Positions 1 to 62,129 of a DNA stretch of 62,129 nt are shown here, in pieces. The notes under the pieces are model-generated. The model made no database searches and was not told the DNA's origin. It was given only the letters and a program-made list of their open reading frames with translations. The stretch lies in NCBI RefSeq assembly GCF_006345805.1, contig NW_021831827.1, positions 1 to 62,129 of the forward strand. The letters are read 5' to 3'. Made by a program: the position numbers and the translations under genes. Within the stretch, counting starts at the first letter, position 1. Each line of letters opens with the position of its first letter. Source of the DNA: Octopus sinensis. Lineage: Eukaryota.

Positions 1-1655
1 GTCAAGAGTAGCAACATCACACTAGATAAAACCAATGAAATAAAAGAATTAGACCAAAGCCAAACTTACAAATACTTAGGAATCCATGAACTAGATAAGA
101 CACAACACACAAATGAAAGAGAAATAAAAAAGAATATTAAGACGATTTAGATCAATACTAAAAACAGAGCTCAATGCTAAAAACAAGATAATAGGTATTA
201 ACATTTTAGCTGTCCCAGTTAAAGTTACAGCTACAATATCCTTAACTGGACACTAAATGAACTGACCAAAATAGATAGGAAAACAAGAAAAATAATGACA
301 GGATCTAGGATGCATCATCACCACCCAAAATCTGACATAGAAAGACTATATACAACGTATAGAAGGTGGTAGAGGCTTTATACAGCTGGAAAAACTAATA
401 TAAAATAACCACCATAGGACTGCAAAAATATCTACTTCAGAAGGAAGGAAAACTGATACAAATAGCGGCAAAACACGAGCAAAACAAAAACTGTTCTCAG
501 TATTTAAGGAAGCTGACAATACAAACAAGAAATCATACCACCTAATAAATAAGAAGAAGAAGAAGAAGAAGAAGAGAAGAAGAAGAAGAAGAAGAAGAAG
601 AAAAGAAAGAAGAAGAAGAAGAAGAAAAGAAGAAGAAAGAAGAAGAAGAAGAAGAAGAAGAAGAAGAAGAAGAAGAAGAAGAAGAAAGAAGAAGAGAAGA
701 AGAAGAAGAAGAAGAAGAAGAAGAAATAGAAAAACAACAAAAGCTATAAAACAAATGAAATCCAACTAAAATAGAACAGCAACGAAACATGATAAAACGA
801 TGGCAAGAAAAGCCCCTTCATGGCAAATACTGGACTAAACTAAATGCAAAAGAAATAGACAAAGAAAAATCCCAGCAATGGTTGAGAAGCCCAGGACTCA
901 AAGCAGAGACAGAGGGATTTTTAATTGCAGCACAAGACCAAAGCCTCCCCACCAGAAATTACCAAAAACATGTAATGAAAAGAAATGTAACAAGTAACTG
1001 CAGAATATGACAAGAAACAATAAATCATATTATCTCTAGCTGCCCACTCCTGTCTAAGAAGGAATATATTCACAGACATGACAGAGTTGGAACCTACATA
1101 CATTGGAAGCTATGCCAACATTATGGAATAACAACAGAAAAAAGATGGTATATGCACACACCAGAAAAGGTCACAGAAAACGAGAAAGCAACCATACTCT
1201 GGGATATGCCGATACACACAGATAGAGAAATTAAGGCCAACAGACCAGATATAGTTGTCAGAGATCATGAAGAAAAAAATGCTTTCTAATTGATGTATCA
1301 ATACCGTCAGATGACAACGTGTCTCTAAAAGAAATGGAGAAACTCTCAAAATACAAAGACCTGGAAATAGAGGTAACCAGAATGTGGAATCTAAAAACAG
1401 AAACAATTCCTATCATAGTAGGTGCATTAGGCATGATAAAAAAATGTCAGACAAATACATAACAAAAACACCAGGACTTACAAACACATATAACATACAG
1501 AAAATTGCACTACTAGGCACTGCACACATCCTACGCAGAACACTTTCCATACAATAACCATCAGAGCATCACAACAAATCACAGCACATACCTAAGGCAC
1601 ACAGAGCTGCGCTCGGTAGTGAAATGAAAGCACGCTATAAAAATAAAACTACTGA
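1..1655 (+). mobile_element. Dong/R4-type non-LTR retrotransposon with restriction-like endonuclease, 3' part, decayed
   Basis: Frameshifted translation: YKYLGI, WQEKPLHG, CCHC knuckle CRI.xxETINHIISSCP, RHDRV, NRPDIVV..LIDVSIP..K..KY..L, IIVGALG. The 3' UTR is followed by a (TAA)n tail at 1655-1760. Confidence 0.88.
551..725 (+). repeat. (GAA)n microsatellite inside the Dong/R4 ORF
   Basis: Directly visible imperfect GAA array. Confidence 0.95.
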
Positions 1656-1721
1656 ATAATAATAATAATGATAATAATAATAATGGTAATAATAATGATA
1701 ATAATATAATAATAATAATAA

Positions 1722-1762
<41 letters not shown>

Positions 1763-2134
1763 TACGATATTTCGACATCTCGTGTGTCTTCAACTGGTTC
1801 AAAAAATAAATTTGTCAATCTACTTCATTTTGGTTAATACATAAAGGATTGAGGTAACTCGTCCTGTTCATTAGATAACAATGGCAGGCACTCTTCTTTA
1901 AATTTTGACTCTATATCTTCAGAAGGAGTTGCCGCAATCCTTTATATATTAATATTAATCAAAATGAAGTAGATTGACAAATTCAATTTTTGAACCGTTT
2001 GAAGACACGCGAGATGTCGAAATATCGTTCATTAGATAACAATGGCACTCTTCTTTTAATTTTGATTCTAAATCTTCAGGAGGAGTTACCTTAATCCTTT
2101 ATATATTAATTAATAAGAATAAGAATAACAACAA

Positions 2135-2204
<70 letters not shown>

Positions 2205-3169
2205 TAATAAATAAAATATATGCATACATACAAACATATATGTACGTACCGACATCTACATGTATATATACATGCATATATAAATATATATATACGTACA
2301 GGACATCACAAGAAGACGAAAAAATCAACAGAACGAAAACGGAGAAGACATTTTGTTACAACAGAAGGACAGAGACGTGGAACAAGACGAAACGAAAACG
2401 AAAACGGGAAAAACAATTAGGTGCAGTAGAAAAACGAAGTACAGGACATGCTACACAAGGAGGTTTGAAAATGCAATTTAAAAGATGTTTATTTACTTTA
2501 CCGGTTTCACTCTTTGGAGAAAGATTGTCAAAAGTAACATGTAGAAGTTTGGTTGCGTTAATTATAGGTTGTTGCAAATTGCTACATTACATATATACAG
2601 TCTTTGGTAACAGGGACATGTTAAGGACACAAAAAAGTTCAACAAGTTCCTTAAAATATTGAGCACAAAAGATTGCTACATAAATAATCATTCTCAATGA
2701 CATGCTTAAGATAGTTTCCAGAAGGAATTGATATTGGTATTGGTATTGTATCTGTATATTCAAACATGCACAGAATATTGGTTGACACAGAGTACTACAA
2801 TCCATATAAATATACATTTTTTGGTGACAAGAGCATGTTGAGAATATAAAAAAGTTTAACAAGCTCATTGAAATAATGGGCACAAAAGATTACAACAAAT
2901 ATATTATACATTCTCAAGATAATTTCCAGAAGGAATTATTAAAAAAGTCCAGTATACACGTACAGAATATTATGAGTTCAAAAAGATTTACATTATAATA
3001 GTAGTGAAGCTAAAACTGACCTGTCCGCCATGGTAGCGTAAAAGAATATTATCTATTTCAAGGGACACAGTAGGTATGTTTGGTTGGGGGAAAAGAAGGA
3101 GTAATGCGGAACTGAAAAGAATTTACCGTTTTTTTGTCTCTCCTTCAAGCATCAATGATTTAGGGGTCA

Positions 3170-3324
3170 GGACAGGGTGAGTGTGTGTGTCTTTGTGTGT
3201 GTGTGTGTGTGTATATATACATATGTGGATTGAATAGTTGTGTCTGTGTGTTTGTAAGATCTGGTAGGATGGTGTGTGTATATGTATGTCCGTTTTTCAA
3301 CCGCGTGTGTGGTTGTCTTGGTGT

Positions 3325-3363
<39 letters not shown>

Positions 3364-4640
3364 ATGTATGTATGTGTGTGGATGGCATTTGGCATGGAAC
3401 TGCGTGTGTATATGTGTCTCTGTATAGAGGTCAGATTGGTGTGAGTGTGTGTGTATATATGTATACATGTGTTTGTGTGGGGGGGGGGCTGTTTTTGATT
3501 GGTTCCAGGGTCCATTGTGGTGTAAATAGATGTGTGTTATTTAAAGAATGTTTTGGGGTAGGATGGTGTGTGTATATGTGTGCCCGTTTGTGTGTGTGTG
3601 TGTATGTGTGTGGTTAATGTTTATTAGTGTGTTGCGTGTGCGTTAGTGTGTATGTGTTTGTTCGTATGTGTGTCCATGTCTGTTGAGTGTATCTGTGTGG
3701 CATGTGTGTGTATATGCGTTTTGCGTGTGTTGGTATTAAGTATGTGTTTGTGTGTGTGCGTATATATGGTGTGGGTGTATGTGTCTTTGTGTGTGTATAT
3801 ATATGTATACATGTGTTTATGTGTGTGTGTGTGGGCTGTTTTTGGATGGTCACTGGGTCCATTGTGGTGTAAATAGATGTGTGTTTTTTAGAAATTTGGT
3901 AGGATGGTGTGTGTATATGTGTGTCCGTTTGTCAACCATGTGTGTGATTGTCTTGGTGTTGCGTGTGTGTGTGTGTGTATGTATGTATGTGTGTGGATGG
4001 CATTTGGCATGGTGCTGCGTGTGTATATGTGTGTCTGTGTGGAAGTCAGAATGCTGTGTGTGTGTCTTTGTGTGTGTGTGTATATATGTATATATGTGCT
4101 TGTGTGGGGGGGGGCTGTTTTAGATTGGTCGGGGTCCATTGTGGTGTAAATAGATGTGTGTTTTTTAAAAGTTTGGTAGGATGGTGTGTGTATATATGTG
4201 TGCCCGCTTGTGTGTGTGTGTGTGTGTATGGTTAATGTTTGTTAGTGTGTTGCGTGTGTGTTCATGTGTATGTGTTTGTTCGTATGTGTGTCCATGTCCG
4301 TTGGGTGTATCTGTGTGGCGTGTGTGTGTATATGCGTTTTGTGTGTGTTGGTATTGAGTATGTGTTTGTGTGCGTATATAGGGTGTGGGTGTATGTGTCT
4401 TTGTGTGTGTGTATGTATACATGTGTTTGTGTGTGGGCTGTTTTTGAATGGTCCCAGGGTCCATTGTGGTGTAAATGGATGTGTGTTTTTTTAGAGATTT
4501 TGTAGGATGGTGTGTGTATATATGTGTGCTCGTTTGTCAATCGTGTGTGTGATTGTCTTGGTGTTGTGTGCGTGTGCGCGCATACATGGTGCGAGTGTGT
4601 GTATATACATGTGTCTGTGTGCGTGTGTGCACGTGCGTGT
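3170..4640. repeat. TG-rich satellite with alternating A/B units (about 300 bp each)
   Basis: The core ...ggtaggatggtgtgtgtata recurs at about 3263, 3557, 3898, 4175 and 4501 (preceded by ggtccattgtggtgtaaatagatg in the last four). Confidence 0.9.
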
Positions 4641-5948
4641 GTGAGCGCATGAATGTGCATGATTGGTGTTTTGTGATATAGAGATAAATGTCTGATAATA
4701 GGTTTTAGAGTTTTGTTTTGGGGGTGAGGGTCGTAAATCACTTCCTAGTTTCGGCGGGGAAGGTTGAAATTTTATATTATTGTGATGAGTGGTCAGTCTA
4801 CATCTATCCATCACTACAGGTTTATAGCTTTAAGTTTATAGTGTGTATGTGCGTGCATATACACACACATACTTACATATATACATACATACATACACAC
4901 AGGCGTATGTACGTACTTACATACATACATGCATGCATGCATACATGCGTGTATACATACATACTCACATACATACGTACATATATATGACGAACTAACT
5001 GTTACTTTCTCAGATGCAGCACGGATTTTTGTCAGTGAACAGGTCGCGGATTTTAGCGACGAAAATATTTTGCCAAATTAAACTTAAATGTTGAAGTGAA
5101 TCGAACGGCTTTTGTGTGTTTCTTAAATGGCTTACAAATACTTTCCACGCTGCAATTATTTTCGTTCCAGCACACGATCTCAGATCAAATCACTTGCTAT
5201 GCGTGTACATCTCCCCTATATATATATATATATATACCTATTATTTTATTCTTTTATTATTTTACTTGTTTCAGTCATTTGAGTGCGGCCAGGACTTATT
5301 CTTTGTTAGCCTAATACTTATTCTATCGGTCTCTTTTTCCACTCCTGTTTCTGTTGTACCTGTATTTCAAAAGGCCAACCTTGTCACGCTCTGTGGAGTG
5401 CTCAGCCGCTTACACATTAATTTCACGAGCATGCTGTCCTGTTGAGTGGATCAACTGAAACCCTCATCACCGCATCTGACGGAGTGCCACGATGCTTATA
5501 TTGTACCATACACCTATCTCACAATACACTAACTTATATTTTCTTTTATCATCTAGCCTTTAGTTACATAAATTACTCATTTTAATTTTTTCCTGTATCT
5601 TAGACGAATACTTTAACATTTTATAGTTATGATACCACATACCTTATAATTAAACATAATTTATCGACATTATACCTTGCACCTGTCTCATAAGACCTTA
5701 ATTTATATATTTTTTACTTTTTATCTAACCTCTTTATTTTATCAATTTAAGTACAATGTTAACTTATTGATTTATTTAATATATTTATTTAATTATTTAA
5801 GTAGATCTCTTCCACTCTTTTGGTCCCATTCACTAATTTCTATAATCTAATTTGGTTTTTCCAGTAATTTATTAATTATTACCTCCCCTTGACTGGCAAT
5901 TCTATTTCTGTTTATGCATATTAATATCCATGTTATATTATTAAAATA

Positions 5949-6430
5949 TATGATGGGAGGCAAGTTTCACCATATCGAATGAATATCGCCTTCTCCCTTT
6001 AAAATTGTTCTTTGTGTTGTTTCAGTCTCCAGCCGGCGAGGAAAGAAGTCTTAAGTAAAAAGCAATTCACAACTAGTTTATTTACAAGTTACACAAAATA
6101 GATGAAGTGTGTTGCTCTTACTATGCCATCTCAAGCTGTTTGCGTCTCGTTGCATCTCCGTTAACGCGAGCCCATTGCCTCTGGAGATACGACATGCAGA
6201 CAGGACCAGCCTGGAGACCCAGCCTGCGAAGTGTGTTTAGCAAGCGCTTGTGGTGAAGAAGAGATAGAATCTGTTTTGTTGGGCCCTTATATCCAGTTTG
6301 CCATCGCGAGCCTCGTTGTGATCTCGCGCATGGCAAATGTATGCAGGTGAGATCTCGCTCCAGTCTCGGAGATGGCAATGGCTGCCGCGCGATCTCATCC
6401 AATATGGCGCTGACTGCTTGTGCTGCTACA
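5949..6430 (-). repeat. 3' LTR of the Gypsy element (482 bp) with TATA-like and AATAAA motifs
   Basis: Starts TGTAGC on the minus strand, preceded by PPT GGGGAGAGCCCT (6442-6431). ggatataagg at about 6290 and aataaa at about 6080. Homologous to 10763-10892. Confidence 0.85.
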
Positions 6431-9400
6431 AGGGCTCTCCCCTGAGTACGGCAGTGCAAAAACAGAATTATTGGAGCAGGCACAAGAAAGAGCAAAGATG
6501 ATAACTGATCGCAACCAACAAGATATGGTACAAAAAAAGTCAAATAGAAAAATAATTGCAAGAAATATGAATTGGCATTTTTTGACAAAATGTTCAATGG
6601 CAGTGTATTGAAATTGTTCAGTAACACAAGAAAGCAATTGTGTGTCACATGAAACACAAAAGAGATTGTCAGATACAAATAGTTTTAGTGAGTTTTTTGG
6701 ACCAATGCACAGTGCGGCCTGTCCTGGTGACTTAAGGTGTGTTTGTGTTAAGTTGTGGTGTCGAAGGTGGATGTGTAGGTGATGGTGTGGTCAAAGGTGC
6801 ATATGTGGGTGGATGTGTAGTTGGTTGCAATGGATCAAAGGTGGGCGTGTTTGGAGTGTCGTCGAAGGGTGTGGACACCTCAAAATGTGCCCTCTTAAGT
6901 CTGTCGACCGAAACGGTCTCTGTCCGACTATTGATGTCGAGACTAAAGGTTTTGGGTGTGCGCGATAGCACACGAAATGGTCTCTTATAAGGAAAAACGA
7001 GAGGTCCCTTGACAGAATCATCCCGAACAAAAACAAAAGTCCATTTGTCAATGCCTAGTGGGACATGAGAGGGAATAGACTGGTCACGCGGATGCATGGG
7101 TGGAAGACTTGAGAAATACGAGCGAAGTCTGGTGACATACGACGTTGGATCAGGAGGCGATGAGTTGTCTGGCGCTAACATTGTACCAGGGAGTGTCATG
7201 GTGGTACCGTAAAGGAGTTCAGCAGAGGAGAAACCTAAGTCTGCTTTAATAGCAGTGCGACAACCAAGACAACGATAGGCAGGAATTCTGTCCAAGACTG
7301 CGGATAAAGAGTGGCGCGTAGAGCGACCTTCAGTTGCCTCTGAAAACGTTTGACCATCCCGTTGGAGGCTGGGTGGTAGCTGGTCGTACGAATGTGACGA
7401 ACGCCTAGGATTCGTGACAATTCACGAAATAAGGAAGATCCGAACTGGCATCCATGATCAGTGGTTATTTTGGCTGGGACACCAAAGCGAACAACCCAGT
7501 AGAAACGAAAGCTCGAGCAACTGACTCAGCGGAAATGTCCACTATTGGAATGGCTTCAGGCCAACGAGAGAAACGATCGACGCGTGTCAATATGTTAGAG
7601 AAACCGCGACTGAGAGCCCATGGTCCAACCAGATCAATGTGGATATGGTGAAAGCGAGTCACTGGAGGAGAAAACTCTGTCCAAGAGGAGCGCGAATATG
7701 CCTGTGGATTTTAGAACGCTGGCATCTTACTCAAGAGCGTGCCCAATCGGTGATCATTCGGCGCATATTAGGCCAGAAAAACCGAGCCGTAATAAACTTC
7801 ACCGAGGCAGAGGCGCCAGGATGTGACAGTGAATGCAAAGCATCAAAAACGGAGCGCTGGTGCTTCTCAGGTACAAACGGCCTAACCAGTAGCTGTGCCA
7901 CAAAGAATGGTGCCTTCAGCAGACGGAAATGGGATATAGGCATACTTGCAACAGGACAACTTGGTAGAAGCTAAATCCAAAGTGTCCAAAGCTGGATGAT
8001 CCTGACAGGTAGATCACCAAGAGCTCGCGATCAAACGTAATGTACCGACGTTCAGCTGGCTTTAATTGACGAGAAAAAGACGCCAAAGGTTTAGTCTGAT
8101 TGTCTGCGGTGTGTGCTGCAAAACAGCACCTACCGCAGAATCCGATGCATGAACGGTTAAAGAGAGAGGAGCATCGGGAACCGGATGTGCAAGCAACAGA
8201 ACAGACGCTATTTCTTTCTTGATCGACTCAAAAGCAGATAACGCCTCAGTAGATAAAGCAATAGGAGAATTCTTTTTTGTATTTGCTTTCAATAGCTGTC
8301 TGCATAATCACGAATAAATCGTCTGTAAAAGTTGACGACTCCCAAAAAGTGACGGAGTTGGCGTAGTGAAATGCATCGACTTTGGAAGAGAGAGGTCTGA
8401 TAACATCTGAGTTGATATAATGCCCCAGAAATTCCAGAGAGGATTACCTGAAAGCACACTTATCGGGGTTGATTCACACATTGTAGGCGCGAAGATGCTG
8501 AAAGAGTTGATTTAAGTGTTGGAGGTGATTTTCACGCGTGTCGCTTGCAATGAGTATGTCATCAACGTAAGCGAACGTAAAATCAAGTCCACGGACAACT
8601 TCATCGAAAATTCTTTGGAACGTGCTCGTAGCATTCCGCAAACCGAAGCTCAAAAAAAGGAACTCGAAGCTGCCAAAGGGTGTAGTGATGGCCGCTTTTG
8701 TACGTCCTCAGTATTGACTAGTATTTGATGATAGGCACGAACGAGGTCGACTTTAGAAAAAATAGTACAACCATGCAAATTAGAAAAGTCCTGGAGATAG
8801 ATTTCTTATAGTATAACGATCGGGAACAGTGACCGCATTCAAACGTCGATAATCCCCTACCGGTCGAAAATCAGAATTCCCTTTTCATGCCAAATGAAGG
8901 GCTAGTGGAGGGGTGAATAAGGCCAAGCTGGAGTATATGCTTAAACTTGAACCTAACCTTCTTAAGACGGTCAGGAGCAAGTCGCCGCGGGAGTGAAAAG
9001 ACAGGCGGCCCAGTGATGGTAATATAGTGGAGGGCCGAGTGAGTAGGTTTTGCCGTTTGGAATAGCTGATCTGCCAGCTCTGGGAAAGAAGTTAAAAGTG
9101 AATGAAATGCATCACCAGCAGTGGCAACAAAAATGAATGACTGAGAACAGCATTGGTAGTGGCCTTTGCAGGTGTAGACAAAGATGTCGAACCGTCGAAG
9201 AGTCTCTGTCGCCTGACATCTACCAATAGATTAAAATTGTTCAAAACGTCCGCACCCAGAATAGGATGTGGGAGATCAGCTATGACAAAAATTCACCAAA
9301 AATCCCGGCGATGATTAATGTCAATATGTAAGGAAACTTGACCGTAAGTCGCAATGGGAGACCAATTGACCGCGAGCAAGGTGATCTCTGAACGCTTTGG

Positions 9401-10742
9401 CTTGTCTGTAGCGAGACGCAAAGACCAAATAGAGCAACTAGAACCGGTGTCAACCATGAACGACTCGTTAGGCACGCGGTCTTTTACAAAAAATGCACGA
9501 TTTGAGGATAATTGGCTGGAAGTGCTTGACACGCTCAAGCCCTCCGCAGGTAGTTTCCCGACGACTGGAAAGTACAAGGTTGAATGCATTTACGGGCTTT
9601 ATGCTGATACATGGTGTAGTACCAACAAAGACCGGAGCTAGACGAAAGGGAATCGGACGAGCGTGAGCGGGACCGGCTTCGACTGCGACGGCGTGAAGAG
9701 TTATAGCGCCCTCCCCAAAGAGCGTCCATCCGGCGAGTTTAAAAAGCAAGTTTCTCCAAAATATCATTATGCGATGAGGAAGATGCATAGGAGGAAACCT
9801 CTGAGCAAGTGCAGACATGGTGAGGTGCTGGCTGGATAGCGAACTCTAAAATTTTATCAGACATGGTAGCTAGTTGATCCACGGTATTGTTATCAACCGC
9901 TGTGGCTGAGATGGTCTGCACATTAGGAGGTAGCCGGGAGAAGTAAAGCTTCCGTAAGAGCGAGTTGTCTTCAGTCGTGTCGCTGAGCTTACGGAGATAC
10001 TGTAAAAACTGAGACGGCGTCCTGTCTCCTAGCTCTTCATCTTGCATTAACTGCTTAAACTTAGACTCCGCGGATTTAGTGTTCCGTCGGAGAACCTCGG
10101 ATTTGACTACCTCATAAGTCGCATCCAGATGAGGATCAGTAATGTGATCCCTGACTGAAGTAGCAAGTGGTGCAGGAATGCTACAAAAGAAAAGATTTAA
10201 TTGTCGCTATGAAGGCACCGCATGTGCCGCAAAATACGCCTCCAACTGTGCGAACTAAACCGTGACGTCACCAGTGAAAGAAGGAAAATTAGGTAAGCTC
10301 ATTTTTTTCTGTCAGAGGAGAAAAAGAAAAGGACCAAAAAACCAACAAAAAGTGTTGTTGGAAATAACAGCGTGTGTGCGAGAAGGAAAAAACATTTTTT
10401 TTTTAGCAAAATTTATAGAACCGTGTACTGTATGCACAGACATGAAAGAAAATTTCGTCGGTAAACCTGTTGTTGAGCTGAAAGAAAACAAAAAAAAATT
10501 CCAAAAATAGTGATTGTATGTGTGTTCTTTGTGTATGTGTGTTCTTTGTGTAATGTTTTTTGTTTGTTTTATTTTTTTTTTTTTTGTCAATTGAAAAAGT
10601 CGCCAGAAAATGACGCGCGACTGGTAATGTCCTGTTTCCACGTGGGGCAATTCAAATGTGGCGGCAGACAGGAACGATGGCTGAAAGTTGAGTTGATTCT
10701 TCTGGCGTTCTGTCGCTCCTTTCGGCTGCCGCAGATCCTTTG

Positions 10743-10759
10743 CACGTTCGGGGTCACCA
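10743..10759 (-). promoter_or_regulatory. Primer binding site complementary to tRNA-Trp
   Basis: Minus strand reads TGGTGACCCCGAACGTG, 3 nt after the 5' LTR. The known Trp PBS is TGGTGACCCCGACGTGAT. Confidence 0.85.
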
Positions 10760-10762
10760 TTT

Positions 10763-10892
10763 TATAATGGGAGGCAAGGTTCATGATATCGTTGTGATCT
10801 CACGCATGGTGAGATCTCGATCCAGTCTCGGAGATAGCAATAGCTGCCGCAAATTCTCATCCAGTATGGCGCTGACTGCTTGTGCCGCTACA
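10763..10892 (-). repeat. 5' LTR of the Gypsy element, internally deleted (130 bp)
   Basis: Matches both ends of 5949-6430 but lacks about 350 bp of the middle. Confidence 0.85.
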
Positions 10893-10994
10893 AATACCTC
10901 CCTTTGTATTTCATTCTGTCTCGCTTAATAACTTTATTTACGAATCTAATTTACCGATAAACTTACTACCCCAAATAATTTTTAAAAAATAAAT

Positions 10995-11239
10995 GCGCCC
11001 TTTTAAAGCCTAGCCAGGCTCATGGGCTCGATTTCCCGGTTTCAATGGCGTATGTGTTCCCCAGCTGGACGGGAAACCAGTCTATCGCAGCGTTACTCAT
11101 TTTTGCCAGCTGAGTGGACTGCAGCAACGTGAAATGAAGTGTTTTGCTCAAGAACACAACGCGTCGCCCGGTCCAGGAATCGAAACCACAATCTTACGGT
11201 CATGATGCTGATACCCTAACCACTAAGCCACGCGCCTCC
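10995..11239 (-). mobile_element. tRNA-derived SINE, family 2 (related copies at about 19440-19658 -, 43465-43620 +, 44540-44745 +)
   Basis: Head GGAGGCGCGTGGCTTAGTGGTTAGGG (A box) ... GTTTCGATTCC (B box), followed by a shared core tgtgttcttgagcaaaacacttcatttcacg. Confidence 0.85.
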
Positions 11240-11807
11240 ACCGTTCATCTAAATCTTCGTCCCTCATACAAAATATTCCCAGTTTTTCCTCTCTATATTA
11301 AATCCCTGCTTTGAAGACAACCTAGTTAAATTATTTTAATAATAAGTTTTAACTAATCTTGATATATTGACCCCTCTTTAAGCCTTTATTTTATAATCAT
11401 AGACGTGCCCTCTTATTTATTTATTTGTGGTTTTAACCTGAAATATCCTCTTCCACTATTCTTCTGCCGATTTTATTTCCGGTATTATTCTTGGGGAACG
11501 CTGAAAATTTTAAAATTTTTTGTCCAGTAGTCTATTGTTTATCTTTACTTGTCCAGCTCAATATTAATATTAGGGGTGATAGACAATAATAAGTAAGTCT
11601 TTTTTTATTTTCTATCTTTATTTTTAAAATATTTTCTTTTTACGGCTTACCCATTATTATGTAGTATCTGATTCTAACAATTTTGAAATTAATAAACACT
11701 CAAACGTAACCGTGTATATGACAATAAAAAGTACATATTAATTAAACCTAGCATTAATTTCTTACATCTTTTAAATTATTTAACCCTTTGATACTTACAA
11801 AGTGTAA

Positions 11808-12209
11808 AAGGCGGCAAGCTGGCAGAAACGTTAGCGCGCCGGGCGAAATACGTAGCCGTATTTCGTCTGCCGTTACGTTCCGAGTTCAAATTCCGCCGAG
11901 GTCGACTTTGCCTTTCATCCTTTCGGGGTCGATTAAATAAGTACCAGTTACGCACTGGGTTCGATGTAATCGACTTAATTCGTGTGTCTGTCCTTGTTTG
12001 TCCCCTCTATGTTTAGCCCTTGTGGGTAGTAAAGAAATAGGTATTTTGTCTGCCGTTACGTTCTGAGTTCAAATTCCGCCGAGATCGACTTTGCCTTTCA
12101 TCCTTTCGGGGTCGATTAAATAAGTACCAGTTACGCACTGGGGGTCAATATAATCGACTTCATCAGTTTGTCTGTTCTTGTTTGTTTAGCCCCTTGTAGT
12201 AAAGAAGTA
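11808..12209 (+). mobile_element. tRNA-derived SINE, family 1, tandem dimer with 18-bp TSD
   Basis: One full unit (11808-12043) plus a 5'-truncated unit. gatacttacaaagtgtaa occurs at 11790-11807 and 12210-12227. Confidence 0.9.
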
Positions 12210-13190
12210 GATACTTACAAAGTGTAACAAATCGTCTAGAATGGTTTTCACCTAAATTAATTAACCCATAAAGCGCTGGTATTTTCGCTTACATAGTATG
12301 GACTGCTGAGCACATTTTATGAAAATGAGACTACCATGCACACATAAAAAACAAAAAGTAGTTTAAATATCTTCTTAGTATATAATGGTGGCAAGTTTTA
12401 CATCATCTGGAAAGTCATTAGTTGAACTATTAGTCCTCTTGTAATGCAAATATGTGAATGAAAATATGATATAGTTGGAAGCCAACGTGAAAATCGGTAA
12501 ATCCGTTTTGAAATGCACATACACACCGACACATGCAATCTTTCTTTTATCAATATCTATAAATCTCAAATGCGAAAAGTTTGTTTGCCTGGTTTTGGCA
12601 TTGGAACGGGTTAAAGGGCACTAGATCCCGTCGGATTTGCTCCGAAATTTACAGGGACATGTAAAATGAGATGAGGATGTGAGTGGGCTAGGTTAGAAAT
12701 CCCTATCTCAAAAGCTGTGGTTACTACGGCAAAAAAACCCACACTTTGACAAGTTTCTTTTCGTTACTCTCATTCTCTTACCTGCCTGTCTTCCTCCGTC
12801 TCTCTCTCTCATTCCTCCCTTCCCTTGACTTTTTCTCTATAACGACGTGTGATAAATTAACTATCTTTCCCCCGCCGCCTTCGCCAGCGCTCTCACTCTT
12901 TCTCTCACATCCCCTCTCTCTCTCTCTCACATCCTCTCTCTCTCTCTCACTCTCTCTCTACGTCTGTCTGCATTCACAGAGAGAATTATTATCGCCACCA
13001 CCACCACCACCACCACCACCACCACCACCACCACCACACAATCATGAGAACAAATATTTGTTCTCATGATTGTGTGGTGGTGGTGGCGATAATTATTGGG
13101 TTAATTTATGTGCGTGTGTTTTCTATATATAAATATGTATATATAATGTATATATACAAAGTGTATATATCTGTATTTATATATATATAT

Positions 13191-13606
13191 ACTAGCATTA
13201 TGACCCGTCTTTGCCGGGTCATAGTGCTAGTGCATGTATATATGTGAATATATATGTGTACATATTACATGTACATCTATATATATATACATCTACACAT
13301 AAAATACAAAATACAAAGTTATATCTTGATATCGCTAGTGATAACAATGCTGAAAATATATAACAAACTGGAATTGTAGGACTATTCCATTTCTGAACGC
13401 TAATTTTATTTTTAATTTATTCCCATTCATGTGAAATCACTTATTCAAGTTCAAATCCTTGATGCAATTTTATACCAATTGCTATTTTTACTTTTGTTAT
13501 GTTACGATTATATTATACTTTAGTTTGATTTTAATTATTAAATTGGTTGTGTAGTTCTCAAGTTTTAGGGAAACACACAGACAGACAGACACACATTCTC
13601 AGTTTT

Positions 13607-13615
<9 letters not shown>
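13191..13615 (-). mobile_element. Non-autonomous Helitron-like element
   Basis: On the minus strand: 5' tatataaaactgagaatgtgtgtctgtctgtc, and a 3' hairpin tatgacccg/cgggtcata followed by CTAGT. Confidence 0.7.
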
Positions 13616-13646
<31 letters not shown>

Positions 13647-13651
<5 letters not shown>

Positions 13652-14910
13652 AATGAAAGAATGGAGTCGAACGAAGATTTTAACAAAATTCCTTTACTCT
13701 TAACACATGTTTCGAAGACTGCATACTCTTTATTCCGAAGTAATAAAGGGTGCATTATGCCGTCTTCTCATCAGGAAAGACAAGGAACCTCTACCAGCCT
13801 CAAGACGAACAAAAACTTTTTTATGACTGCTTACATGGTGTCCACAGTGATAATGAGCGTTTTTTTATAAATCTGTTATAAGCAATGACGTCAAAATTAG
13901 TTGGAAGGAGGAAGTTCTGAAAATAAGAAGGGGACATAATGTATGCTGTATGTATGGGAATGCGCGGGTATTTGCTCTTGTTAATGAGTTTGATTGTTTA
14001 TGTGTGTGTATGAGTGTGTGTATATAACTGCATTTGTGTCTATGTGTGTGTGTGTGTGTGTAATTGTGTGTGTGTAATTGTGTGTGTGGTGGGGACAATT
14101 GTCAAATATATTTAGTAGTGGGGTGACAAATTTGTGTCTGTGTGTTTGATTGAGCGTATGATAGAGAGAGGGGGAGTGGTAGAGAGGAAGAGATAAACAT
14201 ACGCCAGTGATATTTAGTATTAGTGTTTCATGTAACGGAGTAGACATAAAAGTAATTGTCTATGTCAGTGGTGTAGACGTGAAACTAATTATTAAAACCA
14301 AAGAGGTTATCTATATTATTTATCATTCATATGAGTGGAAAGTGTGTTTTTGCAAATGCTTACATTTATAGGATTTTTCTATTAATGTGTTAACCAAGGG
14401 GAACTTGGCGAAAAGGCTATAGAAGAGTTCGAAATTACAAATGCAACAATATTTCCTGCCCTTATCAAAAGGAAAGGATACAGACAATATGGACCAACCC
14501 AGCTTGAAAGTTATATTGTTGTCCTTAAGACGCCAAACTAATTTACTTAGTCCTGGAAATTCTCTGGGAAAATCGAGAAGTTGTCGCACCAATATAGAAG
14601 ACATCGCTACAGCATACATTCTGTCCCCTTCTTATTTTCAGAACTTCCTCCTTCCAACCAATTTTGACGTCATTGCTTATAACGGATTTATAAAAAAAAC
14701 GCTCATTATCACTGTGGACACCATGTAGGCAGTCATAAAAAAGTTTTTGTTCGTCTTGAGGCTGATAGAGGTTCCTTGTCTTTCCTGATGAGAAGACGGC
14801 ATAATGCACCCTTTATTCCTTCGGAATTAAGAGTATGCAGTCTTCGAAACGTGTTGAGAATAAAGGAATTTTGTTAAAATCTTCGTTCGACTCCATTCTT
14901 TCATTTATTA
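13647..14910. mobile_element. Penelope-like element derivative with inverted pseudo-LTR copies (13647-13950 and 14608-14910) and GIY-YIG remnant (-)
   Basis: The arms are reverse complements. Minus-strand translation gives FYKSVIS...FYIGATTSRF and LSKLVWRLKDNNITFKLGWSIL...CCIC. Confidence 0.8.
14781..14859 (+). ncRNA. Hammerhead ribozyme motif (type I, long stem II) in Penelope pseudo-LTR
   Basis: CTGATGA-GAAGAC...GTCTTC-GAAAC-GT-GTT-GAGA. Stem I is tttc/gaga and the cleavage triplet is GUU. Confidence 0.6.
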
Positions 14911-15053
14911 ATATAAAAAACACACAAATTACCACACAAGAACACGGGGTTTCTGCCCTTGGCATGTAGCTTCAACCGTGTTTTCTGACGTGAATTTGCT
15001 ACCTAGGTATCGATTAACCGAATTATCAATACTAGGATAATTCATTCACCTAC

Positions 15054-15117
<64 letters not shown>

Positions 15118-15120
<3 letters not shown>

Positions 15121-15400
15121 TATTATAAAAGGCAGATTTTATCTGCCTCCCTTTGTCTCTTATAGAAATCTACAATATAGGATTTCTTCAATTACAATTT
15201 ACCTAGCATTTTTAAGAGTAGAATGCATCGGGTCGTGCCAGGTCAAGTTTTTAAAATTTCAACCCCAATTAAGCAAAATTTAGGGAAAACTCACATTGTG
15301 GTGTGTATGTCAAATGCTTTTCTTAGTGTGGGCTACAGCACACGCACACGGCCACACACACAAACGGAGCGAACTGTTTCACTGACGCTATCACCCTAAT
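15118..15400 (+). mobile_element. Helitron-like 5' segment (second copy at about 52777-53030)
   Basis: Shared tcttattataaaaggcagattttatctgcctcccttt...aaaactcacatt at both loci. Confidence 0.6.
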
Positions 15401-15469
15401 TTCTCCTTTCTCTTTGCAAGTGTGCAACGATTAAAGTGAAAACAGTGAATCCGACAGCGATAAAGAAAA

Positions 15470-15770
15470 TGAATTGGCACCTGAATGGAGTGAAAATTTA
15501 AAGACTGTTTCTTTCGGTGATTTTTCTGAAGAAACTGGACCAAGCCACAGACTTTCCCAGAAGAGTAAAGCCTTAGACTATTTCTTTTTACTTTTTCGAA
15601 TGAGCCTATTTGAAATCATTACGGCGGAAACGAACTGTTACGCTAAACGTAAACAAAGCAAAAGAAAGGATAGTTTGTTATTTCCCACAACCTTAAATGA
15701 AATTAAGACTATTTTGCCATAAATATTATTATGGGTATCAGAAAGTTACCCAGAATAACAAATTCTATCG
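15470..15770 (+). pseudogene. piggyBac-type transposase N-terminal fragment
   Basis: ETGPSHRL...ALDYFFLLF..SLFEIITAETNCYA...TTLNEIKTIL..MGIRKLPRI. A TTAA-type TIR end, gtaacgaaagggttaa, lies at about 16079-16094. Confidence 0.65.
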
Positions 15771-16184
15771 TAAAATTTTGTTGTATACCCAACTGAATAT
15801 TAGCTAATAACCCATTTTCTATAGCGATGTTTGAACAAAATTTTAATAATTTTATATTTTGTTGAATTTACCTGTATCTACCTGCAATTAGAGTCACTTT
15901 GTGACAAAATTAATAGTATAAAATTGGTTGAGGACATTTCATTAATTATCTTCCAAAATTCATGTTAATATATTGATAAATAAAAAAGTTATAGTTGTTT
16001 AATGAAACCAGACTAAATTTATGATTACGTTAGAAATTAATTGAAACACATAAGGGGTGTATTTTGGTCAGAAATATAGTAACGAAAGGGTTAAGAAAAA
16101 CCAAAAGATATTTTATTCTTTATAAATGTTGTGTTCAAAATAACATTTTCTTTTAAGAATGTGTATATAACTACGTGGCTTATA

Positions 16185-16581
16185 TCTTTATATATAAAAG
16201 TGAAGTTGTGTGTCTGTCTCCTACGATTTAGATTCCTAACTACTCCCACATTTTGCGGTGCAGTTTAACCAAAAGCGGGTATCTTAAAGTCGTGAGTCAT
16301 ATCGAGCCCTTCTGGGTATTAGCGCGCGTCTACGATAAGTCTACGATTTTAAAAAACTTTACCTTCATATTTTTCCATTTTAATGCATTTTTTTCGCTAT
16401 TATATAAGGGAAGTAACTCTCTAAAAATATCTACGATGTGTCAACGATTTAAAAACAAAATTACCTTAATTTATTTTCCATTTTTAATGCATTTTTTGCT
16501 ATTTTTTGGCTATAACTCTCTAAAAATGCTTATATAGTTATTTCCCTACAAACCCGACCAACGCCGGGCGATACTGCTAGT
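16185..16581 (+). mobile_element. Complete non-autonomous Helitron-like element
   Basis: 5' TCtttatatataaaagtgaag, subterminal hairpin cccg-accaacgc-cggg and 3' CTAGT. A near-identical copy lies at 53556-53948. Confidence 0.8.
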
Positions 16582-16589
16582 ATATATAT

Positions 16590-16638
16590 ATAATTTGTAT
16601 ATATAATGCGTACACACACAAACACACACATATATATT

Positions 16639-16672
<34 letters not shown>

Positions 16673-16715
16673 GTATATATAATGCGTACACACACAAACA
16701 CACACATATATATAT

Positions 16716-16753
<38 letters not shown>

Positions 16754-16890
16754 GTATATATATGCGTACACACACAAACACACATATATATATACAATAT
16801 ATATATATATATATATATAATTTGTATATATAATGCGTACACACACAAACACATATATATATACAATATATATATATATATATATATATA
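16590..16890. repeat. About 70-bp minisatellite, 4 copies (taatttgtatatataatgcgtacacacacaaac + (TA)n)
   Basis: Units start at about 16591, 16667, 16747 and 16817. Confidence 0.85.
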
Positions 16891-17040
16891 GTATTAATTT
16901 ATAAAAATATGGTAAAGTAAAAGAATTCACTTTACCACACACCGAACTTTTCAGAAATAGCAGCCAAAAATTTGGCTATTTCTTCAACTGCAAATAAAAG
17001 TCTCCAGACAATGCATACTCAGAAAAATAACCCACATAGG

Positions 17041-17089
<49 letters not shown>

Positions 17090-17093
<4 letters not shown>

Positions 17094-18143
17094 GTGTGCA
17101 TTATGTGGTCGGTTGAGCTGAAAATATGCACACCTATGTTAAAAGTGCTGGCGAGTTTGCATAGCAAATATTTTTTTCCTAAAATGACCTCTACGACAAA
17201 CTTCCTCATCTTATAAAATGTGACCCGAGTAGACCCGAATGAAATCGGGTTATATTAACCAAAATGTGTAAAGGGGTCTAAATGGGGCTGTAAGTGGATT
17301 AAAATTTACAGGAGCGGGTGTTTAGGAATTCTCTGTTACATCAAGCTAAAAAATTTGTGCCAGCAATAAATCGTCAATATGTTGCCGTCCATCATGAAGA
17401 AGTTTTTAATGCTTGCCATGGTGAGTCTACTGTCGTGAGAAAGAATCACTTCAAAACTTGGTGTTTAGGAATTTTCTTTTACATCAAGTTCAAAGTTTTA
17501 CGCCAGCATTTAAACTGCCACTACGTTGCTGTCCGTCGTTAAGAAATGCCAGCCATGGTGACTCTACTATCCTCAGATTCTATCCCTTCAAACTTTGGTT
17601 ACCAATATTTTTTTAATTTTTATTCAGCTCGCAAGTTCGTCTGTTCCTTTTAAATGTTAGTGTTTTGCTGTCTGCCTTGAATCAGACCTTTCCGTTGTCA
17701 CTGCCTGATATTTATGATTGATCTTTCCAAATATTTTACTTTCTCAACTTATTCAAGATCTTTTGTTGTTTATAAACAAAAAACGCACACTTTGACAAGT
17801 CTTTTCTCATTCTTTTATCTGCCTGTCTTCCTCCGTCTCTCTCCCTTTCCTCCCTTCCTTTCACATTCTCTCTATAACGTCGTTTGACAGCGTCTACTAT
17901 ATTTCCCCACCGCCTTCGCCACGCTGTCACTCTCTCTCTCTCTCTCTCTACGTCTGTCTGCATTCATAGAGAGAATTATCATCACCACTATCACCACACA
18001 ATCATGAGAACAAATATTATGAATCAGCTATTTATTGGGTTAATTTATATATGTGTGTGTTCTATATATAAATATGTATATATAATGTATATATACAAGT
18101 GTATATATCTGTATTTATGTATTATATATATATATATTATATA

Positions 18144-18184
<41 letters not shown>

Positions 18185-18750
18185 GTGTGCATTATGTGGT
18201 CGGTTGGGCTGAAAATATACACACCTATGTTAAATGTGAAAAGAGGTCTAAATGGGGCTGTAAAGGGATTAAAATTTAATGGAGCGGGTGTGTAGGAATT
18301 CTCTGTTATATCAAGTCAAAAAATTTGCGCCAGCCTTTAAATCGTCAATGTGTTGCCGTCCATCATGAAGAAGTTTTTAATGCTTGCCATGATGAGTCTA
18401 CTGTCGTGAGAAAAAAATCACTTCAAAACTTGGTGTTTAGGAATTTTCTTTTACATCAAGTTCAAAGTTTTACGCCAGCCGTTAAACTGCCACTACGCTG
18501 CTGTCCGTCGTTAAGAAATGCCAGCCATGGTGACTCTACTATCCTCAGATTCTATCCCTTCAAACTTTGGTTACCAATATTTTTTTAATTTTTATTCAGC
18601 TCGCAAGTTCGTCTGTCCCTTTTAAATGTTAGTGTTTTGCTGTCTGCCTTGAATCAGACCTTTCCGTTGTCACTGCCTGATATTTATGATTGATCTTTCC
18701 AAATATTTTACTTTCTCAACTTATTCAAGATCTTTTGTTGTTTATAAATG
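17090..18750. repeat. Local direct duplication of a 570-690 bp block (17090-17775 and 18181-18748)
   Basis: taatgtgtgcattatgtggtcggttg...ttcaagatcttttgttgtttataaa occurs twice. The intervening 17790-18130 is related to 12745-13190. Confidence 0.85.
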
Positions 18751-18943
18751 CGAGAGAGAAAGATAGAGAGTAAGAGAAAGCGAGGGAGAGTCCGAGAGAA
18801 AGGAAGAGTAAGAGAGTGAGAAAGTGAGAGAGAAAGGAGAGAGAAACAAAGAGGGAGAATGTGGTGATAAAAAGCAGAAAGGAAGCAACAGAAAGTAACA
18901 ACCACACTCATACCCGCGCGTCGAGTGGGTCACTTTAAGCTAG

Positions 18944-18983
<40 letters not shown>

Positions 18984-19062
18984 TATATATATGTGTTGTG
19001 GTGGTGTGTGTGGTGTGTATGTGTGTGTATGTGTGTGTGTGTGTGGTGTGTGTGTTTGTTGT

Positions 19063-19215
19063 GTGGTAAGTAGCTTGCTTACCAACGACATGGTTCCGGG
19101 TTCAGTCCCACTGTGTGGCACCTTGGGCAAGTGTCTTCTACTATAGCCTCGGGCGGATCAAAGCCTTGTGAGTGGATTTGGTAGACAGAAACTGAAAGAA
19201 TCCTGTCGTATATAT
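19063..19215 (+). mobile_element. tRNA-derived SINE, family 3 (related copies at about 31725-31885 +, 33725-33875 +, 34195-34340 -, 32630-32730 -, 27700-27790 -)
   Basis: Shared ggttccgggttcagtcccactg..cttgggcaagtgtcttcta..gtgagtggatttggtagac..gaaactgaaagaa followed by a microsatellite tail. Confidence 0.75.
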
Positions 19216-19240
19216 ATATGTGCATATAGATAGATAGATC

Positions 19241-19348
<108 letters not shown>

Positions 19349-19685
19349 TAAGTGTAAAGACCCGCTTCGTTTATGAATGACTAGGATTGCACACAGAAAG
19401 TTACCACACACCACCCAAGGTACAAGTTATGGAGGACAAGCAGTTGCCCGTGCATACCAGCCTCCCTTTTCCACACCACCGATGGGCAAAGGCCCATACA
19501 ACTTGGTACCAGTGATGTCGCAACTCATTTCTTCAGCTGAGTGAACTGGAGCAACATGAAATAAAGTGTCTTGCTGAAGAACACAACACACAACCCGGTC
19601 CAGGAATCGAACTCACTACCTCATGATTATGAGCTCGACGCTCTAACCACTACGCCATCACACATACACCCACATTATATATATA

Positions 19686-19742
<57 letters not shown>

Positions 19743-21566
19743 ATGTATAGATGCATGCATGCACTATGTATGTATATGGTTATGTGTATTACCCACACCA
19801 AGCTCTCCATCCCCTACTCCCATTTCCTCCGTCTACGCTGGTTCTGTAGTGATAACCATGACTTTCAGACCCGGTCTCAACTCATGGCTTACCACTTCCC
19901 CCTACGTGGATATCCCCACGCCATTATCCACACTGCACTTGTCGGGGCAGCGAATTTTTCCCACGATTGTTCTGGACCCCAGTAATGAATTCTTTTGCAT
20001 ATAGCCAATCAGAGCAGAGCCACCTTTATCCTTTCTTCCTTTCTAGTCAGCACCGCGCATTCTTTTACTCTTTCCCTCTCTACTGGCAGACAAGCAACTT
20101 CTCCGCCTAGGTTAATGTTTGTTTCGTTTTGTAATTGAGCATTTAGATGGCTGTGTGGTGTGCTAAAAATAACATCTAAATAAGATTTTTTTTTGATAAA
20201 TCTTTTAAATTAAAGTTTATTTGCCAAAATTTTTCTCAGGTATTTAAAACAAACAGTTTTTCTTTTTAAATTAGCATAAACATTTATTTACATGAACGAA
20301 AATTACCGGAGAACTTTCATCTAATTCTTTTAAATCTTTCTGTTAAAAAATTGTAATGCATTTATCGCATGTAACGTGTTGTTTCGCGCATTTGCATGAA
20401 ACACTAGGGGTTGTAAAGTTTGCTAAAAATTACAGTTAAATAACATTTATTTCCATGAAATAAAATTACCGATGACATAACACGTTGTTTACAAATATTC
20501 TTTTCAACTCAAGGCACAAGGCCCGAAATTTTGAAGGAGGGGACCAGTCGATTAGATCAACCACAGTACGCAACTGGTACTTACATTTATCGACCCCGAA
20601 AGAATGAAAGGCAAAGTCGATATGATGCCTTACATGCTAGAAAGGGCAGCCAAACCCATTCTCTTTGGAATTACTTTTTTTTTTCGTGGTTTGGGTTTGG
20701 CTGCCCTTTCTAGCATGTAAGGCGTCCTGTCAAGGGACACTTCTCTGTGTATAAATACTTATACAATCTCATATATGAAAATATGCTGTCTATTGAGTTT
20801 TATTACCGATGCAAGCCACCGATATGAAAATTTTCTACCCTTATAATTTTCACAGCATATATATATATGTGTGTGTGTGTGGTGTGTGTGTGTGTGTGTG
20901 TGTCTGTGTGTGTGTGTATGTATGTATGTATGTATGTATGTATGTATGTATGTATGTATGTATGTATGTATGTACATAAATTGCAGATTTCTGCTTGGTT
21001 CGTTTATGTATATTCATATATGAAATACAACGAGGTGTGTTTGAAGAGACAATCAATATATTTAAAGGTCGGTTGGAAAATACTTCTCATATGTTTCCCT
21101 GTCTTTTGCACTGCTACACACACACTCCCACTATTTCCCACTCGATTATCTCCCCTGTACCTTTCTCTTTTCTCTGTTTTTTTTTTTTTTTATAATCCTT
21201 CAACCCTACTGCCCCCGTACATGCGGTTGTTATTTCTTGTTTATCTTCCTAATTGTGTATCACGTTCTCCGTTCTTTTTGTGGGGTCTTTTTTTGTGTAT
21301 TTTTTGTCTTTGTTGCCGTACACATTCGCTAGCTTTCTTACAAAAGGGTCTAATGCCCTTAGCTTAGACTTTTTGGGGGAAAACCAAATCGAACCATCTC
21401 AAATATAACTGCCTTAAATGGTCCGAGTTCGGGGACTTGACTGAGAAAAGAAAGCCTCAAATGACCCGTCTTTTTTGCCTGTCCTTCTAATTGTTGTTTC
21501 TCTTGTCCGCCTTTGTATCGTCTATCTGTCCGAATGTTTTAATGCCCTCTATTGCGATTTTGTTCC

Positions 21567-21647
<81 letters not shown>

Positions 21648-21692
21648 CTTAATTATAATTATGTATATAATATATATATATATATATATATA

Positions 21693-21740
<48 letters not shown>

Positions 21741-21865
21741 ATTATGTATGTAAGTCATTATACAGTTTAATTCAAGATGTCTTGCCAATGGAGAAAGAAT
21801 CGGTTTCTAACGTAGATCCAAGGCTCCTTCATTGGAATTTCAACATCAACAATACGGTATTTTTG

Positions 21866-22031
21866 TATGTACGCATGTATGTATGTATGTATGTATGTAT
21901 GTATGTATGTATGTATGTATGTATGTATGTATGTATGTATGCATGTATGTATGTATGTATGTATGCATGCATGCATACATACATGCATGCATACATGCAT
22001 GCATGCATACATACATACATACATACATGCA

Positions 22032-22065
<34 letters not shown>

Positions 22066-22165
22066 CATGCGTACATGCATGCATGTATGCATGTATGCAT
22101 GCATGTATGTATGTATGTATGTACGTATGTATGTATGTATGTATGTATGTATGTATGTATGTACG
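21866..22165. repeat. (TATG)n-(CATA)n-(TATG)n compound microsatellite
   Basis: Directly visible. The middle block is the reverse complement of the flanks. Confidence 0.9.
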
Positions 22166-22292
22166 TATGTGAGTGAGAATGCACTGAGAGGAGTGACATT
22201 TCAAATATCTGACGTGAGTTCATATTGAAATGCAACGAAGTGTGTCTGAAGAGAAGTGTATAGGTTTGTTTGTTTGTGTGTGTGTGTGTGTG

Positions 22293-22325
<33 letters not shown>

Positions 22326-22368
22326 TATGTGTGCGTGTGTGTGCGCGTATGTGTGTGTGTGTGTGCGC

Positions 22369-22399
<31 letters not shown>

Positions 22400-24129
22400 T
22401 GTATGTATGCATGTGTGTGCAAAAGCACCGTCGTGAATGACTCAAGATATCTTGCATTTACTATTCAAACACTTTCTCAACAATCACTGAATGTTTAGAA
22501 AGCTCAAGTCATGATCAGAACAGAAGGCTACTGTTGTTGCTCTTATTGTTGTTCCACTTGTGATGTACTTGACTGCACTTTCATAAGATCACGTGATCAT
22601 GACACACCTATTGCGCTTTGAACTCCGTCACACAAAATCCTTTTATTCTTGCTTTAATCATTTGACGGCTTCAAAGAATATGCTACGTGCAAATCACTTT
22701 CAATTAAAAATAAAGGAAACTTGAAGCAAAGTTATTCGCTAATCCTATCCCTCGTCGCCTATATTGAGTCTTCCCATCCCAAATACTCTGTATTAAATCG
22801 AATTCCAATCCCTTCGTCTCCTGACGTCAAAGCTCTGGAATTCCCTTTTCTTCTGCAACCCGATTTTGCCTGCTGACGTCATTCTATATTTATTGAAAGT
22901 AAACATCGGGCAATCAATCAAAACAGTCTCGATCATCATGTACAGGTCATTAGCTCCATATTTTTCACCCTAAGTAAAAGGACAGAACATAATAACAGAT
23001 TCAAACCTGGGAATTATCGTTGCAACTTCCATGACCGTAAGAGAACTATTCAACGTAGAATCAACTATACTATACTAATTTGACGGACTTTTATGTCATT
23101 TTGACACAGCTGAACTCTTAGGAAAACGACCGTCACCTCCTGGCTGCTTGTGTGTAGGGTTACAGTTGAAGATTTCTAGTAGCATCTGCTGTCTGTCCCC
23201 ATCGCTTCTTTTCCTCCCGCCACTGGACTTGAAGGAAGTGCGATGATGTTGCTGCCGGTATTTTGGTTTCATTAACGATCTGCATGTTGAATATTATTAT
23301 AGTGCGCATGTTTTGTGCAGAGCCAGTCCATTTCTTTCATCCTTCAAACTTGTATTGGTGTGGTGCAGCAAGTGCCATGAGTTCAGTAGTTATCAGGATA
23401 CTGGATTTGTATCGATACACCTTCTCTTAGATGAACTGCTGAAAAACTGAATGTCCGCGTCTGTCTCGGGTCAGTTCGGGTATCTGTGAGTGAGAAACAT
23501 CTCTAATCTATATAATGACAACAAAAACAGTAGAAATGGATTATGTAACATGATTATCATATGGTTTTATGCCCTTTATAGAAATAAGATGGCCTCGGAT
23601 ATACCATGAATTGAATAAGTATTTCCTTCCACCCTCTAGCAGATAAAATAAGATATTCAATTGACATACCGTCAAATTTGGGTATTCCTCTACACCAAAT
23701 ATAGCGAATAGTATTGCAGCCTGTAACAAACAGCAAAAAATTAAATACTATTAGTAATAACGGCTGTATCTTTAAATATTCAGTCAAGAAATCCAATCAT
23801 AGTCTACTGTAATTTAGTACATCTCAATCTAGTATAAATGCTGATAAAAATATTACAGTATCACCTCATAGTACTAACATTAACCCTGATAAAATAAATA
23901 AAGTCTCTTATAATAATAAACTTTATAACATTTGCAACAGGAAGAGCTATGATAAATGCTTTGAATAACCGATGTCTGAAGAATAGTTTAACACATAAAT
24001 ATTCTGCGAAAACACCTAATAAAATCCATTATTACATAGATACAACGGCTTCTAAATTTAATCCTGGATTAAATAACTATATTCACTCGTTTAAATATAA
24101 AAGATAATCATCATCATCATCATCATCAT

Positions 24130-24650
24130 CATTATTTTTCTTTTATCATATGCTTGGCTTTTGCTTTGTATCTGTACAAGTTGACTCCAAGTCTCACCCA
24201 GAGACCTCAAGGGACAACAAATTAGAAGTTCGAGTTGGTGGTATGACTAGGGTCCCATATATTTGGTTTTGCACTGAGTATTGTTCTAGAGAATGTCTGT
24301 CAAAACATAAGTAAATTAGAAGTTTGTTTTGAAAGTCAATTGATTATAAGATGATAGTCTGACGTTAAGATGGCAGTAAAAGGTGTTTGCTGTTATGTAC
24401 ATTTGAAAGTATTTTGACTCTGTTTACGGATTAAAATATTTTGGAGATTACTTAGACAATATTTTACGTATGATACGGGCAGTGCCCATGAGCACTATTT
24501 GTATAGTTTCTTCCATTTTGAGATTTCCTGATATCTGCGCTAGTTAGTAAGCAGCCCATTTTGCTATCATTCCTAGGGCACCTATGACAACAGGTGTTCT
24601 TTTAATCTTGAGATTCCACATTTTGCCAATTTCTTTTATTATTATTATTA

Positions 24651-24700
<50 letters not shown>
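24130..24700 (-). mobile_element. Dong/R4-type 3' fragment (related tails at 25020-25300 and 29030-29250)
   Basis: KEIGKMWNLKIKRTPVVIGALGMI. The same 3' UTR (ttgctttgt.tctgtac.agttgact.caagtctca.ccagagacctcaa) occurs at 24160 and 29045, each ending in a TAA/TGA tract. Confidence 0.75.
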
Positions 24701-24707
<7 letters not shown>

Positions 24708-25711
24708 GATTCTGAGTTGAAATTTTGCCGAGGTCGTCTTTCATCCTTTCGGAGTTGACAAAATAAGTGCTAGTTCAGAACTGGAGTCGATGTACTTGAC
24801 TATAACCCATCCCCAAACTTTCAGGCCTTGTGCCTATAGTAGAAAACATTATTATTTTTTCCCCTTCTTTCTTCTAATTTTCTTCCATTTCTCGCCGGGT
24901 GTTTTCCGCACACCTAGGGCAGAGAAGCTCATTGTATGCATTCCCAGATTACACGCGCAAATTCACAAGTAAAATATGTATCTAAAAATTAATAAATAAA
25001 TGAATTCATGAATGGATGTTGTTTTCACAGCGATAATGCTCTTCTCAGTAAATGAGTCGTTTCAGTTAACACGATTGTTTGTATTTCCTGTAGGGATAGT
25101 AAGCCTGGTATCATTTTCAAATAGGTTTCAGTACCTTTTTTATCATTACTAGAGATCCTACAATCACTGGTACTGTAGTCGCCTTGAGATGCCACATTTT
25201 TTTCAATTTCTATTTGCAAGTCTTGATATTTATTGACCTTGTCAAATTCTTTCGCCGCTATATTGTGATCGAAGGGAATACTCATGACAATTAATAAACA
25301 CATCTTTTTTTACTGATCTTTTATAATAATATCCAGTTTATTAGCTTTTATAGTTTTGTCGGTATGTACGGGGAAGTCCCAGAGAATCGACACATTTTAT
25401 TATTATTATTATTACTATTATTATTATTATTATTGTTGTTGTTGTTGTTGTTGTTATTATTATTATTATTATTGAGTGAGAGAGCAGTGCGTGCCATCAA
25501 AGTGACACTGGGGTAAAATATACGAAGCCCAGTATACCCATCCTGTCTACCCGTCTGATAAGAGTACACCAGGCACATGCATCACAACCATATGTGCGCG
25601 ACATGGTGATCTCATATCAAGATAAACAGCACATGACCTTGCAGGTGGGGCCCAGTTAGAATTTCCTTCTGGTCGAGTAGCCCATCCAGCTCAAAAGATC
25701 CCTGAATAAGG

Positions 25712-25766
<55 letters not shown>

Positions 25767-26147
25767 TATTATTAGCCAAGACGAAGAGCGCGATTCGATT
25801 GTAAGATATTTTATTAGTTGAACGATATTTCAGCAGTACGTCTGTCTTTGTCAAGTTCAAAATAAGAAGTGATAAAAATTCTAACTTATAGAAATTTAAA
25901 CGTAAAGTATGAACGAGAGCAACCAGCGTCCACACGTTGATTGATTGACATCATTTCAGGCCTTGTGTGCCTACAGCAGAAAGGAGGAGGAGGAGGAGGA
26001 GGAGGGAAGGGGGAGGAGGATTTGCTTCGGGTTTGTTTTTATTCATGACAGAATTTATGTGTGTAGTGGGTTAGCAACTAATTTCAATGCTCTTTCAAGT
26101 GCTTAAAACCCTTCTGATAATCTTTCCTGTCTTTAAATCGCAAGCTT

Positions 26148-26935
26148 TCTGCGTGTGTATGTGCGTGTGTATGTGCGTGTGTGTTTGTGTGTGTGTGTGC
26201 GCGTGTGTGTGTGTGCGTGTGTGCGTGTGTGTATGTGTGCGTGTGTGTTTGTGAGTGTGTGCGTGTGTGCGTGTGCGTATGTGTGTGTGTGTACGCGTGT
26301 GTGTGTATCTGCGTGTGTGTGTGTGTGTGTGTATGTCTGTGTGTGCGTGCGTGAGTGCATGTCTGCGTGTGTATGTATGCGTGTGTTTGTGTGTGTTCGT
26401 GTGTGTGTTGTACGTGTGTGTGTGTGTGTGTGTGCGTGTGTGTGCGTGTGTGTGTGTGCGTGTGTGTGCTGTGTGCGTGTGTATGTGCATGTGTGTTTGT
26501 GTGTCTGTGTGCGCGTGTGTGTGTGTGCATGTGTGCGTGTGTGTATGTGTGCGTGTGTGTTTGTGAGTGTGTGCGTGCGTGTGTGCCTGTGTGCGTGTGC
26601 ATGTGTGTGTGTTTGCGTGCGTGTGTGTGAGCGTGTGTGTGTGTGTGTGCGCGTGAGTGTATGTGCGTGTGTGTGTGTGCGCGTGTGTGCATGTGTGTGC
26701 GTGTGTGCGCGTGTGGGTGTATGTGTGTGTGCACGTTTGTGCGTATGTGAGCACGTGAGTGTGTGCGCTTGCGTGTATGTGTGTGTGTGTGCGGGTGTGT
26801 TTTTGTATGTGTGTGCGTGTATGTGTATGTGTCTGTGTGCGTGTGTGAGCATGTGTGTACATGTGTGTGTGTACGCTTGTGTGTGTGTTTGTATGGGTGT
26901 GTACTTGTATGGGTGTGTACTTTGTATGTGTGTAT
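26148..26935. repeat. Degenerate (TG/CG/TA)n alternating purine-pyrimidine tract, about 790 bp
   Basis: Directly visible. Confidence 0.95.
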
Positions 26936-28050
26936 ACGACGGGCTTCTACACACTTCGGTTTACAAAGTTTATTCACAAGGCATTTGTCTGTCTGGGGTT
27001 TATATTACGTGAAGTCACTTCGAGTTGCTAAAGGGACTGAAGCCTAAACGATGTGGTTCACAATCGAGCTTCTTAACCACACATCCCTTCTCTTTTTCTT
27101 TTTCTTTTCTTTTTTCTTTTTTCATTTTCTTTTCTCTCCCTCGAAAACACTGTTTCGTCAATTTCTACAAATCGAGATTGGACCTTTCATGGGTCGCAGA
27201 GTAGATCCTCCACAAATGCCCCATCTTATAATAAATCTGCTTGTCATTGTGTTGCTTAGCCCGTTCGTAATGCTTTCACGTGATTAGAGGAAAAGGGGGA
27301 GAAAGAAGAAGGAGAGAGAAGCGTCCATGACGTGAGGTAGAGGGAATGTAATTGTAACGCTTTCACGTGATTAGTTGAAGGGAAAGAGAGGAGAAAGACA
27401 AAGGAGAGAGAAAAAGAGGACAAGGCGACACAGAATGAGGGAGGAAGAAAAAGAGGCAGAGAGAAGCGTCCATAACGTGCGGTTGGGGGAACTTCGTATT
27501 CATTACGTGGTTTAAAAAGGTAGTTGAAGGTAGAGGAGGAGAGTTCAAAATATAATTTTAGCAGAGGAGTGATATTCTGATGGTGAGGTTAACGAAAGGC
27601 ACAGAGAGAGGGGTGGGAGAGGGAGGAGGGAGATAGACAGAAGAGAGAGAGAGAGAGAAGGAAAAAGAGGGTGAGAAAGTGATGATGATGGTAGTGAAAG
27701 CTATCGGTGAAGACACCTGCCCATGGTTCCATGCAGTGGGACTGAACCCGGAGGTATGTGACTGGGAAGCAAGCTTTTTTTTTTTTTTACCACACAGTCA
27801 CGTTTGCTGTGTTTTCATTAATAATGAGGGTAAGAGTAAAAAAAAAGTTTTACCAACAACTGCAGTAAAGTTTGATATTTCTCGCTTTAACAACCATGCA
27901 ATCTTGTTTGCGTTTATAATTCATTCTTTCTAATACGTTTCCAGCATGGTGCCTTCCTCCTCGTACTTATGTGGTTTCCATCAAAACCTAACTCGCACAC
28001 ACGTTGCACATGACCATGATTGGCAACCAGCGATTTTTAAAATCTATAGA

Positions 28051-28429
28051 AGCACTCCGTCGGTTACGACGACGAGCGTTCCGGTTGATCCGAATCAACG
28101 GAACAGCCTGCTCGTGAAATTAACGTGTAAGTGGCTGAGCACTCCACAGACACGTGTACCCTTAACGTAGTTCTCGGGGATATTCAGCGTGACACAGAGA
28201 GTGACAAGGCCGGCCCTTTGAAATACAGGTACAACAGAAACAGGAAGTAAGAGTGAGAGAAAGTTGTGGTGAAAGAGTACAGCAGGGATCACCACCATCC
28301 CCTGCCGGAGCCAGGTGGAGCTTTAGGTGTTTTCGCTCAATAAACACTCACAACGCCCGGTCTGGGAATCGAAACCGCGATCCTATGATCGCGAGTCCGC
28401 TGCCCTAACCACTGGGCCATTGTGCATCC
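28051..28429 (-). mobile_element. Full-length tRNA-derived SINE, family 4 (3' part also at 5340-5490 +)
   Basis: Head ...atggcccagtggttagggcagcggactcgcgatc...gtttcgattccc. The body cttcctgtttctgttgtacctgtatttcaaag is shared with 5341. Confidence 0.8.
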
Positions 28430-28939
28430 TTTTAATCCTGTATGGGAAAAGGATAATTGCCTTTTTTGCTTTTGTTTCAACATTATTTTTCCATTGCTTG
28501 TTTTTGCTTTAATAAAACAAAGCAAATATCACTTGATTTTAAATAAAAAAGAAAAAAATATAGGTTGAGCCGCGTGTCTATTGCTGTATTAAAATATATT
28601 ACGGCTTTTCTTGGTTCTCGGGCCTATTTATAACAGGTAAGAGGTGAGGGTGTCACAACCCGATCAAACTCATTATTTTATGTAACGCAACACTGATTTC
28701 GATTCACTAGAACTAATACTGTTTTATAATTGTTGCTGACCTCAATATGACAAAAAGCAACAATGATTTCGGTGGAATTTTTAACCCACTATACTCTGAG
28801 ATCAAATGCTAGTGAAGTTGGATTTTTTTTCTTGTTACTCTGCCGAGGAAATGCGTATTAACCAATGACATGTGCTGGTTCACGTGTGTTACAAATTTGT
28901 AACCTTGTACCTTTCTTCTTCTTCTTCTTCTTCTTCTTC

Positions 28940-28972
<33 letters not shown>

Positions 28973-29798
28973 TATTATTATTATTATCATCATCATTATT
29001 ATTACTATTATTATTATTATTATTATTATTATATGTTTGGCTTTTGCTTTGTGTCTGTACGAGTTGACTGCAAGTCTCATCCAGAGACCTCAAAAGACAA
29101 GTTACAAGTTCAAGATGGTGTTGACTAGAGTCCCATATATTTGATTTTGCACTGAGTATTGTTCTAGAGAATGTCTGTCAAACCTAAATAAATAAGTTTG
29201 TTTTAAAAGTCATTTGGTGTCTGATGTTAGGATGGTAGTAAAAGGCTTCGAAGTTAGTGTCTTTGTAAGGTGGAAGGTTTTGAACTTGCTGCGAAAATAA
29301 TGTGAACTTGGCAACGTAAAGATATGCGGAATGGTACCGTGAATTCGGAACTAACAACAGAGTCCAGTCGGGATTAAAAAAAAAGAGATAAAAAAAAAGA
29401 TAGAAGATAAATCATTAGATTGGTGAATAAAAGAACTCGCCAAAAGAAATCTACACATTTCAGAGGTAAATGAAAGAACTCTCTAAAGAACTGTTTATTT
29501 ATTCCATAATTGTTATGGACTCTTAATTAAAGTTCTTGCATTTTGGTTATACTCAACGGTTCTGTTTGTTATTTTCAACTCTTCTGGCTTCTTCGACTTC
29601 TGCTTCTTCCGCTCTAAGCAGGTTGGTTTGCTGAGATTCGCCGAGGCGGTATTCTGGGATACCGGACACAGACTGTTGTGTTGTAAGTGGTTTCTGAAGG
29701 CCGCATATGCGACGTATATATATATATATAGTTAATCCAAACAAGAAAGCACAAAAAAGCACAACAGCGCGAGGACGTGGAACAAAGAAAGAAGGAGG

Positions 29799-29833
29799 GT
29801 TTAACGTTTCGAGCGGAGCTCTTCGTCGGAAAC
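29799..29833 (-). ncRNA. Minimal hammerhead ribozyme motif with U4-to-C core substitution
   Basis: Minus strand reads gttt-CCGACGA-agagc-tcc-gctc-GAAAC-GTTA-aac. Confidence 0.55.
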
Positions 29834-31210
29834 ATAGGAGAAGGAAAGATCCAGAGAAGGGAAGACGGAGGAAAAAAAATCGCCAATGGTACACACGAGG
29901 TCACACACACATACACACATCCATGCACACATATACATACTTATACTTACATGCCTATACATATATGTATGCACACACATACACACGTATATAAATATTC
30001 ATATACACTTATATTTATACACACATATAAATACATATATGCAATCGCATATCTGTGTGCATTTGAGAGGAGTGGTAATTAGGTTTTCAGGACTCGTTGT
30101 TCAGGAAGGGTGTTTTGGAAAAATTTTGATTAAATTTGGGGTTATGTTATTGTTTAGAATTCATCAATGCATGTAGAGCTTTGTAAACAAGGTTGTAGGT
30201 GTTTCTCTTCTGTTAAGTAGGCCCAAGGTGTGACAGATTTTTGTTACATTTGCTATTATTGGATTTAATCCTTTTGCTTTGATAATGGTACAATTCCGGT
30301 ACTTAAACCCTAAGAAATTGTGTTAACTTGTTTTTCACAAAAGAATATAAGCAGGAACATGATGGAACTCGAAGTAGATTGAGCTATAAATAATAGCTTG
30401 TGAATATTGGTTTAAAAACCCTTGAATAGAGAAAGTCAAAGGCTGCTTGTGACACTGTCTCTAAACATGACAGGCTATACAAAAAACCTATACAATATGG
30501 ATGTGGATGACTTGAAAACGGAATTGGACATTCTCCTATCCCCGTTCCCAGACGAGTCGACGGTCCCGGCAGGAAGTATAGACGAGGGCAGTGGTATCAA
30601 ACTCCATCATACACCTAATGTTCTAACCACCTGGTAAAAAGCACATACAAAAGTTAATATGAAATCCCACCCACTCCAGTAGAAACCAGCCACAGAAAAG
30701 GTCTGTGGAAAGGGTACTAATTTACGTTGGTGCTCCAGCTTGATCGCAACCGCATCGCTAAAACGTCTAAAAGAATAACAGAATATGTATAATTTATGTG
30801 TTTGCCTGAAAATTGAAGGAAGCATGTGAGAATGTGCTTGCAAATTTGGATTCGCAGTCATAAGCTCCCGGTGTACTAAAAGGTGTCGTTTTAAAATACC
30901 TTATTTGGTCTTCCAACCAATAAAGATCTCTGAAATAAATACTTGACTGGAACGATTAATAAGGTTGATGTGATCTACTGAAATGTTCTGAGGTAAGTGC
31001 CCCAGCATGGGCGCAACCCAATCTCTAAATATCATTGAATGAATAAATTATCTGTTTATCCGTAAGTGTGTGCGTGGCCACCTCCCGTCCCTATCACACC
31101 GCATTTTCGAAGAGCTTTTATTTATTTTAAAATTTTATACTGTTTTTTGCCCCAAGATGTTTTCTCTTTTATTTGTTTTCTGTCCTTTTATTTTTCTCTG
31201 TTTTCTTTGA

Positions 31211-31216
31211 TTTATT
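31211..31216 (-). terminator. Candidate AATAAA polyadenylation signal just after the CHS stop (further AATAAA at about 31186)
   Basis: tttatt on the + strand, 8 nt past the stop. Motif only, and such hexamers are common in AT-rich DNA. Confidence 0.25.
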
Positions 31217-31223
31217 CTTCACT

Positions 31224-31669
31224 TCAGTTATTTACAGCATCAAGCTTTTCGTCTTTTGTAATTATCCATTCGGGTCGCTTCGAGTGTATATTCGATTTAC
31301 GTATAAAACGTTCGATAGTGTCTTGGGTTCGATGTACCGTCAATCCAATTAATTGAAAGACTACCGAAACCCCGAACAAAGCGCCATTGATTAAACTAAA
31401 AACATTTAACTTAGACTTATGGGTTGCAACGTTTGTGAAGAGGTATCCAAGGATGATCATCCAGATCGAATTACACACCAAAAATCCGATAATACATTTG
31501 AGGCGGAACTTCCGGAGTTTTTTTTCCATTACCGGCTTTGACCCACCCGTCCTCACCGTTGTACCAATAACGTGATCTCGTAGAAACTTCCAGAATTTGT
31601 ATTCGAATGCTTCTGTATGGTTGTCGAAGAGGCTAAAACTACGAGTGGAACTACGATTGGAATTCAAAC
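31224..31669 (-). CDS. CHS: Chitin synthase last coding exon i (FWKFLRDHVIG...KLRKFRLKCIIGFLVCNSIW...IGLTVHR, stop)
   Basis: Acceptor tttccccag, 446 nt to TGA at 31226-31224. Resembles the CHS C-terminal FW..L...Y / L..LR / TM / MLFHR pattern. Confidence 0.85.
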
Positions 31670-31905
31670 CTGGGGAAACTGAAATAAAAGAAAATAAATA
31701 AATTAATTAAAAAAATAAGGTGCAGACGTGGTTGTATGTTTTAGAAATTTGATTTCCAGTCGCATCGTTTCGGGTTCAATCCCACTGCGCGGTACATTGA
31801 GTACATGTTTTCTGCTGTCCTACTTAAGCATCGGGCCGGCCAAAAGACGTGTGAGTGAATTTGGTAGACGGAAGCTGAGAGAACGTTGTGTGTGTGTGTG
31901 TGTGT

Positions 31906-31939
<34 letters not shown>

Positions 31940-32316
31940 TGTGTGTGTGTGTGTGTGTGTTCCCACCGCCGCTTGACCCCAGACGGTTTGTTAACCACTC
32001 CGTTAATTAGCGGGCTGGTAAAAAAAATTCCGATAAGAACGAGACATTAAAAGAAAAAGTCCTGGTGTCAATTTATTCGACTGAGCCTTACAAGGTGGTG
32101 CCCCAACATGGCTGCAGTCTAAAAGGCACAAGAAATGTAAAAAAGAAAAATATAACAACTAGAAGAAATGAATTATTTTTCTATTGTGAGCTGTAGCCAC
32201 TGAATTGAAGCAAAGCCACAAAGGGAGAGTTTCTTATAGTTTCTGTTTCCCTTGTGGCAACATCGTGAAGATGAAATGTGAAGGAATACGAAGGAAGCAA
32301 ACATGGATTAACTTAC

Positions 32317-32401
32317 GTTTATCCTTCTTTTTCTTCATTTTCTTTTTTCGACGTTTACGGATTTTGGGGAAACAAACCAGATTCGGAGCGGAGGCTTTGT
32401 T
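32317..32401 (-). CDS. CHS: Chitin synthase exon h (NKASAPNLVCFPKIRKRRKKKMKKKKDK), not in ORF track
   Basis: Acceptor tttatttgcag and donor AAAC/gtaagt. 85 nt. It supplies exactly the phase 0 to 1 change needed between exons g and i. Confidence 0.8.
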
Positions 32402-33603
32402 CTGCAAATAAATAAATACATAAATAAAATTTAAAGCCTGTTCTCTTTTTATCTTTTATTTGTTTCAGTCATTCTACTGCGGCCATACTGGAGCATTTTT
32501 GAAGGATTTTGTCGAAAAGAACAAGTTGGCATTTATATTATCGTTCCGTTGGTCGAACCACTAAGCTACAGGGACGTAACCAAATCTACACCGGTTGTCA
32601 AGCGGTGGTGTAGTGGACAAACACACACACACTCAACAAGATTTCATGAGTTTCCTTCTTTCAAATTCGCTCACAAGGTATTGGTCAGTCTGGGACAAAA
32701 GTAGAAGATACTTGCCCAAGGTGTTACGTGGTTTCAATGAGCTGTTCTGGCTTCAAACGTATTCCAACCGTGACCGCTTAGTCTGTTAAGGGTCCTCTAA
32801 TATAAACATCATTTACATAGTAGGATGCAATCTGTAGGGATGTTGGTTACTATTTCTAGCAGGTTGCTTGACTACGTAGAATCTATCGGTGGCTTGATCT
32901 GCATCTCTAGATATTTATTATCAGAGGCGAAAAGGTAGCAATCAGCTGTATTTATACAGTCTTAGAAATTATGAAACACAATTCTTCGATGCCCAAAGAA
33001 AACAATTCTCAAAATGCATTGTTTTGAATCGAAATGAGACAAGTGGCGCGGTTGTTTGTCGCTGATGATTTGCCACGACTTACTGGAGTTTCAACCTATT
33101 TTTGTGACACATGCACGCGCAGAAATATTTACATACAGAAAGAGAGAGGGGGATTATGTAACAGAGACATAACACATACATGTAAACTTAATGAGAAGCT
33201 CACAAAAGGAGCGAGGCATTAAATCGTTTGATGTCAAATGAGTCAACGCTGAATTATTAACGGCTAAGATGAGGTGCCAAAAGGGCCGAGCCAAAACGGC
33301 TCGCTACCAGTTTGTATTGTCGTATTATATAATATTCAGTGCTCCATTCTCTTGAGTTTGACCAATATTAGTTGGTCAGTGGTAGTGGCAATGGCGATGC
33401 TGTGATAAAAACGTCACCGAAAATGCATTCCAAGTCACTTATTAATAGGTACTGGAACTCATGCACCAACCAGGTAGAAAACTCCATACGCAAACTATAG
33501 ACACATAACCTTTTGCATAAAGACAAACGCACCTACATATTTCTACAAAAGCTACATGTCACAACGCGTATTTTCCCAACGATGCATACCTAAGCACAAA
33601 CAA

Positions 33604-34466
33604 ATACTTACACGCTCACAAACGCACTGAAGCATATATCTACGAAGGTGTATGAATACCAACATATATACGCTTATATACACTGCTACAATAACTCAAG
33701 CTATTGTGATACAATACATACTTAAAACAGGCATGGCTGCGTGGCTCGCCTTGCAATCACGTGGTTTCGAGTTCAATCCCATTGCGCTTGGGCAAGTGTC
33801 TATCAACATCTCCGGACCGGTTAATAGCTTTCTGAGTGAACTTGGCTGGAAGACACTCGTGGAAGCCCGTCTCACACACACACACACACACACACTCAAC
33901 ACGCTCGCACGCGCGCACACACATAATTATATTTGTATATGTTTGTATATATATGGATATTTATATATATATAAATATCCATATATATACAAATTTTATA
34001 TACATATTTATATACATATTTATATATATATAAATATCCATATATATACAAACATATACAAATATAATTATGTGTGTGCGCGCGTGCGAGCGTGTTGAGT
34101 GCGTGTGTGTGTGTACGGGCATGTGTGTGTGTACGGGCATGTGTGTGTGTGTGTGTCTGTGTGTGTGTCTGTGTGTGTGTGTGTGTCTGTGTGTGTGAGA
34201 CGGGCTTCCACGAGTGTCTTCCAGCCAAGTTCACTCAGAAAGCTATTAACCGGTCCGAAGATGTTGATAGACACTTGCCCAGGCGCAATGGGATTGAACT
34301 CGAAACCACGTGATTGCAAGGCGAGCCACGCAGCCATGCCTGTTTTAAGTATGTATTGTATCACAATAGCTTGAGTTATTGTAGCAGTGTATATAAGCGT
34401 ATATATGTTGGTATTCATACACCTTCGTAGATATATGCTTCAGTGCGTTTGTGAACGGGTAAGTAT
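33604..34466. repeat. Long near-perfect inverted duplication (foldback) in the CHS intron between exons g and h
   Basis: 33604 to about 33972 is the reverse complement of about 34018-34466, apart from a few substitutions and a (GT)n expansion in the right arm. Confidence 0.95.
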
Positions 34467-35156
34467 ATATATATATATATATAACTCCAATTTCACTTGC
34501 GCTTCTCAAAACTTCATTTATGTAATCAGATGCTTTGGCTGCTATAAAATCTCTATATGGTCAACAGGAATGTCTGTCAAACGGAGATGTACAGTCCACA
34601 GACAACAGATATCTTCCCTACAATATCGCTAGATATATCTCATTGAACACATTGACAGACGTGCAAAACAACTGCAACCACAATTCCTAACCTTCCCATT
34701 ATATATTAATTTGCATTTTGGACCTCAACACAAGTACGAAAACATAAAGTGGCCTCATTTATCAAAAAATATAAGACAGAATTAAATATAAGCCCATACT
34801 GAAAAATTAAAGATGTATCCCATCTATTGAAGGATATAAGCCAGAACTAAATGTAGGCCAATATTAAAAATTACAGATTTACCTCCCCTTTACTGAAAAA
34901 TACCTTGGTAACAAATTATCCCCCGGGCAAACAAAACCTCTAATTTAGAATTGCAACCAAAACTCAAAATTTGAAAAGCCATAGCGAAACGGTTATAATG
35001 TAGAAAGAAAAACATTTTATTTTGTACATTATTGTATAATACTTTTGCTATGATGATTCTAATATATTCTTCAGTCTTGTAAAAGAAATGTGTTTTTTCA
35101 TCTTGTTTCTTTCGTTATATATTCATCCACATATAATTATCCACCATACTTTCTAT

Positions 35157-35208
<52 letters not shown>

Positions 35209-35951
35209 AGTGTGTGTGTGTGTGTGTGTATTGCGACAAAGTAAACTTTCATTTTATCAAGATGTCCTTGGCCTGTCGTAGGCACCTCACTTCGATATTT
35301 ACCACTTCTGAGGTTACACTCGCTATGAAATATATGTAATCAGCATCTTATCTGTTCCATTCCTTAACTCTTGTATATATATATTTTTTGCTGTAAGAAT
35401 GGTTTTGTTATACGGTGTCGAGTTTTACAATCCTTTAAATAATAATAATGGTATTTATTTAATATAGATCTTAAACTTGACAGAAACAGGATGGGAAATC
35501 CTACATTTTCTGTCGAGGGCTTATATACCCCATTATTGGGCTATTTTCCTTAGTCATTGCACGGTGATCGCTATCAGCTTTAAGCTTATATAAATGCCAT
35601 TATTATTATTTATAGGATTGTAAAACTACAATCTTTAAATTCTCTTCCTGAGACATACGTCAAAAAAATTCTTGTTTAAGAATAATATATGTGTGTGTAC
35701 GTATGTGTGTGTGTGTCTTTTTATTTGTACCTACCACCGCTTATCAACAGATGCTGGTTTCCCCATCACCAAGCTGTTCGGTTCAGTTAGAATGAATATC
35801 AAACGTAAGTAATAGCGTAGAACTGTTCTAGTAAAGCTCTTTGATGGTGGTGCCCCAGCATGGCCATAGTTCAACGACTGGAACAAATAAAAGATTGAAC
35901 TCTCAAAGCATTTCAACTGCATTGAAAATGATTTGAAATAAATATACTCAC

Positions 35952-36148
35952 GCCATCCCTTGTCCCCCAGCTTTGGTCAACAATGTTGACCAAGGCGTAA
36001 ACCGGAAGCAAAACGTTCATGGCTGGAATCATGAACATGTAGAAAAGACCAAGAAATATGTTCCAACTTTCGTGAAGATGTAAAATGGCGGCATAGAAAA
36101 CACTGAAGACGATAAACAATATCAAGTAATGATCTCCAGTTTCTGGGT
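35952..36148 (-). CDS. CHS: Chitin synthase exon g (HLHESWNIF...VNIVDQSWGTRDG)
   Basis: Acceptor ttttgcag and donor GGC/gtgagt. 197 nt, phase 1 to 0. Contains the SWGTR motif. Confidence 0.95.
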
Positions 36149-36389
36149 CTGCAAAAGACAGGAATCAATAATTTGTTGTTGTTATTGTTGCTGTTGTTGT
36201 TGTTGTTGTTGTTGTTGTTTACAGTATTATTATCATTTTATTCTCTTTGAACAGCATCTAACGCTGGAGATGCACTACAGTGTCAGCTGTTTACTACCAG
36301 TGAAATAAAGTAACACCCACTTAGTTAGGAAATTAGAAGAGGCACTCAGTAGAGGCATAGCAACCGACGTGCTGGCTGCGAGATTGGTT

Positions 36390-36870
36390 CTTAACCAATT
36401 CTTCAGCACCAAGCATGAAAGTGCATTGTCGTGGGGGGGGCAAAGTAAATGGCCACATCTCAGAATCATTTAGTATCGCATGTTCGGTCCGTCAAGGATG
36501 CCCACTGTCACTCCTCTACGTACTGGCATTCAAGTCATTTCTGCGGAAGCTGGAGATTTCGGGGTGCATCGCGCGTGACCTGGGATGCGGAAGGTTCGTG
36601 TCGACGAATGTGGACGACATCACTGTGCTAGTGTCGGAAACCTCGGAAATCGAGATGGTCAGCACTACCATAAGACGATACGAAGCGGTGACCGGAGCAA
36701 TGATTAACCAGGAGAAGTCAGTGGGCCTGCAGCTCGGCACCTGGAGAGCGTTGTGGAGCGCTGTACGAATGGATCTGTCAAGTTGCTCGAGGTCTGGTTC
36801 GGTCCGGATCTCTAAGTGAACGAGAACTGGGGCAATGTGACAGACAGAGTGGCCAGTCTCACCCAGAAAG
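36390..36870 (+). mobile_element. L1/Tx1-like RT fragment (a related downstream piece at about 37560-37970)
   Basis: VNGHISESF....SVRQGCPLS-LLYVLA...VDDITV...YEAVTGAMINQEKS. Confidence 0.75.
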
Positions 36871-37199
36871 GAACGTGTTCCTTGTCGAGAAATTAGAGGA
36901 CAATAAAAAAATTGAGAATGTCAAAATCAGATGGCCTTAACTTAATGATGTCACCGATGCGAAAATGTTTCATCTCTAAACAACGTCAAAACTTTAGGTG
37001 TCGACAAAGAGAACAACAGCAACAGAAGCAGCAGTGACAGCTGCAGCAGCAACTACAACAGCAACAACAATAATAATAACCTTTCTTTATTAGTCACAAG
37101 GGTCGATAAAAATAATATTGGACATTACAAAACATGAAGGACAAAGTGGGGTTACATAAAGTGTCGTGTAAAAAGTCAATAACAATGAAAAATATAATA

Positions 37200-37560
37200 C
37201 CTAAAAGAGGCAAGCAACACTGGGCTTTTCTCAGTTGTGCTTTCTCCATGATTTTGTCGAGCTCTAGAATACCAAGGTATTTATAACCGTCCTCTTCAAC
37301 TTGATTAATCAATCCTCTATTTGGTAATTCTAATCGTACCAGGGACTGTACCTGTCTCATTTCAGGATCATTATACCACACTTCTTGAATTCGAACTCCA
37401 TCTTAATATCAACACTAAAACCGTGGACCGTGTTCACCAATGAATTCGCTTGTGCCTCATCCTTGCTCTAAAGCTTCAAATCATCCATGAAAAGGTGGTG
37501 GTTGGTTCTTTGAGATTTTCGCTTTAAACTGATATCCCAGTTTCATTTTCAATAATAACG
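37200..37560 (-). mobile_element. Dong/R4-type RT fragment
   Basis: NHHLFMDDLKL ... EDGYKYLGILELDKI on the minus strand, frameshifted. Confidence 0.7.
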
Positions 37561-38793
37561 CCGTAGGAAACTGGTCGGAGGGGCTGCTTAACTTGCTTGC
37601 GGTTTGGTTTGGACTGGATCTCAAGGCGAAGAAGAACTGAGACGAGGTGACGAGCAGAGTGACCAATCCCACCTAGAATTGGTCGCAAAGAAAGCTATTT
37701 CTGCATGATCGGGCGGAGGTGGCGAATGCTTATATAACATCCACCATATAATGCCACCTGGCTGTTATGCTTTGCATCGGTTTACATTTGCTGCCAACAC
37801 TCGCCGAATAGATGAAGGACTGGTTATGCTGTGGCTGTTGATGCGCGGTCATAAGCTGAGGCTAAGATATCTCCAGCGCTTCCTTGGTAGTGAGCAGGTG
37901 TGGTCGCCGTTTGTCAGACTTGCTGTAACACTACTCATCACTTTGACTTAACCGCATTCCTGGATCAAGCATAGATCTACTCAAAGGCCTGGCAACTAGA
38001 GTGGTTTAGGTACAAGGCAAATTTTATCGACCTCGGAGAGATTAAAGACAAAGTTGACCTACGTGTGATTTGAACACAGAACGTAAACATTTCTGAAGAA
38101 ATACTCATCGACATTTTTTTTTGCGTGATATTGTAGCAAATTTGTCATCAGGTCGCATTTCTGCAGGACATAAATGAAAGTAAATAGACAGTGTAAACCA
38201 CAGAGGTTCATCACTTTTTTTCCCTTAATCCTTAAGTTAGCTCTATGGCTTGAGATTTCTGGCAATGTCAAACCATAGTCACATACAACGGCATCGTTCC
38301 TAATGTTCGTACTTAAGGTTTATTAGTATTATATTTTTGAAGCTGGTGCATCAGTGAGTTATTTGAGACTGTTCTACATCGATTCCAACTTGCTGGAGAT
38401 AATTGGTCCTGTGCATGGAGCAGAAATTTATCCAGTTCATACTTATCTCAAGAGTCATTGCAAAATACAAAAGTTGCTGATTAATTGCGGCAAATAATTA
38501 AGTAAAATGCGGCACCCAGCCACAATACTATTCCATTATAGCGTCTTTGTACTGATAAAAAAAGTAATTTGTTTGTTTTGCTTTGATTTAAGACAGTTAA
38601 TCTACAATCGGGATGAATTTGGAGTTGTGTGGTTCATGCAAAGTAAGCAATAAGGAATCACCAGAGCAGCGATCAGACTCTACGGCAACTTACCCCTAAG
38701 ACTACACTCACATGTACAAGAGAGGAGGAGGAGAGAGAGAGAGAGAGAAGGGCAGACAGACCGAGAAAGGGACGCACATAAGTTATAACTTAC

Positions 38794-39024
38794 CTGCGAT
38801 AATGTCTTTGATTATATAGACGGCAGTGCCTATTAAAACACATGAAAGAGCAGCGCCAAATATGAATGTTAAGAAAATGGTGACATTGGTTTGGGTTTTC
38901 GACGGAGCAAACAGACAGACCAACATATACGCTAAAACTGTAGCACAAACTAAGATTGAAGGCACCATAAAAGTTATTCCGAACAGCACGTCAAATCCAG
39001 CAACAATTATTATTAGGGTGGAAC
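38794..39024 (-). CDS. CHS: Chitin synthase exon f (transmembrane helices of C domain)
   Basis: Acceptor tctttgcag and donor GCAG/gtaagt. 231 nt, phase 1 to 1. Hydrophobic translation GSTLIIIVAGFDVLFG... Confidence 0.9.
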
Positions 39025-39133
39025 CTGCAAAGAACAAAGAAAAACAAATTTAAAATATTTTGTATCTTGGGAGAGGCATTATGTCAATAATAAATACATT
39101 GCTTTATTTTCTTATTTGTCAATTGGTTAAATA

Positions 39134-39870
39134 TTCGGTTAACCGGAAAGTTCGTGCCGATTTTTAAAGGAAAGAAAAAGGTCAATAAATACGTGCCATT
39201 ACATTTTTAATCAACCAAATATGAACCATTTTGTTGCACAATGCGTCTCCATCTTTCCTTTAACTTGAACATACCCTCTTCCCAGAATCGAGGTGGTTTC
39301 ATGGCAAAGAATACATCAAGGTATCTTTTTACGTCATCCAAGGAATTGAAATTTTACCATTAAGACTATTCTGCAGAAACTTGAATAAGTGGAAATCCGA
39401 AGGTGCAATATCTGGTGAATATGGAGGGTGGGGTAACACATCCCAGCCGAGCTGCAGCAATTTTTGTCTGGTTCCCAAAGAACCTGCGGTCTTGCATTAT
39501 CATGTTGGAAAACAACACCCTTCCTGTTAAATAATTCTAGACGTTTCTCTTGAATCGCTGCTTTTAACTCGTCCAGTTGTGTGCAGTATTTCTCAGAATT
39601 AATTGTCTGGTTACTTGGTAGAAGCTCATAGTACAGAATTCCTCTCCAATCCCACCAGACACAGCGCAAGACATTTTTACGGTGAAGACCCGCTTTTGGG
39701 GTGGCTAAGAGTGGCTCATGTCTCTTACTCCAGGATCGCTTTCTTTGAACATTTCGGTAGATAATCCATTTCTCATCACCTATCACAATTAAAGAAGGCG
39801 CGTTTTCATTCCGTTTATAAAGCGAATCACAGATGGAAATGCGATCCAACTCATGTGGTACCTAAACATC
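39134..39870 (-). mobile_element. Decayed, 5'-truncated mariner (mellifera/cecropia-like)
   Basis: GDEKWIIY, VWWDWRGILYYELL, QHDNARP. One TIR-like end, ta-ttcggttaaccggaaagttcg, at 39132. Confidence 0.8.
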
Positions 39871-39884
39871 GTAGCGGTTTGTAT

Positions 39885-41640
39885 ACCCAAGCTTTACCAG
39901 GTGCTCATGAACGACGGATTTTGATTCAGCCTGCTCGAATCAAAAATATATAACCTCCAACAATGCATGAAGACTATCATCAATAACCAAAGAACAGCTG
40001 AGGAGAAATGGGCTGTTGAGAAAATCAGCCCCAAAGTGTTCTCTTTTGCAAAAACACACAAGGTCACTGTCTCTACTATTGATCCTCTAATTAATGAAAA
40101 TAGCAATCTCCAAGATAACGCCAAAACCATGAGTAAGATACTGCAGAAACAGTACTGCTTTGTATTTGGCAATCCTGATATGGCCGATCTGGACAGTATA
40201 AGTAATGTTAATCAACACACTATATCAGACATAACGTTTCGCGCCCCTGATGTCTTAGCGACAATAAACGAAATTAAACACAATTCAGCAGTATCCTGCT
40301 TGTATCCTGAAGGTGTGTCCTCACCAACTTGCAGTGGAGGAACTCATTAGATGCTGGTTATATTCCTCAAAACTTTATGTCCCAGTTTTCAAAAAGAGAA
40401 ACAAGTCCCTTGCAATGAACTACCGGCCAATCTCGCTCACCTTTCATATCATCAAGGAATTTTAGAGGGTGGTGAGGTCACAGATAAGCCACTTCCTTGA
40501 AAGCAACAGACTGCTGAACCCAAACCAACATGGGTTCCGTAACGCAACTTCTGCATCACTTTGATGACATTTTGAGAGTTTGGGGAGAAGGTTCGAATAC
40601 TGGCGTCATCTGCCTTGATTTAAGCAAGGTCTTTGACATGGTGGATCATAAGATCCTCCTGAAAGAACTATCCAACATTGATGTCTCTGAAAAGTTACTA
40701 CAATGGATCAAGTGTTGCCTGACAGGCAGAACCCAACACGTTGTAGTTGAAGGAGTAAAATCAAGCCCAGCCAAAGTCAGAAGTGGTTTTCCACAAGGCA
40801 CTGTGTTGGACCCCATTTCTTTTCATCATCTACATCAATGACATTACTGACATCATCAAGCACAGTAACATAAGAATCTTTGCAGATGACTCCAAGATCC
40901 AGAAGGTCATCAATGAAGTGGGTGACCGATCATGCCTTCAGTTCCACTGGCCGTCATCCAATGGGCGGAAAAGAATAATATGCTGCTGAACGAAGACAAA
41001 TTTCAATTAATCCACTTCAGAAAAGAGGATACCCTGAAATTCCCATACTCCCTTCCTTCAGGTGAAACTCTCATGGCATCCAACAACATCAGAAACTTAG
41101 GAATAATTGTGGACAATAACATAATCTGGGCCGCTCATATAAACAACGAAGTTAACATGGCCCGCAGAATGTGCTCCTGGATCCTCAGAACTTTCGAGTC
41201 AAGAGATATCCACACCATTATCTTTCTCTTCTCTACTTTTGCCCGGGCCCACTTTGAATACTGTTGTACACAGTGGTTTTCTCGCACGAAGCAAAGCATC
41301 ATGAAAATTGGAGCAACTGAAAGGTCAAATAAAAAAAAAGGTAGCAGGCATGACAAGTCTTGACTATTGGGGTCGACTAGGAAAACTCAAGCTTTATTCT
41401 ATCCAACGCCGCCGTGAGCGCTACATCATCTGCATGATTGGGAAAATAATTCATCAGTATTGCCCAAATGATGTTGGCATCGCCTTTAAGATACACCCAA
41501 GACTTGGACCCCGTGCTCTCCGCCCACAACATAAATCATACACGCATCATATAACAACAATATGGCACAATTATTTCACCTCAATTGGCCCCGCTCTCTT
41601 TTAACATTACAGCAAAATTCATTAAAGCAAAAAGGAATCT
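39885..41640 (+). mobile_element. CR1/L2-superfamily LINE, RT region and 3' end, decayed
   Basis: LDLSKVFDMVDH, SGFPQGTVL, IYINDI, FADDSKI, RNLGII, LKLYSIQRRRERY, with multiple frameshifts. Confidence 0.85.
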
Positions 41641-42156
41641 AATACTCTTAGCTTAGCTTTTCCATGAGGCTGGCCAGATTGGAGCAATCTCAAGATTAAT
41701 CAGCCGAAATTGCGAGGATGATCCGGTTCTTGACTGAAGATTAAAGGCTTCGAATGACCAGTCCATGTTTTTTGTATCGTCTATCTGGGTGTTTTGCGTT
41801 CTTGTCCATTTGTATTATTTTATATACATATATAGCGGCGTACGTATACTTTGTTCTCGTATATATATATATATATAAATATATATGTGTGTGTGTCTGT
41901 GTGTGTGTGTGTGTGTATGCGCATATGTGTGTGTATCTGTGTGTCTATTTTTGTGCACGCACCTCTTGACAACCAATACTAGCTTGTTTTCGATCCCATA
42001 GACTAGTCGTTAGGCAAAAAACACGCGGATAGAATAAGCAGGAGATTTTTAAAAAAATATGTACTGGTATCAGTTTTTTCAACTAAAACCCTTCGATGTG
42101 ATGGCCCTGCATGGCCACAACACAAAGACTGAAGCAATAAAAGAAGATATATTTAC

Positions 42157-42417
42157 CTGGAGAAACCATAACCGTAAAGAACATCTGAATAATGTACACG
42201 ATGTACATGGCCGTAAAGCGGGCATTGTATCTCACCAGTCGAGGAAGATGCTTTACTACTAGGAATGTATTGGCCAAATCCGATAACATCCAGCGTCGTC
42301 GTTGTTTCAAGAACTCCCCCAATTTATATGGACAGTAAGTCGTGTTCGAGGCGAACGTACAAAATTTTAATTTCCAGCCTCTAATCATCATAAGAGTACA
42401 CATCCATCGATCCTCGC
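42157..42417 (-). CDS. CHS: Chitin synthase exon e (GEDRWMCTLM...EFLKQRRRWMLSDLAN)
   Basis: Acceptor tttttaag and donor CCAG/gtaaat. 261 nt. Contains the EDR catalytic base and the QRRRW signature. Confidence 0.97.
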
Positions 42418-42729
42418 CTTAAAAAGTAAAATGACATAAAGTACAAAAACATGAAAAAGAAAAATAAACAGATTTCGAGAAAACTATTAGCCTTTGTTTG
42501 TCCTGTGTATGGCATGTGATGCAGGACACCTCTCCCTGGCGCCCATTCATCATATATGATACACATTCCCATTTATTTAACCGGCAGAGTAACTTGAGAC
42601 TTATGAGGAGAAACTCAGAACGGATGAAATGAGGGTTTCAGACTGAAAGCCAGAAAATAAGTGAGGAAGTTTAGAACAAACGTATCTAAATGCAAGAGGT
42701 TCACTGATAAGGGACAGTTTGATGGAATG

Positions 42730-42777
<48 letters not shown>

Positions 42778-42985
42778 GTGAGTGTGTGAGTGAGTGAGTG
42801 AGTTAGGGAGGGAGGGAGGGAGTGAGGGAGGGAGGGAGGGAGTGAGGGAGGGAGTGAGTAAGGGAGGGAAGGAGTAGGTGAGTGGGTGAGTGAGTGAGTG
42901 AGTGAGTGAGGAGTGAGTGAGTGAGTGAGTGAGTGAGTGGGTGAGTGAGTGAGTCAGTCAGTCAGTAACCCAAAGAGAAAGAGGG

Positions 42986-43081
<96 letters not shown>

Positions 43082-43085
43082 GGAG
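42730..43085. repeat. Compound polypurine-rich microsatellite (GA)n-(GAGT)n-(GAGG)n-(GATA)n
   Basis: Directly visible. Confidence 0.95.
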
Positions 43086-44291
43086 GGAGGGACAGACGGA
43101 TGGATAGATGAGTAGTTGTATAAACAAATGGATGGATGGTTGGATGGGTGGATGGGTAGTTGTATAACAAACAGATAGATGGATGGAAAGAAATGCCCAC
43201 AGAAAAAGAGATTTGTGGAGTGAGAGAGAGATATATGGTAAAAGAGAGAGAGTGAGAGAAAGAGAGAAAAGAATGAAGATGATAGACCGATCCTTGCTCG
43301 GTTTCCGTAAAAGAATTGGTGGTGCGGCCCCATCAGTTCAATCTACAAATATATGTTAGTGCCCTACTGACAATATCAACTTTGTCTGTAGACCAGCCCT
43401 TTCTTCCAATACCAGTTCATAATCCAAGAGATTATACCAAGAGACGGATGGCGCACAAAATCTCGTGGCCTAGCGGTTAGGGTATTGCACTTACCATCAC
43501 GAGGTCACAGTTTCGAGTTTCAGACCGGCTGTGAGTTGTATTCTTGAAGAAAAGCCTTCATTGCGCTCTGCTCCAGTTCTCGCAACTCTAAATGGGTAAC
43601 CTTGCAATGGGTTTGCGTATAAAGGGGAAATGGGGACTCAGGACGATTACCTGAACGGAGGTCTCGCGAGCCAAATTTTGTTCAAGTCGTACTAGGAATC
43701 CCAACTGGTTGGCATTGGTTATTCATTCACACCAGAGGACACACACAAAAGGAAGAGGGTTATGGTCTGTGAACTCTTTATGGATTCGTCGAGATGGGCG
43801 AGGTTGGTGTGGTTGCTACTTATTCTAAACATCTGGGGATCAAAATGTTTCAGAAAAAGTAATTGACGGAAGAAACAGGTGAAAAGGCTTCATTTAACAT
43901 TGTTAAAACGAATCCAGGAATCAAATGTTGGGTCTTTGATATCTTTGTTAAACTGTGCATTAGACCAACTGACTTTGAATACTGTATTGTCTAAATTACG
44001 TGAAGTGAAACGAATAAAATACTTTTTTTCCATTTCACTACGGATAATTCCCCCATGTATAAACTGTCATGGATCCTGGGTACGAAGCACGGCTACGAAT
44101 TTGGAGGAAGAGGTTTCTTGAACTAAATTTTATTAACCCCGGAAGCGAAGTTAACCTTGACTTTATTTGAACTCAGAACCATAAAAGCCAGAATTTACGC
44201 CATCTCACTGAGAGCGGAAATATATTAAATAATAAACGAGCGAACCAACTAATATACGCAGAATGAAATATCGAAATAATTGGCGCCGTAC

Positions 44292-44447
44292 CTGTGTCTT
44301 TGATAAGTACATCCATCGGTTCCATACTTTCTTGAGAATAATCGTCCAATAAATTATAGAGCGCAGTGATTCTATACAGACTGAAACATCCTGGGCAACA
44401 CATCACCGACCCAATAATATTCTGAGCAGTCTTTGTCATCCAGAAAT
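44292..44447 (-). CDS. CHS: Chitin synthase exon d (DFWMTKTAQNIIGSVMCCPGCFSLYR...VLIKDT)
   Basis: Acceptor tttttaaag and donor ACAG/gtacgg. 156 nt, phase 1 to 1. Contains the PGCFSL motif. Confidence 0.95.
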
Positions 44448-45149
44448 CTTTAAAAAAGGAACAAAATTTTTAAATACAAACGAAAAAAGACAGTAAATAT
44501 ACTGTGTATATGAAAAATATGTTAAATTTTCAAGATGTGAATGCTTATAGCCTGTTGCACTCACAGTCGCAAGATCATGGTTTCGATTTCAGGTGATGCG
44601 TTGTGTTCTGGGGCAAACACTTCATTTCGCGTTGCTCCAATTCACTCAGAAGTAAACGGAGAACACTGCCACGGACTGGTGTCCTGTTCATCGGAAATAT
44701 GAGATTGGTCACTTGTACGTCATAGAAACCGGGTAACCGGTGCCATTGGATCTTGGAGTGAACCAAGACTGGTCAATAGCTTTGTAAAGTCCGAGGCTCA
44801 ACCACACAGCACTAAGTCTGTATATAATGTTCGGTTAAAGATAAATCTAACACGCTGTAAATAGGTACAGTATGTGATGGTAACGGCAGTAAGTAACAAC
44901 AGTATTATAACTAACATATATTTTCTTAGCTTGCAGCGACCGAATACAGATTATGTTATGATAGATCACTTCCTGATGTGATACGTCTAGACATATCACG
45001 TGAGGATGACATCATGAAGTGATGATGTTACAACTCAGTGAGTCATGTCATTCTCTCTTTTTCTCTCTCTCGCTCTATCCCTCTATCTATCTACCCGAGA
45101 AATTATAAATTATCACAATTATCATAATTTCTCATACATTTGGCTTGTA

Positions 45150-46441
45150 CGAGGGGCGTTCAATAAGTAATGCCCCTAACCCACTTCCCATAGCAGTAGA
45201 GCAACGAAACTTGGCACAGTTATTAGTCTTTTTCTACATAGGAACCACCCAGAGTTACGCATTTCTCCCATTGTTTGATGCAGCTCTGGAGACCGTTTTT
45301 GTAGAAGACCCCAGCTTGGTTCTCCAACCTGAACGTGACTTCAGAAATCAAGGCTGCATCATCTGGGAAACGCTTTCTTTTCAAAAACAACTTCATGACT
45401 GGGAAGAGGGGAAAATCAGAGGGTGGAAAGTCAGGAAAGTAGGGGAATGGGGGAGGAGTTCATAGCCATACGCCTGTGCTTCTGATCTGGCGACAAGCGA
45501 GTTGTGGACCGGAGCGTTGTCCTGCAGGAGAAGGATGCCTTTGCTGATCTTGCCCCGCCTCTTGATTTTGATAACTTCTCTTAATTTCCTCAAAAGTGAA
45601 GCATAATAGGCTCCTGTAATTGTGGTACCCTTTGCCAGGAAATCTGTCATCACTACTCCGTCCTGGTCCCAGAAGACTGTGAGCATGACCTTGCCAGCGG
45701 AGGGCTGCACCCTTGCCTTCTTTGGAGGGGGTGAGTCACGGTGCTTCCACTGCATTGACTGGGCTTTGGTCTCTGGATCATCGTGATGGACCCAGGTTTC
45801 ATCCTGTGTAATCAGTCTTTTGAAAAATTTTGACTCATCTTCTTGGCACATCTCCAAATTCATCCTCGAGCACTCGACGCGTTCTTGCTTCTGGAAAGGC
45901 GTGAGCAACCTGGGAATCCATCTGGCAGACACCTTTTGCATATGCAAATGGTCATGAATGATAGTTTCCACAGACCCGGTACTAATCTTGACCTCATGGG
46001 CTATTTGGCGAATAATTATGCGTCGATCTTCCAACATGACAGCCTCAACTTGACGGACAGATGCCTCATCAACGGCAGAAGCGGGGCGACCAGATCTGGG
46101 AGCTGTTTCCACAGAGTTCCGACCATGTTTGAATTCCCGATACCAGCGTTTTACAAGGTCATATGATGGGGCATCATCACCATAAGTTACTTTCATTTCA
46201 TCAAAAGTCTCCCGTGGTGTGCGTCCTTTCAAATACAAAAACCGGATCACTGCTCGACACTCAACAGGCTCCATTTCACACTTGACTCAGTTCAAACACA
46301 TGTAAATCAGAAACCACAATTAGTTCAGAGCTGTAATTTATCACGTACTCTATAGAGATATAAAAAATTGCACATGCAAAATTTCAGCTAGATCAAACAA
46401 CTGCAAGTGGGTCAGGGGCATTACTTATTGAACGTCCCTCG
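45150..46441 (-). mobile_element. Full-length mariner DNA transposon (irritans-like), 1292 bp
   Basis: 37-bp TIRs with 2 mismatches. TA duplication at 45148-45149 and 46442-46443. Confidence 0.95.
45223..46274 (-). pseudogene. Mariner DD34D transposase with a single frameshift near 45440
   Basis: PRSGRP, WIPRLL, TQDETW, LQDNAP. After a 1-nt shift the frame continues PDF.PSDF.LFP...WEKCVTLGGSYVEKD-stop. Confidence 0.92.
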
Positions 46442-46949
46442 TATATCATAACCAGTAATACTTCTGAATACAGTAATAACCACACAACTGTACGGGAAGT
46501 AGAATGGATAATGAAACTTTAAACTCACCTATAACCGTCGTACATCTAAAAGTACAAGGTAAATTAACTATCTGTATATGTATATATTCTTTTTTCTTTC
46601 GTTTCTTTCTCTCTCGTCACTCTTCCCCCTCCTCATCCATCTTTCCCATTCTTTCTTTTCTGTCGCTTTTTATTTTTAATGAAGGACTTGCATTCGAAAC
46701 GTAAAAGATACTTTCCTTTCCTTTTAAGCTGTAAACTAATAACACTTTTGTTAAATGTTGTCCTTCTCATTTTCTCGTCTTTTGTTTTTGCTCATTGCAT
46801 AACTCACACAAACACGCGTGTTTGTGCGTGTGTGTCTGTGTGTGTATGTGGGTGCGTGTGAGAGAGTGTGTGGACCTTTGCGTATGTCTGAGTATGTGTA
46901 TATCTGTATGTCTGTGTGTCTGTGCGTCTTTGCGTGTGTATCTGTATGT

Positions 46950-47027
<78 letters not shown>

Positions 47028-47550
47028 AGTGTTCAAGCTATAATCCGTGTAGAATGGCTATAGGCTCGTTTTCGGCCGATTTCCAGACTACATATACATT
47101 TCATTCCTATTTATACTTGTATCTGCGACATTCTAAACAGAAAATCTGAATATAGATAAGCCGGGCATAATTCACCTAGATTTTACATAGAGAACATCTT
47201 CAGAGGTGTACTAACGATTCGGTAGAGTAAGAGAGATTGGTTACACTTTGATGTATCATCTATTTGATTTTTAATATTGGCAGTCATTGACTCAAGTACT
47301 TACATATATGATTGTCATTCAAGATTTAGTAAAACTAGAAAAACGTAAACTTTATTTATGCATCAATTGCTGTCGGATATATCGCGCTTGGCTAAAATTA
47401 ATTTACACAATCACACAAGGTGAATTTCAGAGGAAGCCTAACTAAACACATACACATCGACCTATCTCCCTACCTACCACCCTATTGAATACATATATAC
47501 ATATGTGTATATATTTTTTATATCGAAATAAGAATAAACGTCTCAAAACA

Positions 47551-47647
47551 CTGCTACACGCGTTTCAGTAACGTGGTTGTTTTTCAACAATGCGTAGCAT
47601 ATATTACGTAATTTCACATTGCGTAAGCACGCCATTTCATCGGGCAA
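47551..47647 (-). ncRNA. Degenerate hammerhead ribozyme motif (core CCGAUGA)
   Basis: Minus strand reads ttgc-CCGATGA-aatggcgtg...cacgttact-GAAAC-GCGT-GTA-gcag. Confidence 0.45.
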
Positions 47648-47774
47648 TATCCAGCCTTTTATCGTCAAGACCTATTCAAATTATGTCGCTTGATATTTAA
47701 TATAGTTTTTATTGATTGTTTATACAAAATACTAAGTGTTATGTAAACAACATTAGAGAAAAAGAAAAACCAAC

Positions 47775-48534
47775 CTTTGATATATTCAAACATTTGGAAC
47801 CATACAATTGGGCGATTCTTCTCGCCGATGGGATATGTGTGGCCACAAGCACCACCGACTCGGAGATCATTATTACAAGTGTTCAGTAAATCAACCACAG
47901 CGTCATCATTGAACTCCATGTCGGAATCCGTTGCTAGTATAAAGGTCCGGCTGTCGAATTCTTCATGGCTCGGAAGGAACGGTGACTTGATGTTCACTTT
48001 GATATCCTTAATTAAATTTCCACTGATTGTGTTAATAGGTCTTACTTCTATTTTCGAATTAATAGGAATACTGGCATCATTGCGACCCATATTAGTTATT
48101 GTACTCGGAGTGCATGAAGTTACAGAATCGCCAAGCCCATCCACGTATGCAGAGTTCACCGACGAATGGTTGCTCGCTGATAATCTACCGTTCATCTTGA
48201 GGACACCCAAGCCTTTTGGATGGAAATATATGCTAGAGGGTGAATGTAGGCTGCCACCCGTTTCTGAATCATCTGACCAGTCTGATGAATCATCTTCGCT
48301 GGAAACTGTCGAAGAATCGCTATATTGACTCAGTATCGAACGTGCGAGTAAAGATCTTACTGTAGGTCTTTTCATTAGATTGTTCAATGAATCTACACCA
48401 CAGAATTTCCTTTTATCGACATAATAACGGGCGTTGAATGGCGTCGATTCCATTTCGCAGCGCTTCAGTCTATTTTCAATCCAATTGTAAGCCTTTTTCA
48501 CCCGGAAACTCATTATGTAGTTCATATATAATAC
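47775..48534 (-). CDS. CHS: Chitin synthase exon c (VLYMNYIM, long insert, TFILATDSDMEF...GGACG...WFQMFEYIK)
   Basis: Acceptor tttaaag and donor AAAG/gttggt. 760 nt, phase 0 to 1. Contains the DxD and QxFEY motifs. Confidence 0.93.
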
Positions 48535-50939
48535 CTTTAAAGATCGAGAAGAAATTACAGATTATATATACACATATTCACACACATATTCACACACATA
48601 TTCACACACACATATACGCACACACATGTGTGTGTATTTGTATGTCCGAATATAAATAAAGAAAGAGAGAAAGGTAGAGAGAGAGGGATAGGTAGAGGGT
48701 GTGCGTGTCCGTATGTGGCAGTGATTGTGCGTGTGAGTGTGTGTATGTGTTTGTGTATGTGTGAACAATGATATTTCGTGATGGAATGGAGATTATTGTC
48801 AATGGAATTAGTTACTGCCACTTGCATCGTCATTGATTCTTTCTTAAAAAAAGACAAAAGAGTAAAGTCGCCTCCATGAGATCCGATGTCAGAATAAAGA
48901 ACAACTGAGACTATAAACAGTTTTTTCCTTTTCTTGTGCACACATTTATACAGAAAACCCAGAACACATCGATTAAATCCCTGTTTTCACAAGCCAGTAA
49001 TTATTAAGGAAGGAAACATAGCAATTACGTTGATCCCATTACTTGACTACTACCTCATAACATCGACCCCATCAGGAGGAATGGCGAAGTTAACTTACTT
49101 TGACGAAATTTGAACTCAGAACGTAATGAATCGGCAGAAACACCACTAAGCATTTTTACAGACGTTTTAACAATTCTGCCAGTTTTCCTCTTAAAAGGTT
49201 TCAAATTTTGGTGCAAAGCCACTAATATTTCGAAGGAAGGGGACATGTCAATTACATGTCAATCGACCCCAGATTGGTACTTATTTTATCGACCCCGAAA
49301 TGATAAAAGCAAAACTGACTTTCGTGGGATTTGAACTCAGGGCGTAAATCTATTTGCTAAAATGGCAGCAAAATTCGTTAAAAGCACATTAACGTGTTAT
49401 TTTAAGGACTTAGTGGATATTGAAGTCTTAGATATGTAAAAGACGGAGTGATTACAGGTGGAATGCTTTTGTTATAGGTTTGTTTAGACTGGGCTAGTGT
49501 TTCTGTAATTGCAACAAAAAAAAAGACAAATAAAACTGACTGAAATCGACCTGTTAAAATTAGCAGCGAATTCATATAGCCTGCTGTCTTCACGCTTTGC
49601 CTGCCCAAAGCAATTTCGTAAAATTATCTTTTGTTTCATACTTTTTGATAATATAAAATTTTCCTTTCACAAGTCTTAAGTTACCCTGGTTGTTGAAAAA
49701 TATTGAGAATGTGTATCATATATGATGCATGAATTGCAGGGAAACATGTCCTGTGTATCACAAGTGACATACAGGACATAGAGGTTAAAAAGGAAAAGAC
49801 ACACTGGAAAATGCGGTCCTGTAACAGATACACTGTCCAGAAATGGTGTAGTACTTCAAACGGACGAGAGGATAGAGAAGGAGAATTTTTATCTTTCTAT
49901 GAGACATTAACGGTTGAAGTGAAATTTAGCCAACCCGAAATTTAACTGCCTTTTTTCTCTAACAGAATCTTAATTCATAATATTCTGTCGCGAATTACGC
50001 ATTATTCTTTTTTAAAGAAATGAAGAAATGGTTAATATCGTTCTAGACTGACTCTTTGAAAATATAAGTTGAGTCAGTTACGGCTGGAATGCATTACGGA
50101 ATTTTATTGGTCGGGATTAATCTGGGATAAAGTAATAACAGCTAAATCTTTCTCAGACATACTACGATCTTAAAAAGAATAGTATCATTGCACATACACG
50201 CAATGTACAAGAAAAGCCAAATGTAGCCAAATCATGAAATCATAGCCTATTGGATTAAGACATTAGGTATGCTAGAAAGTCTATATCCATATATGAATAA
50301 AACAAGCTATGGTTGTCATGATTGGGACAACCTAGTTCATAGCTCTGTTCAGTCAGATCTTTCTTGGCTCTAAGTAATAACAAGGGTTTCCTGGATACAT
50401 TATGTATTTAAAAAATAGACAGGAGTTGACAAAGATTTGATCCTGTATTCAGATATTTCAGAGTTGGTAAACAGCTAACAACAACAACGAAGAAAAGCTT
50501 AAATTTTGGTAAGAATCACAAGACATATTCTTGAAACCGAGCCAACTAGCAGGAGTAGACCAAGAACAAGATGGTTAGATAATAGCCATAGTCTCTGTTA
50601 GTCATGCTAGGGAATCCATGTGGAAAGTGTAATGACGATGGCTTCTGGTAGGGACCATGTAGAGGAGGTGCCTGATGACTCTACCCACACAATTCAACAC
50701 TGAGTAGCAGGAAGAGAAAATGGTTGATGGATTAATTGGCATCAGCGACACAACAACATATCTAAAATATGAGATCCATACATTAGTTTTGTGATGCAAA
50801 AACAGGTCCGATTTTTGTAATGTAGTTTTTTTAGTGCAAATGACGTGAGGTTGGTTATAAGCTCAAGTGCCTTCCATCATAAACAGCAACAACAACAGCC
50901 CATGTTTTGAGACTCACTGTTATTGTTACCATAAAACTT

Positions 50940-51150
50940 AAGGCGGCGCGCTGGCAGAATCGTTAGCACGCTGAGCAAAATGTTTAGCGGCATTTCGTCT
51001 GTCTATACGTTCTTAGTTCAAAGTCCGCCGAGGTTGACTTTGCATTTCATCCTTTAGGGGTCAATAAAAAAGCAACAAGTTAAACACTAGAGTCCATGTG
51101 TTCGACTTCCCACTCTCACAAAATTTCAGGCTGTGCGTCTATCACAGAAA
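50940..51150 (+). mobile_element. tRNA-derived SINE, family 1, diverged (another composite copy at about 49060-49345 -)
   Basis: aggcggcgcgctggcagaatcgttagcacg...gagttcaaa..ccgccgagg. Confidence 0.75.
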
Positions 51151-51382
51151 GGATTGTTATCATAGGATTTACAGACGATATGGAGGATATGGAGTAAGTT
51201 AGCCATTCTGAATACACACATATACACATATAGATACACATGCACATGCATATATATAGATACACGCATGTATACATACAAATACATGCATACACATGCA
51301 CACACACATACACAATCACATATATATATATACACACACATACATGCACATACATACACACATATTTATGAATTAGACTTAC

Positions 51383-51647
51383 CTGACTCCATCGCTTTTT
51401 CGGTTTCACCTTTTGAGAGTCTTTCAGGTGCAGAAAAAACGGAACGCCACCATTTAAGATCCATTGCAGCTGCAATCCGTAAGGCATTCGATTTGCATAC
51501 ACTTCTGTACGAGCAATGTTCAGTTCGTTTTGAAGTAACGACAGAAGCTGCAGAGCAAACTCTCCAAGATCCTTTCCGTTACAACCATTATCAAGAATCA
51601 CGTGGGACTCTATATAGACATGAGACAGTTTTTTCGACAAGGATAAT
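51383..51647 (-). CDS. CHS: Chitin synthase exon b (ESHVILDNG...PYGLQLQWIL...HLKDSQKVKPKKRWSQ)
   Basis: Acceptor ttccag and donor CAG/gtaagt. 265 nt, phase 2 to 0. Matches the PYGGRL...HLKDK..RHRKRWSQ motif. Confidence 0.95.
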
Positions 51648-52484
51648 CTGGAATTCACAGAAGAGATTTAATAAAAACAAAAGATACAACTGACAAATTC
51701 AGACAGGCAAATCTGAAATGGACTTCAAGCAGAGAGGGAATGTCTTCGTGACGTCGCAAATGGCGACAAAAGGACTTTGACAAACCTAGCTGATTGAATG
51801 TTTAACTTAACAATTAATCAAATAATCAATTAGTTAATTGATTAAGTAGTCAACCAATTGACAAATAAATGAAGAAGTGAAATAGAACCAGTGCTTATTA
51901 TTGAAATAATGGCCCTCCCGATATAGAACAAAGTATCATAATTACAGCAACAAAATCATTGCTAACTTTACTTCTCGGTCACCTCTATGACATATTTACA
52001 ATGGAGAGCCAAGTGCAACTCTCTATGCATTGGCTGCATGTTTTGTCGCTTATCCTAGTATAATGGAAACATTCTCATGTATTGACATAATCATTCTCCT
52101 GATATTTAACAAAAGCTGTTTCATCTTACAAACCGAATGCAAAAAACGAAATACCCTGTTTAACATTTCTTAAAAGATTGCTAGTGCGAACAACACTAAC
52201 TTTGACGTTTCTCTCAGCTATATTCCTTAACAAACCAACCAGTGTTGTTGTAAACATTTTTTTGTGAACCTTAAAATAGTAAGACCAACATTACATATAA
52301 AAGAATCTTGATTAACAACAAGAAAATTGTAACATTCAAATTGTAACCTATCACTGTTTACTCTTGTATTCTCACGTCAGATTGAACACAAGAGAGTAAC
52401 AAAGTTCATCTATCAAAGCATACACACAGCCATACCAATGCTGGCATACTGCAGATATACATATAGCTATACAATATACACAAA

Positions 52485-52526
<42 letters not shown>

Positions 52527-52720
52527 GATACAGTTTCATTAAGTATAAAGAAGAGAATATCACTAACGATTTTGGAAGAAGTTCCTTTCTTGTGTGTGAG
52601 CGCTTTCGATTATACTTTCAAACACATGCGTTCAACAACTGCTCAGAATATTTTTATAAATTCATACATACTGCTTCATACTTATACATAAACGTAAAAA
52701 CGCGCGGCCGCACAGACACA

Positions 52721-52766
<46 letters not shown>

Positions 52767-53555
52767 TATGTGTATCTCTTATTATAAAAGGCAGATTTTA
52801 TCTGCCTCCCTTTGGGAGTTATAGAAATCTACAATATAGCATTTCTTCAATTACAATTTACCTAGCAGTTTTAAGAGTACAATGCATCGCGTCATGCCAG
52901 GTCCAGTTTTTAAAATTAAACTCCAATTAAGCAAAATTTACAGAAAACTCACATTCTGGTGTGTGTGTCAAATGCTTTTCTTAGTCTGGTTTACACCACA
53001 CGCAAACGCACACACACAGTGTGCGACGAATAAAATGAAAGTAAATGTAATATTTGTTTCTGTCTATCACGCTGATAGATACATGAGTAAAATGTATGGG
53101 AAGCTAACAGATAACAGTGAGTGAAAATGTTCTTGGAAGAGAGTAAATTAGCGACAGAGTGATTTGAGGAAGACTAAACTGAAAGTATGAAACAGTGTTT
53201 ATGTATAAACAGACGACACTTATATAAACCCTTTCGTTACCAAACCGCCCGAATTTACCTATTCATATTTAAATGAGAATATCAGAGTAAATCTCTTTAG
53301 TACATTCGTGAAAACACGTATTATACTTCGTAAACACTTCAAATACAGTTTTGTACAAAAATCGAAGTGTAATTTTAATTCCGTGAATTATGGGAGATTT
53401 TTTTCCGAAATTTGTTCCTATTGTGTTTTCAAAATTTGTAATTCTGACAAAAAATGGATACGAATTTCATTATATCAAGCAGCGAGTCAGAATTCGAAGG
53501 ATTTTCTACTGAAGACCTTCATAAATCTAACTCTATGACTGAAAAAAAAAAAGCA

Positions 53556-53948
53556 TCTTTATATAAGAGTGAAGTTGTGTGTCTGTCCCCTTCGATTTAG
53601 ATTCGTAACTACTCCCACATTTTGCCGTGCAGTTTAACCAAAAGCGGGTATCTTATAGTCGTGATTCATATCGAGCCCTTCTGGGTATTAGCGCGCGTCT
53701 ACGATGAGTCTACGATTTAAAAAAAATTTACCATCATATTTTTCCATTTTAATGCATTTTTCGCTTTTATATAAGGGAAGTAACTCTCTAAAAATATCTA
53801 CGATGTGTCAACGATTTAAAAAAAATTTACCTTAATTTTTTTTCAATTTTTAATGCATTTCTTTGCTATTTTTTGGCTATAACTCTCTAAAAATGCTTAT
53901 ATAGTTATTTCCCTTACAACCCGAGCAACGCCGGGCGATACTGCTAGT
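53556..53948 (+). mobile_element. Complete non-autonomous Helitron-like element (copy of 16185-16581)
   Basis: Same body, hairpin cccgagcaacgccggg and terminal CTAGT. Confidence 0.8.
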
Positions 53949-54299
53949 ATATATATAAACACATGTCGAGTTTAAAATTTACTACAGTTGTTTTAGTATC
54001 ATTTTAATGATGCACGAATAGATTACATCATAGCAAAAATCCACCACTACCAGGTAAATTTGAGCACATAACGTTTAAACAAGACAAGCTTGTAAAGAAG
54101 AGGAAAAAATTTTAAAAAAAGGAAAAGACAAGGGAGATAACCAAGGTTACAATAATTCGATGACAAGCAGACATAAACCAGATGCTAATGGTTTACCAAG
54201 TGTCCAGTCGTCTAGTTTTAAATTCCGGACATAGCCATCACTAATAATAAAAAGGAGTACTGGTGAAATGTACCAGTAAAAATCTATGTAAAATCTAAA

Positions 54300-54580
54300 C
54301 GCAATAGAACTGATATAATGATTTGGTATAGATAAAGGAAACTGTGTACAGTTGTGGAAATCAGTTGCCCAGCGGACATTAACGTAAAACCGAAGATCAG
54401 TGAAAAAGAGAACACCTACGCTGAACTATTGAGAAATCTGCAGTTACTCTATCCAGATTACAAATTCAGGATTATGCCTGTTACTATTGGGGCACTGGGA
54501 TATATAACGTACTGTCTAAATATCAATCATGAGCAAAGCCAGAAAGAAGAAAGCTAATTCGAAGACTACAAATCCAAGCT
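54300..54580 (+). mobile_element. Restriction-like-endonuclease fragment of another RLE non-LTR retrotransposon
   Basis: DIMIW...VVEISCPADINVKPKISEKENTYAEL...VTIGALG. Confidence 0.6.
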
Positions 54581-54802
54581 TTCGCTTAAGTATATATATG
54601 AGCATGTCTAGATATGCTTGTGAAAACATACATAAAACAAAACATACAAATCTTCACGTATACATACATACATGCATACAAAAATATCCCATTGATGTTC
54701 TTGAAATTCCGATGAAGGAACATTGGATCTAGGTTAGAAACCGGCTATTTTTCTATTCACAAGAGATCTTGAACTAAAAATGAATAATGACATACAGACA
54801 TA

Positions 54803-54837
<35 letters not shown>

Positions 54838-54998
54838 TATATGACTCTAAGGTGTTTAACAACCTGCACTTTGAGATTTTATTCTCCACTGGGCCAATAG
54901 CATCCGATCGGCAAATACACGTGGCATGTACATTAAGTATAAGTGGTTGATAATAATTATGACTTGTGATGCTTTTATTTCACATTTGAATATATATG

Positions 54999-55032
<34 letters not shown>

Positions 55033-55086
55033 TGTATGTATGTATGTATGTATGTATGTATGTATGTATGTATGTATGTATGTATG

Positions 55087-56510
55087 TCGATAAGAATTTC
55101 CCTGTGGGTTATAAATACCGCTGCATTTCTAATAGATCCTGTCTAAAACTTTCATGCTCAACTACATTAAGCTCGATAGTCGCAGGGAATAATAGATTTA
55201 AGCTTGGGAATACGGGTAGCCCTAATACGAGTAGGATTAATAATAATATAGATAAAAAAAACGCACAGGGATGAGTAACCGGAATAAAGTCTGCAATTGT
55301 CGGAACTGCAATTTATGTCCATTAGGGAACTCCTCTTTCAGGAAAAAACGTGGTATACAAGACTGAGGTCGTAACTGCCAAGCAACCTACAAAAGTATAC
55401 ATAGGGAGTACCACGGAATTTAAAAAAGAGACATAGAGGGCACATCAGCTCATTCTCGAACCCATGAACATAAAATGCAACAGCACTGGCTACATGTATT
55501 AATAAACTAAAAATGCGGGATAAGGAATTTAGATTAGACTGGTCAATTGTAACGGAAACTACACCATATAGAACGTATACTAGAAGGTGTAAATTATGTA
55601 CACAGGAAGTAATCAGTATACTTCGTACAGACAAAAAAATTGTAATTAATAAGATCTCGGACTTTATAATTGCATGTAGGCATAAGTATTTCGCTGCGTT
55701 TAAGCTTGTTTAAAGTAGATAGGATAGATTGCCTTAATAAATTAATTTTAAAAACTTTTTCCCACTTTGGTTCGATTTGATCAACTTTAAGCGTAAAATT
55801 CTTTATACTTTAGCATCTTAGTGGTTCACGGCTTAACGTCGTATTCGAACCTATTAACCTTCTATATATAGGGTTTAAGTTAGCGATTATTGTAAATTAT
55901 AGATTACAATTACCATGGAGATTTTAAACCGTTCCCACTAACATTATGCATATATGGATTCATCCTATTTTTAATTATTTAACTATCTTTAATTATCAGC
56001 AATCCAACTGTTTTTGTTTTTTTTTCAAATGGTTAACCTGATTTATGTCGAAATTTGAGTCTTCATCCCTCTCTCTTATCAGACAAAATATCCGTCATTA
56101 TACTTTTACAAATATTTTTATTTTCATTCGCACAAATGTTTCACTTCACTTGTTTTTACTTTACAAAGCCTTTTCCTATATCCTTACGAACATTTCTAAA
56201 ATATTATAACATTTTTTTAAAAATATAACATTACTCCATATGACTACAAGTTTTATAATCTTTCTCAAATTTTTAAACAATTTTAATGGATTTTTGTACC
56301 TCTGATGAGGGAAATGCGACTATTTGTACTGGCTGGAAAATTCACCCAACACAAACGCATCACCCGAAACGATCGAAAGGCTCTGTACTACTGCTTTTCT
56401 TTGGATTATAATATTGGAGCGCTTGAAACCTAATATCTCGATGAATTGTTTATGTATTTTGAACTTCCACGATAAAGGAATTTGACCCACGAAAATCTGT
56501 CATCCACTTT
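55087..56510 (+). mobile_element. Penelope-like element 3' portion (RT C-terminus, GIY-YIG endonuclease, 3' UTR/pLTR)
   Basis: DKNFPVGYKY, VVYKTEV...VYIGSTTEFKKRH, DWSIV...RCKLC...ACRHK. A hammerhead motif lies in the tail. Confidence 0.8.
56299..56380 (+). ncRNA. Hammerhead ribozyme motif with mutated cleavage triplet (GUA to GAA)
   Basis: cct-CTGATGA-ggg.atgcg...cgcat.ccc-GAAAC-GATC-GAA-agg. Confidence 0.55.
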
Positions 56511-56517
56511 AATTAAT

Positions 56518-56617
<100 letters not shown>

Positions 56618-56789
56618 GACAAGACAGAAACAGACATCCTTATAAACATTAAAATTTATTTAAATCTGAAATTAGACATTCAGATTGTTTATTAATTATT
56701 ATAATGTGAATATCTAAAATTTAGTAGACATGCCCTTTGCATTTTTCAATGCAAGAATCCTATAAGGTATACTACTAATCAGATAACGA

Positions 56790-58050
56790 ATATTCTCTGG
56801 CGGAATTTCTTGCCAAGTGGGGAACAGAGTCAAAGGCTTTCTTGTAGTCTAGCCACATTGAAACTAGGTTCCTTCGATGCCCTCGCACCTTTGACGTCAC
56901 AGTTTTGTTGATTAACAATTGTTCGGCACATCCCCAGGCTCCCTTTTTACCACCTGCTTATTCTGCTGTAATGATGTTATTGCTTTCATAATGGTGTTGG
57001 AGAAGGCGGTTTAAACATGCTGTATATATCTTTTACACTAAGTTCTGGCATGTAACTGGCCGGCAGTTTTTTACTACGTGGGTGGTTTTGCATTTGGGGA
57101 TCAGTTTGTCTCTGCCAAAACTAACTAGTGTCGTATGCTACGGTTCATATTGAGAACTTGCTGATACAGGTTAAGACTAGGTCGGTAGAAGGTTAGCTTC
57201 TTGTACGAATATCCAGCAACCAAGTCTCTTCCAGGTGCTTTTCCATCCTGGAGTTTCTGGATCACAGTTGCAAGGGTATCACCATCAATGCTGTACAATG
57301 TCTTTGGTGTAAAGCAGGAATAATACCTTCTTCGAATTTCTTCCTGCCACAGATCATCTTCACACCAGATTTTCCTCAAGAAGGAGTTTATGGCTTCTAA
57401 TTAAGGAGCTTCGTATTTCTTTATTGACAAGAGGCTAAACATAGAGGGGACAAACAAGGATAGACAAAGAGGTTAAGTCGATTACATCGACCCCAGTGCG
57501 TAACTGGTACTTAATTTATCGACCCCAAAAGGATGAAAGGCAAAGTCGACCTCGGCGGAATTTGAACTCAGAACGTAACGGCAGACGAAATACCGATAAG
57601 CATTTCGCCCGGCGTGCTAACGTTTCTGCCAGCTCGTCGCCTTGTTAAGGAGCTTCTGTGATGTTCTCTTCTCCTCCTCTCATGTCTCTGTATACAGCTG
57701 TCTGGTTCCGGTTAAATTTTTTGCTTATTGTTTTTTCTCTTGGTTATTCTCTTCTGATCCTGCTTGAAGGTGATCAGTTTGCAAGTGAGTGTCCTGTTTT
57801 TGCTGTTTCCAAGCATCATTTCTGTCTCCTTCTTCAATTTTTCTTGGTGAGACGTATAGTGATTTGCTTGTTTGCACGCAGTAAGCCTCTTCACCATCTT
57901 CAAAATCCATGATGGTACTTTCTTTGTTGTTTCGGTTTTGTTCAAACTTTGAATGTCGCTCATGTACTGCTTTGCAATAGTAGACAGGACATATAGACAA
58001 GCGTTAATCTGCTAGAATAAGGGTTCATTTCACTGTTGTAAATATTCCTC
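56790..58050 (-). mobile_element. Dong/R4-type internal fragment interrupted by a SINE
   Basis: RKIWC...IQKLQDGKAPGRDLVAGY.YKKLT on the minus strand. Confidence 0.65.
57413..57644 (-). mobile_element. tRNA-derived SINE, family 1, with 12-bp TSD
   Basis: ttaaggagcttc occurs at 57401-57412 and 57645-57656. The body is the reverse complement of the 11808 copy. Confidence 0.9.
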
Positions 58051-58580
58051 TCCAATTTCGTTAACAGCTTTTACTACCGCATCTGATGTTTTTTTTTTGG
58101 TTTTTTTTTTACTTACTTTCACACAGAATACTCTCTCCACGTGAGAGTATGTCAAATCCAGAAATTTCTCGGAAAATTTCAGATAGGGCACATTTCATAA
58201 ATATATAACTTTGACTACTACTACAACTACTACTACTACTACTACTTATACTACTATTACTACCACTACTGCTGCTGCTACTACTACTACTACAATAATT
58301 ATTGCAGTTGTGCCAGCTATTTACCGTAGTCGTAGTAGGGGAGAGTGGTCAGATACTCTTATCAGTAATGTAGTTTTGTCGACATGCACTATAGAATCTG
58401 TATGCATGCATGTATGTATGTATGTATGTATGTATGCATATATGTATATATGTATGTGTGTGTGTATGCATGTAAGTATGTATGTATGTATGTATGTATG
58501 TATGTATGTATGTATGTATGTATGTATGTATGTATGTATGTGTTCGTGTATGTGTGTGTGTATTAAAAATAGTTATTTAC

Positions 58581-59496
58581 CCTTCTATACTTTTCAGGAG
58601 TCGCTTCATTTCGAATTCTGCTTCTCTATACATGGTTGTACATATAAAAACTTTGCTCACTTTGGATACCCCGGTCAACATTTTACTCATCTTACCATGT
58701 GTGGTATGAATTCCTTCCGGATTGTAATTCAAATGCAAATGATGTTCGAGGAAGATATTGTTGTAAGTAAAACTTAAGAAGTTCGATTCCGAAGGTTTCA
58801 GTATGGAATTTGGTACAGGTGTATGGTTCATGCCCAGCATTAGAAATGGTAACAACCAAAGTAAAATTGCAATTCCTAAACAAAACCACGAAGCAATAGT
58901 TAATCCTGACAGGGCAGACAACTTTACGATATGAAAAACTCCATAGAAATTGTCAACAATGATGATCAAGATTATGATCGGAGTGACAAATATTGTTGGT
59001 AGGTAAATACCACTACGTGTAAGGCATATTCGTGTTGATATGTAAGTGGATGCATGAGATAATAAACCAGCAAAGAGGTGAATCAAGAGTCCATATCTGA
59101 TGGTTTTTGTTGAGTTTATATTACCGAAACCTTGCATTAAACTGTTAAATGATTTTTCGAAGCTGTCCTGCCGATTTAAGTAAGTTATAACAACGGCTAT
59201 GACAAAAAATACTACCAATTTCAAAATAGTATAAATTATACTGGCATTTTTACGACCATCAACGTCGCCATCTCGAGATCGTATTATAAATGTTGCTATT
59301 CCAGGGCACCACGTGAAAGATAAAGCCAATAAGGATGTAGACAAAATGAGAGATTGTGAAATAGTCAAGATTTGGCTAAAACCAGTCACAAATGACGTGG
59401 CCACGACTAATGCTACATAAATTAGTCCGAATACAACAAAAATAAGTTTCTTCATAGATTTAGTGTTTGAATTGGTGTTATCATGGTCCAAATCCA
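58581..59496 (-). CDS. CHS: Chitin synthase exon a: end of N-terminal multi-TM domain and start of catalytic domain (VFICTTMYREAEFEMKRLLKSI)
   Basis: Acceptor ttttttttccag and donor GG/gtaaat. 916 nt, several hydrophobic helices. ICTTMYRE corresponds to CATMWHE of insect CHS. Confidence 0.92.
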
Positions 59497-59732
59497 CTGG
59501 AAAAAAAGAAAGAAAAGAGAGAAATAAGTACAAATGTATTAAGAATTTGGTATTGTTTAATGGTAGGCCATATTATATGTCAACATTTCATACAATTTGG
59601 TAATGAAACTGGCAATATTTACATGTATATCTTAAACAAATTATTAGTTTGTTCAGTAAGTTGAATATAATGCTGGTATGTGAAAAGACCTTTATATTTA
59701 AATATGTATGTTGTGTGTATATACACACACAT

Positions 59733-59771
<39 letters not shown>

Positions 59772-59863
59772 AAATATTATTTGAGACAAAACCACTATTT
59801 TGCAAAACAAACAAGGAAAGACTTAATCAATACATAAAATTTAATAAATAGTCAAAAAAACCG

Positions 59864-59906
59864 CCACTACAATCGTTTCTTGTCTTGATCGACAATCTTC
59901 AGGTGG
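59864..59906 (-). ncRNA. Intact minimal type I hammerhead ribozyme
   Basis: Minus strand reads CCAC-CTGAAGA-TTGTC-gatcaa-GACAA-GAAAC-gatt-GTA-GTGG. All conserved core nucleotides and all three stems are present. Confidence 0.8.
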
Positions 59907-60000
59907 ACTTCCAATAATTCAGTTATATATAAACAATAAGAAAATGGAGAGTATATATATATATAAATATTAATTTATTAACATGTAGTTATTTAAAATA

Positions 60001-60102
60001 CCTACAATTGTTTCAATTTTACTCAATACTATTTACAACGTTATGAATAAAATAAAATAAAATTTACATTTAGAATATTATATGAGTAAAACCTCATCAG
60101 GG
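60001..60102 (-). ncRNA. Type I hammerhead ribozyme, intact core, long stem II, weak stem I
   Basis: Minus strand reads gcc-CTGATGA-ggTTTTACTCA...TGAGTAAAAtt-GAAAC-aatt-GTA-ggt. Confidence 0.7.
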
Positions 60103-60709
60103 CTAATTGACATAAAATAATTACATGTTGTTAAGTCGAGATTTTAAAACAAACTGGATAAACGAAGTTATGTTTATATGTATGTGGGCCTGTTAAATAT
60201 ATTTCATAAGAAAAGAAAAGAAAATACGAATAAAAATAAAAATTAAAATAAATTTTTAAAATATAGCCATTATACTGGGGTCGATGTAATCGACTTAATC
60301 CCCTTGTTTTTCTCCTCTATGTTTAGCCCACTGTGGGCAATAAAGAAGTAAATATTTTTCTGTTTAATTTATATTAATCCAGGGTTTAGTATAATGTGTA
60401 TCACATGATTTGGTTGGGTATTTAATATAAGGAATTCGTTTTTTTACGTCATCAAAGATAGTGCTGTTATTAGACCTCTATCTTGTTTACTGATTAAAAG
60501 ACATATGTTGTCATAACATCCAAAATAATATAATATATTTATTTATCAAATTTTATCGAATAATATTTAATTATAATTTATTTTATTTTATTTAGAGGAA
60601 TGTTTACAAGATAAAACAGAATCTTGATGGTTATTAAGAAGTTCAAATTTCGAAGTCAAGATTTGATAGATTTCGTCTACATGTAAATTTCATCATATTT
60701 TACCAATAT

Positions 60710-62129
60710 TATGTCTCACCAGTGCTTCTGCTGAATGTCAGAGGTCTGGTGAAACCCACTAATATGGGTAAAATTCCTTACCTTAGGGACTTGAGCACAA
60801 GCAACCATGCAATATGCATAGCGCTGACTGAAACGCACCTGTCAAGCAGTATAGCAGATGCAGAAATACACATACCGAAGTATACTGTTTTTCGGTCGGA
60901 CAGGAAGGAAAGAACTCATGGTGGGGTTGCCCTGTACGTCCGTGAAGATGTCACACCCATAGTACTGTTGACACACTCAAACTCAGTCTGTGACACACTG
61001 ATAGTACACATGAAACAACCGAAAATAGTAATATGTGTCACATATCGGCCACCAGACACCCCTAGTCATGAAGGAGTGTTTGAAGATAGCCTCAGAAGAA
61101 TAGAAGAAGTCCTGGACAAACTGGACCAGGGTAACACCATTCTACTGCTGGGAGATTTTAACCTTCCGAAAGTCAAATAGCCAGATGGCCATCTCCTCCC
61201 TGGAATGACATCACTTGAACAGAGACAGACAGAGTCCTTGTTGGCTCTCACACGCAAGTTTTTCATGGAGCAAGCAGTGCTTTGGCCAACAAGAGGTGAG
61301 AATGTCTTGGACCTCTGTTTCACAAGCAACCCGATGCTCATCCACAACATAATGGTAACACCAACAATTCTCTCAGATCACAACTTAGTAGAGGTAATGA
61401 TATATGGTATGAGAGAGTTAGTTGAGACGCAGCCATTAGAAAATACCACAGGCCTATCCAGTCTAAACTTCCATAAGGCAAACTGGAAGAAGATCAACGA
61501 AGAGATCCGAAAACATGACTGGAGTGACTTCATCACCACACAAGACACCAACACACATTTCCAACATTTCATGACAACAATACAGAACATATGCCATAAG
61601 TTTGTCCCGGAGAAAAAAGCCAGCGGGCATAGGAACGTTATTCCCAGAGACAGGAAAATACTTATGAGGCGAAGAGCTAAGCTCTCGAAGCAACTGAATG
61701 CACGGCAGAGAAACAATGAGGGACTCCACCTGAAACTTTTTGAAACGGAAACTGCACTCAAACTTTCCTATGAGAAGGAGAGGGCAGAGAGAGAAGCCAG
61801 GGCCATAGAGAATATTAAAACAAACCCTAAAGCCTTCTTTGAATTTGCGAAAGAAACCACCTCGGTACACTGCAAGATTGGCCCACTCTTTGATAAAAAG
61901 GGCTCTCTAACTGAGGACCCCCAAGGGATAAGTGAAATACTAAAGGAACAGTATAAAAGTGTGTTCACATCCCCTCTGGGGCACATGCAAATCACAAACC
62001 CAGAAGTTTTCTTTGATGCCACAACACTCCAAAACCAAACAACAACCATCGACCACATAGACATAACAGAGAGGGGTGTAATATCTGCCATAGAAGAAAT
62101 GAGAATAAACTCAGCTGCTGGACCAGATG
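60710..62129 (+). mobile_element. CR1/L2-superfamily LINE ORF2 (APE endonuclease and linker), runs off the window
   Basis: LLLNVRGL, LTETHL, RSDR...GGVALYV, YRPP, GDFNLP, LDLCFT, SDHNLV, NPKAFF, SAAGPD. The only lesion is a TAG at 61178-61180. Confidence 0.92.

What the first reader, a model, noticed from the sequence alone, without database searches (positions are those of the whole stretch)
59864..59906. Intact 43-nt hammerhead ribozyme, sense to the chitin synthase pre-mRNA, about 370 nt upstream of an acceptor
Seen: every conserved core nucleotide (CUGAAGA, GAAA, GUA), stem I CCAC/GUGG, stem II UUGUC/GACAA, and a 2-bp stem III with near-palindromic ACGAUUGU. Predicted cleavage is between 59868 and 59867. 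Exon a starts mid-codon, so this position should be intronic. Known: minimal type I hammerheads come from Penelope-like elements and usually cleave efficiently only as dimers; intronic hammerheads exist in other animals. Inference: a possible co-transcriptional cut that competes with splicing or releases the intron, i.e. a retroelement-derived ribozyme control point on a chitin synthase.
Basis: partly seen in the sequence, partly recalled or inferred. Interest (0 to 1): 0.7.

Follow-up and report, generated by a model that had tools for sequence, protein, structure and literature searches.

The report
Retroelement hammerhead motifs in octopus intron
The 43-base hammerhead ribozyme motif is really there, with a second one 135 bases upstream, but both sit on a species-specific mobile-element insert in a chitin synthase intron and nothing suggests they regulate the gene.

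Summary
The motif at 59906..59864 (minus strand) is real. All core nucleotides are present, with a 4-bp stem I, a 5-bp stem II and a 2-bp stem III closed by a near-palindromic tetraloop. It lies on the sense strand, 367 nt upstream of the acceptor of a chitin synthase exon.

It has an 11-bp stem II and the same GAAAC-NAUU-GUAG box. No same-strand pair within 500 nt appeared in 1000 shuffled windows.

Octopus DNA is rich in such motifs: 7 perfect-core motifs in 128 kb, against about 0.07 expected per 62 kb. Four of seven have a (TA)n run within 105 nt downstream (P=4e-4).

The ~390-nt piece carrying both motifs (60168..59776) lies inside a microsatellite. It is absent from the orthologous intron of O. 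vulgaris and does not align in O. sinensis.

The best reading is one or two insertions of hammerhead-bearing elements of the Penelope-like or retrozyme kind, riding neutrally in the intron. Efficient self-cleavage is unlikely: the motifs are minimal, their stems are weak, HHR-1 has U10.1-A11.1, the native context favours a competing fold, and the two copies cannot form a cis dimer. The proposed control point on chitin synthase is unsupported. This is a new member of a known kind and of low interest.

The parts
59864..59906 (-). HHR-1, the reported 43-nt minimal type I hammerhead motif. It reads CCAC / CUGAAGA / UUGUC-GAUCAA-GACAA / GAAA / C-GAUU-G / UA|GUGG. The predicted cut is between 59868 and 59867.
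   Evidence: Sequence read. Descriptor hits. Shuffle expectations.
60000..60103 (-). It reads GCC / CUGAUGA / 11-bp stem II (GGUUUUACUCA...UGAGUAAAAUU, 57-nt loop, G10.1.U11.1) / GAAA / C-AAUU-G / UA|GGU. The predicted cut is between 60003 and 60002. Stem I is only 3 bp.
   Evidence: Found. The shared 13-mer GAAACRATTGTAG was confirmed.
59776..60168 (-). Lineage-specific, AT-rich, non-coding segment of about 390 nt that carries both motifs. It is flanked by a (CATA)n remnant on the 5' side and by (AT)n(AC)n on the 3' side. It is probably one or two retroelement-derived insertions.
   Evidence: Window 60253-60194 aligns to O. vulgaris L002 21600-21656, which there runs straight into the microsatellite. 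The flanking blocks are 87-89% identical. There is no ORF of at least 35 aa between 59851 and 60716.
59952..59970 (.). (TA)9 run between the two motifs. It may mark the junction of two separate insertions.
   Evidence: TRF. Distance analysis.
59723..59771 (.). (AC)13(AT)11 microsatellite, 92 nt downstream of HHR-1 on the minus strand. It is the likely insertion target and is conserved as a microsatellite in O. vulgaris.
   Evidence: TRF, alignment, and (TA)n association statistics.
58583..59496 (-). Large chitin synthase exon. The acceptor AG is at 59498-59497, preceded by a polypyrimidine tract, and the exon starts mid-codon.
   Evidence: tblastn to O. sinensis and O. vulgaris models. The same gene hits Pfam Chitin_synth_2.
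60722..61180 (+). LINE apurinic-type endonuclease fragment in the same intron, antisense to the gene. It is a separate insertion and not part of the hammerhead element.
   Evidence: Pfam Exo_endo_phos, E=3.6e-6. The O. vulgaris alignment stops at 60712.

Best explanation
The reported hammerhead (HHR-1) and a second one 135 nt upstream (HHR-2) are genuine hammerhead-ribozyme motifs. They were brought in by short, non-coding retroelement sequences of the Penelope-like or retrozyme kind. These sequences inserted into a (CATA)n(TA)n microsatellite in an intron of an octopus chitin synthase gene, after this lineage split from O. vulgaris.

In the element's own life cycle such ribozymes process element transcripts. 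They work as dimers of identical copies or with help from the element's protein.

Here they are solitary, mutually incompatible copies riding in a host intron. They most likely cleave poorly or not at all and have no role in chitin synthase expression.

- **Shown:** the motifs, their non-random pairing, the enrichment in octopus DNA, the microsatellite association, and the absence from the orthologous introns.
- **Inferred:** the Penelope-like or retrozyme origin (no RT/endonuclease ORF or close relative was found) and the low activity.
For: - **Motif pair.** Two perfect-core motifs lie on one strand 135 nt apart. No such pair appeared in 1000 shuffles, and two or more hits anywhere appeared in 0.3%. 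Both share the box GAAAC-[G/A]AUU-GUAG, which occurs exactly twice in the window.
- **Structure versus sequence.** None of 65 sequence-only box matches in metagenomes has both helices.
- **Enrichment.** The same descriptor finds 4 motifs in 66 kb of O. sinensis and O. vulgaris DNA against 0.07 expected. More appear with small-loop or one-mismatch settings, including a G5A-dead copy 73% identical to another copy. Two compact 44-46-nt motifs occur in another, unidentified contig (L004; protein 46% identical).
- **Microsatellite association.** Four of seven motifs have (TA)>=5 within 105 nt downstream, against a background of 0.059 (P=3.6e-4). This matches the microsatellite and AT-rich target bias of PLEs (PMC8557442, PMC11167929).
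- **Lineage specificity.** The carrying segment is absent in O. vulgaris and unalignable in O. sinensis, while the flanks are 87-90% identical. An O. vulgaris motif is likewise absent at the orthologous window site.
- **Architecture.** Helix III of 2 bp plus a palindromic tetraloop and a short helix I match published invertebrate and PLE hammerheads (PMC7229834, PMC4209133).
- **Low activity.** Single min-HHRs were inactive in vitro (PMC4209133). A PLE hammerhead was protein-dependent and left no RNA-seq ends (PMC11167929). With flanks, helices I+II have a predicted occupancy of 0.002-0.006 because of a competing hairpin.
Against: - No RT or GIY-YIG ORF lies nearby, and no close relative of the 390-nt segment exists in the 170 kb of cephalopod-like DNA I could reach. 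The element family is therefore not identified.
- HHR-1 lacks two hallmarks of PLE min-HHRs: G10.1-C11.1 and the bulged nucleotide after A9 (PMC4209133).
- The two units share no similarity beyond the boxes, and there is no tandem repeat of about 135 nt. This is not a classic retrozyme array.
- Rfam models do not score either motif.
- Activity was only predicted, not measured. Thermodynamic occupancy ignores tertiary contacts and is equally low for other octopus motifs.
Confidence: 0.75

Rival explanations
1. The sense-strand hammerhead cuts the chitin synthase pre-mRNA co-transcriptionally, competes with splicing, and acts as a domesticated control point on the gene.
For: The core is intact on the sense strand, 367 nt upstream of the acceptor. 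Two sense-strand motifs double the opportunity. Conserved intronic hammerheads exist in amniotes (established knowledge: the HH9 and HH10 families).
Against: - The motif is not present at the orthologous intron in O. vulgaris or O. sinensis.
- It is a minimal motif without loop-loop contacts, has U10.1-A11.1, and has a 2-bp helix III.
- Single min-HHRs are inactive in vitro (PMC4209133).
- A competing fold dominates in context.
- The two copies cannot form a double hammerhead in cis. The cross stem I would be 1 bp in either combination, read directly from the sequence.
- In published ribozyme-insertion experiments, as I recall them (Dye et al. 2006; Fong et al. 2009; not checked with these tools), intron cleavage by slow ribozymes did not prevent splicing.
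Confidence: 0.07
2. The two ribozymes are active enough to release a 135-nt RNA (60002..59868) with 5'-OH and cyclic-phosphate ends. This RNA is then circularised as in retrozymes, so the insert is a live or recently live retrozyme-like unit with no meaningful effect on the host gene.
For: Two same-strand motifs delimit a short unit. Metazoan retrozymes give small circRNAs by this route (PMC7229834). Insertions in both species are younger than the species split.
Against: - The unit of 135 nt is below the published 170-400 nt range.
- The units are dissimilar and there is no tandem array.
- The 135-nt and 391-nt RNAs fold no better than shuffles, with z of +0.56 and +0.85.
- Stems I are weak, at 3-4 bp.
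Confidence: 0.1
3. The 43-nt motif is a chance match to a short, degenerate consensus in AT-rich intron DNA.
For: - Alone it is expected 0.017-0.09 times per 62-kb window, which is hundreds to thousands per genome.
- There is no Rfam hit.
- The fold z-score is -0.7.
- It has the atypical U10.1-A11.1 pair.
- No related copy was found.
Against: - A second motif lies 135 nt away on the same strand and shares a 13-mer.
- The local density of such motifs in octopus DNA is about 50-fold above chance.
- None of 65 box-only matches has both helices.
- The tetraloop is palindromic, and the motif sits in a lineage-specific insert next to (TA)n.
Confidence: 0.04

Closest known systems
Minimal hammerheads (min-HHRs) of Penelope-like elements (Cervera & de la Pena 2014, PMC4209133)
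   Same: - Type I topology with a short helix I of 3-5 bp.
- Helix III of at most 2 bp, with a palindromic loop suited to dimer formation.
- A long helix II in HHR-2 (11 bp).
- Mostly solitary genomic copies and high sequence heterogeneity.
- AT-rich or microsatellite insertion sites.
   Different: - No pLTR-ORF-pLTR context.
- HHR-1 has U10.1-A11.1 and HHR-2 has G.U, instead of the highly conserved G10.1-C11.1.
- There is no bulged nucleotide after A9.
- Several octopus copies have a very large loop 2 of 48-80 nt.
Metazoan non-LTR retrozymes (Cervera & de la Pena 2020, PMC7229834; 2026 preprint 10.64898/2026.07.22.740005)
   Same: A short, non-coding, low-GC element with type I hammerheads on one strand. 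Helix III is 2 bp plus a tetraloop, as in invertebrate retrozymes. About 43% of Xenopus copies are intronic.
   Different: - There is no tandem array of similar 170-400 bp units.
- The two units here are unrelated outside the boxes.
- There are no loop1-loop2 tertiary contacts.
- The RNA is not unusually structured.
Conserved intronic hammerheads of amniotes (Rfam HH9/HH10) and the intronic CPEB3 HDV-like ribozyme
   Same: A self-cleaving-ribozyme motif on the sense strand of an intron of a protein-coding gene.
   Different: Those are conserved at orthologous positions across many species, have full tertiary contacts, and are found by covariance models. This one is lineage-specific, minimal, and invisible to Rfam.
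Amphibian satellite 2 and axolotl hammerheads that act as dimers
   Same: A weak helix III with a palindromic tetraloop. Poor activity as a monomer and good activity as a dimer of identical copies.
   Different: Those sit in long arrays of identical repeats, so a partner is always adjacent. Here the neighbouring copy has an incompatible stem I.

Membership tests
Hammerhead ribozyme (motif level) | Conserved core C3 U4 G5 A6 N7 G8 A9, G12 A13 A14, A15.1-U16.1 and H17 at a three-way junction of helices I, II and III | tested here: met
   Both HHR-1 and HHR-2 pass a strict-core descriptor. The sequence was read.
Hammerhead ribozyme (motif level) | Site-specific self-cleavage giving 5'-OH and 2',3'-cyclic phosphate ends | not testable with these tools
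   This needs in vitro transcription or RNA end mapping. Thermodynamic occupancy of the hammerhead fold in context is low.
Hammerhead ribozyme (Rfam Hammerhead_1/3/II/HH9/HH10) | Covariance-model score at or above the gathering threshold | tested here: not met
   No hit at gathering score or at E<=10. The same holds for all the other octopus motifs, so the models do not cover this architecture.
PLE-associated min-HHR | Helix III of at most 2 bp, with palindromic 15.2-16.2 and loop 3 | tested here: met
   HHR-2 has ACAAUUGU, a perfect 8-nt palindrome. HHR-1 has ACGAUUGU, which is self-complementary with two G.U pairs.
PLE-associated min-HHR | Highly conserved G10.1-C11.1 pair and an extra nucleotide between A9 and 10.1 | tested here: not met
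   HHR-1 has U10.1-A11.1 and HHR-2 has G10.1.U11.1. Neither has a bulge. The criteria are from PMC4209133.
PLE-associated min-HHR | Location in a pseudo-LTR flanking an RT plus GIY-YIG ORF | tested here: not met
   There is no ORF of at least 35 aa on either strand between 59851 and 60716. The only nearby coding remnant is a LINE endonuclease on the other strand. Most published genomic min-HHRs are likewise solitary.
PLE-associated min-HHR | Membership of a multi-copy consensus family in the same genome | tested here: inconclusive
   Hammerhead motifs are abundant in octopus DNA. No close relative of this segment exists in the 170 kb available. The whole genome could not be searched.
PLE-associated min-HHR | Insertion at AT-rich or microsatellite targets | tested here: met
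   The segment sits inside a (CATA)n(TA)n microsatellite. Four of seven motifs are within 105 nt of (TA)n, P=3.6e-4.
Non-LTR retrozyme | Head-to-tail repeats of similar 170-400 bp units, each with one type I hammerhead | tested here: not met
   Unit-versus-unit alignment gives z=1.0-1.5. TRF finds only microsatellites.
Non-LTR retrozyme | The monomer RNA forms a stable, highly paired circle | tested here: not met
   The 135-nt unit has z=+0.56 and the 391-nt segment has z=+0.85 against shuffles. Both were folded as linear RNA.
Domesticated intronic ribozyme (HH9/HH10 or CPEB3 type) | Conservation at the orthologous intron across species | tested here: not met
   The segment is absent in O. vulgaris (L002) and unalignable in O. 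sinensis (L001), while the flanks are 87-90% identical. No sense-strand motif occurs in those introns.

The most novel reading that the evidence does not exclude
Octopus genomes carry a recently active, so far undescribed family of short non-autonomous elements. These elements bear hammerheads with unusually long helix II inserts and integrate at (TA)n microsatellites.

In this species a sense-strand pair in a chitin synthase intron self-cleaves, alone or helped by an element-encoded protein. That cleavage releases a 135-nt RNA and measurably lowers or times chitin synthase mRNA, which would be a lineage-specific ribozyme brake on a biomineralisation gene.
Probability: 0.06. Interest if true: 0.6.

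Novelty: new member of a known kind. Interest (0 to 1): 0.22.

Why it matters
As it stands, this is a routine example of a well-described class: retroelement-borne minimal hammerheads scattered through invertebrate genomes, many of them in introns.

Its modest value is descriptive, in four ways:
- Octopus DNA appears to carry roughly one hammerhead motif per 20-25 kb.
- These motifs are tied to (TA)n microsatellites.
- The insertions are younger than the split between Octopus species.
- The current Rfam models miss all of them.

Only if cleavage were shown in vivo would it bear on the open question of whether such ribozymes ever affect host genes.

Tried and rejected
1. **Rfam scans** of the window, of 351 nt and of 71 nt around the site gave no hammerhead hit. 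I rejected this as evidence against the motif, because Rfam also misses the canonical-looking motif at 14781-14859 and all motifs in L001 and L002. The mir-297 and mir-466 hits at 59700-59758 are microsatellite artefacts.
2. **Whole-window repeat search** returned only microsatellite families. It found no copy of the hammerhead flank.
3. **A tandem-duplicate origin for the two units** was tested by alignment against shuffles and was not significant. TRF finds no long-period repeat.
4. **A double hammerhead formed in cis** by HHR-2 and HHR-1. Helix III would pair over 8 bp, but the cross-formed stems I would be 1 bp each, so I rejected it (read from the sequence).
5. **A stable circRNA-like fold** of the 135-nt or 391-nt RNA is not supported.
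6. **A metagenome scan** for CTGAAGA-N(12-22)-GAAACRATTGTAG returned 65 matches. All lacked the helices, so the scan found no relatives and served only as a control.
7. **Sampling more octopus DNA through a LINE RT protein** yielded only one extra O. vulgaris locus of 21 kb with no motif. A second look-up (with P0003, from the first search) added one 21-kb contig of unknown origin with two compact motifs. That is too little to find relatives of this element.
8. **A search for a Penelope RT/GIY-YIG ORF** near any motif found none.

Full report
**1. Observation**

On the minus strand, 59906..59864 reads CCAC CUGAAGA UUGUC GAUCAA GACAA GAAA C GAUU G UA GUGG.
- Every invariant hammerhead position is present: C3 U4 G5 A6 (N7=A) G8 A9, G12 A13 A14, A15.1-U16.1 and H17=A.
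- Stem I is 4 bp, stem II is 5 bp with a 6-nt loop, and stem III is 2 bp closed by GAUU.
- ACGAUUGU is self-complementary with two G.U pairs, so two identical copies could form an 8-bp helix III.

My descriptor finds this as its only hit in the window. Block-wise dinucleotide shuffles give 0.09 hits per window with a loose descriptor, 0.017 with a medium one, and 0 of 600 with a tight one. Alone, the motif is unlikely in one window but expected hundreds to thousands of times in a 2-3 Gb genome. Its isolated fold is unremarkable (z=-0.7). Rfam gives no hammerhead hit even at E<=10 on 71 nt.

**2. Gene context**

- The ORF 58577-59533(-) is 88% identical to an O. sinensis protein and 85% identical to an O. 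vulgaris protein. The window therefore comes from an Octopus species.
- The acceptor is ...ttctttttttccag|TGG, and the exon starts at 59496 mid-codon.
- The O. sinensis model has three upstream exons. The nearest lies about 2.9 kb upstream of the large exon, and these exons are also detectable in O. vulgaris.
- In the window, the upstream exon therefore lies just beyond 62129, and the motif is intronic, on the sense strand, 367 nt from the acceptor.
- A downstream exon with QRRRW (42086-42418, minus strand) reaches the Pfam Chitin_synth_2 threshold.

**3. A second hammerhead**

While mapping homology I noticed CUGAUGAG at about 60100 and GAAACAAUUGUAGG at about 60010. With loop II allowed up to 90 nt, the descriptor returns a second motif at 60103..60000 on the same strand.
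- It reads GCC CUGAUGA, then an 11-bp stem II (GGUUUUACUCA/UGAGUAAAAUU, 57-nt loop), then GAAA C AAUU G UA GGU. The predicted cut is between 60003 and 60002.
- ACAAUUGU is a perfect palindrome. HHR-1's ACGAUUGU differs from it by one transition.
- GAAACRATTGTAG occurs exactly twice in the window, at these two sites.
- Across 1000 shuffled windows the extended descriptor gave 0.069 hits per window. Two or more hits occurred in 0.3%, and a same-strand pair within 500 nt never occurred.
- As an empirical control, 65 metagenome sequences match both boxes, and none has both helices.

The pair is therefore not a chance match.

**4. Octopus DNA is full of such motifs**

The same descriptor finds 4 motifs in the 66 kb of O. 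sinensis and O. vulgaris DNA I fetched, against 0.07 expected. A variant descriptor adds three more findings:
- a motif at window 14781-14859(+), which has a 97%-identical inverted twin near 13700-13778;
- a G5A-dead copy in O. vulgaris, 73% identical to an O. sinensis copy;
- two compact 44-46-nt motifs in another contig of unknown origin (L004), whose chitin-synthase-like protein is 46% identical.

The recurring signature is CUGA[A/U]GA, a 5-11-bp stem II that often has a 48-80-nt loop, GAAAC, a palindromic tetraloop (GCGC, ACGU, AAUU) and GUA. Rfam detects none of them, so its silence on the candidate is uninformative.

Four of seven motifs have (TA)>=5 within 105 nt downstream, against a background probability of 0.059 (P=3.6e-4).

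**5. No conservation**

- Window 60712-60350 and 59771-58288 align to O. vulgaris at 89% and 87%. The piece between them does not align.
- A sensitive local alignment shows that window 60253-60194 matches O. vulgaris sequence that runs directly into the (CATA)n(TA)n microsatellite.
- Window 60168..59776, which holds both motifs, is therefore extra sequence inside that microsatellite.
- In O. sinensis, homology stops at 59704, and a different sequence lies upstream.
- Conversely, the O. vulgaris motif at L002 34719-34811 lies in a segment absent from the orthologous window position.
- A (TA)9 run at 59952-59970 separates the two window motifs, which suggests two successive insertions.
- No sense-strand motif occurs in the corresponding introns of the other two species.

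**6. What it is**

The published features of PLE min-HHRs and invertebrate type I hammerheads are (PMC4209133, PMC7229834):
- a short helix I;
- helix III of at most 2 bp with a palindromic loop;
- mostly solitary copies;
- extreme heterogeneity.

PLEs also show a microsatellite or AT-rich insertion bias (PMC8557442, PMC11167929). A 2026 preprint argues that animal retrozymes are non-autonomous PLE derivatives (10.64898/2026.07.22.740005).

The window segment fits this kind, but some criteria are not met:
- no RT or GIY-YIG ORF lies nearby;
- there is no G10.1-C11.1 pair and no bulged nucleotide after A9;
- the two units are unrelated outside the boxes;
- there is no tandem array;
- the RNA is not unusually structured.

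I therefore file it as a retroelement-derived hammerhead of the PLE or retrozyme kind, not as a proven member of a named element family.

**7. How it likely works, or does not**

In the element's own cycle these ribozymes process element transcripts as dimers or with help from the element's protein. Several lines argue against efficient cleavage here:
- Single min-HHRs showed no detectable cleavage (PMC4209133).
- An anole PLE hammerhead cleaved only with its protein and left no RNA-seq ends (PMC11167929).
- A double hammerhead between HHR-2 and HHR-1 would have a good helix III, but the cross-formed stems I would be 1 bp each.
- With native flanks, helices I+II of HHR-1 have a predicted occupancy of 0.002-0.006, because GAAGAUUGUCG pairs with UGGCGGUUUUU. 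This measure is just as low for most of the other octopus motifs tested (one reaches 0.1-0.2), and it ignores tertiary contacts.

Efficient co-transcriptional cleavage is therefore unlikely. From memory, and not checked here, published ribozyme-insertion experiments found that slow intronic cleavage does not block splicing.

**8. Verdict**

- The retroelement attribution is supported.
- This is a new member of a known kind.
- Interest is low, with a small residual chance of lineage-specific activity.

Noticed in passing
window 14781-14859 (+) and about 13700-13778 (-); inverted repeat arms 13705-13866 and 14693-14854: Another hammerhead motif reads UUUC CUGAUGA GAAGAC...GUCUUC GAAAC GU GUU GAGA, with G10.1-C11.1. 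It has a 97%-identical inverted twin 826 nt away across a TG microsatellite. This resembles the inverted dual min-HHRs and inverted truncated copies described for Penelope-like elements. The twin has a 2-nt change in helix III. Rfam does not detect it.
   Followed up: partly
L001 22719-22839 (-), L002 3614-3718 (-), L002 34719-34811 (-), L002 3073-3132 (-), L002 35127-35195 (-): More hammerhead motifs lie in the O. sinensis and O. vulgaris chitin synthase loci, all antisense to the gene. The L002 3614-3718 copy has a G5A core mutation, which kills catalysis, and is 73% identical to the L001 copy. The L002 34719-34811 copy shares CACCCUUUAU in loop 2 with the window motif at 14781.
   Followed up: partly
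L004 5784-5827 (-) and 364-409 (+): Two compact 44-46-nt hammerhead motifs lie in a 21-kb contig of unknown origin whose chitin-synthase-like protein is 46% identical. One has G10.1-C11.1 and GUC. The other has the bulged U after A9 and an 8-nt palindromic loop 3, which are typical PLE min-HHR features.
   Followed up: no
window 60722-61180 (+), probably extending to about 62129: A LINE apurinic-type endonuclease fragment (Pfam Exo_endo_phos) lies in the same intron, antisense to the gene. It is absent from the aligned O. vulgaris sequence.
   Followed up: partly
window 60274-60362, with copies at 11954-12052, 12141-12216, 57414-57497 and in L002 (984-1075, 1334-1419, 23684-23778): A short interspersed repeat of about 90 nt, at 74-78% identity, is shared by the window and O. 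vulgaris. It sits just upstream of the hammerhead-bearing segment.
   Followed up: no
window 33604-33898 and 34172-34466: A 295-nt inverted repeat, 98% complementary, with a 273-nt spacer. It could be a foldback or MITE-like element.
   Followed up: no
window 56714-57379 (-), and 11808-12018 with 57433-57643: Reverse-transcriptase-like ORF fragments (motif LDYKKAFDSVPH) lie next to a 211-nt repeat. That repeat is 91% complementary to a copy 45 kb away. These are probably decayed non-LTR retrotransposon pieces.
   Followed up: no
window 59700-59775: The Rfam E-value hits to mir-297, mir-466 and mir-1277 are artefacts of the (AC)n(AT)n microsatellite. All are far below the gathering scores.
   Followed up: yes
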